Shown: in pieces, positions 1-48,705 of the stretch
Layout of the letters: the number at the start of each line of letters is the position of its first letter
How positions within the stretch are numbered: the stretch's first letter is position 1
Source: an archaeon
Lineage (GTDB): Archaea; Nanobdellota; Nanobdellia; Woesearchaeales; GW2011-AR9
Length of the DNA stretch: 48,705 nt
Direction: 5' to 3'
Assembly (NCBI GenBank): GCA_023265925.1
Contig: JAHFSD010000004.1
Span: 1-48,705 of the forward strand
The notes under the pieces: generated by a model
What the model saw: the letters and a program-made list of their open reading frames with translations, nothing else
Databases searched by the model: none
What the model was told of the DNA's origin: nothing
Translations under genes and position numbers: made by a program

Positions 1-815
1 CGTTCCCACCTGATGGCCCATGCCCCGGCTGCCGCAATGGACCATGATGACAATCTGCCCAGCTTTGGTGATGCCCATCGCCTTGGCTGCAGGCCAGTCA
101 TAGACATTGCCTTCCTGCACTTCCTGAATCTCTAAATAATGGTTGCCGCTGCCTAACGTGCCCAGTTGATTGAAACCACGCATTACTGCTTTATCAGAAA
201 CTTTTTCCGGATTGGCCTGGGCAATTTTACCGTGATCTTCAATATGCTCGATATCGCTTGGCCAGGCATAGCCGTTTCGGACACACCATTGCGCGCCGTC
301 ACGCATGACTTCTTTGAATTGTTCTCTGGTAATTTTAACGAAGCCTTTGCAGCCAACTCCCGCAGGAACGGCTTTATAGAGTTCGTCAACTAGTTGTTTG
401 ATTTTTGGTTTGACTTCATCGATAGTAAGGTTAGTACTGATCAATCTCATGCCACAATTTATGTCAAACCCAATTCCCCCAGGAGAAATTACTCCACCTT
501 GTTCGGGATCAAATGCGGCCACTCCACCGATAGGAAATCCATAGCCCCAAATGTCTCCACTTAGCACGCAACTAAGTGAAAATGACCGTCGGGCATGCAA
601 TAAGCATACTTCTGGATTCCCGGAAGAGAAGCGACATTAGTGACCTGGTTAAAGACACCCTCATCCATCGATTGAATGAGTTCTTCGGTAGCAATGATTC
701 TTGCCGGAACCAGCATCCCTTGCTTGTATGATAGGGGTAATTCCCAGATCACGTCACTAATCTTCTTTAATTCTGGCGGAGGGCCAATTTTATGTTGTAC
801 TTGTTCTTGTTCCAT
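1..815 (-). CDS. rtcB: RNA-splicing ligase RtcB, split into exon 1 (582-815) and exon 2 (<1-549); runs off the window's left edge
   Basis: Exon 1 reads MEQEQ...NVASLPGIQKYAYCMPDGH. My translation of exon 2 from 549 down reads WGYGFPIGGVAAFDPEQGGVISPGGIGFDINCGMRL...QLGTLGSGNHYLEIQ...MVHCGSRGMGHQVGT, all hallmark RtcB motifs, open to position 1. SD-like GGAGGG lies upstream of the ATG. Confidence 0.96.
550..581 (-). other. Putative 32-nt bulge-helix-bulge (BHB)-type mRNA intron in rtcB
   Basis: mRNA: GAC-GGUC-AU^U-UUCACUUAG-UUGCGUG-CUAAGUGGA-GACA-UU^U-GGGGC. It has a 9-bp intron stem, a central helix GGUC/GACA (3 bp plus a G.A mismatch) and two 3-nt bulges. Cutting after the 2nd nt of each bulge joins CAU+UGG (His-Trp). 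The insert carries an in-frame TAA (561-563). Confidence 0.75.
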
Positions 816-999
816 AAATGATTCCCTCCTTGATTGTTAAACAGTAATATTGGGAACAGGTACTTGACTTCCAGGGCCCCAACAGTCTTGATCTTATATC
901 GTGCTCTTTTAAAGCTTTCTGTAGATTTATGAGATTTTCTCTTTTGATGGAAAGAAGCCCGCCGAAATCTTTTTATAGGAAGCTGATTTTGAGGGCACT

Positions 1000-1302
1000 A
1001 TGCCGCTGATTAAGATTGCCACGACCACTGAACTAAACCCCGGCCAGGGTAAGCCGGTAGTAGCCAATGGCAAACCTCTGGCTTTGTTCAATGTCGCTGG
1101 AACCTTCTTTTGCATCGACAATACCTGCTGTCATGTCGGCGGTCCGCTGGGAGAAGGCTCTTTGGAAGGAACAACTGTTGTCTGCCCCTGGCATGGCTGG
1201 GAGTTTAACGTGACCACCGGTGAATGCCTGATGCCGGGCGGAGCGAAAGTACAGTCCTATAAAGTAGAAGTACAGGGGAAAGATGTGCTGGTGGAAATTT
1301 AA
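1000..1302 (+). CDS. Rieske [2Fe-2S] ferredoxin (NirD/dioxygenase ferredoxin-like)
   Basis: Rieske boxes CCHVGGPL (CxH) and CPWHGWEF (CxxH). TTTTATA box at 971-977. Confidence 0.92.
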   Translation: MPLIKIATTTELNPGQGKPVVANGKPLALFNVAGTFFCIDNTCCHVGGPLGEGSLEGTTVVCPWHGWEFNVTTGECLMPGGAKVQSYKVEVQGKDVLVEI

Positions 1303-1413
1303 AATAAGGCATCCAATTCCCGAATTACTTTTTCATCTAACTCTATATCCCAAGGGTATGGCGCCCAGGCCGATGGCGGGAACTTTACGGCCGGCGAGGT
1401 GGCGGAGTTTCAT
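1299..1413 (-). pseudogene. Remnant of an aldo/keto reductase-like gene with a large internal deletion
   Basis: ATG at 1413 gives MKLRHLAGRKVPAIGLG (AKR-like N-terminus). A different frame from 1352 gives WDIELDEKVIRELDALF-stop (AKR-like C-terminus). Confidence 0.55.
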
Positions 1414-1591
1414 GATGACACACTTAAAAATCCAGTTATTTTTTCCATTAATCTTATTTCTCAGACCAACGGAAGACGCCTTTGGGAAGTTGATATCCTT
1501 TAATCTCCTCCAAAGTTATAAATATGTCGGTGATTTTCAATTCTTCGGGAAACTTTGTTCTCAGTTCATTGATGAAATTCCTGAGCTCATT

Positions 1592-1975
1592 TTAATCAAT
1601 AGAGATAACGCCTTTTTTGAAATCAAGCGTAACCTTAAACTTGTTCAGGAAGCTCAACCCGAGCAGTCCGTCAACATAACTTTTAGGAGGGAGATCATGA
1701 ACAATGGCGGTGACGTTCGTTGCTTCCTTCCCCAAGACTTTCACTGAAGGCAACAATACAACTGGTACAAATTCAACACCATTGGGAGTAACGGTTTCAA
1801 TCCGTTGAGAGGGAGATTCAGGATGTACATCGAGAGCACTGGCTATTCTCCAGGGGATGAGCAGATGCGTTGATCCTGTGTCTAAGGCCATCCGGGCGGT
1901 CTCAATGATTCTTCCTTTTAGTTCTACCTGTAAAACAATAATCGGTGCTTTGGAATCAAAATTAAGTTCGGCCAT
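1592..1975 (-). CDS. Retropepsin-like (clan AA) aspartic protease
   Basis: ALDTGST catalytic motif, GLLGLSFL motif, C-terminal VTLDF. Confidence 0.9.
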   Translation of the reverse strand: MAELNFDSKAPIIVLQVELKGRIIETARMALDTGSTHLLIPWRIASALDVHPESPSQRIETVTPNGVEFVPVVLLPSVKVLGKEATNVTAIVHDLPPKSYVDGLLGLSFLNKFKVTLDFKKGVISID

Positions 1976-2195
1976 AGAAAGCGACGGCGTAGCCTTTTTC
2001 TGGTATCTCGCCCGTGTACAGCGTCATGACATGCTGGTTTTCCCCGACGTGTTCAAGCTGCTCGTAAACGTCATCCCGATTTTTGCTGTGAATGATAACT
2101 CGCACTTCGATGGGTCGGTTCAAGGCGTCAGTCGTTACCACCTCAGCTAAGATCCATTCATCCCGATATTGTTCTTTGGCTTCTTCGATGTTCAT
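1962..2195 (-). CDS. DUF5678-like small protein, coupled to the downstream aspartic protease
   Basis: Pattern Y.DEW(I/V)...VI.HS..RD.VY. Overlaps the protease start. Confidence 0.7.
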   Translation of the reverse strand: MNIEEAKEQYRDEWILAEVVTTDALNRPIEVRVIIHSKNRDDVYEQLEHVGENQHVMTLYTGEIPEKGYAVAFYGRT

Positions 2196-2220
2196 TTTCT
2201 CTATAAAGGGGATGACCTAT

Positions 2221-3063
2221 TTAAATTTTTCCTGTCACTAATTCATAAAATTCATGCTTCCCATTAATCAACAACCTAACATCCGCCTTCACCTTCTCAT
2301 AACACAAATACGTAAACGGTAAATACGGCAGCACAAATCGTTCCACTTGCACTCGGGTCATCCCCCTTCCTGTCTTCTTCCGCAACTCCCGCTCCTGCTG
2401 CCATCGCCACTTCAGATGCAGCTCGCTGGAATCTGGTTTGAGCATAATCAAATAATCCACATAGTTCCAGAGTGGTTGATACTGTTTCAGGAATCCCAGC
2501 ACGACTTGATGGTGCCGAAAGGAAGGATCAATTTTTTGCAGAGGGATAAGATATTTCTGGCAGATTTTCAACAGCAACGGTGACGAAACCGGCTTAATTC
2601 CCAGACACCAGCCTTCAAATAAGACAAAATCCTGCCGGCCCCGGACCGGAATCGTTCGTGCCGCAATATCACCCTGGGCCTGCTGCAAACTTTTGTCAAA
2701 CACCGGCAAAGAACAGTCCTGTCCTGCTTTCAATTTTGCCAATACCTCTTTCAAATATTCCACCCGATGCGTCCCGGGCATCCCCCGGGAGATGTAGTAG
2801 AAAGGATTGTCAGGATATTTTTTCCTCAGCCTTTTTCTATATTCATTGGTTTCATAAAAATCATCGATCGAAAATGAAATTACGGAATACCCTCGTTCCC
2901 GTACCTTTTCTGCCAGGAAATTCCCCAGCGTCGTCTTGCCCGTTCCCGGCCCGCCCTGCAGCCCAATGATGGCAGTTTGGCCTTTTCGATACTGGTGTTC
3001 AATAGATTCCAGAAGCGGTAAGAGAATGGCCGTAACCTCTTGAGGAGCATAGGGAATTCTCAT
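2221..3063 (-). CDS. P-loop kinase of D-glycerate 3-kinase (GLYK/Tda10)-like type
   Basis: GGPGTGKTT Walker A, SIDDFY, RGMPGTH, PVFDKSL..AQGD, FEGWCLG, WRWQQE. Confidence 0.8.
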   Translation of the reverse strand: MRIPYAPQEVTAILLPLLESIEHQYRKGQTAIIGLQGGPGTGKTTLGNFLAEKVRERGYSVISFSIDDFYETNEYRKRLRKKYPDNPFYYISRGMPGTHRVEYLKEVLAKLKAGQDCSLPVFDKSLQQAQGDIAARTIPVRGRQDFVLFEGWCLGIKPVSSPLLLKICQKYLIPLQKIDPSFRHHQVVLGFLKQYQPLWNYVDYLIMLKPDSSELHLKWRWQQERELRKKTGRGMTRVQVERFVLPYLPFTYLCYEKVKADVRLLINGKHEFYELVTGKI

Positions 3064-3072
3064 TTTTACACC

Positions 3073-5508
3073 TTATCTGAAATACTTAAACCACCGGCCA
3101 TAGTACGGCAAGGATCCGCGGCGGAGCTTCCTTACTTTTCTTTTCCGGTCGAGATGCAGCACCAGCAGCAGCAGGGTAAAAACCAGCAGCGCCAATCCGA
3201 TCTTTACCACCGGCGGACTGGTCAATCTCAAGGGAGCAGGCACAATAACGCGTAGCGGCAGTTCCCGCTCATAGGCCTGCCCCTGGCCGGCGCTTTTGAG
3301 GACTACCTGGCCGTTAATAGTCCTGCTTCCCAATTCATCGGCGGTGGCAAAGGCTGTGACGAACGAATAAAGCTTTTCCCGCTGCTGCTGCCGGCGAACA
3401 AGGATAAACCGGTCTTTTTCACCCTGGCGGATGGTTTCAAACAAAGCCGGTTGCAGATCAACAATCTCCTGCAGTTCCGGGCTGACCTCCAGCTGCAGGG
3501 AAGCGATGTCACAATCCCCAGTATTTTCCAGTTCCCCGGCAAAGGAATTGCTCCCGATGAAGGAAATGCTGTCAGGAAGAGTGACTTCCACCACATAGGT
3601 ACAAGGTTGTTCAAACTCTGCGGACGGTCCCGGAGCAGCCGTGGGAGCAGGCGTTTCCAATACCGGCTGGACAGTTTCGGTAATGGAAGTTTCAATCGGA
3701 GGAATAGTTTCCGGAACTGCCTCTGAAACTAGCCGGGTTCTTCCACTACTACCGCCTCCATCAGAACTACTTGCACTACTGCTCTCCGTGGCAGCCGACG
3801 GTGCCTGTTCTCCATACAATCCGTATAAGCTGAGGTGATCGACAATGGCATAGACATAATTTCCCGTTGTATTGACTGTTGATGGCAAAGTTTGCCATTG
3901 CCCGCTACTTTCGTTATGATAATAAATCTTCAATGTATTTTCATCCACACCATCTCTCTGTAGCTCTTCATCGGTATAATAGAGGGTAATTTTTACTGAA
4001 GTAACATTTTTCACAGTCGTATTTATCTCCACCTGCTTACGGAGATCAATGGCCGGAGGAGTACTGTTGACTTTACTTTGATTATACTCTAAAATCGTTA
4101 CTGCCCCTTGGGCGTTGGGAGCAGTAAATTCTAACCAGGCCTTAGCTTTTTCTTTGGCGTCAATGAACCAGGTGGTAGAATTGAGGGCAAAGGACGAGTT
4201 CAATACTGCCTGAAAGGAGTTGGTACAGTTGTGTAAAGCACAGTAATTACAGGTAGTGGAAAGGTTTGCTGGCCTCGTTGCCAAATCTGATTCTAAGCCC
4301 GTAGCATCATAACAATTATTCTCGTCGGAAAACCAGCTGGTGAATCTACCCGCTGGACTACAGCTGGTATTAGCTGGATTCCACTGTGGCGTACAATAAT
4401 CGCAGGAAATGTACGTATTATTGTTGGTAGGGAGGTTGGTCGTTGTTTCACAATTGTTGGTATCAACATAAAATTGTAACTGGGTATTGTTGGACAGACA
4501 GGCGCCGTAACTAACATTCCACTGCTCGGTACAGGGCACCTGGGTAATGTAGGGAAGTTTCATCTGCTGGATGAGGGGAGTGGCCGTACCATTCGATTGC
4601 AGGGTGGCCTTGACACGAATTTTTGCGGTGGTAACAGAACTGAGGTTGCCATCGCTGGGCAGGGCCTGCCAGGAAGAACCGGAATTCACCGAGTACTGGT
4701 ATTGGATCTGCTGACCGTTCAATTGTTCCGCCGTGGCCAAAGTACCCCATTTCTTCAGGTTGGCGGGCTGAAGATCAGTTGTTTCCAGAGCAGCCGAAAC
4801 GGGGTACGTGGTGGTAGAGGTGGTCTCTTCCCTCGTGGTTTTATTATAGCCATTAACCATATCGATTTTAATCTTATTAGGAGAATCCAGGCCGAAGGTT
4901 GCTTTCGTGGAACTTATGCTGGAGAGCGTGATGTTAAACCATAAGCCAGTATCGTCATCATCATCATTCATCTGTGGCAAGGTTAATTCACCATACTCTG
5001 CTGAACTGCAGCCGCTGCTGTTGGTGCAGATGTAGACTTTCCCCTGCGAAGTGCTTCCTCCCAATATATACAGAGAGAGGACATCACCATTTTTCATTAC
5101 CTTTGCCAGCGTGATTTCCAGAACTTTTTTATCATCTTTCAATTCCACCTGGCCCTGCCCCTGGCTGGTTACTTTGCTGGTCTCATCCCTAGGAGCTTTA
5201 TTTGTTTCATAGACGGTAGCAGAACTGATTGTTATTTCACTGGTCTCGGTCCGCGTCGTTGTCGTCGTGGTAATAGTGGGAATTAATTTAGCTTCTCCTC
5301 CGCTGAGATTAATTTTACTGGTATCATACAGGTATTCTGCAGCATTCTGAAAATTCCAGACTTTTTCAGCAGAAAATTCGGGGTTGGCCAGGGAGCTATA
5401 GGCAAAGTAGCCCGTTGGCGATGAGGAAAGCTTCAGGGTGAGAAAAGCCAGGCTCGCTATAAGGATAAGAAGGAGGTACCAATACCATCGTGCCTCTTTT
5501 TGTGCCAT
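3073..5508 (-). CDS. Large Ser/Thr-rich membrane-anchored surface (S-layer/PGF-pre-PGF-like) glycoprotein; likely start MAQKEARW at 5508
   Basis: N-terminal TM, many NxS/T sequons, Cys-rich C..W repeats, DENTLKIYY...W...VDHLSLYGL surface domain, Ser/Gly linker, C-terminal TM with basic tail. TTTAAATA box at 5531-5538 on the minus strand supports the 5508 start. Confidence 0.8.
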   Translation of the reverse strand: MAQKEARWYWYLLLILIASLAFLTLKLSSSPTGYFAYSSLANPEFSAEKVWNFQNAAEYLYDTSKINLSGGEAKLIPTITTTTTTRTETSEITISSATVYETNKAPRDETSKVTSQGQGQVELKDDKKVLEITLAKVMKNGDVLSLYILGGSTSQGKVYICTNSSGCSSAEYGELTLPQMNDDDDDTGLWFNITLSSISSTKATFGLDSPNKIKIDMVNGYNKTTREETTSTTTYPVSAALETTDLQPANLKKWGTLATAEQLNGQQIQYQYSVNSGSSWQALPSDGNLSSVTTAKIRVKATLQSNGTATPLIQQMKLPYITQVPCTEQWNVSYGACLSNNTQLQFYVDTNNCETTTNLPTNNNTYISCDYCTPQWNPANTSCSPAGRFTSWFSDENNCYDATGLESDLATRPANLSTTCNYCALHNCTNSFQAVLNSSFALNSTTWFIDAKEKAKAWLEFTAPNAQGAVTILEYNQSKVNSTPPAIDLRKQVEINTTVKNVTSVKITLYYTDEELQRDGVDENTLKIYYHNESSGQWQTLPSTVNTTGNYVYAIVDHLSLYGLYGEQAPSAATESSSASSSDGGGSSGRTRLVSEAVPETIPPIETSITETVQPVLETPAPTAAPGPSAEFEQPCTYVVEVTLPDSISFIGSNSFAGELENTGDCDIASLQLEVSPELQEIVDLQPALFETIRQGEKDRFILVRRQQQREKLYSFVTAFATADELGSRTINGQVVLKSAGQGQAYERELPLRVIVPAPLRLTSPPVVKIGLALLVFTLLLLVLHLDRKRKVRKLRRGSLPYYGRWFKYFR

Positions 5509-5604
5509 AGCAGCGGGACGGGAAAAGGGGTATTTAAACTTTTGTGGTGTAACCTTGGTGTAGCCACCGCCAGTTTTAAATAGTACTGCTCTCACCATTT
5601 TTCC

Positions 5605-5745
5605 ATGGAAAAAAAGTGGCAGCTCTTTCTCTGTAGTGTCTTCTTTGTCTTGGGCTTTTCCGTCATCTTTTCCCTGGTTGGTGTGCTGCTGGCGGGAAAA
5701 CACCCATTGTTAAAGTCACAGCAAAAAGAGGCGGCTTGTGTGTAA
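5605..5745 (+). CDS. 46-aa single-TM peptide resembling a fragment of CcdA-type cytochrome c biogenesis protein (possible remnant)
   Basis: MEKKWQLFLCSVFFVLGFSVIFSLVGVLLAGKHPLLKSQQKEAACV, read manually. TTTTAAATA box at ~5574-5582. Confidence 0.45.
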   Translation: MEKKWQLFLCSVFFVLGFSVIFSLVGVLLAGKHPLLKSQQKEAACV

Positions 5746-5856
5746 CTTCAGCAATTAGCCCAGTTGGAACAGATGTGTTCTAAGTTATGCAGTTATCTAT
5801 ATATACTCTCCTTCCCAACTTTTCCAAGAGGTGTAAACTGATCAGAGCTAAACTCA

Positions 5857-6588
5857 CTACCCCAGCTTCTTTCCCAATACTCCAATAAAGCAGCGGAAAA
5901 AGAACGTTCTGCTGCCGACAATTTCCAGGCCGGCTTCCTGAAATAATTTCTTCAATCCCTGGCGGTCATAGGTCGTCCCATCCCAAGCACCCTTAAAACT
6001 GCTTTTCTTCAGCTTATAGATGGATAAGGGGCCGTAGGTGAACGGCACACCCACAAAAACATATTTTCCCGGTTTAGTCACCCGGGCCATTTCTTTCAGC
6101 GCATCGAGAGGATTCGGCAAATGCTCTAAAGTGCTGTTGTTGAAAGTGAGATCAAATTGGGCATCCGGAAAAGGCATCTTGAACATATCACCCTGAACCA
6201 AAACAGCCTTGCTGCCAAATTGTTGAGCCAACCGCAGTGGCTGAGACGTATAGTCAAGAGCATAGGAATTCATGCCCTTCTCAGCTAATAAGGCTGACAC
6301 GTAGGCTGACCCCCCTCCCGGCTCCAGAGTCGCCGAGCCGGACGTCAACCGTTTATTCAAATACCGCCGCAGCTGCAGGTTCATGATTTTGCGCAGCAGG
6401 TCCAGAACGTCATCATAGACCGGCACTCGTTTCCAGTAATGATCCCAGGTCTCAGTATTTTTATCCGGCACAAACTGATAGATGCCGTTGGTGACAGGAA
6501 ATTTTGTTTTACATTTCAGACAGGAAAGAGTGGTAGTGTCAACTTTAACCTTCGTGGTACATTGAGGGCAGGTAAAGGAATGGTTCAT
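5857..6588 (-). CDS. Class I SAM-dependent methyltransferase with N-terminal Zn-ribbon (CPQC...CLKC)
   Basis: LEPGGGSA motif I, QGDMFKMPFPDAQFD, LEHL, EMARVTKPG. Confidence 0.9.
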   Translation of the reverse strand: MNHSFTCPQCTTKVKVDTTTLSCLKCKTKFPVTNGIYQFVPDKNTETWDHYWKRVPVYDDVLDLLRKIMNLQLRRYLNKRLTSGSATLEPGGGSAYVSALLAEKGMNSYALDYTSQPLRLAQQFGSKAVLVQGDMFKMPFPDAQFDLTFNNSTLEHLPNPLDALKEMARVTKPGKYVFVGVPFTYGPLSIYKLKKSSFKGAWDGTTYDRQGLKKLFQEAGLEIVGSRTFFFRCFIGVLGKKLG

Positions 6589-6721
6589 GATGCTCTCACC
6601 TTGTTGAGCTATTCCTATTCATTTCCTGTTCATTTTTAAAGCTGTTTTTATAAACATTTCTTTTCTCTACAGTAGATTCGAAAGTAGTGCCGCCGGCCCC
6701 GCCCTTAACGAGTCTGCCGAG

Positions 6722-6868
6722 CTATAGTGGCGGACATAAATCATTGAACAATTATTCACCGCCACTATGCACAGAAGGCTTTGCCTTCTGGCATCCCAAA
6801 AATCAGGTCGCTGATTTTTGAGGATATTTAAAGGACACAACTATCTGATTAATTATGTGGGTCCTTTA
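6722..6868. repeat. Intergenic multi-hairpin element (MITE/REP-like or structured RNA)
   Basis: Stems: ATAGTGGCGG (6724-33)/CCGCCACTAT (6759-68); CAGAAGGC-TTT-GCCTTCTG; CAAAAATCAG-GTCG-CTGATTTTTG; TAAAGGAC (6829-36)/GTCCTTTA (6861-68). Confidence 0.6.
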
Positions 6869-6928
6869 TTATACGCGATTCATCAAACCTCGCCCGTCGT
6901 TATTTTCACCTCACGACATTCCACTTTT

Positions 6929-8170
6929 CTAATCACACGTCACCGTAACATAATCCAGGGTGAACGTTGCTGAAAAGTTTGTCGTTCCCCGGGCACGCAG
7001 CGGGGTGCTTTGGATAAGTTCTCCACAGGGGATTGTTCCTTTCTGGGCGCCATTCACCAGCAGACGTAATTGTCCTCCCTGTACTTCTGCCCGGATGGTA
7101 TTCCACTGGGTGAAATCGAGGCCGGCTATTGCCAGCGCATCCCCGCCCAAACAGCTAAAAGTAAATTGATATGGATTTAAGTCGTCAAACACGCCGGTAG
7201 AGATGTATCCTGGAAAATGGACAATAAATTCTTCATTGCTCCTGCTTAATTTCAATCGGTATTCCAGGCCCAGGGCCTGGCAGGGACCGAGGTTCTTGGT
7301 GCTGACAATACTGCTGGCCCCTGATAACTGCAGTCCTTCAGCCGTGATGGGTGCTGCGCCTTGCTCGACTTTCCAGCGGCAGGTGTTCAGTGAGGGTTCA
7401 TCAAAGGGATCATAAAAAGCACAGCTCGTTTCTTCACAATAGCGAGTAAAGCAATCCATTGCCACCCCTCCATCAGGATGATCACAGCAAGAACCATTAG
7501 AAATTCCATCCCACAGGCATCCTGGGCTGACGTCGTACTTTAGCTCCGCCAACGTTAAACCAGCGGCAACGGCAGTAATAACCCGGCACCAGAAGGTACA
7601 TTCATCCTTATTCAGGCAGGAGGTAAATCCCGCAAAGAAATCAGCGTCACAGGAAGGCGTTTGTTCACTCCAGAGACAGAGTGTTCCATCTGCTGATGAC
7701 TGCAGAAGTTTATCGTAGCAGAGATCATGAGCATAGCAGATTTCATTAAGACAATTGCCCGGAGAACCGTACTGGCGGCATTTATGATCGGCAACGGCAC
7801 CCTGGCCACAGTAGGAGGCCGATGATTTATACTCAGGGAAGAGGCTAACATTCTCACATGATGAACTGGTTTCCCGGAGCGCTTGTTGTATCGAAGAAAC
7901 AGGGAAGCATTCCAGTGCATTGACCATATATTTTGTCAGAAGCGTCAACCGCTGCTCATCTTCCCAGAGGCTGGAACGCACTTCATAGCCTTCTTTATTC
8001 ATTCTCTTTGCCGCCGTTTCAAAGGCATCCTGAAATTGCTCTTCAGTGTACGCGGTTTGTTCACACACCGGCAATTCTTTTTTAGTTCCGCCGCAGCCGG
8101 CAGAGTATGCCAATGTAACAGCGAGAGTGCTTCCTACTATTGCCCGCTGAAGCAATTCCACTAACCCCAT
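6929..8170 (-). CDS. Secreted/lipoprotein-like Cys-rich protein with a phospholipase A2-like domain and a C-terminal ConA/LamG-like beta-sandwich
   Basis: Signal ending in a lipobox-like AGC. YCGQG (Ca-loop-like), CLNEICYAHDLCYD (His-Asp dyad), CDADFF...C. C-terminus YDPF...WNTIRAEV...LLVNG...LDYVTV. Confidence 0.7.
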   Translation of the reverse strand: MGLVELLQRAIVGSTLAVTLAYSAGCGGTKKELPVCEQTAYTEEQFQDAFETAAKRMNKEGYEVRSSLWEDEQRLTLLTKYMVNALECFPVSSIQQALRETSSSCENVSLFPEYKSSASYCGQGAVADHKCRQYGSPGNCLNEICYAHDLCYDKLLQSSADGTLCLWSEQTPSCDADFFAGFTSCLNKDECTFWCRVITAVAAGLTLAELKYDVSPGCLWDGISNGSCCDHPDGGVAMDCFTRYCEETSCAFYDPFDEPSLNTCRWKVEQGAAPITAEGLQLSGASSIVSTKNLGPCQALGLEYRLKLSRSNEEFIVHFPGYISTGVFDDLNPYQFTFSCLGGDALAIAGLDFTQWNTIRAEVQGGQLRLLVNGAQKGTIPCGELIQSTPLRARGTTNFSATFTLDYVTVTCD

Positions 8171-8242
8171 GTTCTTCTGAGCGTAACCTTATTTAAAAAC
8201 CTTCTGGAAAAGAATTTAAACTCCGGTTTTCTTCTTACCATT

Positions 8243-8701
8243 ATGGCCAATGAAGTTATCATCGGAGTTATCATTTTCATCGGTGCAGCTATCATCTACT
8301 ACTTCTGGCAGCGCGGGCAGTTTCATCCTGAACGGTCACTACCCCTTCCTGAAGAGCAGGTGGTTACGCTTCCCTGGTACGCTCCTTTTTTCTCACCGGC
8401 AGCGAAAGCGCGTCTCTCCCGGCAAATCCGGCAGCGGAAGCACAAGCAGCAGCACGATTACTGGGAAGAATTTTTGGCAGGCTATGGCTTATTGCCGCGG
8501 AAAGTTCTGCTGCCGCGGGAAGTCCAGAAACTACGGGCTTTGATTCAGGAGCACCGCAAACAAAAGCTTCTTACTCCTCCGCAGCGGAGCGCCCTGGCTC
8601 AATTAGAAGAGTTGGTGGAGGGGAAGAAAGAAAAAAAGAAGTTTACTCCACGAGAAGCTAAAAACATATTTGCCCTGCTGAAAAGAATTTCCCGCCGGTA
8701 A
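8243..8701 (+). CDS. Membrane-anchored protein resembling the TM and cytoplasmic tail of the adjacent giant protein
   Basis: N-terminal TM, then a basic helical region ending EAKNIFALLKRISRR. TATA-like TTTAAA at ~8215. Confidence 0.7.
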   Translation: MANEVIIGVIIFIGAAIIYYFWQRGQFHPERSLPLPEEQVVTLPWYAPFFSPAAKARLSRQIRQRKHKQQHDYWEEFLAGYGLLPRKVLLPREVQKLRALIQEHRKQKLLTPPQRSALAQLEELVEGKKEKKKFTPREAKNIFALLKRISRR

Positions 8702-8706
8702 GAACC

Positions 8707-8714
8707 TTTATAAA
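8707..8714 (+). promoter_or_regulatory. Archaeal TATA box for the surface/pilin operon
   Basis: TTTATAAA about 28 nt upstream of ATG 8742, preceded by a purine-rich BRE-like tract. The spacing suggests a leaderless mRNA. Confidence 0.6.
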
Positions 8715-8741
8715 CGAGAACGATTTAATTCTGGCTGTAGA

Positions 8742-11700
8742 ATGACAGTACCAAAAAGAGGCCCGCTCATTGTAGTTTTAGTACTCTTAGTGTTTGTTCT
8801 GATAGCTTCCCTTACTACTTCCCAGGGTTCTTCCAGCGGCGGCTGTTACGTCTTTCCCGGCGGAAGTGAAGATGTATACTGTGTCCCGGACACGCTGGAC
8901 AGTGAAGCCCAGGCTGACTGTTCTTCCCATCCTGGTTGCAGTATGTCCCAGCATTTCCTGCCTGGAGCAGACTGTACCACCTTGCCCGAATGCCAGTTAG
9001 TTACCTGTGCCGTCGATTGCCAGCAGCATTACCTTGGTGTTTGCCAGAATTTGGGCGGAACGGAAGTGCCGGAAGACCAATATAATTCTTACTGCTCTCC
9101 CGGCTGCTGTAAAATTGGCAATCAATTCTGCCAGTTTGGGCTGAACCGCTTCCAGTGCAACGATATGGCTAAAAAGCTGGGATTTCCTCCACCACCCAGT
9201 GCTTCCGCCAACTATCTTAATCCCCCGGGCATGACGGTTGCCAAATGCAACCAACAGCTTTGCCAGGTGCAGGTGACAGCAGGAACAGTCCGTATCCTGG
9301 TTCAGGATCAGCAAGGGGATCCCATTAGTAATGCCCTGGTAGCCGTTCAGGGAACACCTACTCAAAGTTTAACATCCAGCGATGGACGGGTTGAATTTCC
9401 TGGGCTTACGCCGTCAACCTATGTGGTGGCCGTAAGCAAGGACGGGTTCCAATCAGTTTCCGCGACTATTTCCCTCTCTTCCGGGCAGACGGTGGATTAT
9501 ACAGTAACGCTGCCAGCGGGGGGGACTATTACAGTTTCTGGACAAACAAAGCACGTTGTCAATGGACAATCTGATCCTCTCTCCGGCGTCACTATTTCCT
9601 GGAGCGGCCCTTCTACCGGCCAGGTGTTTACCGACGTTGCCGGAAATTATAATATTATCAGCCTCGTGCCGGGACAGTACACGATTACTGCCAGCAAAAT
9701 TAATTTTGCCTCCCAGCAGCAAACACTCAATGTGCAAGGCGATACTACTCAGGACTTTACCCTAGTGCCCGCGCAGGTGCAGGGTGTGAAAGGTTTAACT
9801 TTCATTGATTTTGATGGAAACGGTGCCGCTAATGAGGTGCCCAGTTATGGCGTAAAATTGTACGTTGACGGCAATTTCCGCGGCTATTCCCAGTTTGACG
9901 ATGGCAGTTTTGACTTTAACGTTCCGGCGGGAGAGCATACGCTTACCGCCATCTCCCAACTCTACACGGCCGAAAAATCATTTACCGTCGCTGCCAATCA
10001 GGTAACAGACCTGGGAGCTGTTCTTCTCACCGTCTATGTGGGGGAATGCAGCGAGGGGCAACCTAATGAACAGAAGAATGTCGAGCAATTCTTCCTGCAG
10101 CACGTTCCGGGGAAAAAGCAGGTTACACTGCAATGGGTTAAGCCTTGTCCGGAAGTGGCTTCCTACAGCATCACTAAAAGTGTTGGCAATGTCGTGGTCA
10201 ATACTGTTTCCATCTCACCGGCACAAAATTCCCACCCCGATGGTGACGTTGAATGGGGCGTTACCTACACCTACGGCATTGAAGCTAGTTATCCCACGAA
10301 AAAATCTGCCTCTCCCAATACCCAAAGCATCACGCTGGGCGATAAAGAGTGTGAAGATCATTATCATGACCTGATTGGCTGGGATACGTTTTGCCTGGCA
10401 GGAAATACGGCAATACGGAAGACCGTCTACACCTGCAGCAATGAAAATAAACTGGCCAGTGTCCAGAATTGTGCTGCCCGTGACGGCGGGGGTGAAACCT
10501 ATTTCTGTTCCCAGCTTTCGTCGCATCAGGCCGATTGCCAGGACGCGGGACCCTGTAATTTGTTTGCCGATCCATTTGGGCTGTACTATTCCCGGCAGAG
10601 CTGTTATGGTGCCGCCGAGCCGGCGGAAGCAGCCAATTTCTGTTATTACGATTACAGCAACTCCATCGTCAACCAATGTAACAGCTGTGCCGCTCTGAAC
10701 AGCTGCTTTGAGTACCGCAGCCAGGATGCCTGCAGCATCAATAATTGTCTTGGCACGAACTGCCAGTGGGTGAATGCTGCGGCCAACACCGAGCCGATCA
10801 TTGATTACGGCATCCTGCACCTTCCCGGTTTGACGACGGAAGAAACCGGACAGGGCTACTGCGTGCCGGAAAAGTATCAGGATGACGACCAGTGCTCGCT
10901 CTGCCATCCTTCCGCAACGTTGTTTGAAAATTATTATTGCAGTGCACAGGTCTGCTCGGCGTTAGGACGCTGCTTCGCCAATTCAGAGCTTACTGCCTGC
11001 CAGCCCTGCGGCGCTGTTCCCAAAAAGGATTTTAATTGTTACTCGTATACCACTGAACTGGAATGTGATGGGGAGACAGCAGCCCAGACTAACCCCTTTG
11101 GCGAGTTTGTCCCTTCCCAGGACCGATGCGGCTGGAAACGCTGCGCCTGGCAGGGAGCACACGACAGCTTCTCTCCCGGCTCCTGCGTGAAAGACGGCGA
11201 TGGCGACGGGCAGGACGATTGTATTGGCTTTTCCAGCGGCGTCGAGCGACAGAATTGTAAAATAGATGTGACTCCGCCCCGGACGAATGTCGTCAATACC
11301 GCCCGCCTTCTTTCTCTGGCCAGCCCCAATATTACTTTTATGGGCGATGACAACCAGCAGCAGGCCAGCCAGAGTAATGCCCTGGGAAAAGTTCATTACT
11401 GTATCCTGAGCGTCAGCGGGCCGAGCTTCTGCACGGCCGAGGACTTCCACACCTCTTTTACCGCCTATCCCGGCAAACAGTCGCAAGAGCTGGCTACCAT
11501 CAACCTGCTTTCTTCACCATACTTACAGAAACAAATCAATGGCGAAACCTATCGGCTGAAATTTTATTCCACTGATAAATATCACAACCAGGAAGAGTTG
11601 CAGGAGACCTTTTTGTTTGTGGATAACGTCCCGCCGCAGTTTGAAGTCAATGCCAAAGCAACGACCAAAGCTGACCGCACCAAGCTGATCGCCTATCTGG

Positions 11701-14700
11701 AAGGAACAAACGAGCCGATGGGCTGTGAATTTGCCGTGACCGGCCTTCTGCCCGTGGAAAGTACCCAGAGCCGCATTCTCGCTAAAGAGCAAGTAAAAAA
11801 AGAAGTGATTTATGACAACCTTGCCGGCATAATCTATGACTTGAATGTTACCTGTACTGATAACCAGGGAAATTCTAATCAGGGATCAAAACGGCTGGTC
11901 TTTGACCAGGAGGAACGCATTGACATCATCCATCCTGCCATGAAAAGTATTGTTTCCACCTCGGAAATTCCCTTCCGCGTTACGACGGCAGCAGGCGCCA
12001 GCTGTGAATTGTATAAAACCAGCACCGGCGAAAAAGTAGCGGATTTTCTCAGTGATGAGCAGGGCAAAGTACAGGAGACGCCGCTGGTGCCCGGCTTTAC
12101 GGAAGGACAGTATCAGGGGGAATATAAAGTTCTCTGCCGCGAATTGCTCACGCCGGAAACCTATGAGGATTATTTCTCTTTTATAGTTGATTTCACCTCA
12201 CCGGCGACCCAGGTCGTGCTGCGGGAAGGAAAAAGGGTCGAGAAGCCAACTGGTTTTGGCTGGGAAGAATTTTTCATAGATTCCGTTAACCTTGATTTTG
12301 AATGTAAAGCTGACGGCTTTTCCTGCGACAAAATATATTACTGCCAGGGCGAGCAGTGCTACTACCTTTCCAATCCTAACTATAAAGAATATTCTTCCAC
12401 CCTAAAATTAGAAAATTCCACTGAGATCTGCTATTATTCTACGGATAAGGGAAAAACGCCGGTCTATTCTCCCCTCTGTGGCACAGTGATCATTGCCGGC
12501 TACGGCATTACCTTAGAGAAGCCCAAACTGCACTATTTCCAGGAGCAGCAGTGGGGCAGCAGCAACCAACCAGGTTTTCCCTGGCAATTTTTGACTAAAG
12601 TGCCGACGCAGGAATGCCGGTTTGATTTCCTGCCGACGTTCAGTTACGCTGCCGTTCCTAACATTAAGATTCTCTCCCCCACGGCGGAACAGCGCTACCT
12701 CTATGCGGAATTTCCCAACAATACGGGCGCTTCCCCTTATCCCGAAAGCGGGGGAGTCAAGAGCGTGTTTGTAAAGTGTAAAAATCTGGACGGCGACGTG
12801 GGCCCGCAGCAGAAGATGAATTTAGAGTATGATCCTTCCCCGCCGACCATTACCAAAGCAGTCGCGGAACCGGAATTGCTGCTGGAAGGAACGAACGTGG
12901 ATTTAGTGGTCGAAACTGATGACAAGGCACTCTGCAAGTACAGCAATGCCGGGCATGATGCTTATGAAGCGATGAATTTTGCCTTTCCCGGTGCGGAAGC
13001 GGATATCCAGGGTGCAAACCCTTCCTTACCACGAATCCTTGACGTTAAGCACCGAAAAGGATTTGCCGTCAATACTTTTACCGGCCTGGTCAAGCAATTT
13101 AGCCTTACCACTCAATGTAAAAACGGCGCGGGAGATCTGTCCTTGGTACGGGCTATTAATTTTACCGTTGATTACACTCAACTGGGCGGGATTACTTCAG
13201 TCTGGCCCAATGGCGAGTACCTCTCTTTAACCAGCGTCAATGTTACCGCGGCCACCACTAAAACTGCGGTCTGCGAGTACCGCGAAACGGGACAATACCA
13301 GCTGATGGAAATGACGGGAGAAAAACTACATCAGCAGCCCTTCACCAATCTTGCTGAAAAGTATTACCAGATTCCGCTGCGCTGCACGCTGGGTGACCAT
13401 GTGGTGGAAACGGCGTCGACGTTCACGATTGACCGTACTCCTCCCGTCATTCAGAAAGTGGATGATGGAAATATGACCTGCGGTAATCGTGCTATTCAGG
13501 TTTTTGTCTACACCAATGAACAGAACCTGAGCGGCTATGTTTACCAGCTGTTTGACCTTGGTGCGGAAACGACTTTCCTCAAGCAAAATAAGGCCAGCAA
13601 TCTCTCTAAACCACTTCCCGCCACCCCTCCCACTGGGCTGCCCATGCTTCCCGTACTGAATGGCACGGCCGGACCGCAACAGCCACTGGAAATTCTTACG
13701 GTAAACTTAACGGAAGCTCACAAATACAAAGTCCGGGTACAAGCCCTGGATCTGGTCGGACTTACCAGCTTACCGGCAGAAAGCGATGGCACTGTGGTTG
13801 TTGATGCTAATTTCTCCGCTTGTAAGCAGGCCACTGCCCCCGTTATTGACATCGTATTGAATGAAAGCTCTTCCTGCACAAGTATAGCAGCGGAACTGCA
13901 TTGCCAGGATGCCATCGGCTGCAGCAGGATTAAGTATGGGCAACATAGTGCCAGCACTTCCTGTACGGCCTCCCAAAGTTATGCCGGACAGCAGATCGTC
14001 TTTACCACCAATGGCTGGCTCTGTTACACTGCCGAAAACTACGCTGGAAAAAATGTCAGTGGCTCTCGCTTAATTTCCTTTACTGATACCGATGGCGATG
14101 GCAGCAGTGACCGAATAGGTTGTGACCTTTGTCTCGAGTCCAAGCCTGGCGAAGTAGTTGATGATAAAGGTTGCGGAGAAGGGCAAGTGCCGATCATGAA
14201 TCGGTCCATTGACTTCGATAAAGATGGTCTGCCCGATGACTGGGAGCAGATCTACAATGCTGCCGATTGCCCGCTGGATTACCTGAAAGCCGATTCCAAC
14301 ACTAACAGTGTCGCTGACGGGCAGGAAGATTATGATCAGGACGGCTTTGGCAATTATGACGAGTACCTGAAACAGCAGGATCCCTGTAAGAAGGATGTGA
14401 AAGAGTTAAAACCTGTAGAAGGAGAGGAAGGAAAGCCGGAGAAAGAGGAAAAGTCTCCTGTTTCGTTCCTGGTCGAAAAAAGTTATTTGCCGTGGATCTT
14501 GTTGTTCCTCGGCGTGCTGCTGATTATGGGCGGAAGCGGGTATCTCATTTACTATTATAAATTCCAGGAAAAGGAAGGAAGAGAAGGAAGAACATCATCC
14601 GGAATACTTCCTTCACTTCTTTCCGCTAAGGAAGAGCGGGGTAGTGGTACTGTGTTGGAACCATGGAAAAAGAAGCTTCTGGAATTTAAAAAGGCCCGTC

Positions 14701-15020
14701 TGGCGAAAGAAAAAACACAACGGCGGAAACAAGTCTTTGGCGAATTCACAGCGCAATCACCGGTCATTCCCCATATCGGGGCCGTGGTACAGAACAAGGC
14801 CGCACAGTTGCCTAAACTGCAGCAGTTGGCCGAGACCTATACTGCTCATAAAGAGGAAATCAAACCGGGATTGCGCCCGGAAGAAAAAAACGTTTTTAAC
14901 CAATTAGAGAGCATTGCCAGGAAAGCTAAAGGAGGCAAAATTCATGACGTAGCTAGTCCTGAAGATGCTCAAACGATCTTTTCCAAGCTGAAAGAATTGG
15001 CGAAAAAGCGTAAGCAATGA
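8742..15020 (+). CDS. Giant (2092 aa) cell-surface protein: Cys-rich domains, carboxypeptidase-regulatory-like/Ig/FN3 domains, Ca-binding DxDxDG (TSP3-like) repeats, C-terminal TM and cytoplasmic tail
   Basis: Signal peptide; T..DG...F..L.P.TY.V...K.GF repeats; multiple D.TPP domain boundaries; DTDGDG, DFDKDGLPDDWE, DYDQDGFGNYDEY; TM near the C-terminus. Confidence 0.85.
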   Translation: MTVPKRGPLIVVLVLLVFVLIASLTTSQGSSSGGCYVFPGGSEDVYCVPDTLDSEAQADCSSHPGCSMSQHFLPGADCTTLPECQLVTCAVDCQQHYLGVCQNLGGTEVPEDQYNSYCSPGCCKIGNQFCQFGLNRFQCNDMAKKLGFPPPPSASANYLNPPGMTVAKCNQQLCQVQVTAGTVRILVQDQQGDPISNALVAVQGTPTQSLTSSDGRVEFPGLTPSTYVVAVSKDGFQSVSATISLSSGQTVDYTVTLPAGGTITVSGQTKHVVNGQSDPLSGVTISWSGPSTGQVFTDVAGNYNIISLVPGQYTITASKINFASQQQTLNVQGDTTQDFTLVPAQVQGVKGLTFIDFDGNGAANEVPSYGVKLYVDGNFRGYSQFDDGSFDFNVPAGEHTLTAISQLYTAEKSFTVAANQVTDLGAVLLTVYVGECSEGQPNEQKNVEQFFLQHVPGKKQVTLQWVKPCPEVASYSITKSVGNVVVNTVSISPAQNSHPDGDVEWGVTYTYGIEASYPTKKSASPNTQSITLGDKECEDHYHDLIGWDTFCLAGNTAIRKTVYTCSNENKLASVQNCAARDGGGETYFCSQLSSHQADCQDAGPCNLFADPFGLYYSRQSCYGAAEPAEAANFCYYDYSNSIVNQCNSCAALNSCFEYRSQDACSINNCLGTNCQWVNAAANTEPIIDYGILHLPGLTTEETGQGYCVPEKYQDDDQCSLCHPSATLFENYYCSAQVCSALGRCFANSELTACQPCGAVPKKDFNCYSYTTELECDGETAAQTNPFGEFVPSQDRCGWKRCAWQGAHDSFSPGSCVKDGDGDGQDDCIGFSSGVERQNCKIDVTPPRTNVVNTARLLSLASPNITFMGDDNQQQASQSNALGKVHYCILSVSGPSFCTAEDFHTSFTAYPGKQSQELATINLLSSPYLQKQINGETYRLKFYSTDKYHNQEELQETFLFVDNVPPQFEVNAKATTKADRTKLIAYLEGTNEPMGCEFAVTGLLPVESTQSRILAKEQVKKEVIYDNLAGIIYDLNVTCTDNQGNSNQGSKRLVFDQEERIDIIHPAMKSIVSTSEIPFRVTTAAGASCELYKTSTGEKVADFLSDEQGKVQETPLVPGFTEGQYQGEYKVLCRELLTPETYEDYFSFIVDFTSPATQVVLREGKRVEKPTGFGWEEFFIDSVNLDFECKADGFSCDKIYYCQGEQCYYLSNPNYKEYSSTLKLENSTEICYYSTDKGKTPVYSPLCGTVIIAGYGITLEKPKLHYFQEQQWGSSNQPGFPWQFLTKVPTQECRFDFLPTFSYAAVPNIKILSPTAEQRYLYAEFPNNTGASPYPESGGVKSVFVKCKNLDGDVGPQQKMNLEYDPSPPTITKAVAEPELLLEGTNVDLVVETDDKALCKYSNAGHDAYEAMNFAFPGAEADIQGANPSLPRILDVKHRKGFAVNTFTGLVKQFSLTTQCKNGAGDLSLVRAINFTVDYTQLGGITSVWPNGEYLSLTSVNVTAATTKTAVCEYRETGQYQLMEMTGEKLHQQPFTNLAEKYYQIPLRCTLGDHVVETASTFTIDRTPPVIQKVDDGNMTCGNRAIQVFVYTNEQNLSGYVYQLFDLGAETTFLKQNKASNLSKPLPATPPTGLPMLPVLNGTAGPQQPLEILTVNLTEAHKYKVRVQALDLVGLTSLPAESDGTVVVDANFSACKQATAPVIDIVLNESSSCTSIAAELHCQDAIGCSRIKYGQHSASTSCTASQSYAGQQIVFTTNGWLCYTAENYAGKNVSGSRLISFTDTDGDGSSDRIGCDLCLESKPGEVVDDKGCGEGQVPIMNRSIDFDKDGLPDDWEQIYNAADCPLDYLKADSNTNSVADGQEDYDQDGFGNYDEYLKQQDPCKKDVKELKPVEGEEGKPEKEEKSPVSFLVEKSYLPWILLFLGVLLIMGGSGYLIYYYKFQEKEGREGRTSSGILPSLLSAKEERGSGTVLEPWKKKLLEFKKARLAKEKTQRRKQVFGEFTAQSPVIPHIGAVVQNKAAQLPKLQQLAETYTAHKEEIKPGLRPEEKNVFNQLESIARKAKGGKIHDVASPEDAQTIFSKLKELAKKRKQ

Positions 15021-15077
15021 TAACCATAATGAATAATAACCACGATGAAATAACTACGATGAAATAACCATGATGAA
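15020..15077 (+). repeat. Four imperfect tandem copies of a ~14-bp unit ATAACYAYRATGAA
   Basis: ataaccataatgaata / ataaccacgatgaa / ataactacgatgaa / ataaccatgatgaa. The last copy supplies the start codon of the next gene. Confidence 0.75.
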
Positions 15078-15615
15078 TAAACGCGGCGTGGGTGTGGAAC
15101 AAGTTTTTATCTTCATCGTCGTGGCCATCACCTTTGGCCTGATTGTCATCTTTGGATACAACGCCATTGCCGATTTCCTGGTTAAGGGAAAACAAGTGGA
15201 ATTCGTGCAATTTAAGACTGATCTGGAAGCGGCGGTTAAGCGCCTCTCTACTGAATATGGCTCGGTGCGCGTCGAAGAGTTTTACCTGCCGGCCGATTAC
15301 CGGCAGATCTGTTTCGTGGACATGGACTATCCTCCCTCGCCGGACGAGCAGGAGCAGCTCTGCCAGAACGATCAGCTAGCCTGCCAGGTCTGGAAGCAGG
15401 CGCAGCAAGCGCCGGAAGAACAGGAAGAAGGAAAGCCAGGATCGGCTGGCGTGGATGAAAATGTTTTCCTGAAACCAGCAGCACTTGTCCCCATTAAAGT
15501 GTCCCTGATTCATCTGGGCAGTCCTGGTTTCCTTTGCCAGAAAATCAGTGACGGCCGCTTCACGCTCCGTCTGGAAGGAAAAGGAAGTTATACACAGGTA
15601 GGCAGGGCAGAATGA
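15070..15615 (+). CDS. Pilin-like protein with class III signal peptide
   Basis: NKRG|VGVEQVFIFIVV...: basic leader, Gly at -1, hydrophobic helix; paired Cys. Confidence 0.75.
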   Translation: MMNKRGVGVEQVFIFIVVAITFGLIVIFGYNAIADFLVKGKQVEFVQFKTDLEAAVKRLSTEYGSVRVEEFYLPADYRQICFVDMDYPPSPDEQEQLCQNDQLACQVWKQAQQAPEEQEEGKPGSAGVDENVFLKPAALVPIKVSLIHLGSPGFLCQKISDGRFTLRLEGKGSYTQVGRAE

Positions 15616-16742
15616 AACAAGGACAAAAACAAGGACAAATTCAGGTAACTTTTCATTGGATCTACGTCTTGATTGCCGGCGCGGTCATTCTGCTGTTCTT
15701 CTTCAGCCTCATCCTTTCCCAGAAGCAGCGTTCCGAACAGGTTCTGCAGCAGGACATCACTAAAATCATTGAATCCATTTTTACCGCCGCGTCGCTGTCC
15801 GAGAAGACTAAAACAACTGTTGATACTAACCTGGACCAATATGTCTTATTCTTTAATTGCCGTGACGGGCAGGGTGAATATGGTTTAGAAGGAAGCGGCA
15901 GTTCCGTTCAGGATTCCGTCTATCCCTTGTTTAGCCCGGCAGAGATTCGCTCTCCCCAGCTGAGCCTGTGGAGCCTGCCCTACAAGCTGCCATTTAAGGT
16001 TGGCGATTTTTTGCTGGTTACGGCACCGAATATTAAGTATGTCCTGATGGGCACGACGCCCTTCAGCCAGGAATTCCTGGAAGAAACCAAGCCTGATCCA
16101 GCGGTCCGCTTTCGGATTAACACGCTGGCGGTAAATCCTGCCGATCTGGCCACCGTTGACCCGGGCAAAAACCAACAGGTCCGTTTCATTGATTTTACCG
16201 GTGGAACGATTCAGGAAGGAGTTGCTGTTCCGGAAAAAGTACGTTCCCTGGATGACCCTACCGTAACTGCAGTGGTATTCTCTGCTGAGAACATCATCAC
16301 CTATTTCCAGAAGAAAGGAGAAATCTGGAAACAACGTGGTCAGTCGCTGCACCTTCTTTCCCTGGGCGGCGAGCGGGACGCGGCAAAATATGCCGCCTTG
16401 TTTGCCCCGGATGCTGAGACGTACCAATGCAACTTTCGCAAGGTCTTGCAACGGCTTTCGTTCCTGAATGAGATTTATGGCGGTAAAGAAATTGCCAATG
16501 ACATTCCCGGAGGAAAATTAAAAGAAATCATTGATTTTTATGATGCCCATCCCGATTTAACGTTGAGCAACACTTGTAAACCATATGTGCTGGCGATGCA
16601 AGGAGCACTGCAGTCACACCAGAACGAGGTTTCAGCCTGCCTGGCATCGGAAGCAGCCTGTCTTGACCTGGTCTCTTCGGCACAACAGCTTCGCCAGGCT
16701 AACCAAAATTTGATAGTAAATGATTGTATCTCCCTCTACTGA
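15612..16742 (+). CDS. Pilin-like protein with class III signal peptide (large head)
   Basis: KQG|QIQVTFHWIYVLIAGAVILLFF. ATGA-coupled to the upstream gene. Confidence 0.75.
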   Translation: MKQGQKQGQIQVTFHWIYVLIAGAVILLFFFSLILSQKQRSEQVLQQDITKIIESIFTAASLSEKTKTTVDTNLDQYVLFFNCRDGQGEYGLEGSGSSVQDSVYPLFSPAEIRSPQLSLWSLPYKLPFKVGDFLLVTAPNIKYVLMGTTPFSQEFLEETKPDPAVRFRINTLAVNPADLATVDPGKNQQVRFIDFTGGTIQEGVAVPEKVRSLDDPTVTAVVFSAENIITYFQKKGEIWKQRGQSLHLLSLGGERDAAKYAALFAPDAETYQCNFRKVLQRLSFLNEIYGGKEIANDIPGGKLKEIIDFYDAHPDLTLSNTCKPYVLAMQGALQSHQNEVSACLASEAACLDLVSSAQQLRQANQNLIVNDCISLY

Positions 16743-16744
16743 CC

Positions 16745-17233
16745 ATGAACCGCCGCAGCCAAGTCCAACTCGTGGAAACGATTGCCATACTCCTGATCTT
16801 CTTTATTTTACTCCTGGTGGGCATCGTTTTTTACTACCAATACCAGAAATCAGCGATTAAAGAGAAAGGAAAAGAATTAGCCAGCAGCCGCGCTTTGGAT
16901 ACGGCACTGAAGACCTTGTTCCTGCCGGAATTTATCTGCAGCAAGGGCGAGACCGAGGCGGAAGATAATTGTTTGGATCTGATGAAAGTACGCTCGGCCA
17001 ATAGCACTTTCAGCGAGCATTTGACCGAGTACTACTTTACCATTTTCTCTTTTTCCAATATCACGGTTCACCAGCTTTACCCGGAAGAGCAGACGTACTA
17101 TCTCTATGCCAAGAAACGGGAGCAGACAAGAAATTACCTTCCCACTTTTTTTGTGGTGACGTTGCGGGATCAGGCCGCGGGAACCGAGCCGGAATACAGT
17201 TACGGTTACCTGGAAGTGGGGGTGTATTCATGA
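16745..17233 (+). CDS. Pilin-like protein with class III signal peptide
   Basis: Likely start ATG 16745: MNRRS|QVQLVETIAILLIFFILLLVG. Confidence 0.78.
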   Translation: MNRRSQVQLVETIAILLIFFILLLVGIVFYYQYQKSAIKEKGKELASSRALDTALKTLFLPEFICSKGETEAEDNCLDLMKVRSANSTFSEHLTEYYFTIFSFSNITVHQLYPEEQTYYLYAKKREQTRNYLPTFFVVTLRDQAAGTEPEYSYGYLEVGVYS

Positions 17234-17775
17234 GCAGAGGCCAGATGGAAGCAGCAGGATTAGTAGTCATAGTGATTCTCATTACGCTGGGGATGCTGTT
17301 CATGGCTAAATTTGCCCTGCAGGAAAAAAAGCAGGTGAAACTGGCGGTCAAAAGGGAGTTGCTGGCACAAAGCACGCTGAGTGCACTTCTTAAAACTACT
17401 GCTTTGGAAGAAAGCTGTGTCGGACAGTATGTTGGTGGAACGCTCCCCCGGTTGGGCAAGGATATTCTGGAAGATTGTGCTAAGAATTATAATACTGCTC
17501 CTGGTGGTCATTCACAGTATTACTGCCAGCAGCAGCATAGTTGTGTCTTTCTTCGGGAAAAGATTAATTCTCTCCTGGAACAAACGTTGGGAACGTGGAA
17601 CATTAATTACGATCTTAACGTCTCACTCCTGGGCCCTTTTGGTGTTGTTGCTTTGCTTGATCCTCCTCTTCGCCGGGGAGCAGGCTGTCCGCCGACCCGG
17701 GCCCGGGACAGCTCTGATGCGTTTCCCCTCAGCACCGAGGTTGGAACGGTGGAAAGTGTGCTCTACCTCTGCTAG
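17230..17775 (+). CDS. Pilin-like protein with class III signal peptide
   Basis: MSRG|QMEAAGLVVIVILI. Six Cys. ATGA overlap with the upstream gene. Confidence 0.78.
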   Translation: MSRGQMEAAGLVVIVILITLGMLFMAKFALQEKKQVKLAVKRELLAQSTLSALLKTTALEESCVGQYVGGTLPRLGKDILEDCAKNYNTAPGGHSQYYCQQQHSCVFLREKINSLLEQTLGTWNINYDLNVSLLGPFGVVALLDPPLRRGAGCPPTRARDSSDAFPLSTEVGTVESVLYLC

Positions 17776-17900
17776 ATATCTGGCTGCCGGCAGAACAGAG
17801 ATATGGGCAGCTGCCTTGGTGCTGTTCTTTTCCTCAAGGGAGCACTCCCCTTGCGCCTTAGCGGTTTTATAAAAGCTCGTTTAAACTTTTTAAAAACCGA

Positions 17901-17940
17901 AGGGTAATCAAAAAGTTTAAATAGTCTGCCGGATTACCCT
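17901..17940 (+). promoter_or_regulatory. TATA box flanked by a 9-bp inverted repeat (candidate operator of the MNT-HEPN operon)
   Basis: AGGGTAATC (17901-09), TTTAAATA (17916-23), GATTACCCT (17932-40). Confidence 0.65.
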
Positions 17941-17949
17941 GTTCTGATC

Positions 17950-18525
17950 ATGGCCAAGACTATTAAAGTAACCTTACCGGAGTTACCCGAAAGCTATCGG
18001 AAAGTGCTTCATTATTTTTTTTCTTTTCCCGAACAATCGATCAGCCTCAATGAACTGGCTAAGAAGGTGCAGGCCTCCAAGACGGCAGCCAAAGCAGCAG
18101 TCGTGCGTCTGGCAGCTGAAGGGTTGCTGCAGAAGGAACTGGTTGGCAATGCCTGGAGAATAGCTGCGGTTCCCCAGAATCCCCTGCTGGCGATGAGAAA
18201 GATACCCTATAACTTAGGGCTGATCTATGAATCAGGTATTCTTGCCCGGGTGCAGCAGAAAATGCCGGAAGCCCGTGCCATCGTCCTGTTTGGGAGTTAC
18301 CGCTGGGGCACGGACAATGAACAGAGCGACATTGACCTGGGAGTGGAAGTGTTGGGCAGCCAGGAGCTGCGTATAGAACTGCTCGGTGTCATTGAAAAGC
18401 TCGGTTTTCGCAGAAAAGTTCACGTCAATCTTCAGATTTTTTCCCGAACCGGGATAAACTTAAATTTATTCACGAATATTGCCAATGGCATTGTCTTAGC
18501 TGGGCTGTTAGAGGTACAGCCATGA
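17950..18525 (+). CDS. wHTH-fused minimal nucleotidyltransferase (MNT antitoxin)
   Basis: N-terminal HTH (LNELAKKV...L..EGLL). LFGSY.WG...SDIDL motif. Confidence 0.9.
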   Translation: MAKTIKVTLPELPESYRKVLHYFFSFPEQSISLNELAKKVQASKTAAKAAVVRLAAEGLLQKELVGNAWRIAAVPQNPLLAMRKIPYNLGLIYESGILARVQQKMPEARAIVLFGSYRWGTDNEQSDIDLGVEVLGSQELRIELLGVIEKLGFRRKVHVNLQIFSRTGINLNLFTNIANGIVLAGLLEVQP

Positions 18526-18938
18526 GACAAAAACACCGCGACACCAAAAATGCCGCCAGCATAATAGAGGCTGCGGTGAAGCAGATAGAATATACTTTAA
18601 CCCTGGCGTCTACTGATGATTCGGCATTTAATATCATCAGGAACGTCTATGAATGTTTTAGGATGTTAGGCGGGGCGTTATTAGTGGCGAAAGGCATTGA
18701 ATCGCAGGATCATCTTGCTCCCCTCCGGGAACTGCTGCAGCTCAATGTGGAAACGTCACGGCCGACGAAACTGCTGGAGAACTTACGGACGATCAGGCAC
18801 AATATTAACTATTACGGCTATACCCCAAAAAAGGTGGAAGCGGATGATGCCCTCTCCTGGGCCCGGGCTTGTTTTCAGCCCTTGGTTGAGGCCGTTCGAC
18901 AGGAAATAGGGAAGCTACCCGGTGCACAGAGACAATAA
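18522..18938 (+). CDS. HEPN-domain protein (partner toxin)
   Basis: All-helical; Y.CFR.L..ALL..KG...DH and RHNINYYG. Coupled to the MNT gene. Confidence 0.75.
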   Translation: MRQKHRDTKNAASIIEAAVKQIEYTLTLASTDDSAFNIIRNVYECFRMLGGALLVAKGIESQDHLAPLRELLQLNVETSRPTKLLENLRTIRHNINYYGYTPKKVEADDALSWARACFQPLVEAVRQEIGKLPGAQRQ

Positions 18939-19080
18939 ACTGAGCCCGTGATTTTGTGTGAAGATAACCTCTCCTCACTTCTATTATTATTTTCTATATT
19001 GAAGAATCTACCTGGGAAAAGTGGCAGCAACCTTTATATACAGCGAGAGGTTTCTTCCGTGCAGAAAAGAGGAAGGTGCT

Positions 19081-19182
19081 ATGGATCAATCGAAGGTAGA
19101 GAATGTGCTCTTTTGGCTAGTGGCTGCTATCTTTATTTTTGTGATGCTCTATCTTTTTTTAACTGGGAGGGCGTTCAAATGA
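19081..19182 (+). CDS. 33-aa single-TM microprotein
   Basis: MDQSKVENVLFWLVAAIFIFVMLYLFLTGRAFK. SD-like GGAAGGTG upstream, TTTATATA at ~19033, ATGA-coupled to the next ORF. Confidence 0.6.
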   Translation: MDQSKVENVLFWLVAAIFIFVMLYLFLTGRAFK

Positions 19183-19283
19183 TTAAAGCCGATTACTGGG
19201 ATAAGCTGATTAAGATTATCATGGGGTTACTCTTAATCTTAACACTGATCTTATTGATTAAACTGATTTTTGGAGGTGGTTAA
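19179..19283 (+). CDS. 34-aa single-TM microprotein
   Basis: MIKADYWDKLIKIIMGLLLILTLILLIKLIFGGG. SD GGGAGGG upstream. Confidence 0.6.
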   Translation: MIKADYWDKLIKIIMGLLLILTLILLIKLIFGGG

Positions 19284-19590
19284 AATAGCACATTTCCTCC
19301 AATGGGTGTTACGAATCTTTTTGATAGTGGTTGGGCTGCTGGCCATTTATCAGCTACTGCGAAAGATCTTTGGTGGCAGCTGGGAGATAGAAACTCTTAT
19401 TTTGACGGTCGTTATGGCCAACCTAAGCTATACTTTTTACATTGGAAACAAGATTTCCGAGCAGCAAGGTTGGTCGCAGCAGTTTGGAGAGAGATTTGGG
19501 GCGTTTGAACGGCGGTTTGAAACGCTGGAACGAAAAGTTGGTAGCTTAGAAACCGATTTCAGAGAGCATCTTCAGCACAGCAAGAAATAA
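19270..19590 (+). CDS. Two-TM protein with C-terminal coiled coil
   Basis: Two hydrophobic segments around KIFGGSW, then heptads FERRFETLERKVGSLE. Start codon uncertain. Confidence 0.65.
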   Translation: MEVVKIAHFLQWVLRIFLIVVGLLAIYQLLRKIFGGSWEIETLILTVVMANLSYTFYIGNKISEQQGWSQQFGERFGAFERRFETLERKVGSLETDFREHLQHSKK

Positions 19591-19620
19591 AAAAGAAGGA
19601 TATTTACTCATCCCATTCCC

Positions 19621-22600
19621 ATGAATCAAAAGAGGACCGGGCCGGAAGGCCAGAAGATGGTGGTAGTGCTAGGTGTAGCTGTTGTAGTTATACTTCTGGT
19701 TACTGCTTTAGTTCTGTTCTTTCCCAAAGGGAAGGTGGTGGGGAAGGCGGTGGGAGGGAATGTGCCAGTGGCAAAAGTGGTTAGTGCTTCTACTGGAGGT
19801 CAGTTCGGTCTAGATACTACTGGCTGTACAGCAGCAACGCCAACAATTCCAACATACACTACAGATATATCGAATGGAGTGTCTTTAGTCCCAGGTTATA
19901 CTGGTTGTTGTACGGGAAAAACTACTGGATTCTGTTTAGGAGACAATGATGATAACATTGGTAATGCTCTTGGAATATACTGTTATTCAACAGGATCGAT
20001 TAGACAGACTAGTAACTTTAATAAGTATTGTGCACAATCTTTTGGTGGACAGAGTTTTGTATGGGAACAATGCAATACCAATTTGGATTCGGGACGCACG
20101 GAAGACAACCGTTTCATCTGTGACGGCGCGACACCGGCATGGACCCCCTGCTCAAAAGTGGACGATGTCATCGGCAATTTCCGCTGCGATGGAACACAAT
20201 GGCAAGCCTGTGGGGAACAATTTCTTTGTATTGATGGAACAATTCCAGCAGATGATCAGGTTATTGAATGCAATCAAGCAAACAAATACACGACTGAAGA
20301 TAGTGGCAAATCTTATTGTAGTTTTACTCCCGCTTCAAACACGTTTAAATGGATCCCCTGCAACGCCGCCACCGCCGGCGAAGGCGTTGATAATGCTCCT
20401 GTTGATAATGCTCCCAATGCTGGAAGATACAACGACAATTTCGTCTGTGATGGCAGTGTATGGCAACCGGCAGATAATTGTGCTGCCTGCCGGGGCGAGC
20501 TGCCGGGATTGTGTGTGGGGAGTGCAACTATAAACGCGAGAGATGGACAGGAAGGTATATCATACTACGACACTGCTACAAATATTGGTCGGTATGTTGG
20601 CTGTGTAGAAGAAGGACAACAGGAATGTTTTCTAAAAAATCCTGATCCCAAAAATTATGGTATTGATGAAATAGGGTTAACTACTAACAAATGCGGTAAT
20701 AACCACCATTGGCTCTCTTGTCCATCATCATCAGGAGGACCAGTCCCCGTTCCCAGTGATGGCGGACATTGGCTCTGTGATGCAAATGGGTGGGTAGAAT
20801 GCATAGGCACAGGCACAGTAACAAATGTAGGTGAACCACGTGGTAGTTTCATCTGCTCCTTCGACTCATTGCAAAACAAATATGTCTGGTCCAGTGAATT
20901 CAGCTGCTCGCCGACACAGAAATTCGTCCTGAAAGATGGTGCTACTAAAATTTGTGATGGTGCAAACTATCTTGACTGTAACGACATAAAAGACAACAAT
21001 CCTTTCACCGCTCCGGATGTGGAAGTCGCCTGTCCGGAAGCGACCATAACCGTCCAAGAAAAAAACTGTAATAATAATGAGGACGATGATAATGACGGGA
21101 AGGCTGATTGTGGTGATGGTGATTGTGGAAATCCGTTGGCGCGTACTCTTGGCCCCAGCAATGATTACGAACTCGTGCTGCGAAAAGGTGACTGCTTCAA
21201 GATTAACATTAATCTTCCTCCTGCTCAGCCTCAAGGGCAACCGTTAGTGGCCTATCGTTTTCTAAACGTTTGTGATCAGGGAACGGAGGTATTTACGAAT
21301 AGGGTAACGTTATGTAAAGATACAACCAGCACTCCATTTCTAACAGTTGATTCCCTCACATTGCTCAAAAACAGTTTCAGCCAGCCACCTATAGATGGGA
21401 ACAACTTTAACTTTATCTTCGCCGAAGGCACACCCAAAACCGTCAATGTCATGCTCTGGCGCGACATTACCGCAAGCGACAAGACACCTTTAAATTTACC
21501 CCTCCTGACCTTCGCCCCCAACTTCGCTGCCGGACAACGTATCGTTATTTCACTGCAAGGGGAATCGTTTATCCTGTTCCATGAAGGCGAGCAGTTCAGT
21601 GAAGCAAACTTAAAATTATATCATATTGCGACCGGGCAGGAATTTCCCGCTCAGATCTATCCGGGAACGAATACCTATTTTTTCAACATTCTACCGGTCT
21701 TTAATGTTCAAAATCGCTTGATTACGGTGCAAGTGCTTAGTGCAGAGAATACCTTCCGCATCCGCGCTTTGGCGCCGGGAGAAAAACCACAAAGTTATCC
21801 TGTTCCGACCAGTTTAGCAGAACAATTTGAAGTCAGGTTTTCTAAAGCAGGCCCCGTACGCTTCGTTGATCCGAATAATGCCAATTTAGGCACCTTTGCC
21901 GTCTGCCGGGATGATATGGATGCCGATCCAACACAGGTGAAAATATGCCAGGATGATGATTTTGTCTTTACCCTCAAAGCCGGGGACCTTACGAAAAGGC
22001 TGGTAGGAACAAAAAAATATGCTTTTTTATTTGATGTGGTAGGCTCCGTGAAACAAGTGTCCTTGTTCAATCTGTCCAATCTCCAGGAACTAAGTGCGGG
22101 AGACCTGCCGGTTGATACTTTACTGGATTATAATTCCTTCATTGACAGCATGGTGAAAGGAAGAAGGGTAGCTCTGGAATTTGAAGGGAAGTTATACCTG
22201 TTGAAACATCCGGTACAGCAATTTATTTCTTTGCCAAGTATAACACTCCTTGCTTTTACTCCCGAGGGCGTGAAACCATTTACCCCAGTCGGCAGCCAGG
22301 ATTTGGTGGAGTTTCTTATTCCGGACGGAAAAATCAGTATCCGGCGACAGTACGGCGATCCCCCACCACCATTTACAATTACCGACCTCCGAACGGAAGA
22401 AATTGCGCCGGTAGAGTTGGATCGGGATTTATCGACCAGCATGTCGTCAACGGTTCCCGTGACAATAACTAATCCTGCCTTTGGCGTGGTACGGGCCAAT
22501 GACGCGGTCTACCAATTCGATGAAAATGTGTTTAATATTTCTTTGACTATCACTACGCCGAACTATCAGGGCCAACTTCTTTCATTCCGTGAGCCGGTCG

Positions 22601-23886
22601 TTCTGAATAATGCTTTGTTCAATTATCATACCGTCCTCACCCTTCCTGAACTGATTAAACAAGTGTCCATCTTCCGCCTGTACGATGTTTCAAGTTCCCA
22701 GACACAATCGCGGGAGTACAATGCTGAGTTCATCCAAACCTTTGTGGGTGGGAAGAAGTTTGCCGTCCATCTCAATGGGCAATATTACCTGATGGGATAT
22801 GAAAACAGCAACCAGGCGCTTTCCTTTAACCTGAACCGGATGAGGGTCTCGACATTAGATGGAACACAGACTTTTACACCGACCGTGGTCACCACGTCGG
22901 AAATCCGCTTTACCTTACCAACGGGTGAGCTCAAGGTACGCATCAATTATGCAACCACCAAGCTAGAACTCTCCACAGGAACAGAATTATTGACAGTGAT
23001 TCCATTTACCGGATACATGACAGAATTGACCACCACCAACTGGGTGCAGATTGGTACTAAGCGCCTGCGCTTATGCTTCCCGCAGATTTATGCGTCCACC
23101 ACTGCTGCAGGAATATGTAATGCTGCTGGTGTTCAGGAAGCAGAGGCTAATCCCACTGTCGTGGTGCCGGTTGAGGGAAGTAAATACGTTTTTGAATCCA
23201 ATCAACAGAAGGATGAGAATAAGCAGGTTTTTATCCGAAGGTTACTGAGCATTAATACAACTACAACCACGCCGTTCATCCATAAAGATTGGTTTAGTTT
23301 TGTGAATGAGATTATCAACCATCGGGAACCAGTATTTAATGTCAGTTCTCCGGCGGGTGGAATGCCGCCGTTATTCTTCATGCCCGTTGCCTCAGGACAG
23401 AAATTAGAGAACTTTGGCTTCCGCAGATATCCGGTGGGAGCGTCTTTGCCTGTGAATGTGCAGCAAATCAGTACGGGAATATTTAATGGCAGTGCAATAT
23501 TGCATGACCGGGTTGTATTTATCCGGCAGGGACTGATGATGAATGAAAGTGCGCCGGTGAATGTGAGTATGGTAGTACGGAGACAAGCTTACCTGCCCGA
23601 TAATGGTGATGCCATCATGGTTTCGTTAGAAAATTTAGCTGAGAAAGACCACATAAAATTTATAACATCGTTAACAAGTCCAGTTTATATGCTTCAGGGT
23701 GTTTCTGCAACTATAGACTTAACAACATTAATCCTCGACTCTGCTCAAAATACGATCTTTTCTCGACCCTTTGCCTCCGGTGATATAAAGATTGTCAATC
23801 TCGACGGCGTTCTCGTCAAAATTAAAGTTGAAAAAATTACTGCTGGTGGGACAGATGTCTCCATTCGGCAGGTAGTCCAAACATGA
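19621..23886 (+). CDS. Large (1421 aa) N-terminally anchored Cys-rich surface protein
   Basis: N-terminal TM followed by VVGKA; repeated C(D)G..W..C modules; CNNNEDDDNDGKADCGDGDC Ca-binding-like motif; repeated beta-rich C-terminal modules. Confidence 0.8.
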   Translation: MNQKRTGPEGQKMVVVLGVAVVVILLVTALVLFFPKGKVVGKAVGGNVPVAKVVSASTGGQFGLDTTGCTAATPTIPTYTTDISNGVSLVPGYTGCCTGKTTGFCLGDNDDNIGNALGIYCYSTGSIRQTSNFNKYCAQSFGGQSFVWEQCNTNLDSGRTEDNRFICDGATPAWTPCSKVDDVIGNFRCDGTQWQACGEQFLCIDGTIPADDQVIECNQANKYTTEDSGKSYCSFTPASNTFKWIPCNAATAGEGVDNAPVDNAPNAGRYNDNFVCDGSVWQPADNCAACRGELPGLCVGSATINARDGQEGISYYDTATNIGRYVGCVEEGQQECFLKNPDPKNYGIDEIGLTTNKCGNNHHWLSCPSSSGGPVPVPSDGGHWLCDANGWVECIGTGTVTNVGEPRGSFICSFDSLQNKYVWSSEFSCSPTQKFVLKDGATKICDGANYLDCNDIKDNNPFTAPDVEVACPEATITVQEKNCNNNEDDDNDGKADCGDGDCGNPLARTLGPSNDYELVLRKGDCFKININLPPAQPQGQPLVAYRFLNVCDQGTEVFTNRVTLCKDTTSTPFLTVDSLTLLKNSFSQPPIDGNNFNFIFAEGTPKTVNVMLWRDITASDKTPLNLPLLTFAPNFAAGQRIVISLQGESFILFHEGEQFSEANLKLYHIATGQEFPAQIYPGTNTYFFNILPVFNVQNRLITVQVLSAENTFRIRALAPGEKPQSYPVPTSLAEQFEVRFSKAGPVRFVDPNNANLGTFAVCRDDMDADPTQVKICQDDDFVFTLKAGDLTKRLVGTKKYAFLFDVVGSVKQVSLFNLSNLQELSAGDLPVDTLLDYNSFIDSMVKGRRVALEFEGKLYLLKHPVQQFISLPSITLLAFTPEGVKPFTPVGSQDLVEFLIPDGKISIRRQYGDPPPPFTITDLRTEEIAPVELDRDLSTSMSSTVPVTITNPAFGVVRANDAVYQFDENVFNISLTITTPNYQGQLLSFREPVVLNNALFNYHTVLTLPELIKQVSIFRLYDVSSSQTQSREYNAEFIQTFVGGKKFAVHLNGQYYLMGYENSNQALSFNLNRMRVSTLDGTQTFTPTVVTTSEIRFTLPTGELKVRINYATTKLELSTGTELLTVIPFTGYMTELTTTNWVQIGTKRLRLCFPQIYASTTAAGICNAAGVQEAEANPTVVVPVEGSKYVFESNQQKDENKQVFIRRLLSINTTTTTPFIHKDWFSFVNEIINHREPVFNVSSPAGGMPPLFFMPVASGQKLENFGFRRYPVGASLPVNVQQISTGIFNGSAILHDRVVFIRQGLMMNESAPVNVSMVVRRQAYLPDNGDAIMVSLENLAEKDHIKFITSLTSPVYMLQGVSATIDLTTLILDSAQNTIFSRPFASGDIKIVNLDGVLVKIKVEKITAGGTDVSIRQVVQT

Positions 23887-25961
23887 AAAAAGAAGAAAAA
23901 CTGCAAATCCAGCACCATAAGAAAACGTGGGTACCTTTAATAACTGTCTTCTTAGTGTTCATTTTTTTCATCGCCATATTTTTGAATTACCGTGCAGCAG
24001 TCGGAAAAGCTATACTTGTAGGTACTGAGGAATTTACTCCACAATCAGGAAGCACAATTGATTTGAGTCACAATGGAACAATTATTTTCACACCGCCTCT
24101 TCCTGATGAGAAAGGGGTAGTTCTTACTATTACTGGGAAGACTGATAATGGGAAAAGTGAAGAAGGTGTCAACTATGCGTACCTATTTAAATTGTTTAAA
24201 GTTGGTGAAAATAGGTACAGTTTTCAGATAGCTACTCAACAAGAACCCCAATCTTATTTCTTGCTGGATACGCTTATGCCCGGTGAAACAACGCCAGTAT
24301 ATTTAGATTTAAATAATGCTCCTGATTTAACTGTGTCGTTTCTCAATGGACAAAATATAAGTGTGCGGGCATTCAATGCCACCACTATTCCAATAACACT
24401 TCCATCACAGCCTTCCGGTCCTGGAACGGGTGGGAACGGAACAGGTGGTGGAACACCATTTTCCTTCACTCTCTCCAGTGAGGGAAAGAAGGTTGTGGCA
24501 CAAAACTCGTCTATAACAAATGTCATTGCTGCCACCATTGTTGCTGGTGCCACTCCGCAAGCAATTAATTTTAATCTTCAGGGGCTGCCACCAGCTACCA
24601 CTTTTAGCTTCACTCCCAGCTCCTGCTCGCCTAGCTGCTCATCTCTATTAACCATTACCACTACCTCTTCCACTCCCAATGGGACGTTTCCTGTAACGGT
24701 GCAAGCACAAGGAGGCAACATCACCCGAACAACTGCCTTTGATTTGATTGTAAATATCTCTCTAACTCCTCCATCCTCCCCGGCTGGGTTCGATTTCTCT
24801 CTCAGTAATGATGGGGATAAATCGGTCACGAATGGCTCTTCCGTCATCAGCACGTTAACGACCACCCTTACCTCCGGAAATGGACAGCTCGTCAATTTCA
24901 GCGGTTCTAATCTGCCGGCAGGAATTATCGCTTCCTTTGCACCGCAGAACTGTACCATTCCCTGTTCGACGAATGCGACGCTGGCAGCAGCTGGTTCCGC
25001 TGCTTTAGGCGAACATAAAATCATGCTCAATGCCACCGCTGCGGGAATAACCAAATCAACCAAGTTTGACCTGCGCGTCTATGCTCCATTAAACTTCACA
25101 CTCTCCCATGGCGGCGATAAATCTGCGGCGGCCGGCACCGCCATTAACAATACCGTCAATGTTCAACTTAGTGCCGGTACACCACAGACTATCACGTTCT
25201 CTTCCTCGGGACTTCCTTCCGGGACCAGCGCTTCGTTCACTCCCACTTCCTGTCTGCCACCCTGCTCCACGACATTAAGCTTCACCCCGGGAATTCTGGC
25301 GGCAGCGGGAGCATATAATGTAACGGTAACGGCCAGCGGTGCCGGCATAACCCAGAAAACGGCGTTTACCCTGCTCCTTACTACTGCTGCCAAAACGTGC
25401 GAGTACAACTGGCTCTGTGGCGATTGGTCGCTCTGCCAAAATAACTTACAGAGCAGAAGCTGTAACCGTATTGACCAGTGTGACAAGCTTGCCGGCACAA
25501 CAACAAAAATCGATCCCCTGCCCAAGCCGGAAACGCAACGCATCTGTCAGGCGCCTCCTCCGCCCGTCACGCCACCAACACCGCCACCTCAGTTATGCAG
25601 TCCCACTGCCAAACAATGTTCCGGCAACCAGCTGCAGCAATGCGGCTATGATGGCAAGAGCTGGACGACGCTGGACGTTTGTTCGGCAGGCTGTAATCCC
25701 GTGACGCTGCAATGTGAAGAAAAACTGCCGCTGAAAAAGCAGTTGCCCTTTCCCCCCTGGATCTGGTACTTGATCGGCTCGCTCGTCGTCGTGGCGGTCA
25801 TTGGCGTCATTATACTTTCCCTGCTGGGCCAGAAGAAATATGCTCCCGCGAAAGAATACATCGAAGAGGGCCGGGCACGGGGACTGTCCCGGGAACAGCT
25901 CCGGCAGCGCTTAGTCAGCCAGGGATGGAGCCCCAGGAAGGTTGATAAGCTATTAAAGTAA
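23883..25961 (+). CDS. Surface protein with three Ig-like repeats, Cys-rich and Pro-rich stalk, C-terminal TM and small cytoplasmic helical domain
   Basis: Three F.F(T/S)LS..G(D/K)K...LP....SF.P..C...C repeats; TM; tail YIEEGRARGLSREQLRQRLVSQGWS. Confidence 0.8.
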   Translation: MKKEEKLQIQHHKKTWVPLITVFLVFIFFIAIFLNYRAAVGKAILVGTEEFTPQSGSTIDLSHNGTIIFTPPLPDEKGVVLTITGKTDNGKSEEGVNYAYLFKLFKVGENRYSFQIATQQEPQSYFLLDTLMPGETTPVYLDLNNAPDLTVSFLNGQNISVRAFNATTIPITLPSQPSGPGTGGNGTGGGTPFSFTLSSEGKKVVAQNSSITNVIAATIVAGATPQAINFNLQGLPPATTFSFTPSSCSPSCSSLLTITTTSSTPNGTFPVTVQAQGGNITRTTAFDLIVNISLTPPSSPAGFDFSLSNDGDKSVTNGSSVISTLTTTLTSGNGQLVNFSGSNLPAGIIASFAPQNCTIPCSTNATLAAAGSAALGEHKIMLNATAAGITKSTKFDLRVYAPLNFTLSHGGDKSAAAGTAINNTVNVQLSAGTPQTITFSSSGLPSGTSASFTPTSCLPPCSTTLSFTPGILAAAGAYNVTVTASGAGITQKTAFTLLLTTAAKTCEYNWLCGDWSLCQNNLQSRSCNRIDQCDKLAGTTTKIDPLPKPETQRICQAPPPPVTPPTPPPQLCSPTAKQCSGNQLQQCGYDGKSWTTLDVCSAGCNPVTLQCEEKLPLKKQLPFPPWIWYLIGSLVVVAVIGVIILSLLGQKKYAPAKEYIEEGRARGLSREQLRQRLVSQGWSPRKVDKLLK

Positions 25962-25962
25962 C

Positions 25963-27426
25963 ATGGCACAGGATTTATTTTATCACCCGCCGGACTATAA
26001 GTCAGAGCTGCTGAAGAAACATGGGTTTCAGGAAGAAGTACGGGAAATCCTGAAGGGGCAGCATGGCAAGACCGGTTTTCCTGTGCCCCTGAAATTCTAC
26101 ACGATGTCCTGGGAAGTCTATGATTTAAGTTTGGAAGAGCCCTATTTCTGGGTGCTGGAAGTGTTAAAGGAAAATTTTCCGATCATTGAAAAATTAGAGG
26201 ATTCGTTTGCCGCTGCGGAAAATTCGGCTTTTTTTGGCGTGACCCAGCAAAGGTTAGGCGCGCAGCAGGATCGGGTATCTACCTTTTTAGCCACGATCGG
26301 CAAGATGGTCAAAGAATTGTTCCAGATGGTGCGCGAGTTACGCATCATTGACGAGCGGCTGAAATATTATGAGGCCGTGGAAGAAGAGCTTACCAAGCCA
26401 GTGGAGCAGCGCAAGAAAGGCGATGAGATTACCCTGAAAGGTTTTTTTGTTGATTTAGTGCAGGGGGGAGGAAAGAGCGCCGCTTCGGTCTATGGCATGG
26501 CGCGGGAATTAGAGTTCATTACCCTGCCAGACTTGTTTTTTGATGCGCCGCCGTTTCGTAACCAGACTGAACTCGAAGAACACGTCAACAACCTGGAAAA
26601 AAATTTTAACCGCAACGTGCTGCGCGTCTTGCTGCGCCATTTAACCCAATATCAGGAATGGCGAAAACGAACACATCAGGAGCATAAAAACAGGCGGCGC
26701 TTCCAGCTGGCCTATCTGCGACAGCATTTTGACATCATCAAGATGTACGTCAACTGGATCAAGCCCTATCTGCGCCATGTCTCCCGCCTGCACATGAAAG
26801 AAGGGAGCATGACTAAGGCAGACCTGGTTTCCGCCTTTGAAGGCAGCCTGCTGGATATCGAAGTGCTGGCCCGCCGCCGCGATGACGAAAAAAAAATGAG
26901 CGGCTGTATTTTAGCGACGTTTAACTACCGCACCAGGCCGGAGTTAAAAGTACAGCAGGAAGGCTATCAGCGCGGACCGGTGCACATCGGCCGGTTTGAA
27001 ATGAACCTGCGCATCTACTGCTGGTCGGATGAAGAAGTACAGAGGTACCATAAGCTTAAGGAAGATGAAACCATGTTTTTGATGGGCGAAGTCTCCGAAT
27101 CAGTGTATAAAGCGATGGTTTCCCTGGGGGATGAGTTAGATCATTATTATCAGGAATCGGCCGGCCTTTCCATGGCGGGAGAAAAAAAGCCTCCGGAAAA
27201 AGCAGCGGAACCGAAAAAGACGGTGCTGGAACGCTTTTTTGGCGATTTTTACACGCCAAAAAAAGTGCAGCAGGCTGTCAAGGTTTCCAGGAAGGAAGTT
27301 CAGTCGGAACAGCAGCGTCGGCAGGCAGTGATTGAAAAATTAATCAATGCTCCCGGCATGATTCGGGGCATCTGTTGGGGCGTCTTCCATAATTTCAAGA
27401 AGGCGCACCGGATGGTAGCGTGGTAA
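25963..27426 (+). CDS. Hypothetical protein (487 aa, helical, cytoplasmic)
   Basis: Long ORF starting 1 nt after the previous stop codon. No recognisable catalytic motif. Confidence 0.8.
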   Translation: MAQDLFYHPPDYKSELLKKHGFQEEVREILKGQHGKTGFPVPLKFYTMSWEVYDLSLEEPYFWVLEVLKENFPIIEKLEDSFAAAENSAFFGVTQQRLGAQQDRVSTFLATIGKMVKELFQMVRELRIIDERLKYYEAVEEELTKPVEQRKKGDEITLKGFFVDLVQGGGKSAASVYGMARELEFITLPDLFFDAPPFRNQTELEEHVNNLEKNFNRNVLRVLLRHLTQYQEWRKRTHQEHKNRRRFQLAYLRQHFDIIKMYVNWIKPYLRHVSRLHMKEGSMTKADLVSAFEGSLLDIEVLARRRDDEKKMSGCILATFNYRTRPELKVQQEGYQRGPVHIGRFEMNLRIYCWSDEEVQRYHKLKEDETMFLMGEVSESVYKAMVSLGDELDHYYQESAGLSMAGEKKPPEKAAEPKKTVLERFFGDFYTPKKVQQAVKVSRKEVQSEQQRRQAVIEKLINAPGMIRGICWGVFHNFKKAHRMVAW

Positions 27427-27460
27427 AGGTTTTTATAGTTCTCTTCTTCTCTTCACATCT

Positions 27461-28165
27461 ATGACTAAAGATGAACTGAAAGGTCTTCCACCGGAAGAGC
27501 GGATCAGGCAGCTGAAGGAATTGGAAAAAAAGAAAAAGCAGGAAATTGAGGAAGCGCAGAAACTCATCCGGGAAAGCGAACAGGAGTTGGACGAGCGTCA
27601 GAAGTGGAAGGAGAAAGTGCCGATCCCGGAAGTGGCCAAGGAAGAGCTGGAAGGGCTGAGCGAAGAGGGAAAAGTGCTGCTGAAAGTCCATAAAGGGCTG
27701 AAGGACAAGAAAACAGCGGAAAGTGAAGAAAAAGAAGAAACGGCAGAAGTTCCTGTTTCTCGGCGCGGCCGTCGGGAGTCACTGGAAGAAACGGTTGCAC
27801 AGGAACAGCTCATAGCCCAGCAGGCCCAGAACGTGGAATATGGCCTGCGTCCCGGCCGGCCGTTAGATGTGGATTACACCGCACGGTTGAGCCAGAGGCC
27901 GGTCGAGCAGTTGTATCAGGAAGTGACCGGCATCCGCCGTGAAGCGGAAGAAAAAGGCTACCTCAGCCGGGAAGATGTACGCCGGGCGGAATATCTTACC
28001 GGCGCGATTGAAGAGAAGTTCCGGGCTGCAGATGAAGGGAAATATTCTTTCACGCAGGAAACGGCCCGGGCTGCGTCTCTGACGCAGCAGGTGGGGATGG
28101 AATTGCAGTCCTTGTACAAGAAAGGAATCGAAGTACGGGAAAAGGATTGGTATAAAGGACGATGA
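27461..28165 (+). CDS. Hypothetical charged coiled-coil protein
   Basis: E/K-rich. TTTTATA box at 27431-27437. Confidence 0.75.
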   Translation: MTKDELKGLPPEERIRQLKELEKKKKQEIEEAQKLIRESEQELDERQKWKEKVPIPEVAKEELEGLSEEGKVLLKVHKGLKDKKTAESEEKEETAEVPVSRRGRRESLEETVAQEQLIAQQAQNVEYGLRPGRPLDVDYTARLSQRPVEQLYQEVTGIRREAEEKGYLSREDVRRAEYLTGAIEEKFRAADEGKYSFTQETARAASLTQQVGMELQSLYKKGIEVREKDWYKGR

Positions 28166-28204
28166 CAGAATTTACGGTTCATAAATATTTTTGAGTAGAT
28201 CAGT

Positions 28205-28564
28205 TCAAATCTCAATCACTAATTTATGGTTTCCTTCTTCATGAAGATAGCCTTTCTGAACACTGGTGAGGTTTAACTTTTTAACAATCCTCGTAGGCAG
28301 CCTAATCATAACCGAATTTCCTGTTTTCCAGAATTTAATTTCTTTTCGTTCCACCCCCCATAATCCGGCCTTCTTGAGTTTGTCTTCCACGACCAACATA
28401 GATTCTTCTGGTAAATATTGCGTAAAGCATTTCGTGCATATTTCAACATCCAAAATTCCGCAGTCGATACCGTCCTGTGTTACTCGCTCCTTTTTCCATT
28501 CGATAAATCCGCCACAAGGGCAAGGGATTTTGGCTGGCTGGTTTTTAAGTTTCATCTTCGGCAA
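28205..28564 (-). CDS. Zn-ribbon plus AbrB/MazE-type antitoxin-like regulator
   Basis: CPCGG...CTKC, followed by KTGNSVMIRLP (AbrB motif). Confidence 0.8.
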   Translation of the reverse strand: MPKMKLKNQPAKIPCPCGGFIEWKKERVTQDGIDCGILDVEICTKCFTQYLPEESMLVVEDKLKKAGLWGVERKEIKFWKTGNSVMIRLPTRIVKKLNLTSVQKGYLHEEGNHKLVIEI

Positions 28565-28826
28565 ATAATAAGGTTATGGGGTAAATTTTTTTAAACTGGT
28601 CGAGATTAAATTCACGGTAGACCACTTTATACCACCGATATTCGGCCACGATGCTTCCATCCTCACGGAGTTTCTTTGCTCCGTAAGAAACAGCATCTTT
28701 AATATTGTTAATGCCGATGCCCCGTAGCTGCATTCGGTCAATGATGTGAAACGATCTCTTTTCACTATCGTCCCACTTTTCAGAGGGCAATTTTTTATAG
28801 GCAATATTTATCCGCACCTCTCTCAT
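28545..28826 (-). CDS. DUF4258/RelE-like putative toxin
   Basis: SFHIIDRMQLRGI...I...V..G...KIYPIT. Likely start MREVR at 28826. Overlaps the antitoxin gene. Confidence 0.7.
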   Translation of the reverse strand: MREVRINIAYKKLPSEKWDDSEKRSFHIIDRMQLRGIGINNIKDAVSYGAKKLREDGSIVAEYRWYKVVYREFNLDQFKKIYPITLLFAEDET

Positions 28827-28899
28827 TTTGTATAAAAGCATATAAAAGTATATAAATCTGTCGGTCAACGTTTATATACCTCTACTCTCTTCCTTTCCC

Positions 28900-31014
28900 A
28901 TGGTCGAATTTGGCACGGGCTACCAGATGCCCATGGACCGGGAATACGGGCATTCTACTCCCCATGATAATACCACGAATGACGTTGGAGTAGGCATTGG
29001 CGATTTGGGGCAAAGCTTAGGTCTCGGTCCGGTGCCTAACGTGCATGCCATTCAGGCTAAGCTCCGTCCCGGCATCAAGAAAATGGAGTTTGTGTTTACC
29101 GGTGCGGGGAAAGGTTCCGGGCAGGGACAAACGCCGGAGATGTACGGCAGGAAGCAACGGGCCGCCTTGACGGAAATTGCTGCTGCCAACAAGGTCGATT
29201 TTACCACGCACGCTACCGTTGGAGTGTATGGATTGGCCGGGCAAAATCAGCAGGGAAATTTCTCCAAAGAAAGCAAGAATTTTTCGGTGCAGGAAATCAG
29301 GCGGGCGATTGAATTTGCTTCTGATGTGGGCCAGGGCGGTCCGGTGGTGGTGCATACCGGCGAGTTTCATCGTCCCCTGGTTGATGCGGAATGGAATAAG
29401 CAGGATCCGGAATGGAAAGACAAGTTTCGGATGTATGAAGATGAGGAAGGCCGGACAACGTATCGTGTCGTCGATTCCCGAACGGGTGGGGTTATTCAGG
29501 AAGCAAAGAAAAACCAGAAAGTTGCCCGCCCCGTCTGGAAGCGCTATAATGAAGAGGATGAATATTGGAAGGAAAAAAGCGGCAAGCCGTATCAGGATGA
29601 CAATGGCCAGTGGGTAAATCCCGGCGATTACATTGATTATCTGGGAAATAAAATTGAGCCTGCCCGAAGAATTCCCCAATACGATAAAGAGAGCGGCTCA
29701 TTTAAAGTACAGCAGATGGGCTGGAAAGAAATGGAAGACGAAGCTAAAGAGAAAACGGGGTTGGCGAGGCAGATGTGGAAGCAATGGAAGAGCGGAAAAA
29801 TTGCTGATGACAAGTTTGACCAGTCTCCCTGGATTCGGTTTAAGAATGCAAAATCAGAACAGGAAATTGTCGTTCGGCCGGAAGAAGCGTATATCATTGC
29901 GGCGATGGAAACCAGTGCCGCTAACAGCCGCGGCTGGGCGCTTTATTATGGGGGGAATTATGATGAATATGTCGATAGCATTAAGAAGCTTAAAAAAGCG
30001 AAGGCGTTCTACGAACAGATTGAACAAGCAACTTCTGAAGAAGAGAAATGGAAATTAAAGCAGCAGGCCAAAGCTCTTGCTGGTGGTCTTGTTCCCCTGG
30101 AGGCAGAATTTCCAACAGAAATCATCGATAGAGAATTAAGGCATTTACGGCGGTCAATTGAGCAATCACAGGAAGCAGCCTCTTCCCAGTATTCCCAGGC
30201 GCAGGAGCAGGAAGAGCGGGCAAAATACGTCGAAAGTGCCGAAACCTATGCCTTTCGGGAAGCCTGTGATGCCTATGCCGAATCGGCGATGAACGCGATG
30301 CGTCACAGCGACAAGCTGCAGAAAGAAGGGAAATTAAAAAAGCCTTTGACGATTGCGATGGAAAACCTTTTCCCGGAAAGTTACGGTGCCCATCCCGATG
30401 AAATGATCAAGTTGGTTCACGGCAGCCGGGACCGGATGGTCGAACGGCTGAAGCAGCAGCACGGCATGGCGGAAGAGCAGGCCCGAAAAGAAGCGCGGGA
30501 ACATATTACCTCCACCTTTGACACCGGCCATCTGAACATGTGGCGGAAGTATTGGGTCGCGGATGACAAAAAAAGTATCGCGGAAAATGATGCCGAATAC
30601 AATAAATGGATGCTGGAAAAATTAGGGAAGATGATTGATGCTGATGTCCTGGGCCACGTCCATCTGGACGATAATTACGGCTACCATGACGATCATTTAG
30701 CGCCAGGGGAAGGCAATGCCCCTATTAAAGAGATGGTACAGTTGCTCAAGAAGAAAGGCTATAAGGGCGAGATGATTGTCGAGCCGGGAGCGGATTATAC
30801 GACGGACGTTTCCGGGTTCCACAGCGTGATGAAGACCTGGCGCCTGTTTGGCAGTCCGGTCTACGGCGCCGGCTCGGGCCTCAGTCCGGGAAAAAGAAAC
30901 TGGAACCAGGTTGGCTATGGTTCATTTGGGCAGAACGAGCCGCCCTACTTTGTCTTTGGCGGCTACTCGCCGAGCGAAGAATGGACGCTGTGGAGCAATG
31001 TGCCGCTGGAATAA
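28900..31014 (+). CDS. Xylose isomerase-like/AP endonuclease 2 TIM-barrel protein with a large insertion
   Basis: THA, VVVHTGE, AMENLFP, TFDTGHLN, HVHLDDNYG..DDHLAPGEG, MIVE. A ~330-aa, partly coiled-coil insert lies between VVHTGE and MEN. TTTATATA at 28871-28878. Confidence 0.85.
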   Translation: MVEFGTGYQMPMDREYGHSTPHDNTTNDVGVGIGDLGQSLGLGPVPNVHAIQAKLRPGIKKMEFVFTGAGKGSGQGQTPEMYGRKQRAALTEIAAANKVDFTTHATVGVYGLAGQNQQGNFSKESKNFSVQEIRRAIEFASDVGQGGPVVVHTGEFHRPLVDAEWNKQDPEWKDKFRMYEDEEGRTTYRVVDSRTGGVIQEAKKNQKVARPVWKRYNEEDEYWKEKSGKPYQDDNGQWVNPGDYIDYLGNKIEPARRIPQYDKESGSFKVQQMGWKEMEDEAKEKTGLARQMWKQWKSGKIADDKFDQSPWIRFKNAKSEQEIVVRPEEAYIIAAMETSAANSRGWALYYGGNYDEYVDSIKKLKKAKAFYEQIEQATSEEEKWKLKQQAKALAGGLVPLEAEFPTEIIDRELRHLRRSIEQSQEAASSQYSQAQEQEERAKYVESAETYAFREACDAYAESAMNAMRHSDKLQKEGKLKKPLTIAMENLFPESYGAHPDEMIKLVHGSRDRMVERLKQQHGMAEEQARKEAREHITSTFDTGHLNMWRKYWVADDKKSIAENDAEYNKWMLEKLGKMIDADVLGHVHLDDNYGYHDDHLAPGEGNAPIKEMVQLLKKKGYKGEMIVEPGADYTTDVSGFHSVMKTWRLFGSPVYGAGSGLSPGKRNWNQVGYGSFGQNEPPYFVFGGYSPSEEWTLWSNVPLE

Positions 31015-31243
31015 ATTTACGGTGGTAGGACTTACCTTTCCCCATTAACCTCTCTAACCCACCCTCACCACCACGCCAAGTTGGCCATTCCAACCTCTCC
31101 ATTCCACCAGCCACATCACCGTCAGGCTGTTAAATTCTCCGCCAAAAATTAACAAAAATGGGCAAAAATCAGCTTTACTACTTCAGAGTATTATATACTG
31201 TAGTACCTAAAAGTACTTAAATCCAGGCGGGAGGAGCTAGAAT

Positions 31244-31951
31244 ATGCCCTTTCAACTGTTTTCCACGCCGGGCTGGTTCAGCGGCTGGGACGTGCTGTTT
31301 GAGCTTATTAGCCTGATAGTGGCTTTACTCATTGCTGCCTACAGCTACAAACTCTACCGCTTCAACCAGGAGAGCCGTTATGCCTACTTTGCCTTCGCTT
31401 TCATTCTCGTCGCCCTGGGCTTAGGCTTTAAGATTGTAACTAATATTGTGGTGTATTATACGCCGGTGCGGGACGTGGCTGCTGACGTCTTTCGGCCGTT
31501 AGCTGGGCCACGCCTAAGGTTTTCCTGGATTTTTTATCGTGGTGGCTACTTTCTGCAGATGGTCCCGCTGTTAGGAGCCTGGCTGTTGCTCTACTTCATT
31601 TCCCAGAAACCGCGGCAGCGACTGAAGAAATATGATGAAGTGACCCAGATCGCGCTGTTTGTCTATCTGGTCCTGCTGATTTCCGTCGTGGCCAACCTTA
31701 AATATGTGGTCTTCCACCTGACCAGCATGGTCCTGCTGGGGCTGATTGTCCTGAATTACTACAAGAATTACCTGAATACCACGAATGCCAACACGCTGAA
31801 AGTGATGTATTCCTTCCTGTTCATTTTAGTGGCCAACCTCTTTTTCGTGTTTGTCTTCCTGGCCAAGAACCTTTATGTGGTAGGAGAAATCTTTCAACTC
31901 ATTGGCTTTTTGGGCCTGTTAGTGACCTATAGCAGCACAACCTCAAAATGA
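31244..31951 (+). CDS. Polytopic (~7 TM) membrane protein
   Basis: About seven hydrophobic segments. SD-like GGAGGAG. ATGA-coupled to the wHTH gene. Confidence 0.8.
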   Translation: MPFQLFSTPGWFSGWDVLFELISLIVALLIAAYSYKLYRFNQESRYAYFAFAFILVALGLGFKIVTNIVVYYTPVRDVAADVFRPLAGPRLRFSWIFYRGGYFLQMVPLLGAWLLLYFISQKPRQRLKKYDEVTQIALFVYLVLLISVVANLKYVVFHLTSMVLLGLIVLNYYKNYLNTTNANTLKVMYSFLFILVANLFFVFVFLAKNLYVVGEIFQLIGFLGLLVTYSSTTSK

Positions 31952-32238
31952 GCACACGCCGATCACGCCTGGAATTGGTATTTGACATTTTGATTGCCAT
32001 CCAGAACAAGGGCGGACGCATTAAGCCGACGCACCTGATGTACAAATCGAACCTGTCACACAAGCTGCTCAACAATTATCTGGAAGAATTGGTGGAGAAA
32101 GGCTTAGTGACGGTGGAAGAGGAAATGGTGCGCAAGAAAAAGGCGCCAGTGAAGACCGTGGTGATTAGCGATAAAGGGTTAGGATTTTTATCAGAGTTCC
32201 GCAGGATGAGGGAGTTTACCGATGCCTTTGGGTTGTAG
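31948..32238 (+). CDS. Archaeal winged-helix transcriptional regulator
   Basis: RRSRLELVFDIL...KPTHLMYKSNLS...YLEEL..KGL...ISDKG..FL. Confidence 0.88.
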   Translation: MSTRRSRLELVFDILIAIQNKGGRIKPTHLMYKSNLSHKLLNNYLEELVEKGLVTVEEEMVRKKKAPVKTVVISDKGLGFLSEFRRMREFTDAFGL

Positions 32239-32279
32239 GAAAGCTTAATATATTAGGGCCACTTTAACCAGTTTTTCCC

Positions 32280-32411
32280 ATGATTGAAATAATTCAGATT
32301 TCCCAACTATTGATTAGCCTAAGCCTGCTTATCACTGCTATTAAGAGAGATTTTGTTATCGCGACAATTATGATGGTCCTCTTGTTTGTCATTCTTTTTT
32401 TCATACAGTGA
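32280..32411 (+). CDS. 43-aa hydrophobic microprotein
   Basis: MIEIIQISQLLISLSLLITAIKRDFVIATIMMVLLFVILFFIQ. TATA-like TTAATATAT at ~32245. Confidence 0.5.
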   Translation: MIEIIQISQLLISLSLLITAIKRDFVIATIMMVLLFVILFFIQ

Positions 32412-32474
32412 TACTGCTCAGTAGGTCTCCATTTTTCGTAAACCTTTTAAAGAGACTTCTCCCTAATCCCTGGG

Positions 32475-33152
32475 ATGGAAAAAGCACCAACAGTCATCGT
32501 CGGCATCGATGAAGCTGGCCGCGGCCCGATCATCGGCCCCCTGGTCATGGCGGCGTTAGCCTTCAAAGAAGAAGACCAGCAGAAATTGGAATGGCTGGGC
32601 GTGAAAGACAGTAAACTGCTGAGCGTGGAAACCCGGGGAGAATTGTTTGAACGCATCCGGGAACTCGTGCACGATTTCCGCATTGAAGTGATTGAGCCCG
32701 ATGCCATTGACTTATCGCTGACGGACGAAGGCACCAATCTTAACTGGCTGGAAGCGGACACAACTGCTCGATTGATTTCAGAACTGGATCCGGATCAAGC
32801 CATTGTGGATTGTCCCAGTCCTAATCTTCAGGCCTATAAAGAATACCTCTATGAGCGGTTAAGTGTGGCAGCGCAGAAAAAGGCGAAGTTGGTGGTAGAG
32901 CATAAAGCGGATGTGAATCATATCGTGGTTTCCGCCGCATCGATTATAGCCAAAGTGATCCGGGACCGGCACATTGATCACCTGAAAGCAGAAATTGGGA
33001 TTGACTTTGGCTCGGGCTACCTGCATGATCCCAAGACCAAGGATTTCCTGGAGAAGCATCATGAACAGCATGCGCAGCTGTTCCGCAGGAAATGGCAGCC
33101 GTATAAAGATATCCTGGAAGCGAAGAAGCAGAAAAGGCTGGGGGAGTTTTAA
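32475..33152 (+). CDS. rnhB: Ribonuclease HII
   Basis: GIDEAGRGP, GVKDSK, IVDC, HKAD, AASIIAKV.RD, GSGY, C-terminal PIP-box-like KQKRLGEF. Confidence 0.96.
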   Translation: MEKAPTVIVGIDEAGRGPIIGPLVMAALAFKEEDQQKLEWLGVKDSKLLSVETRGELFERIRELVHDFRIEVIEPDAIDLSLTDEGTNLNWLEADTTARLISELDPDQAIVDCPSPNLQAYKEYLYERLSVAAQKKAKLVVEHKADVNHIVVSAASIIAKVIRDRHIDHLKAEIGIDFGSGYLHDPKTKDFLEKHHEQHAQLFRRKWQPYKDILEAKKQKRLGEF

Positions 33153-33292
33153 ACCAGTCAGGAACGTCGGGATACCCAGCCCAATTTCCTTCCAATTTAA
33201 GAATCATACCACTGAATTACTTAAATCATTGGGGATTACGGGATTGATTTCTCATCGAAACATTTAAATCCTCAGGAGTTTTTCTTTCCAGA

Positions 33293-33490
33293 ATGGAAGA
33301 CCCGGAATATCAAGCTTTTCTTGATTTGGACTTGGGGCCATATAGCGGGGAATGGGTTGCCATCTGCGGGAGCAAAGTAGTCTGCCACGCTAAGAGTTTT
33401 AATGCCGTATTCAAGGAAGCCAAAAAGAAATGTTTACAACAGAGACCGGCGTTTGCGAAAGTTCCGGGAAAGGAAGCGTGGATATTTTAA
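33293..33490 (+). CDS. DUF5678-like small protein
   Basis: YSGEWVAI.G.KVV.H....V..EA....P..KVP. Confidence 0.8.
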   Translation: MEDPEYQAFLDLDLGPYSGEWVAICGSKVVCHAKSFNAVFKEAKKKCLQQRPAFAKVPGKEAWIF

Positions 33491-33491
33491 G

Positions 33492-33592
33492 ATGACTTTT
33501 CATTTTAAGTATAAGACCACATTATCACCTTCGACCGCCAGGAGGAAAATTTCACCTTAAAACGACAGGGAGTTGGATTTTGGGCACTATGA
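33492..33592 (+). pseudogene. Internally deleted aspartic protease remnant
   Basis: MTFHFKYK (start, 1 nt after the DUF5678-like stop) is joined out of frame to HIITFDRQEENFTLKR, which resembles the KVTLDFKKGVISID end of the intact protease at 1592-1975. Confidence 0.55.
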
Positions 33593-34395
33593 CCGTCTTC
33601 ACCGCCGTCACCAAAGAGAATGTAGAAAAGCTCGTCAAAAAAGGCTTCGTCAAAGAGCAAGCTAAAACCATCCATGAACAGCTGCGCCTGCGTAAAGGCG
33701 CTGTGACCATCACTTTGTACACTTCCGGCAAGCTGCTGGTGCAGGGCCGCCCGCCGGAAGTGAAAGAAGTGGCAAAATTCTTAGAGCAGCAGCATATCGG
33801 CGAGAAAGTCCGGCCCGAACTGTTCCGCCAGGAAACCGGCTGGATCATCGGCAGCGATGAATCATTGAAAGGAGATACTTTTGGCGGCCTGGTGGTCGCC
33901 GCCGTCCGAGCCAATGATGAGATGAGGAAACAGTTGCAGGAGTTAGGAGTTGCCGATAGCAAGACACTCAGCGATGAAGAGATACTACCCTTAGCGGAGA
34001 AAATTAAGAAGATTGTTCAGTGTGAAATCAAAAGCATTCTGCCGGAAGAATATAATCATTCCGGTAAGGTTACTGAACTGCTCAATAAGCTCCATAAAGA
34101 CTGCGCCGCTGATCTGGGCGGAGGAAAGCAGGTGGTGGACAAATTTCCCGGCTGTACTGTCGGCGATATTCAGGAAGAAAAAGCGGAATCTAAGTATGTG
34201 GAAGTGGCGGCTGCCTCCATTCTGGCCCGGGCCGCGGCGTTACAGCAGTTGAATTATTTAAGTGCTCTGGCCGGATTTCAGCTGCCCAAAGGCAGCACTC
34301 ATGTACAGCTGGCCCTGATGGCAGTACAAGAGCGGGAGCTGGAGTTCCGAAAATTTGTCAAAATGGAATTTAGGAATGTAAAGGAGTATTTATGA
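33589..34395 (+). CDS. rnhC: Ribonuclease HIII-like protein
   Basis: N-terminal TBP-like segment ITLYTSGKLLVQG; IGSDESLKGDTFGGLVVAAV; GVADSK; VVDKF; KAES...VAAASILAR; LPKGS. Confidence 0.85.
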   Translation: MTVFTAVTKENVEKLVKKGFVKEQAKTIHEQLRLRKGAVTITLYTSGKLLVQGRPPEVKEVAKFLEQQHIGEKVRPELFRQETGWIIGSDESLKGDTFGGLVVAAVRANDEMRKQLQELGVADSKTLSDEEILPLAEKIKKIVQCEIKSILPEEYNHSGKVTELLNKLHKDCAADLGGGKQVVDKFPGCTVGDIQEEKAESKYVEVAAASILARAAALQQLNYLSALAGFQLPKGSTHVQLALMAVQERELEFRKFVKMEFRNVKEYL

Positions 34396-34398
34396 GTC

Positions 34399-34495
34399 TA
34401 TAGTCAATTGCGCTAATTTAGTGACATTGTATCCAGCGCAATTTCCTGATAGACAATTGCGTATCAAAGTAACATAATCAACGCAATTGTCTATA
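34399..34495. mobile_element. ~97-bp MITE-like element with terminal inverted repeats and internal hairpins
   Basis: TATAGTCAATTGCG (34399-412) matches CGCAATTGTCTATA (34482-495) at 13/14. There is a perfect 14-bp inverted repeat at 34449-62/34481-94 and a 9-bp one at 34406-14/34435-43. Confidence 0.55.
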
Positions 34496-34822
34496 TTGCA
34501 GAGAAATCTCAATTTTTCCTTTCCCTACATCGGGATGCAGGCGCACCAATGCTTTCGGTCTGTCAAAGCCAAATACTTTTACTATTTCTCGGGGAAACGT
34601 TATGCCCCAGCTATGGCCAATCCTGATGGGATGTTTGATGTATTCTGATTCTAATCGCTGGGCTTCTAACTGGGCTGCTGCTTTCAGCGCTAAATCTTCC
34701 GTAAAGATCCTCTCCTGGCATTGTGGACACTCCCTCGCTTCTAGCTCCAGATGTTTATAGCGAACTAACGCCCTCTTCATCGGCAGGTTGCAGTTGAAAC
34801 AGAGTCGTTGGTTGGCGGGCAT
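34478..34822 (-). CDS. Zn-ribbon plus AbrB-type antitoxin-like regulator
   Basis: CFNC...CPQC, followed by RIGHSWGITFP. Confidence 0.8.
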   Translation of the reverse strand: MPANQRLCFNCNLPMKRALVRYKHLELEARECPQCQERIFTEDLALKAAAQLEAQRLESEYIKHPIRIGHSWGITFPREIVKVFGFDRPKALVRLHPDVGKGKIEISLQYRQLR

Positions 34823-34824
34823 AG

Positions 34825-35109
34825 TTATTCCCTCCCCTCTTCAATGATTATTGTTCTAATTAATATTTTCATGTATTCCTGATACTCTTTTTCTTGGCCA
34901 ATGACATAAAACGCCACATTATCCTGAAAGTAGTGGTAATAGGTCTTTCCCGTCTTCGACAGATGTTTTCTTTTGGCCAGCCCTCCCCGTTTTACCGTAC
35001 TAAATATTCTCTCGTTGGTTTCAATGTAATTTAGGCCGTATTGTCGGCCCCGCTCTTCTGCTCGTAACAAGGCATGCTCATCAATATCAATGACTTGTGG
35101 CTTCGCCAT
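34825..35109 (-). CDS. DUF4258/RelE-like putative toxin
   Basis: IDEHALLRAEERG...ILIRTII. Directly upstream of the antitoxin-like gene. Confidence 0.65.
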   Translation of the reverse strand: MAKPQVIDIDEHALLRAEERGRQYGLNYIETNERIFSTVKRGGLAKRKHLSKTGKTYYHYFQDNVAFYVIGQEKEYQEYMKILIRTIIIEEGRE

Positions 35110-35303
35110 CTACGATCCTTTTACTGTTAACAGAACGTGGCCAACTATATAAAACTTCTGGTTAAACCTAATGTTAAATATCATCGCCGCGGTTTTCTTT
35201 ACTTACCCTGTCCACATCCACTCATTCGCAAAGAATACTCAAAATAAATTAATAATTTCAAGATTCTCGATACTTTTATAAACTTTCTGCCTCTCCCCGT
35301 TTC

Positions 35304-36101
35304 ATGCCCGAAATGAGCGCAGAACAGCAGCAAGCCCTGCAGGAAAAGCTGAAAAGCATGTCGCCCGAAGAGCTGCGGGAATTTCAGAAGCAGCAGTGCA
35401 TCTTCTGCCAGATTGTCGCGGGACAGGTTCCCGCCAAGAAAGTGTATGAGGACGAGCAGAGCCTCGCCATCATGGACATCAATCCGGCTGTACCGGGCCA
35501 TATCCTGCTGCTGCCCAAGGAACATTACGCGATTATGCCTCAGGTTCCTGAAAAGGAAATCGGGCACTTGTTCCTGGTTTCTAAATATCTCTCTCAAGTC
35601 TTGCTGAAAGTACTGAAAGCAGGCGGCACCAACGTCTTTGTGGCCAATGGCCTGGCGGCCGGGCAGAAAGCACAGCATTTCATTGTCCACGTCATTCCCC
35701 GCAAGGAAGGAGACGGAGTACTGAATTGGGAAGAAAAGTTGCTGGATAACAATATCCGGCTAAAAGTGCAGCAGGTCGTCGAGGGACGATTGAATGAATT
35801 GCTGGGCGTGAAGAAGGAAGTGGTGCGGGCGGAAATGAAAAAGGCGGCAGTTCCTGAAAAGGAAAAAGGGAAAGAACAGGGGAAGGAAGAACCGCTGTCG
35901 GGAAAGGAGGAAAAGGCGGAAGAAGAGAAAGAGGGGGGTGAAAGGGAGAAAGAAGAGGATGAAGCGGAACCGGAAGAGCCGGGTAAGGAAGAACAACCGC
36001 AGGAAGCTGCTGAAAAAGGCAAGAGCAAAAAGCCTGAAAAGAAGCGGGAAGAAAAAGAGGAAGGCATCAGCCTTGACGACATCGCCAAATTATTCACTTA
36101 A
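35304..36101 (+). CDS. HIT-family protein with a degenerate triad and a long charged tail
   Basis: CIFCQIV.G..P..KVYED, DINPA.PGHILLLPKEH, AGQKAQHFIVHVIPR. Confidence 0.9.
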   Translation: MPEMSAEQQQALQEKLKSMSPEELREFQKQQCIFCQIVAGQVPAKKVYEDEQSLAIMDINPAVPGHILLLPKEHYAIMPQVPEKEIGHLFLVSKYLSQVLLKVLKAGGTNVFVANGLAAGQKAQHFIVHVIPRKEGDGVLNWEEKLLDNNIRLKVQQVVEGRLNELLGVKKEVVRAEMKKAAVPEKEKGKEQGKEEPLSGKEEKAEEEKEGGEREKEEDEAEPEEPGKEEQPQEAAEKGKSKKPEKKREEKEEGISLDDIAKLFT

Positions 36102-36114
36102 ACTCACTTAACCC

Positions 36115-36642
36115 ATGAAATGCGACTATTGCGACTTGCTGGAACGGAACGACGGCATCCTCTATCAGGACAGTGAGGTGGTTATTGCCGTCAAGGAAAC
36201 CGCTCTCACTCCGGGACAGATTACCATCTTTACCAAAGAGCATTTTACCATCCTGGAGATGATTCCCGATGAAATCCTGGCCAAGTGCGCGACGGTCGCC
36301 AATAAAGTTGGCATTGCTGTGTTTGAAAGCCTGGGGGCACAGGGCACGAACGTGATTATTCAGAATGGCATTCCGGCCGGGCAAAAGATTCCCCATGGCG
36401 CCCTGGAGATCATCCCCCGGCGGGAGAAGGACAATCTGCCCTTGCAGTGGAAGCCCCAGCAGTTGATGGACGAGGAGATGGATACGGCCTACCTGACGAT
36501 TAAGCAGGAAGCGGATAAACTGGTGGATATTGGAAAAAGGCAGGAGAAGAAGCAGGTGGTGATAAAGCCGGAGAAAGGAAAAATTGAAGCGGAGGAAGGA
36601 AAAGAGAATTATCTGCTGAAGTCGCTGAAGAGGATGCCGTGA
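36115..36642 (+). CDS. Degenerate HIT-family protein
   Basis: CDYC, PGQITIFTKEH, NG..AGQKIPHGALEIIPR. Confidence 0.85.
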   Translation: MKCDYCDLLERNDGILYQDSEVVIAVKETALTPGQITIFTKEHFTILEMIPDEILAKCATVANKVGIAVFESLGAQGTNVIIQNGIPAGQKIPHGALEIIPRREKDNLPLQWKPQQLMDEEMDTAYLTIKQEADKLVDIGKRQEKKQVVIKPEKGKIEAEEGKENYLLKSLKRMP

Positions 36643-37193
36643 TGGAAGGTAAGCAAATGAGTGAGAAAGCTCAACCGATAAAGCCTGAAGAGGTAAAAAT
36701 AGAGATTATTAATGAACGGCACATTGTCACTGGTTTTACTTCTTACGAACAGGATTTAGTTGACTTTCTTATCGAAGATGCGCTCCAGAATCAGAAGCTG
36801 CGCTTATCAGTTACTTTTTTGTGGTTTTACAGAAGTCAGCTGGTTTCGTACGTCACTCTCCTGAATGATAAGATTAATTTGGAGGGTGACCTCAAAGAAT
36901 TCTTCCAGGAAAAGGAAATTTGTTACGCCTCCTTACCAGCATTAAAAATAGGGAGATTGTGTGTTGATGATTGCTTTCTAAAACGAGGATTGGGAAGACA
37001 GCTGGTCTTATTCTCTATAGAGAAAGCAAAAGAGATTCATCGGGATAAAGCTGGATGCCGATTTGTTACCGTTGATGCAAAAGGGAACTCTGCTGATTTT
37101 TATAAAAAGCTGGGATTTAAAACTTTCCCAAGGCAAACAGGAAGAGGAACAATCTTTATGCACTTTGATCTTCTGAAGTCCCCATTACTTTAA
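36639..37193 (+). CDS. GNAT acetyltransferase of toxin (TacT/AtaT-like) type
   Basis: L.DFL.EDAL, PALKIGRLCVD, RGLGRQL, GCRFVTVDA, FYKKLGF. Confidence 0.88.
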   Translation: MMEGKQMSEKAQPIKPEEVKIEIINERHIVTGFTSYEQDLVDFLIEDALQNQKLRLSVTFLWFYRSQLVSYVTLLNDKINLEGDLKEFFQEKEICYASLPALKIGRLCVDDCFLKRGLGRQLVLFSIEKAKEIHRDKAGCRFVTVDAKGNSADFYKKLGFKTFPRQTGRGTIFMHFDLLKSPLL

Positions 37194-37329
37194 ACTTTAT
37201 CTTCGATGCTTCCTCCAGCAATCTTATTCTCTCAGGCGAAGGATTCTTTTGTTCTTCAAAGACGTCTTTCAGGAATTGTATTGCTGCCTCTCCTTTCAAT
37301 GTTGGTGTTGGTTCTATTGGTTTAGCCAT
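37156..37329 (-). CDS. Small protein, probable antitoxin of the GNAT
   Basis: MAKPIEPTPTLKGEAAIQFL. ATG at 37329 with TTTATATA upstream on the minus strand. Overlaps the GNAT 3' end. Confidence 0.6.
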   Translation of the reverse strand: MAKPIEPTPTLKGEAAIQFLKDVFEEQKNPSPERIRLLEEASKIKFKVMGTSEDQSA

Positions 37330-37384
37330 ATCCTTTTTGGAATACCGAGAACTATATAAATTTAACCCCAAAAATCTTTTTTCT

Positions 37385-37570
37385 TCAGACCCCTTTCAGC
37401 CTCAACCGCGGCGGCGTCTTCTGCTGCAACGTCTCTAACGCCAGGTTTTCCACATACTCAACAATCTGTTTTCGTTTTTCCTCGACAATCTGCAGCTGCT
37501 GCAGAAACAAGTCCAGGCGCCGGTTTTTGGCGGCTTCCTGTTTTTCTTCCCGTTTCAATTTTTTTTTCAT
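37385..37570 (-). CDS. Small basic hypothetical protein
   Basis: 61-aa ORF with a TATA-like TTTAAAA about 25 nt upstream. Confidence 0.5.
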   Translation of the reverse strand: MKKKLKREEKQEAAKNRRLDLFLQQLQIVEEKRKQIVEYVENLALETLQQKTPPRLRLKGV

Positions 37571-37603
37571 ACTGCCCAGAACGGCGTAGCTCTTTTTAAA
37601 CTT

Positions 37604-38149
37604 TTACTTTACCAAGCCCGGTCCTCCTTCCAGCTCTTCTTTCCGCTGCGTCAGTGCTACCGAATATTTCTCCTGCACTTTAAGCGGCAATTTCTCATAC
37701 AGTAAATTCATTTCCTCATACTGCTGTTGCTGCTGCTCCAGCGTTCCGGCGTCGTGCTCCAGCAGCAGCTGTAATTTCTTCTCGGCTTTCAGCTGCCCTT
37801 CCAGTTTCTCGCGCAGCTGCGTCACCCGCCCATAAAAGTTCTGCTTATCCCGTTCCGGCAGTTTCAGGTAGAGGGTATAGATTTCCAAGTATTTGTCTTT
37901 CAGCGTTTCCAGAGATTCTACCGGGATTAATGTTTCAATCTGTTTTAACCTTTTCCGTATTTTCCGCGCCTTGCCCACGAGTTGGAAAATAATGATGGGC
38001 GTGCCGATCAAGCCGATGACCGCCACCAGCAGCAGCAACACTAATTTAAGCTCTTCATTCTTCACTAAAAAATAGCCGGTCGAGAGCCCGCCAATGATCA
38101 TGACCAGCAGGATGAAAGAGAGTACCACGGAACCTCGTTTGTTGGCCAT
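37604..38149 (-). CDS. Two-TM membrane protein with cytoplasmic helical repeats
   Basis: MANKRG|SVVLSF (class III-like leader), two TM segments, repeated Y..LP...(K/Q)..Y. Confidence 0.75.
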   Translation of the reverse strand: MANKRGSVVLSFILLVMIIGGLSTGYFLVKNEELKLVLLLLVAVIGLIGTPIIIFQLVGKARKIRKRLKQIETLIPVESLETLKDKYLEIYTLYLKLPERDKQNFYGRVTQLREKLEGQLKAEKKLQLLLEHDAGTLEQQQQQYEEMNLLYEKLPLKVQEKYSVALTQRKEELEGGPGLVK

Positions 38150-38255
38150 AAGGAAGGTATTTTGCCCAGATTATATAATATTTGCGCTGGAAAAACTCGT
38201 TATCCCCTGAATCCCTCCCTGATCATTTGGCCTGCGGGGAGCGTACGAGTGCGTA

Positions 38256-39746
38256 CTACTGCCAGCGATGATACAGCTCTTCCAACCGCTGCAGCAGCCG
38301 GGTGATCTTCACCCGTTCCTGCACGGTCGTGTCCCGGTTGCGGATCGTAACCGCCTGATCCTGCAAACTGTCAAAATCAATGGTCAGGCTGTAAAAAACG
38401 CCTTGCTCATCAGCCCGGGCATAGCGCCGGCCAATTGCCGCGCTTTCATCATAATAACAGGAAAATTTCTGCTTCACTGCTGAATACACTTCTTCTGCTT
38501 TCGCCACCAGTTCCGGCTTGTTCTTCACCAGCGGAAAGACCGCACAGAAATAGGGCGTCAATTTCTCCGGCAGATGCAGCACCACATAATCCCTTTCCTT
38601 GCTGTATTCATAATTCACGTCCAGCAGGGCATAGACATTCCGATCGACGCCAAAAGATAATTCCAGCACGTGCGGAATGAACTTTTCTCCCGTAGCTTCA
38701 TCGAGGATTTCCATGGTTTGCGTTGACAGGCGCTGATGCCCCGACAGATCATGATCAGTCCGGTAATGGACACCGCCCACTTCGGTAAAGCCGTGCTCGG
38801 CGAGCTCTACTTCGATGTCAAAGTGATATTTATTATAAAATGCTTTCTCCTGCGTGCTTAATTCAGACAGGCGGAATTGGGTCGGAGAAAGATGAAGCTG
38901 CTCCAGATAGAATTGCTGCACTTTCACCAAATGATAGATGTAGAATTTAGGCCAGCCTAGTTGTAATAAATCCTGTGCCGTTCTCTCCACGGCCTTTCCA
39001 CTTCCCCTGTCCCCTACCAGCAGCGTCCTTAGCTGATAATCTTTCACCGCTTCAAATTGCGGATGTTCATTGATCTTTTTTGGATTAAAAAAGATTTGCA
39101 GCTCCGCCTGGGTAAATTCCCGCTGGCGCAGCGTCAGATTGCGGGGCGAGATCTCATTGCGATAGGCCCGCCCAATCAACGCTAATCCCAAGGGCATCTT
39201 TTTCCGCTGGAGCTCGTATTGCAGCTTAAAATTGACGTACGGTGACTGGGCCGTTTCCGGACGTAAGAATGCTCTCCCGGTAGAACCGATCCCCATCTGG
39301 ACGGGGAACATCATGTTCATGACGGCGACTGGTTTCAGGGCGGATTTACACTGCGGGCATTTCAGGTTGTTCTTCTGGATGATGCCGGTTAATTCTTCCG
39401 GAGCAAAGCCTTCCGCTTTTTTCTGGAGCTGCTGCTGAATGAAATGGTCAGCCCGTTCCTTCCAGGCACATTTCGAGCAGGGCACGACGGGATCGATGAA
39501 ATTCTTCAGGTGCCCCGACGCTTCAAACACCTTTTCGTGCATGATGTTGGCTGTTTCAATCTCGAAATAATTATCATCCAGCCCCAGAAAATAGTTCCGC
39601 CAGAGATTCTCAAAGTTCTTTTTCAGCTTGGTTCCCAGATGGCCGTAATCGTACAAGCCGGCCAGCCCGCCATAGATCTCGCTGCTGGGATAGAACAAGC
39701 CTTTCTTCTTGCAGAAAGCGGTGAATTCCGGGATGGTGGGGAACAT
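38256..39746 (-). CDS. glyS: Glycine--tRNA ligase (archaeal/eukaryote-type alpha2)
   Basis: EIYGG..G.YDYG, SGH...F.DP, LRPETAQ, YRNEISPR...REFTQAE, ELSFGVDR, IGRRYARADE.G. Confidence 0.97.
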   Translation of the reverse strand: MFPTIPEFTAFCKKKGLFYPSSEIYGGLAGLYDYGHLGTKLKKNFENLWRNYFLGLDDNYFEIETANIMHEKVFEASGHLKNFIDPVVPCSKCAWKERADHFIQQQLQKKAEGFAPEELTGIIQKNNLKCPQCKSALKPVAVMNMMFPVQMGIGSTGRAFLRPETAQSPYVNFKLQYELQRKKMPLGLALIGRAYRNEISPRNLTLRQREFTQAELQIFFNPKKINEHPQFEAVKDYQLRTLLVGDRGSGKAVERTAQDLLQLGWPKFYIYHLVKVQQFYLEQLHLSPTQFRLSELSTQEKAFYNKYHFDIEVELAEHGFTEVGGVHYRTDHDLSGHQRLSTQTMEILDEATGEKFIPHVLELSFGVDRNVYALLDVNYEYSKERDYVVLHLPEKLTPYFCAVFPLVKNKPELVAKAEEVYSAVKQKFSCYYDESAAIGRRYARADEQGVFYSLTIDFDSLQDQAVTIRNRDTTVQERVKITRLLQRLEELYHRWQ

Positions 39747-39850
39747 GGAATAAGGAGTTTAATCAGAGTTATTAAGTTTATCCCTTCCTCCGGGTTCTAG
39801 TTTTGTACCGCAACATTTAAATACTAAATCTGATATTTAAGATTTAAAAT

Positions 39851-39955
39851 AAAAATCCCAATCGCCCCAAGGGGCGGGGTATTTTTAATGTTGTGAACCC
39901 CGCTCGATATGATTATCAGAGGTACCCAATCGCTGCCAGCAGCGGGGTATCACAA
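39851..39955. repeat. Two related REP/IS200-IS605-end-like palindromes upstream of the AbrB-VapC operon
   Basis: CCC-AAT-CGCCCC-AA-GGGGCG-GGG (39857-79) and TACCC-AAT-CGCTGC-CA-GCAGCG-GGGTA (39923-49). An alternative pairing is possible between 39891-904 and 39941-955. Confidence 0.65.
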
Positions 39956-39958
39956 CAA

Positions 39959-40198
39959 ATGACACTAGCCCATGTTACTCACAGCGGAAACATTTCCCTG
40001 CCAAAATCATGGAGGGAGGAGCTCGGAATAGAGCCGGATTCAGAGGTGTTGATAGAAAAAACAGGTACCACCATTATTATTGAACCGCTTAAACCAAAAA
40101 CACTCCAGGAAACGTTTAAATCCATTGATGAGGAAATCCGTAGGAAGAAAATAGTGTTCACGAGAACAGAGGCGGTAACTGATGATTTCTTCGATTAA
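39959..40198 (+). CDS. AbrB/MazE-family antitoxin (VapB-like)
   Basis: VTHSGNISLPKSWREELGI. Likely start ATG 39959. Confidence 0.85.
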   Translation: MTLAHVTHSGNISLPKSWREELGIEPDSEVLIEKTGTTIIIEPLKPKTLQETFKSIDEEIRRKKIVFTRTEAVTDDFFD

Positions 40199-40556
40199 AT
40201 TTATCGATGCCCATATTTTTATTGAGCGTTGGAGTAATCCCCGGGCCGAGGAGTTTACGAATGCTTTACAACGAGAGCAGCATTGTACCTCCGTACTTGT
40301 TCTGGCCGAAGTGCAGCATAAATTGAGAAAAAAGAAAGTGAAGAACGTTTTTGAATACCTGCGGGGCATCATGGGGGCAATCAAAGTTCATGGTGTAATA
40401 CAGGAAGATCTGTTTAATGCCCTGAAAAATCCTCTCGATATCGGCATTAACGACAAACTCCATCTGGCCGTCATGAAGCGAAATAAAATCTCCACCATTG
40501 TTTCATACGATACCGATTTTGATCAGGATCAGGAGATTACCAGAGAAGAATTATAG
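40182..40556 (+). CDS. vapC: PIN-domain VapC-family toxin
   Basis: FIDAHIF, VLAEV, NDKLHLA, SYDTDFD. Confidence 0.88.
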   Translation: MISSIKFIDAHIFIERWSNPRAEEFTNALQREQHCTSVLVLAEVQHKLRKKKVKNVFEYLRGIMGAIKVHGVIQEDLFNALKNPLDIGINDKLHLAVMKRNKISTIVSYDTDFDQDQEITREEL

Positions 40557-40697
40557 TTTATCGCCGCGCCACTGCTATCCTGGTGAGCGGTCATCGGCTT
40601 GATCGGCAGCTCATCATACCGCAGCTGGAGAAAGAACCAGAAAGCGGCACGTTCAGGGTGCAGCAGATGGGCCGGCCATCGGCAGCGGAGCAGACCC

Positions 40698-40742
40698 TTG
40701 GTAGCCCATAACCACAACATTTAAATATTGGTAGCCCATAAC
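40698..40742 (+). promoter_or_regulatory. TATA box bracketed by a perfect 15-bp direct repeat (candidate operator of the fic gene)
   Basis: TTGGTAGCCCATAAC at 40698-712 and 40728-742; TTTAAATA at 40720-727. Confidence 0.7.
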
Positions 40743-40749
40743 TCCCTAC

Positions 40750-41658
40750 ATGGTCTATGTGGAGAAGATTAAAGTCAAAGGAAGAACTTACTACAAGCTT
40801 GCGCACACGCTGAAGAAGGCCGGCCGGATCACGCATCAGTCCCGGTACCTGGGAAGAAAATTGCCGCCCCCCCGGAAGCTGGAAAAACTGAGAGAAGAAT
40901 TTTTACAGGAGATTAGGCCAGCACGATACCGCTATCTCTCCGCCGAGGACGTGTTCAAAATAGAACAGAAAAAAACAGCCTATCGGCGGGAACTGCAACG
41001 GCTCAGTCCCTTAGAAAGCCAAAAGCGCCTCACCGAATTTATCATCCGCTTTACCTATGACAGCAGCAAATTGGCTGGCGTCCCAGTAACGCTCCGTCAA
41101 ACTTCACTGATTTTAAAGGAAGGGCTTATCCCCAAAGGTATTAAAAGCCTTACCACCATAAAGGAATTGGAAAATCATCAGAAAGGAATTATGGCCATCA
41201 CGACCTACCACGGGCCCCTCCACCTCCCTTTTATCAAAAAACTTCATGCTCTTCTCCTGGCGGGAGTGGACGACTCGATTGCCGGGAAAACCAGAGCTGA
41301 ACTGCAGCGCAACGTAAAACTGGCGGGCACCGTGTACGTCCCGCCACCCTGGACCGAGACACGGAAAGGATTTCAGTATTTTTTCCGCTGGTATAATGCC
41401 GAGAAGAGAAAATTACACCCCTTAGAACTGGCAGCATTAGTCCATCTCAAATTAATTTCCTTACAGCCTTTTGTGGATGGCAATAGCCGCTTGTCACGGT
41501 TATTGATGAATTGGATCTTCTGGAAAAAAGGTTATCACCCGGTGCATATTCCCGTTGAAGATCTGGAGAATTATTATGCAGCACTTGATCGATACCAGAT
41601 AGAACGGAACGAGAAGCCTTTCATAGAGTACATCAAAAAAAAATATTTCCTGAGCTGA
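40750..41658 (+). CDS. Fic/DOC family protein with a variant motif
   Basis: FTYDSSKLAG, IKKLHALL, LISLQPFVDGNSRLSRLLMN. Basic N-terminal domain. Confidence 0.9.
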   Translation: MVYVEKIKVKGRTYYKLAHTLKKAGRITHQSRYLGRKLPPPRKLEKLREEFLQEIRPARYRYLSAEDVFKIEQKKTAYRRELQRLSPLESQKRLTEFIIRFTYDSSKLAGVPVTLRQTSLILKEGLIPKGIKSLTTIKELENHQKGIMAITTYHGPLHLPFIKKLHALLLAGVDDSIAGKTRAELQRNVKLAGTVYVPPPWTETRKGFQYFFRWYNAEKRKLHPLELAALVHLKLISLQPFVDGNSRLSRLLMNWIFWKKGYHPVHIPVEDLENYYAALDRYQIERNEKPFIEYIKKKYFLS

Positions 41659-42864
41659 TTATCTTCTCAGCCATTCCACTTCCTCCTCTTCCAGCTTCAA
41701 TTCTGCAGTCAGCGCGGCCATCGCCCGTGCCTCCGACTTCCGGAAAATCACTTCCAGGTAAGGCAGCTGTTGATATGCCACTTTCTCCGACGTATGGGTC
41801 GCCTCGGCCAACTTCGCGGCAATCTCTTTCTTCTTGGCCCACTTCATTTTTGCCTGCCACATTCTTAGAAAGCGCATCGTCCGCTGGTACTGGACCGGAT
41901 TAGTGTTTTTCTCCACTTTCGCTGACGAAATTCCGGCGGTCAGTAAATTGTTGATATAAACTAAGAAGCGCCAGTGCTGCTGCCTCCTGATCCGGCCCTG
42001 GAAGACGTCTGCTCTTGCCAGGAATTCGTACGCTTTGGCCAAGGCCCGGGGATGGAGATATTCTTTGGGCAGATTCTCATCAATCCAAATTATTACGTCC
42101 TTCAATTCCATATCGACATTCTCTAAAGCGGGCAAGGCCGTTTCGGCTGAGGAAGATTTGAAAATAATTGTTAAGGCCTTCAGGATCGTTTCCGTCCGCT
42201 TGCGGTTGGACAGCTGGGCTACTCCTTCCATTGTAACATTCTTATCCGGAGAACAAACCTGTAGATCAATCAGGGCGGCCCGCAAATCGCCGTCCGCCTG
42301 CCGGGCCAGGGTATTGATCGCTTTTTCGTCATAGTCGATATTTTCCTGCTCGCACACCCAGCGCAGGGCATGGGCAATGGTGCGATATTGTAACGTATGA
42401 TAATCAATGACCTGGCAGCTCTTGGCCAGATTCTTGAATTTGGAATCCTCGACATTGTTGGCAGTTAAAATCAGTGGAAAAGTAGAATTTTCCATCACTT
42501 TCAGCAAGGCCGGGAGACAGCCACGGTCTTCCCTTCCCGAGATGTTATCCACTTCATCCACCAGAATTATTTTTGGGCGGAAGAACAAGGATTGCTGCCC
42601 GACGGCGGAGCCCAGAAACGTCTTTATGGCCTGCTCGTTCCGTACGTCAGAGGAATTGATTTCCACCAGGTCATAATTCAACTGCTTGGCCAGGGCGTAC
42701 ACTGAACTGGTTTTGCCCGTGCCAATCGGACCCAGAAGAAGGGCGGCCCGCTGCGGCTTATTGTTGTAGTTGAAGATGAAATCTTTGAGTTCCGCCACGG
42801 CTTTATCCTGGCCGAAGAGCTGTTGTTCGTTCTTAGGCTGGTAATGGAGGGTGAAGAGGGTCAT
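41659..42864 (-). CDS. rfcL: Replication factor C large subunit
   Basis: Y.PK, GPIGTGKT, EINSSD.R, ILVDEVD, GDLRAALIDL, WIDEN, ADVF.GRI...Q.W. Confidence 0.93.
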   Translation of the reverse strand: MTLFTLHYQPKNEQQLFGQDKAVAELKDFIFNYNNKPQRAALLLGPIGTGKTSSVYALAKQLNYDLVEINSSDVRNEQAIKTFLGSAVGQQSLFFRPKIILVDEVDNISGREDRGCLPALLKVMENSTFPLILTANNVEDSKFKNLAKSCQVIDYHTLQYRTIAHALRWVCEQENIDYDEKAINTLARQADGDLRAALIDLQVCSPDKNVTMEGVAQLSNRKRTETILKALTIIFKSSSAETALPALENVDMELKDVIIWIDENLPKEYLHPRALAKAYEFLARADVFQGRIRRQQHWRFLVYINNLLTAGISSAKVEKNTNPVQYQRTMRFLRMWQAKMKWAKKKEIAAKLAEATHTSEKVAYQQLPYLEVIFRKSEARAMAALTAELKLEEEEVEWLRR

Positions 42865-42913
42865 TTTTAATCTAATGGTGTAAATTTTCCTTCGAAAAAG
42901 AGGTAATCAAATC

Positions 42914-43090
42914 TCATAGAAGTGTAACCATCTCTCGTTTCGTGAGAACGTACAGCAAACTCACCATTTTCTGCTGGTAGAGTTGTTTAGCTTTTTGATA
43001 CACTTCCAACGTTGTTTTTCCAAAAGCAATGATTTGATCATCTAAGAAAGCGACATATTTTCCGGAAAATTGAGGAGGGGTGCTCTTCAT
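42914..43090 (-). CDS. DUF5678-like small protein (not in the ORF track)
   Basis: MKSTPPQFSGKYVAFLDDQIIAFGKTTLEVYQKAKQLYQQKMVSLLYVLTKREMVTLL. TTTAAATA upstream. Followed by an ATGA-coupled stub MRFDYLF... that stops after 14 codons. Confidence 0.75.
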   Translation of the reverse strand: MKSTPPQFSGKYVAFLDDQIIAFGKTTLEVYQKAKQLYQQKMVSLLYVLTKREMVTLL

Positions 43091-43405
43091 AGCAACTTAA
43101 GAGAAGCGGTTTATTTAAATCTTTCCATCAATTTTTTTCATGATGCAACACAGCAGGGACAAATAGTTGTCACATTCACTGCCGATGCTTCTCATGTCCC
43201 TACCATAGTGCCAGAATTTTAAATAATTTCCGCTGGGAAACCACCAATTCGTAATGAGCTTGGTCTGCAGAATACGCTTTCCAACACCACCATCGCACCA
43301 TAGAAACTATTTTAAACCGTCCTTCTCCCCGTCTGGCAGTATTCTGGGGTGTTTAGGTGGCTGAGGTGTTTAGGTGTTTTAGGCAGCTGAGGGAATTGTT
43401 GTGTG

Positions 43406-44509
43406 ATGAAAAGAGCTCTTATAACCGGAATAACCGGACAGGATGGCCCTTATTTAGCCAAATTGCTTCTGGAGAAAGGCTATAAAGTCTTTGGCACGTA
43501 TCGGCGTACGTCTACCCCCAACTTCTGGCGGTTACAGCAGCTGGGAATTATCCAAAAAGTAACCCTCATTCCCGCTGATCTGAGCGACATGGCTTCCTTG
43601 CTGGAAGCGGTTACCACCAGCGATCCGGATGAAATCTATAACCTGGCAGCACAAAGTTTCGTGGGGAATTCCTTTGACACTCCTTTACTCACGACGGAAA
43701 TTGATGCCTCGGGAGCCACCCGCTTCCTGGAAATCATCCGCCACCTGGGAAAAAATATCAGATTTTATCAGGCGTCCACCAGTGAATTGTATGGCGCGGT
43801 GCGCAAAACTCCGCAGGATGAAACTACCCCCTTTATGCCCAATTCTCCCTATGCCGCCGCCAAACTGTATTCATTTCACATGACCAGAATCTATCGTAAG
43901 GCCTACGGTATTTTCGCCTGCAACGGCATCCTGTTCAACCATGAAAGCCCCTTGCGCGGCCTGGAATTTGTCACCCGGAAAATTACCAATTCCGTGGCCA
44001 AGATAAAACTGGGGCTGCAGAGCGAGTTACGATTGGGGCATCTGGAAACCCGCCGTGACTGGGGCTTTGCCCCGGAATACGTTAAAGTGATGTGGCTGAT
44101 GATGCAGCAGGATCACCCTGATGATTTTGTCATTGCTACTGGAGAAACCCATACCGTCGGCGAATTTGCCGAGGAAGCCTTTGCCGTACTCGGCCTGGAT
44201 TGGCGGAAATATGTCAAAGTGGATTCACGGCTGCTCCGTCCTTTAGATGTCAGTCATCTCTGTGGCAGCCCTAAAAAAGCACAAGACGTCCTGGGCTGGA
44301 AGCCCCACGTGACGTTTAAACGATTAGTTGAAATCATGGTTAAAGCTGATTTAGACCGCTGGCAGAAATACCGGCAAGGCAAAATTTTCCCCTGGGATGC
44401 TCCGAGCTATTCGAGCGAAATGGACATCATCAGCCGGACCGTCGCCCGAGAAGGTAAACGACCAGCACGGGGGATAACAAGGCTATTAGGACGCCTAGGT
44501 AGAGGATGA
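43406..44509 (+). CDS. gmd: GDP-mannose 4,6-dehydratase
   Basis: ALITGITGQDG, NLAAQSFV, YQASTSELYG, PYAAAK, LFNHESPLRG.EFVTRK, RDWG. Confidence 0.96.
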   Translation: MKRALITGITGQDGPYLAKLLLEKGYKVFGTYRRTSTPNFWRLQQLGIIQKVTLIPADLSDMASLLEAVTTSDPDEIYNLAAQSFVGNSFDTPLLTTEIDASGATRFLEIIRHLGKNIRFYQASTSELYGAVRKTPQDETTPFMPNSPYAAAKLYSFHMTRIYRKAYGIFACNGILFNHESPLRGLEFVTRKITNSVAKIKLGLQSELRLGHLETRRDWGFAPEYVKVMWLMMQQDHPDDFVIATGETHTVGEFAEEAFAVLGLDWRKYVKVDSRLLRPLDVSHLCGSPKKAQDVLGWKPHVTFKRLVEIMVKADLDRWQKYRQGKIFPWDAPSYSSEMDIISRTVAREGKRPARGITRLLGRLGRG

Positions 44510-46166
44510 AGAAGCCTAATCCGTTTAATGCTTTATCCAGTGCCGTTTTGGGAGTATAATTGTCCACCGCGTTCTCTTTGTATTTCCAGCCGACAGGAGT
44601 ATACCAATGTGAATGGGTGCGGTCAATGGTTTCGTAGATCGTGGGCGGAGCAGCAAGGCTTCCTTTATAGACAATGAACGTGTCAATGACGTTGATCTCG
44701 GCGATTTTCTCGGTCTGTTGCCGGAACAGCGTGCTTAACTGTTCACCAAAGTCATAAATGCGAGTGAAATCTTCTGGCTTCCAGCCGCAAAACGTGCCGG
44801 GGCCGCATTCGATGTAGTAGAGTGATAAGTTCTGTTTCGGCTCAGGGCTCTTTTGAATGGCTTCCGTTAATTTCGGAAAGTAGGTTCCTTCCAGGTAATG
44901 CCAGTCATGGAAGGCCCAGGCAAAGACACCGCGGTAAATTCGGGGGTCAAGAACCACGATGGCATCAGCGGGAATATTCTCCTGGGCGTATTCCTGTAAG
45001 GTGATGGCGAAAGAGGTTTTCTTGAGGGGGATGATTTCACGAAACACTACTGCCGTGTTCACGAAAGACAGGATGATGATTATGATCAGGAAGTGCCTGA
45101 ACCGAAACCGGTTGGTAAAGTATTCCTGTGTCCGGACGAGGCCATAGCCGGCAAAAATACTTAACACCAGCGGAACCCAGACATAATGAGTGGAGCTGCC
45201 AGTTTTCCCGGTAAGATACACGAAGAGGAACAGCGTTGATAGTAGCAGCAAGGCAACGTTATATTTCTCTTTTCTCCAGGAGAATACTATCCCCAAAAAT
45301 CCCAGGATAAGAATCAAAGCATCAATACGAAACATTCCTTTCAGGATTCCCTGGCTGGTACTGAAAAAACTGCTTATTCTCCAGGCGTTTCCTTCCTGCC
45401 CCTGATAAATAGTATTTTCCCCCACGCCGGCTAGGGTGGTAAAATAATAATCAGTCATTCCTTTTTCTTTGAACAGCAGATAATTGTAGATCAGCACCGG
45501 CGATACCACCAGGATACTGATCAGGAGAGAAAAAAGCAGCACTTTTACCATCTTCCGGTTGACAATGATTTTTCCTTCCTTTCGGAACAGAATTCCGGAC
45601 TGCTGCCGATATCCCTGCACCAGCCACACCAGGAAGTAGACCGGAGCAAACAGCAGGACAATCGGTTTAGCCAAAGCGGCCAGTGCTAAGAATAACGCTG
45701 AGAGATAGATTTGGCGGTGATTGCCTTTCAGGAAGCGGATGAAGAAAAATAGACTGAGCAGGCTAAAGAAAAAGGCCGTCATGTCCATTTCCGGATTATG
45801 GCGGATGGCGTAGCTGGAGATGGCAAATAAAAAAGCGGAAAGGAAGGCGGCTTTCTTGTTCTCAAACAATTCCTGGGCAATCAGGAAGATGACCAGAATG
45901 GTCAGGGAGCCAAAGAATATCGAAGGCAGCCGGGTGGAAACCAGGGTTAATCCGCCCATTAATTTATAGCCAATATCAGTGAGATAGAAGTACAGTGGCG
46001 CTTGTTCGACCGTTGATAGTCTTCCGGCGGAAATGATATTGAGGGGAATAAGGGAATAAATCATCTCATCGGTGCCGATGTCGACGTAATAGCCGGAAAT
46101 CAGGCGCAGGGCGAAGGCCAGGATAAAAATAAAGAATAGATAGACGACAGTCTTCGAAATTTTCAT
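44430..46166 (-). CDS. GT-C fold membrane glycosyltransferase (GT39/ArnT-PMT-like)
   Basis: LRL...TDEMIY, QAPLY.YL, RLPSIFFG.LT, multiple TM segments. Confidence 0.85.
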   Translation of the reverse strand: MKISKTVVYLFFIFILAFALRLISGYYVDIGTDEMIYSLIPLNIISAGRLSTVEQAPLYFYLTDIGYKLMGGLTLVSTRLPSIFFGSLTILVIFLIAQELFENKKAAFLSAFLFAISSYAIRHNPEMDMTAFFFSLLSLFFFIRFLKGNHRQIYLSALFLALAALAKPIVLLFAPVYFLVWLVQGYRQQSGILFRKEGKIIVNRKMVKVLLFSLLISILVVSPVLIYNYLLFKEKGMTDYYFTTLAGVGENTIYQGQEGNAWRISSFFSTSQGILKGMFRIDALILILGFLGIVFSWRKEKYNVALLLLSTLFLFVYLTGKTGSSTHYVWVPLVLSIFAGYGLVRTQEYFTNRFRFRHFLIIIIILSFVNTAVVFREIIPLKKTSFAITLQEYAQENIPADAIVVLDPRIYRGVFAWAFHDWHYLEGTYFPKLTEAIQKSPEPKQNLSLYYIECGPGTFCGWKPEDFTRIYDFGEQLSTLFRQQTEKIAEINVIDTFIVYKGSLAAPPTIYETIDRTHSHWYTPVGWKYKENAVDNYTPKTALDKALNGLGFFILYLGVLIALLSPVLVVYLLGRRSG

Positions 46167-46287
46167 TTATCCTCCAGTTCTGGCCTTCTTTTTATATGTT
46201 GTGACTTCTTTTTCTGTTGCGACTTCATTTTCTCTTCCCCACTCCACCAGCGATAACCTTTTATAACCTTCCCCGTTTCAGAATCTC

Positions 46288-48254
46288 ATGTTCAGCCTCA
46301 TTACCATCCTTCTCTTCTTCCTCTACCTCTGGGGATTGGGATATACGGCAACCTATTGGGTCAAAAAACCAGACCATCCCGGGGAGCGGCAGCTGCTCAA
46401 TCTAGCCGTCGGATTAGGCATTTTTCCCATTCTTTCTATCGTTATCAACTTTCTTCGTATTCCCCTGGACTGGAAATTGTTTCTTGTACTTAGCCTGGCT
46501 TTCCCTCTCTACGTTCTCGTGAAGAAGATACGAACAAAACAACTCCATCTGCCATCATTCAAATTCACCATCACCAAATCAAACCTCATCATCCTCGCCG
46601 TCCTGCTCATTGTCGCCTTCTCTTTATTCATGTACACTAAAGGAGCCTTCGCCTACCCCTATCTGGAAGATGAAGATCCCTGGGGGCATTCTGTCGGCGT
46701 AAAGTATGTCGCGCTGGAAAAAAACGCTTATGATCCGGTCTTCCAGAAAGATCGAGGCATTGATCCGGTCTTAGCGTATATCGATCCCGTCCCGCCCTCC
46801 TATGATATTCTGCTGGGAATACTGCATCAAACTTCCCCGGATCTCACTTGGACTATAAAATTCTTCAATGCCCTGATAATTTCCCTGGGATTGATTTTCT
46901 TTTATCTCTTTGCACAGGAATTCATGGGCAGCCGGAATAAAGCCCTGCTGGCTACATTCATACTTGCTGCCGTTCCGGCCTACCTCAGCCATTTTATCTG
47001 GTCGCATGGATTAGCAGTTACCCTCTTTTTTCCCACGATGTACGCGTTAATGAAAATAAAAGAAGACAAAAAGTGGTTTTTCCTTGCCAGCCTGTTGGTG
47101 GCCAGTGTCTGGGTAGCCCAGAACGTTGAAGAGCCGATAAAACTTCCGTTCTGATTGTCCTGTTTCTCATCGTCGCTTCGGTGACGACCAGACAATTCCT
47201 CAAAACTGAATCTCTCGCGGTCATTTCAGGGATAGCATTCTCTTTCCTCTGGTGGGGAACGATGATCAAAAAATATACCTTCCATGGCTTTGTCCAGTAT
47301 TTTACCGGAGAGAGAATTTTTTCCGCCGCGACCGGTTCAGACTCTTCAGTTTCCGCAGTGACGGGCTCTTCATTCCTGGAAAAAATAAGTGAATTCAGGC
47401 GCGCCTTGACATCCCCCGGCGGCTCTGGTTCACGAGCGTACTCGTTTGATGATTTTTTCATTGCCAAAGGTGAAAACATGATTAATAATCCCATTGGCTT
47501 TGGCCTGGTAGTTTCGCTGCTGGTTCTCGCCGGAGTAGCCTATGTGCTGTGGCGTTACCGCCGTTCTCTGGTTGAACCGCAAAACACCTGGCTCGGCGTC
47601 ACCTTGTTTTGGCTGATTTATACTTTCTGGGGCGTGAATGGGCAGACTTTTCCAATTTCCATTGCCCGGGGCCCGTTTCGGACATGGTTATTATTAGCCA
47701 TTCCCGTAGCGATTATGGCCGCGGAAAGCGCTGTCCTGCTGCTCTCGCGGTTGAATCGACGGAAAATTCTTCAGGCAATTGTTCTCATTCTCATTCTGAA
47801 AGGGATTCTGCTGACGTCCGGGTATCAGAAGTATCAGGTCAATACGGCAGTCTGGCCGACCTCAGGATCATTTACCCAACAGAATGAACCTTGGGAATAT
47901 GCTGCCTGGTTCAATACCCTTCCTGCCAATGCGAAAGTCTTCCTCTATTCCCCGCGGGACAAATTAGTCATTGGTTTCGGCAAGTATAGCTGTCTCTGGT
48001 GTGAAGAAGTTCTTGATTTCCGGGATAAGATCATTGATCAGGATGCGGCCGCGTTACATTCTTTTCTTAAACAGCAAGGCTACGAATATCTGGTTATAAA
48101 CGGAAGAATGGATTCCAAATATTTCAGCAAGACTTTTGGTGAAAATGCCACCTCCACGCTGCTGCCACAGCGCTATAATGAGATTCTTAATTCCGGAAAG
48201 TTCGCTCCGGTCTATCAGAAAGAGAACCTGTTTCTGGCTTTAAGAGTATTGTAA
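46288..48254 (+). pseudogene. GT-C/STT3-like polytopic membrane protein split by a single -1 frameshift near 47143
   Basis: ORF1 (EDEDPWGH, PPSYDILL) ends ...IKLPF-stop. The -1 frame reads SVLIVLFLIVASVTTRQ and continues into ORF2. One extra T in AAACTTCC would fuse the two. Confidence 0.7.
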
Positions 48255-48257
48255 TGG

Positions 48258-48512
48258 CTACGTAAATACACAGGTATACTGGTTATTAGCGAGAGCAACC
48301 TGCCCCCCTGCCCCCTGGCAGCAATTCTGTATTTCCCGCGGCTTGCTGCAGAACTCCTGGCCTTTTCGTTCACATTTTTTCTGCAGGCAGTTCTGATAGC
48401 CTTCCTCGTTGCGGTTGCGGACCGCCAGGAAGGAAAAAATAATCATCAGGGCAATGAGGATATATAATGATGCCAGCAGGATTTTCTGTCCCGTGCTCAG
48501 ATTCTGTAGCAT
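48258..48512 (-). CDS. Small membrane-anchored Cys-rich protein
   Basis: Likely start MLQNLSTGQK (48512); TM, then six Cys. TTTATATA upstream on the minus strand. Confidence 0.65.
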   Translation of the reverse strand: MLQNLSTGQKILLASLYILIALMIIFSFLAVRNRNEEGYQNCLQKKCERKGQEFCSKPREIQNCCQGAGGQVALANNQYTCVFT

Positions 48513-48628
48513 AGGGGATATTTCAGCGTGCCCGTATATAAAACTTATCGTAGGGGAATAGTTTCGGGATAACACACCAGAATCCGGTATCACTACCTTT
48601 AAAAAAGGTCTCTGCGCCAGATTCACCG

Positions 48629-48705
48629 ATGAGCTACACCAGAAAACTCGTGCAGGGCGCCGGGATCATTCTGCTGTTAAGCACCTTGGCCGGACTCGTC
48701 ACCTA
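48629..48705 (+). CDS. 5' end of a probable Wzx/MOP-family flippase (truncated by the window)
   Basis: MSYTRKLVQGAGIILLLSTLAGLVT..., a typical flippase N-terminus, next to glycosylation genes. Confidence 0.55.
   Translation, partial: MSYTRKLVQGAGIILLLSTLAGLVT

What the first reader, a model, noticed from the sequence alone, without database searches (positions are those of the whole stretch)
540..600. Candidate BHB intron inside the mRNA of the splicing ligase RtcB itself (self-referential splicing circuit)
Seen: rtcB is otherwise intact in the window but has 32 extra nt (550-581) exactly between the codons for H and W of PDGH-WGYGFPIGG. The insert adds an in-frame TAA and a frameshift. The RNA folds as: exon stem (C588-G548, CCC/GGG, G-C), central helix GGUC/GACA (3 bp plus G.A), 3-nt bulge AUU, 9-bp intron stem with a 7-nt loop, and a second 3-nt bulge UUU. 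Established: archaeal splicing endonuclease EndA cuts after the 2nd nt of each BHB bulge, RtcB ligates the 2',3'-cyclic phosphate and 5'-OH ends, and archaeal mRNA introns are known mainly from crenarchaeal cbf5. Applying that rule gives CAU^UGG and restores the frame precisely. Inference: RtcB synthesis would need both EndA cleavage and RtcB ligation, a feedback loop coupling ligase level to splicing or RNA-repair state, reminiscent of IRE1/XBP1 splicing. I am not aware of this having been described.
Basis: partly seen in the sequence, partly recalled or inferred. Interest (0 to 1): 0.95.

Follow-up and report, generated by a model that had tools for sequence, protein, structure and literature searches.

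The report
Splicing-type mini-intron inside archaeal rtcB
The gene for the RNA ligase RtcB in this small groundwater archaeon is interrupted by a 32-base tRNA-type (bulge-helix-bulge) intron, which recurs at the same codon boundary in 16 related genomes, so the enzyme that seals such splices probably has to seal its own messenger RNA.

Summary
On the minus strand, rtcB has 32 extra bases (550-581) between the His codon (584-582) and the Trp codon (549-547). They carry an in-frame TAA and shift the frame.

[quoted passage not shown] Cutting after the second base of each 3-nt bulge restores the frame exactly.

New evidence:
- The same site holds a 30-33 nt insert in 17 genomes from 8 families of one order (506 distinct genomes searched).
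- All 17 parse as the same BHB and all carry in-frame stops; 4 have lengths that are not multiples of three.
- The intron stem covaries: 26 double-change cells against 2-6 in slid controls.
- Synonymous exon positions that pair in the motif are fixed only in intron-bearing genes.
- The genome encodes EndA, Archease and intron-containing tRNAs.
- cbf5 in the same genome carries two further frame-restoring BHB mini-introns.

No RNA data were available, so splicing is inferred.

RtcB's dependence on its own activity follows logically. An adaptive feedback circuit is untested, and the patchy distribution argues against one: the same-genus relative has no intron. A divergent 298-aa RtcB paralog could bypass the loop.

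Verdict: a real, apparently undescribed new member of the archaeal mRNA BHB-intron class.

The parts
582..815 (-). rtcB exon 1: ATG at 815-813 to the His codon at 584-582 (78 codons)
   Evidence: ORF list. tblastn against G001 RtcB: residues 2-77, 76% identity. Pfam RtcB positions 1-22.
550..581 (-). 32-nt BHB intron. Predicted 5' cut between 582 and 581, 3' cut between 550 and 549. In-frame TAA at 563-561.
   Evidence: Sequence, fold, homologous inserts at the same site in 16 other genomes, covariation.
1..549 (-). rtcB exon 2, starting with the Trp codon at 549-547. It runs off the window at about residue 259.
   Evidence: Pfam RtcB positions 23-198, E = 6.1e-66. 88% identity to G001 RtcB residues 77-259. 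The rest of the gene is on G000:C3:1-657.
584..587 (-). 5' strand of the central 4-bp helix H (GGUC, from the Gly-His codons)
   Evidence: Pairs with 552-555. Pair counts over 17 genomes: G.A 15 / G-C 2; G-C 17; U-A 14 / C-G 2 / C.A 1; C-G 17.
581..583 (-). Bulge 1 (AUU); the cut is predicted after its second base
   Evidence: Parse. In all 17 genomes the bulge is A, then U or C, then N. The geometry follows the BHB definition in PMC4090602 (passages).
556..580 (-). Intron-internal helix h': arms 580-571 and 565-556 (10 bp), loop 570-566
   Evidence: Fold. The inner segment folds at -10.7 kcal/mol, z = -4.34, matched by 0 of 500 shuffles. The outer five pairs covary.
552..555 (-). 3' strand of central helix H (GACA), inside the intron
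549..551 (-). Bulge 2 (UUU); the cut is predicted after its second base, so exon 2 begins with U549
   Evidence: In all 17 genomes the third bulge base is the U of the Trp codon.
544..548 (-). 3' strand of outer helix h (GGGGC, from the Trp-Gly codons). It pairs with C588 and with 591-594 (GCCC), with G590 and A589 bulged.
   Evidence: helix 1: 96.5% of cells paired. Codon test: Pro is CCC in 16 of 17 intron-bearing genes and the Gly after Trp is GGC in 15 of 17, whereas both codons are mixed in intron-less genes.
588..594 (-). 5' strand of outer helix h (G594 C593 C592 C591 ... C588), within the Met-Pro-Asp codons

Best explanation
Bases 550-581 are an archaeal bulge-helix-bulge (BHB) intron inside the coding region of rtcB.

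Proposed mechanism:
1. The pre-mRNA folds so that the Gly-His codons (GGUC) pair with GACA near the intron's 3' end, forming the central helix. That helix is flanked by two 3-nt bulges, a 10-bp intron hairpin and a weak exon-exon helix.
2. The genome's single alpha-type splicing endonuclease EndA cuts after the second base of each bulge (between 582 and 581, and between 550 and 549), leaving a 2',3'-cyclic phosphate and a 5'-OH.
3. RtcB, helped by Archease, joins the His codon directly to the Trp codon. This restores the PDGH-WGYGFPIGG motif and the full reading frame. RtcB probably also circularises the 32-nt intron.
4. Unspliced transcripts can only yield an 84-aa fragment.

Shown: the anatomy, conservation of the site, covariation, exonic codon constraint, and presence of the enzymes.

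Inferred: the cleavage and ligation themselves, and hence that new RtcB synthesis depends on pre-existing RtcB or on another ligase.

The intron is most likely a tolerated, vertically drifting and repeatedly lost (or exchanged) mini-intron rather than a dedicated regulator.
For: (1) Anatomy and frame.

(2) The same H|W site carries an insert in 8 of 113 genomes of the family and in 10 of 401 sampled genomes of the order, G000 included. That is 17 distinct genomes in 8 families, out of 506 distinct genomes searched. Insert lengths are 30 nt (3 genomes), 31 (1), 32 (3) and 33 (10).

(3) In all 17 of 17, the 3-nt bulges fall so that cutting after their second base restores the frame, and the intron hairpin has 8-11 bp. 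The central helix has at least 3 of 4 standard pairs in 16 of 17 (G478 has 2 of 4). In 15 of 17, at most 2% of shuffles fold the hairpin as well. All 17 of 17 have an in-frame stop.

(4) Covariation on alignment A1:
- 90.8% of cells paired, against 42.9-54.0% with partners slid by 1-3 columns;
- 26 double-change cells, against 2-6;
- covariation score 0.342, against at most 0.119;
- 0 of 500 shuffles reach the observed values;
- intron-stem pair 3 occurs as GC 7, UA 6, CG 3 and AU 1;
- central-helix pair 3 is U-A in 14 genomes and compensated to C-G in 2.

(5) Synonymous exon sites that pair in the motif are fixed only in intron-bearing genes:
- Pro codon: CCC in 16 of 17, against CCT 8, CCA 3, CCC 2, CCG 1 in the 14 intron-less genes where the motif was found (14 of 28 loci).
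- Gly before His: GGT 14, GGC 3, against GGT 3, GGC 4, GGA 5, GGG 2.
- Gly after Trp: GGC 15, GGA 2, against GGA 6, GGT 5, GGC 2, GGG 1.
- The neighbouring Tyr and next Gly codons vary freely in both sets.

(6) The exons are conserved: 76-89% identity to the intron-less RtcB of G001, with no other stops.

(7) Machinery is present:
- EndA (101.9 bits, N-terminal plus catalytic domain);
- Archease (135.4 bits);
- tRNA genes with inserts.

(8) The insert is in the DNA: an independently assembled contig of run X1 covers 346-768 with 0 differences.

(9) The 32-mer is unique in the genome.

(10) cbf5 in the same genome has two more inserts (20 and 17 nt) that the same cutting rule removes in frame. 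The second of these recurs in 3 of 113 family genomes, with lengths 17, 20 and 16 nt.
Against: - No RNA evidence. The only RNA run from the sample laid nothing on the stretch, so no junction and no circular intron was seen.
- The first pair of the central helix is G.A in 15 of 17 genomes, and G478 has only 2 of 4 standard pairs in that helix.
- The outer helix is irregular: 1 bp, a 2-nt bulge, then 4 bp.
- Only one alpha-type EndA gene was found. Homotetrameric enzymes were classically held to need canonical motifs, although PMC5829648 (passages) reports DPANN alpha4 enzymes with an extra loop alongside disrupted tRNA genes.
- The intron-bearing genes are related to one another, so the covariation and codon counts are not independent events.
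Confidence: 0.85

Rival explanations
1. Adaptive self-referential circuit. The intron exists in order to couple RtcB synthesis to EndA and RtcB activity, a feedback switch comparable to IRE1/XBP1.
For: - The dependence of RtcB synthesis on ligation follows logically if the intron is spliced by this pathway.
- All 17 of 17 introns keep an in-frame stop.
- The site lies in a conserved motif.
- The other intron-bearing gene found, cbf5, also encodes an RNA-processing enzyme.
Against: - Patchy distribution: 8 of 113 genomes in the family, with no insert in the same-genus genome G001. On a quick tree of 30 exon-2 sequences, intron rows are scattered and need about 7 changes, at least 2 of them forced.
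- The loop would be positive feedback, with no obvious homeostatic value.
- The unspliced product is only a truncated fragment, not an alternative protein.
- There is no sign of a regulated endonuclease.
- In-frame stops in short AT-rich loops are partly expected by chance and by common descent.
Confidence: 0.1
2. Bootstrap by a second ligase. The exons are joined not, or not only, by canonical RtcB but by the divergent 298-aa RtcB-family paralog (G000:C39:1563-2456), so the loop is not truly self-referential.
For: - The paralog is an intact ORF. It scores 30.2 bits against Pfam RtcB (cut-off 27) over model positions 257-406.
- It is conserved at 44-59% identity in 8 other genomes of the 113 in the family.
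- 3 of the 8 rtcB-intron genomes in the family carry it (G000, G021, G081), against 6 of 105 intron-less ones.
Against: - 5 of the 8 intron-bearing family genomes show no paralog at E <= 1e-10 (their completeness is 67-96%).
- The three that carry it are close kin, so the enrichment may reflect a single event.
- No solved relative was found by sequence, and its activity is unknown.
Confidence: 0.1
3. Translational recoding. Ribosomes bypass or hop over the insert, as in phage T4 gene 60, or shift frame, without any RNA splicing.
For: A stable hairpin and an in-frame stop lie in the gap. G000 alone has a CATTT repeat that could look like a take-off and landing pair.
Against: - The repeat has period 31, so landing on it gives the wrong frame (sequence). 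Its intron-end copy is present in only 2 of 17 introns, G000 and G215.
- The stop is 3-7 codons after the His codon, not adjacent to it.
- The conserved features are the two 3-nt bulges and a 4-bp helix that includes exon bases. That is what EndA recognises, not what bypassing needs. (The features of gene 60 are recalled, not looked up.)
Confidence: 0.03
4. Broken gene, assembly artefact, or a dispersed mobile element that landed in rtcB with a target-site duplication.
For: - The gene is fragmented across two contigs in this assembly.
- A contig in DNA run X1 lacks the 32 nt (joint 548 to 581, laid at 85% likeness).
Against: - 17 independent assemblies carry a homologous insert at the same bond.
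- The exons are conserved and otherwise open.
- An independent contig reproduces the insert exactly.
- The 32-mer has no other copy in the genome; the next best matches are at most 18 nt.
- The repeat is not conserved.
- The intron-less contig is expected, because intron-less relatives exist.
Confidence: 0.02

Closest known systems
BHB intron in the cbf5 pre-mRNA of Crenarchaeota (Watanabe et al. 2002, known to me only through citations; Yokobori et al. 2009, PMC2738675, passages read)
   Same: - A small, tRNA-intron-sized BHB intron inside a coding region.
- Its removal restores the frame.
- The host gene encodes an RNA-processing enzyme.
- Distribution is patchy, with gains and losses.
- The motif is often relaxed.
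   Different: - The host gene here is rtcB.
- The lineage is a small-genome DPANN-type order; the best named relatives are Woesearchaeota and Nanoarchaeota MAGs.
- A single alpha-type EndA gene was found, rather than the crenarchaeal heterotetramer.
- The interrupted message encodes the ligase of the pathway itself.

This genome's own cbf5 also carries two mini-introns. I could not establish whether their positions match the crenarchaeal one.
BHB introns of archaeal tRNA and rRNA precursors
   Same: The same motif: a 4-bp helix flanked by two 3-nt bulges (PMC4090602, passages). The same enzymes, EndA and RtcB/Archease, and a similar length range.
   Different: The motif sits in a translated message, and part of it is built from codons whose synonymous positions are then constrained.
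BHB intron in the 5' UTR of Haloferax volcanii HVO_1309 (PMC7714728, passages read)
   Same: An mRNA substrate of the archaeal splicing endonuclease outside tRNA and rRNA.
   Different: That intron lies in an untranslated leader and does not interrupt a reading frame.
HAC1/XBP1 unconventional mRNA splicing (PMC4090602 passages; the rest recalled)
   Same: - Protein-only, non-spliceosomal excision of a short intron from an mRNA.
- A tRNA-type ligase, which is RtcB in animals.
- Excision changes the reading frame.
   Different: - There the cut is made by the stress-activated kinase-nuclease IRE1 at twin stem-loops, not by EndA at a BHB.
- It is a regulated switch between two protein products.
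- Here no regulator is known and the unspliced product is a stub.
Inteins in rtcB
   Same: A selfish element in a conserved N-terminal region of the same gene. Two genomes of this order (G034, G038) show open frames of about 1000 aa, with RtcB model positions 1-50 and 45/49-426 about 1.4 kb apart. I read this as an intein but did not verify it.
   Different: Inteins are removed at the protein level and stay in frame without stops.

Membership tests
Archaeal BHB (bulge-helix-bulge) intron | Central helix of 4 bp between the two splice sites | tested here: met
   GGUC (587-584) pairs with GACA (555-552): 3 standard pairs plus G.A. Over 17 genomes, pairs 2 and 4 are invariant G-C and C-G. Pair 3 is U-A in 14, compensated to C-G in 2, and C.A in 1. 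Pair 1 is G.A in 15 and G-C in 2. The helix is imperfect at one end.
Archaeal BHB (bulge-helix-bulge) intron | Two 3-nt bulges on opposite strands, each holding a splice site after its second base | tested here: met
   The bulges are 583-581 and 551-549. With this rule the excised length equals the insert, and the frame is restored in 17 of 17 genomes. Sliding the pairing by 1-3 columns drops paired cells from 90.8% to 42.9-54.0%.
Archaeal BHB (bulge-helix-bulge) intron | Flanking helices h (exon-exon) and h' (intron-internal) | tested here: met
   h' has 8-11 bp in all 17, with covariation. h is irregular (1 bp, a 2-nt bulge, then 4 bp), but 96.5% of its cells pair and its synonymous sites are fixed. 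The motif is closest to hBHBh' with a weak h.
Archaeal BHB (bulge-helix-bulge) intron | Splicing endonuclease EndA encoded by the organism | tested here: met
   One match at G000:C53:25240-25500 (101.9 bits), in a 220-aa ORF with N-terminal and catalytic domains. The subunit type (homotetramer) is inferred from finding only one gene.
Archaeal BHB (bulge-helix-bulge) intron | 3'-phosphate RNA ligase RtcB (and Archease) available | tested here: met
   The interrupted rtcB is the only full-length copy. Archease is at C42:7079-7489. A divergent 298-aa paralog is at C39.
Archaeal BHB (bulge-helix-bulge) intron | Spliced junction and excised (circular) intron present in RNA | not testable with these tools
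   The only RNA run from the sample (X7, kept as contigs) laid nothing on window 1-1000.
IRE1/XBP1-HAC1 type regulated unconventional splicing | A dedicated stress-activated endonuclease that cuts twin stem-loops | not tested
   I made no search for an IRE1-like nuclease. The motif here is a BHB, the EndA substrate, so I do not claim membership.
IRE1/XBP1-HAC1 type regulated unconventional splicing | Unspliced and spliced messages give two distinct functional proteins | tested here: not met
   The unspliced message ends after 84 codons in G000, and in all 17 genomes at a stop inside the insert.
Programmed translational bypass (T4 gene 60 type; features recalled) | Matched take-off and landing codons, with a stop directly after take-off | tested here: not met
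   Only 2 of 17 introns (G000, G215) end in ...CATT, the intron-end copy of the repeat, and in G000 the repeat's period of 31 gives the wrong frame. Stops lie 3-7 codons downstream of the His codon.

The most novel reading that the evidence does not exclude
In this order of small-genome archaea, mini BHB introns have been recruited into the messages of RNA-processing enzymes: rtcB itself, and cbf5. Production of the splicing ligase, and of the H/ACA pseudouridine synthase, would then be gated by the cell's current endonuclease and ligase capacity. For RtcB this makes an autocatalytic, heritable on-state. The divergent mini-RtcB paralog would serve as a starter or back-up ligase.
Probability: 0.12. 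Interest if true: 0.9.

Novelty: new member of a known kind. Interest (0 to 1): 0.72.

Why it matters
According to a 2020 paper I read in passages (PMC7714728), the only BHB intron reported inside an archaeal coding region was the one in crenarchaeal cbf5, known since 2002.

A second host gene, found in a distant lineage, would show that protein-gene splicing by the tRNA machinery is not a crenarchaeal oddity. The case is supported by 17 genomes, covariation and codon constraint, and comes with new cbf5 introns in the same genome.

It also matters for annotation. Such genes are called as frameshifted or split pseudogenes. That would wrongly remove an essential enzyme from metabolic reconstructions and completeness estimates of DPANN genomes.

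The ligase having to mature its own message gives a clean, testable case of molecular self-dependence in archaea. It also offers a short natural BHB cassette in a coding context for reporter and circular-RNA work.

Tried and rejected
RNA evidence. The look-up of sequencing runs listed no RNA holder. One metatranscriptome from the same sample (X7) laid nothing on window 1-1000. This says nothing either way.

Structure-only genome scan for other BHB-interrupted ORFs. Canonical cut sites gave 2448 hits, against 2422-2565 with the 3' site shifted by 1-2 nt. After further filters the counts were 1346 against 1273-1361, and for compact hairpins 13 against 12-17. There was no excess, and one of my filters even dropped rtcB, so the scan is uninformative and I drew nothing from it.

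Homology survey. I fetched 1.12 Mb of the same-genus genome G001 (about 6.5 kb of contig tails left out). I compared all stop-to-stop frames of at least 60 aa by tblastn in both directions.
- There were 26 split candidates in G000 and 28 in G001.
- Only rtcB and two sites in cbf5 had a BHB whose length equals the extra DNA and restores the frame.
- Four other G000 candidates and one G001 candidate that I read by eye were antisense or intergenic frames, or hairpin repeats.
- The survey cannot see introns shared by both genomes, genes absent from G001, or short exons.

G031, whose rtcB looked split 98 nt apart, turned out to hold a scaffold gap of Ns with duplicated flanks. It is not an intron.

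Wider pattern search in the phylum. 9 of 401 genomes matched. Six were already-known introns. The three new matches read as uninterrupted frames, and the reversed-pattern control gave 4 hits. So there was no true case among the 122 sampled genomes of other orders. The pattern needs the WGYGF codons, so it can miss divergent genes.

Tree of RtcB.
- Only the quick tree finished.
- It used exon 2 only.
- 30 of 43 rows were usable. 11 intron-less loci gave no match to my motif, and two intron rows were too short.
- Two of the included rows (G066, G215) were mis-extracted at 504 aa.
- I use the tree only for the statement that intron rows are scattered within the family.

Other points:
- Target-site duplication was rejected (see the rivals).
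- I opened no supplementary files. Those of PMC5829648 (EndA types and tRNA sets of DPANN) and PMC2738675 (cbf5 intron positions) may bear on the EndA-type and cbf5-position statements.
Full report
WHAT IS THERE. The window begins inside rtcB, which lies on the minus strand. The gene starts at the ATG at 815-813. Seventy-eight codons end with ...Met-Pro-Asp-Gly-His, the His codon being 584-582. Thirty-two bases follow (581-550). Then the Trp codon at 549-547 opens a frame that stays open to window base 1.

Pfam places exon 1 on RtcB model positions 1-22 and exon 2 on positions 23-198, so nothing of the protein is missing at the join. Read through from exon 1, the insert gives TAA at 563-561 (ORF 561..815, 84 aa) and shifts the frame.

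The rest of the gene is on another contig. G000:C3:1-657 encodes residues 276-494 of the G001 protein, and about 16 residues are unassembled.

THE FOLD. The minimum-energy fold of 530-605 (-24.1 kcal/mol, z = -2.37) shows an outer GCCC/GGGC helix, GUC/GAC, a 3-nt AUU bulge and a 10-bp hairpin.

Laid out as a BHB motif, the parts are:
- central helix GGUC (587-584) against GACA (555-552), with 3 pairs plus G.A;
- bulge 1 at 583-581;
- hairpin arms 580-571 and 565-556;
- bulge 2 at 551-549;
- an irregular exon-exon helix, C588-G548 plus 591-594 with 547-544.

The topology matches pre-tRNA: the 5' strand of the central helix is exon and the 3' strand is intron. In the review PMC4090602 (passages) the motif is a 4-bp helix flanked by two 3-nt bulges, with anticodon bases 34 and 35 in the helix. 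With the canonical intron after base 37, the cut falls after the second bulge base. Applied here, that rule removes exactly 581-550.

COMPARATIVE EVIDENCE. An HMM search of 40 relatives showed two same-family genomes whose rtcB match was 30 nt longer and contained stops. tblastn put both inserts exactly between His and Trp.

A degenerate pattern for the flanking codons with a 12-60 nt gap then found the insert in 8 of 113 genomes of the family (7 of 58 genera). It also found it in 10 of 401 sampled genomes of the order, G000 included. In all this is 17 distinct genomes in 8 families, among 506 distinct genomes searched. The same-genus genome G001 has no insert.

Insert lengths are 30 nt (3 genomes), 31 (1), 32 (3) and 33 (10). 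Four are therefore not multiples of three, and all 17 contain an in-frame stop.

All 17 show the same layout:
- central helix GG(U/C)C against G(A/G)C(A/C);
- first bulge A, then U or C, then N;
- a hairpin of 8-11 bp;
- a second bulge whose third base is the U of the Trp codon.

Sixteen of 17 have at least 3 of 4 standard pairs in the central helix; G478 has 2 of 4. In 15 of 17, at most 2% of shuffles fold the hairpin as well.

The hairpin sequences differ widely but stay paired. On alignment A1 with a structure I wrote by hand (14 pairs), 90.8% of cells pair, against 42.9-54.0% when partners are slid by 1-3 columns. There are 26 cells with changes on both sides, against 2-6 in the slid controls. 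The covariation score is 0.342, against at most 0.119, and no shuffle of 500 reaches the observed values. Stem pair 3 occurs as GC 7, UA 6, CG 3 and AU 1. The central-helix U-A pair is compensated to C-G in 2 of the 3 genomes that use GGC for the Gly codon.

These genomes are kin, so the counts are not independent events. The slid controls, however, keep that relatedness.

A SECOND, INDEPENDENT SIGNAL lies in the exons. The bases of the Pro, Gly and following Gly codons that pair in the motif sit at synonymous positions.
- Pro: CCC in 16 of 17 intron-bearing genes. In the 14 intron-less genes where my motif was found (14 of 28 loci), Pro is CCT 8, CCA 3, CCC 2, CCG 1.
- Gly before His: GGT 14, GGC 3 in intron-bearing genes, against GGT 3, GGC 4, GGA 5, GGG 2.
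- Gly after Trp: GGC 15, GGA 2, against GGA 6, GGT 5, GGC 2, GGG 1.
- The Tyr codon and the next Gly codon, which are outside the motif, vary freely in both sets.

This is what selection for an RNA structure that spans the exon-intron borders predicts.

ARTEFACT AND MOBILE-ELEMENT CHECKS.
- A contig assembled independently from DNA run X1 covers 346-768 without a difference.
- Another X1 contig, laid at 85% likeness, skips the 32 nt. This is expected, because intron-less relatives exist.
- blastn-short finds no second copy of the 32-mer in the 1.2-Mb genome; the next best matches are at most 18 nt.
- The CATTT repeat has period 31, and its intron-end copy (intron ending ...CATT) is present in only 2 of 17 introns, G000 and G215.

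THE MACHINERY.
- EndA: the genome has one EndA gene, a 220-aa ORF with N-terminal and catalytic domains.
- Ligase: it has Archease and no other full-length rtcB.
- tRNA genes: Rfam's tRNA model finds only 8 matches in a genome judged 86% complete, and 5 of them are 88-142 nt long. ARAGORN finds 10 with default settings, 8 of them with introns.
- Literature: PMC5829648 (passages) reports alpha4-type EndAs with an extra loop in DPANN lineages, together with highly disrupted and incompletely predictable tRNA sets. This fits, although I did not test for that loop.
- Organism: the best named relatives of the protein are labelled Woesearchaeota, Nanoarchaeota or simply archaeon.

IS rtcB SPECIAL?
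- A structure-only scan was uninformative.
- A homology survey against the whole same-genus genome found only two interrupted genes in G000, rtcB and cbf5.
- cbf5 (G000:C3) has a 20-nt insert (18485-18504) with helix UCCG/CGGA, bulges ACA and AGU, and a 5-bp hairpin.
- It also has a 17-nt insert (18576-18592) with helix CCUU/AAGG, a 5-bp outer helix GGGGA/UCCCC, and almost no inner stem.
- In both cases the same cutting rule restores the G001 reading frame.
- The second cbf5 insert recurs in 3 of 113 family genomes, with lengths 17, 20 and 16 nt. The first was found only in G000, 1 of 113.
- So this lineage carries several mRNA mini-introns, and rtcB is one host among at least two. Both hosts are RNA-processing genes.

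THE SELF-REFERENCE. If the intron is removed as proposed, new RtcB requires a working ligase. Cells would inherit RtcB protein at division, as they inherit ribosomes and polymerases.

That this is a selected control circuit is doubtful:
- The intron is absent from most relatives, including the closest one.
- On a quick exon-2 tree of 30 sequences, intron rows are scattered within the family: 7 changes by parsimony, at least 2 forced by supported branches (see the limits under Tried and rejected).
- The loop would be positive feedback.

A divergent 298-aa RtcB-family protein (C39:1563-2456; Pfam 30.2 bits against a cut-off of 27) occurs in 9 of 113 family genomes. Those 9 include 3 of the 8 with the rtcB intron. 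It might act as an alternative ligase, but 5 of the 8 lack it, and the three that have it are kin.

KNOWN OR NEW. PMC7714728 (2020, passages) states that apart from its own 5'-UTR case, only the crenarchaeal cbf5 mRNA intron had been reported. PMC2738675 (2009, passages) says that splicing of other archaeal pre-mRNAs was predicted but not confirmed. Six full-text searches (listings and abstracts only) showed no paper describing an intron in rtcB, or mRNA BHB introns in DPANN archaea. Subscription journals are largely outside that library.

VERDICT. The insert is very probably a genuine BHB intron (0.85), a new member of a known but very small class, in the ligase's own message. The regulatory-circuit reading remains speculative (about 0.1). 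The missing piece is RNA or biochemical proof.

Noticed in passing
L232:1429-1448 and L232:1520-1536 (= G000:C3:18485-18504 and 18576-18592, plus strand): cbf5, the H/ACA pseudouridine synthase gene, is interrupted by two mini BHB introns of 20 and 17 nt in the same genome. Each restores the frame under the cut-after-second-bulge-base rule. The 17-nt intron has a strong outer helix and almost no inner stem (hBH type). It recurs in G051 (20 nt) and G081 (16 nt).
   Followed up: partly
L003:1057-1953 (= G000:C39:1563-2459, plus strand): A 298-aa, strongly divergent RtcB-family paralog (Pfam RtcB 30.2 bits over model positions 257-406; no solved relative by sequence). It is present in 9 of 113 family genomes at 44-59% identity. 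Its function is unknown. It could be a second ligase.
   Followed up: partly
whole genome G000: Only 8 Rfam tRNA matches (7 over the cut-off) and 10 default ARAGORN calls in a 1.2-Mb genome judged 86% complete. Most of those found carry inserts of 13-70 nt, and one call has an 837-nt 'intron'. Most tRNA genes seem too disrupted for standard models to find.
   Followed up: no
G034:C5:5617-8445 and G038:C10:68763-71582 (no loci kept): rtcB in two genomes of the order lies in open frames of about 1000 aa, with model positions 1-50 and 45/49-426 about 1.4 kb apart and no stops. This looks like an intein some 27 residues downstream of the intron site.
   Followed up: no
G000:C33:1543-1700, C57:31807-31921, C37:11949-12101: Short palindromic hairpin repeats built around ...TAAGGGGC...GCCCCTTAT... 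occur in several intergenic places. They caused false split-gene calls and may be a small dispersed repeat family.
   Followed up: no
G000:C5:54913-55249, minus strand: A stretch conserved with G001 in no sensible protein frame, carrying about 73 extra nt relative to G001. It may be a structured RNA gene with an insert.
   Followed up: no
L236:583-681 (G031:C69): The apparent split of rtcB in G031 is a run of N with duplicated flanks. It is a scaffolding artefact, not an intron.
   Followed up: yes
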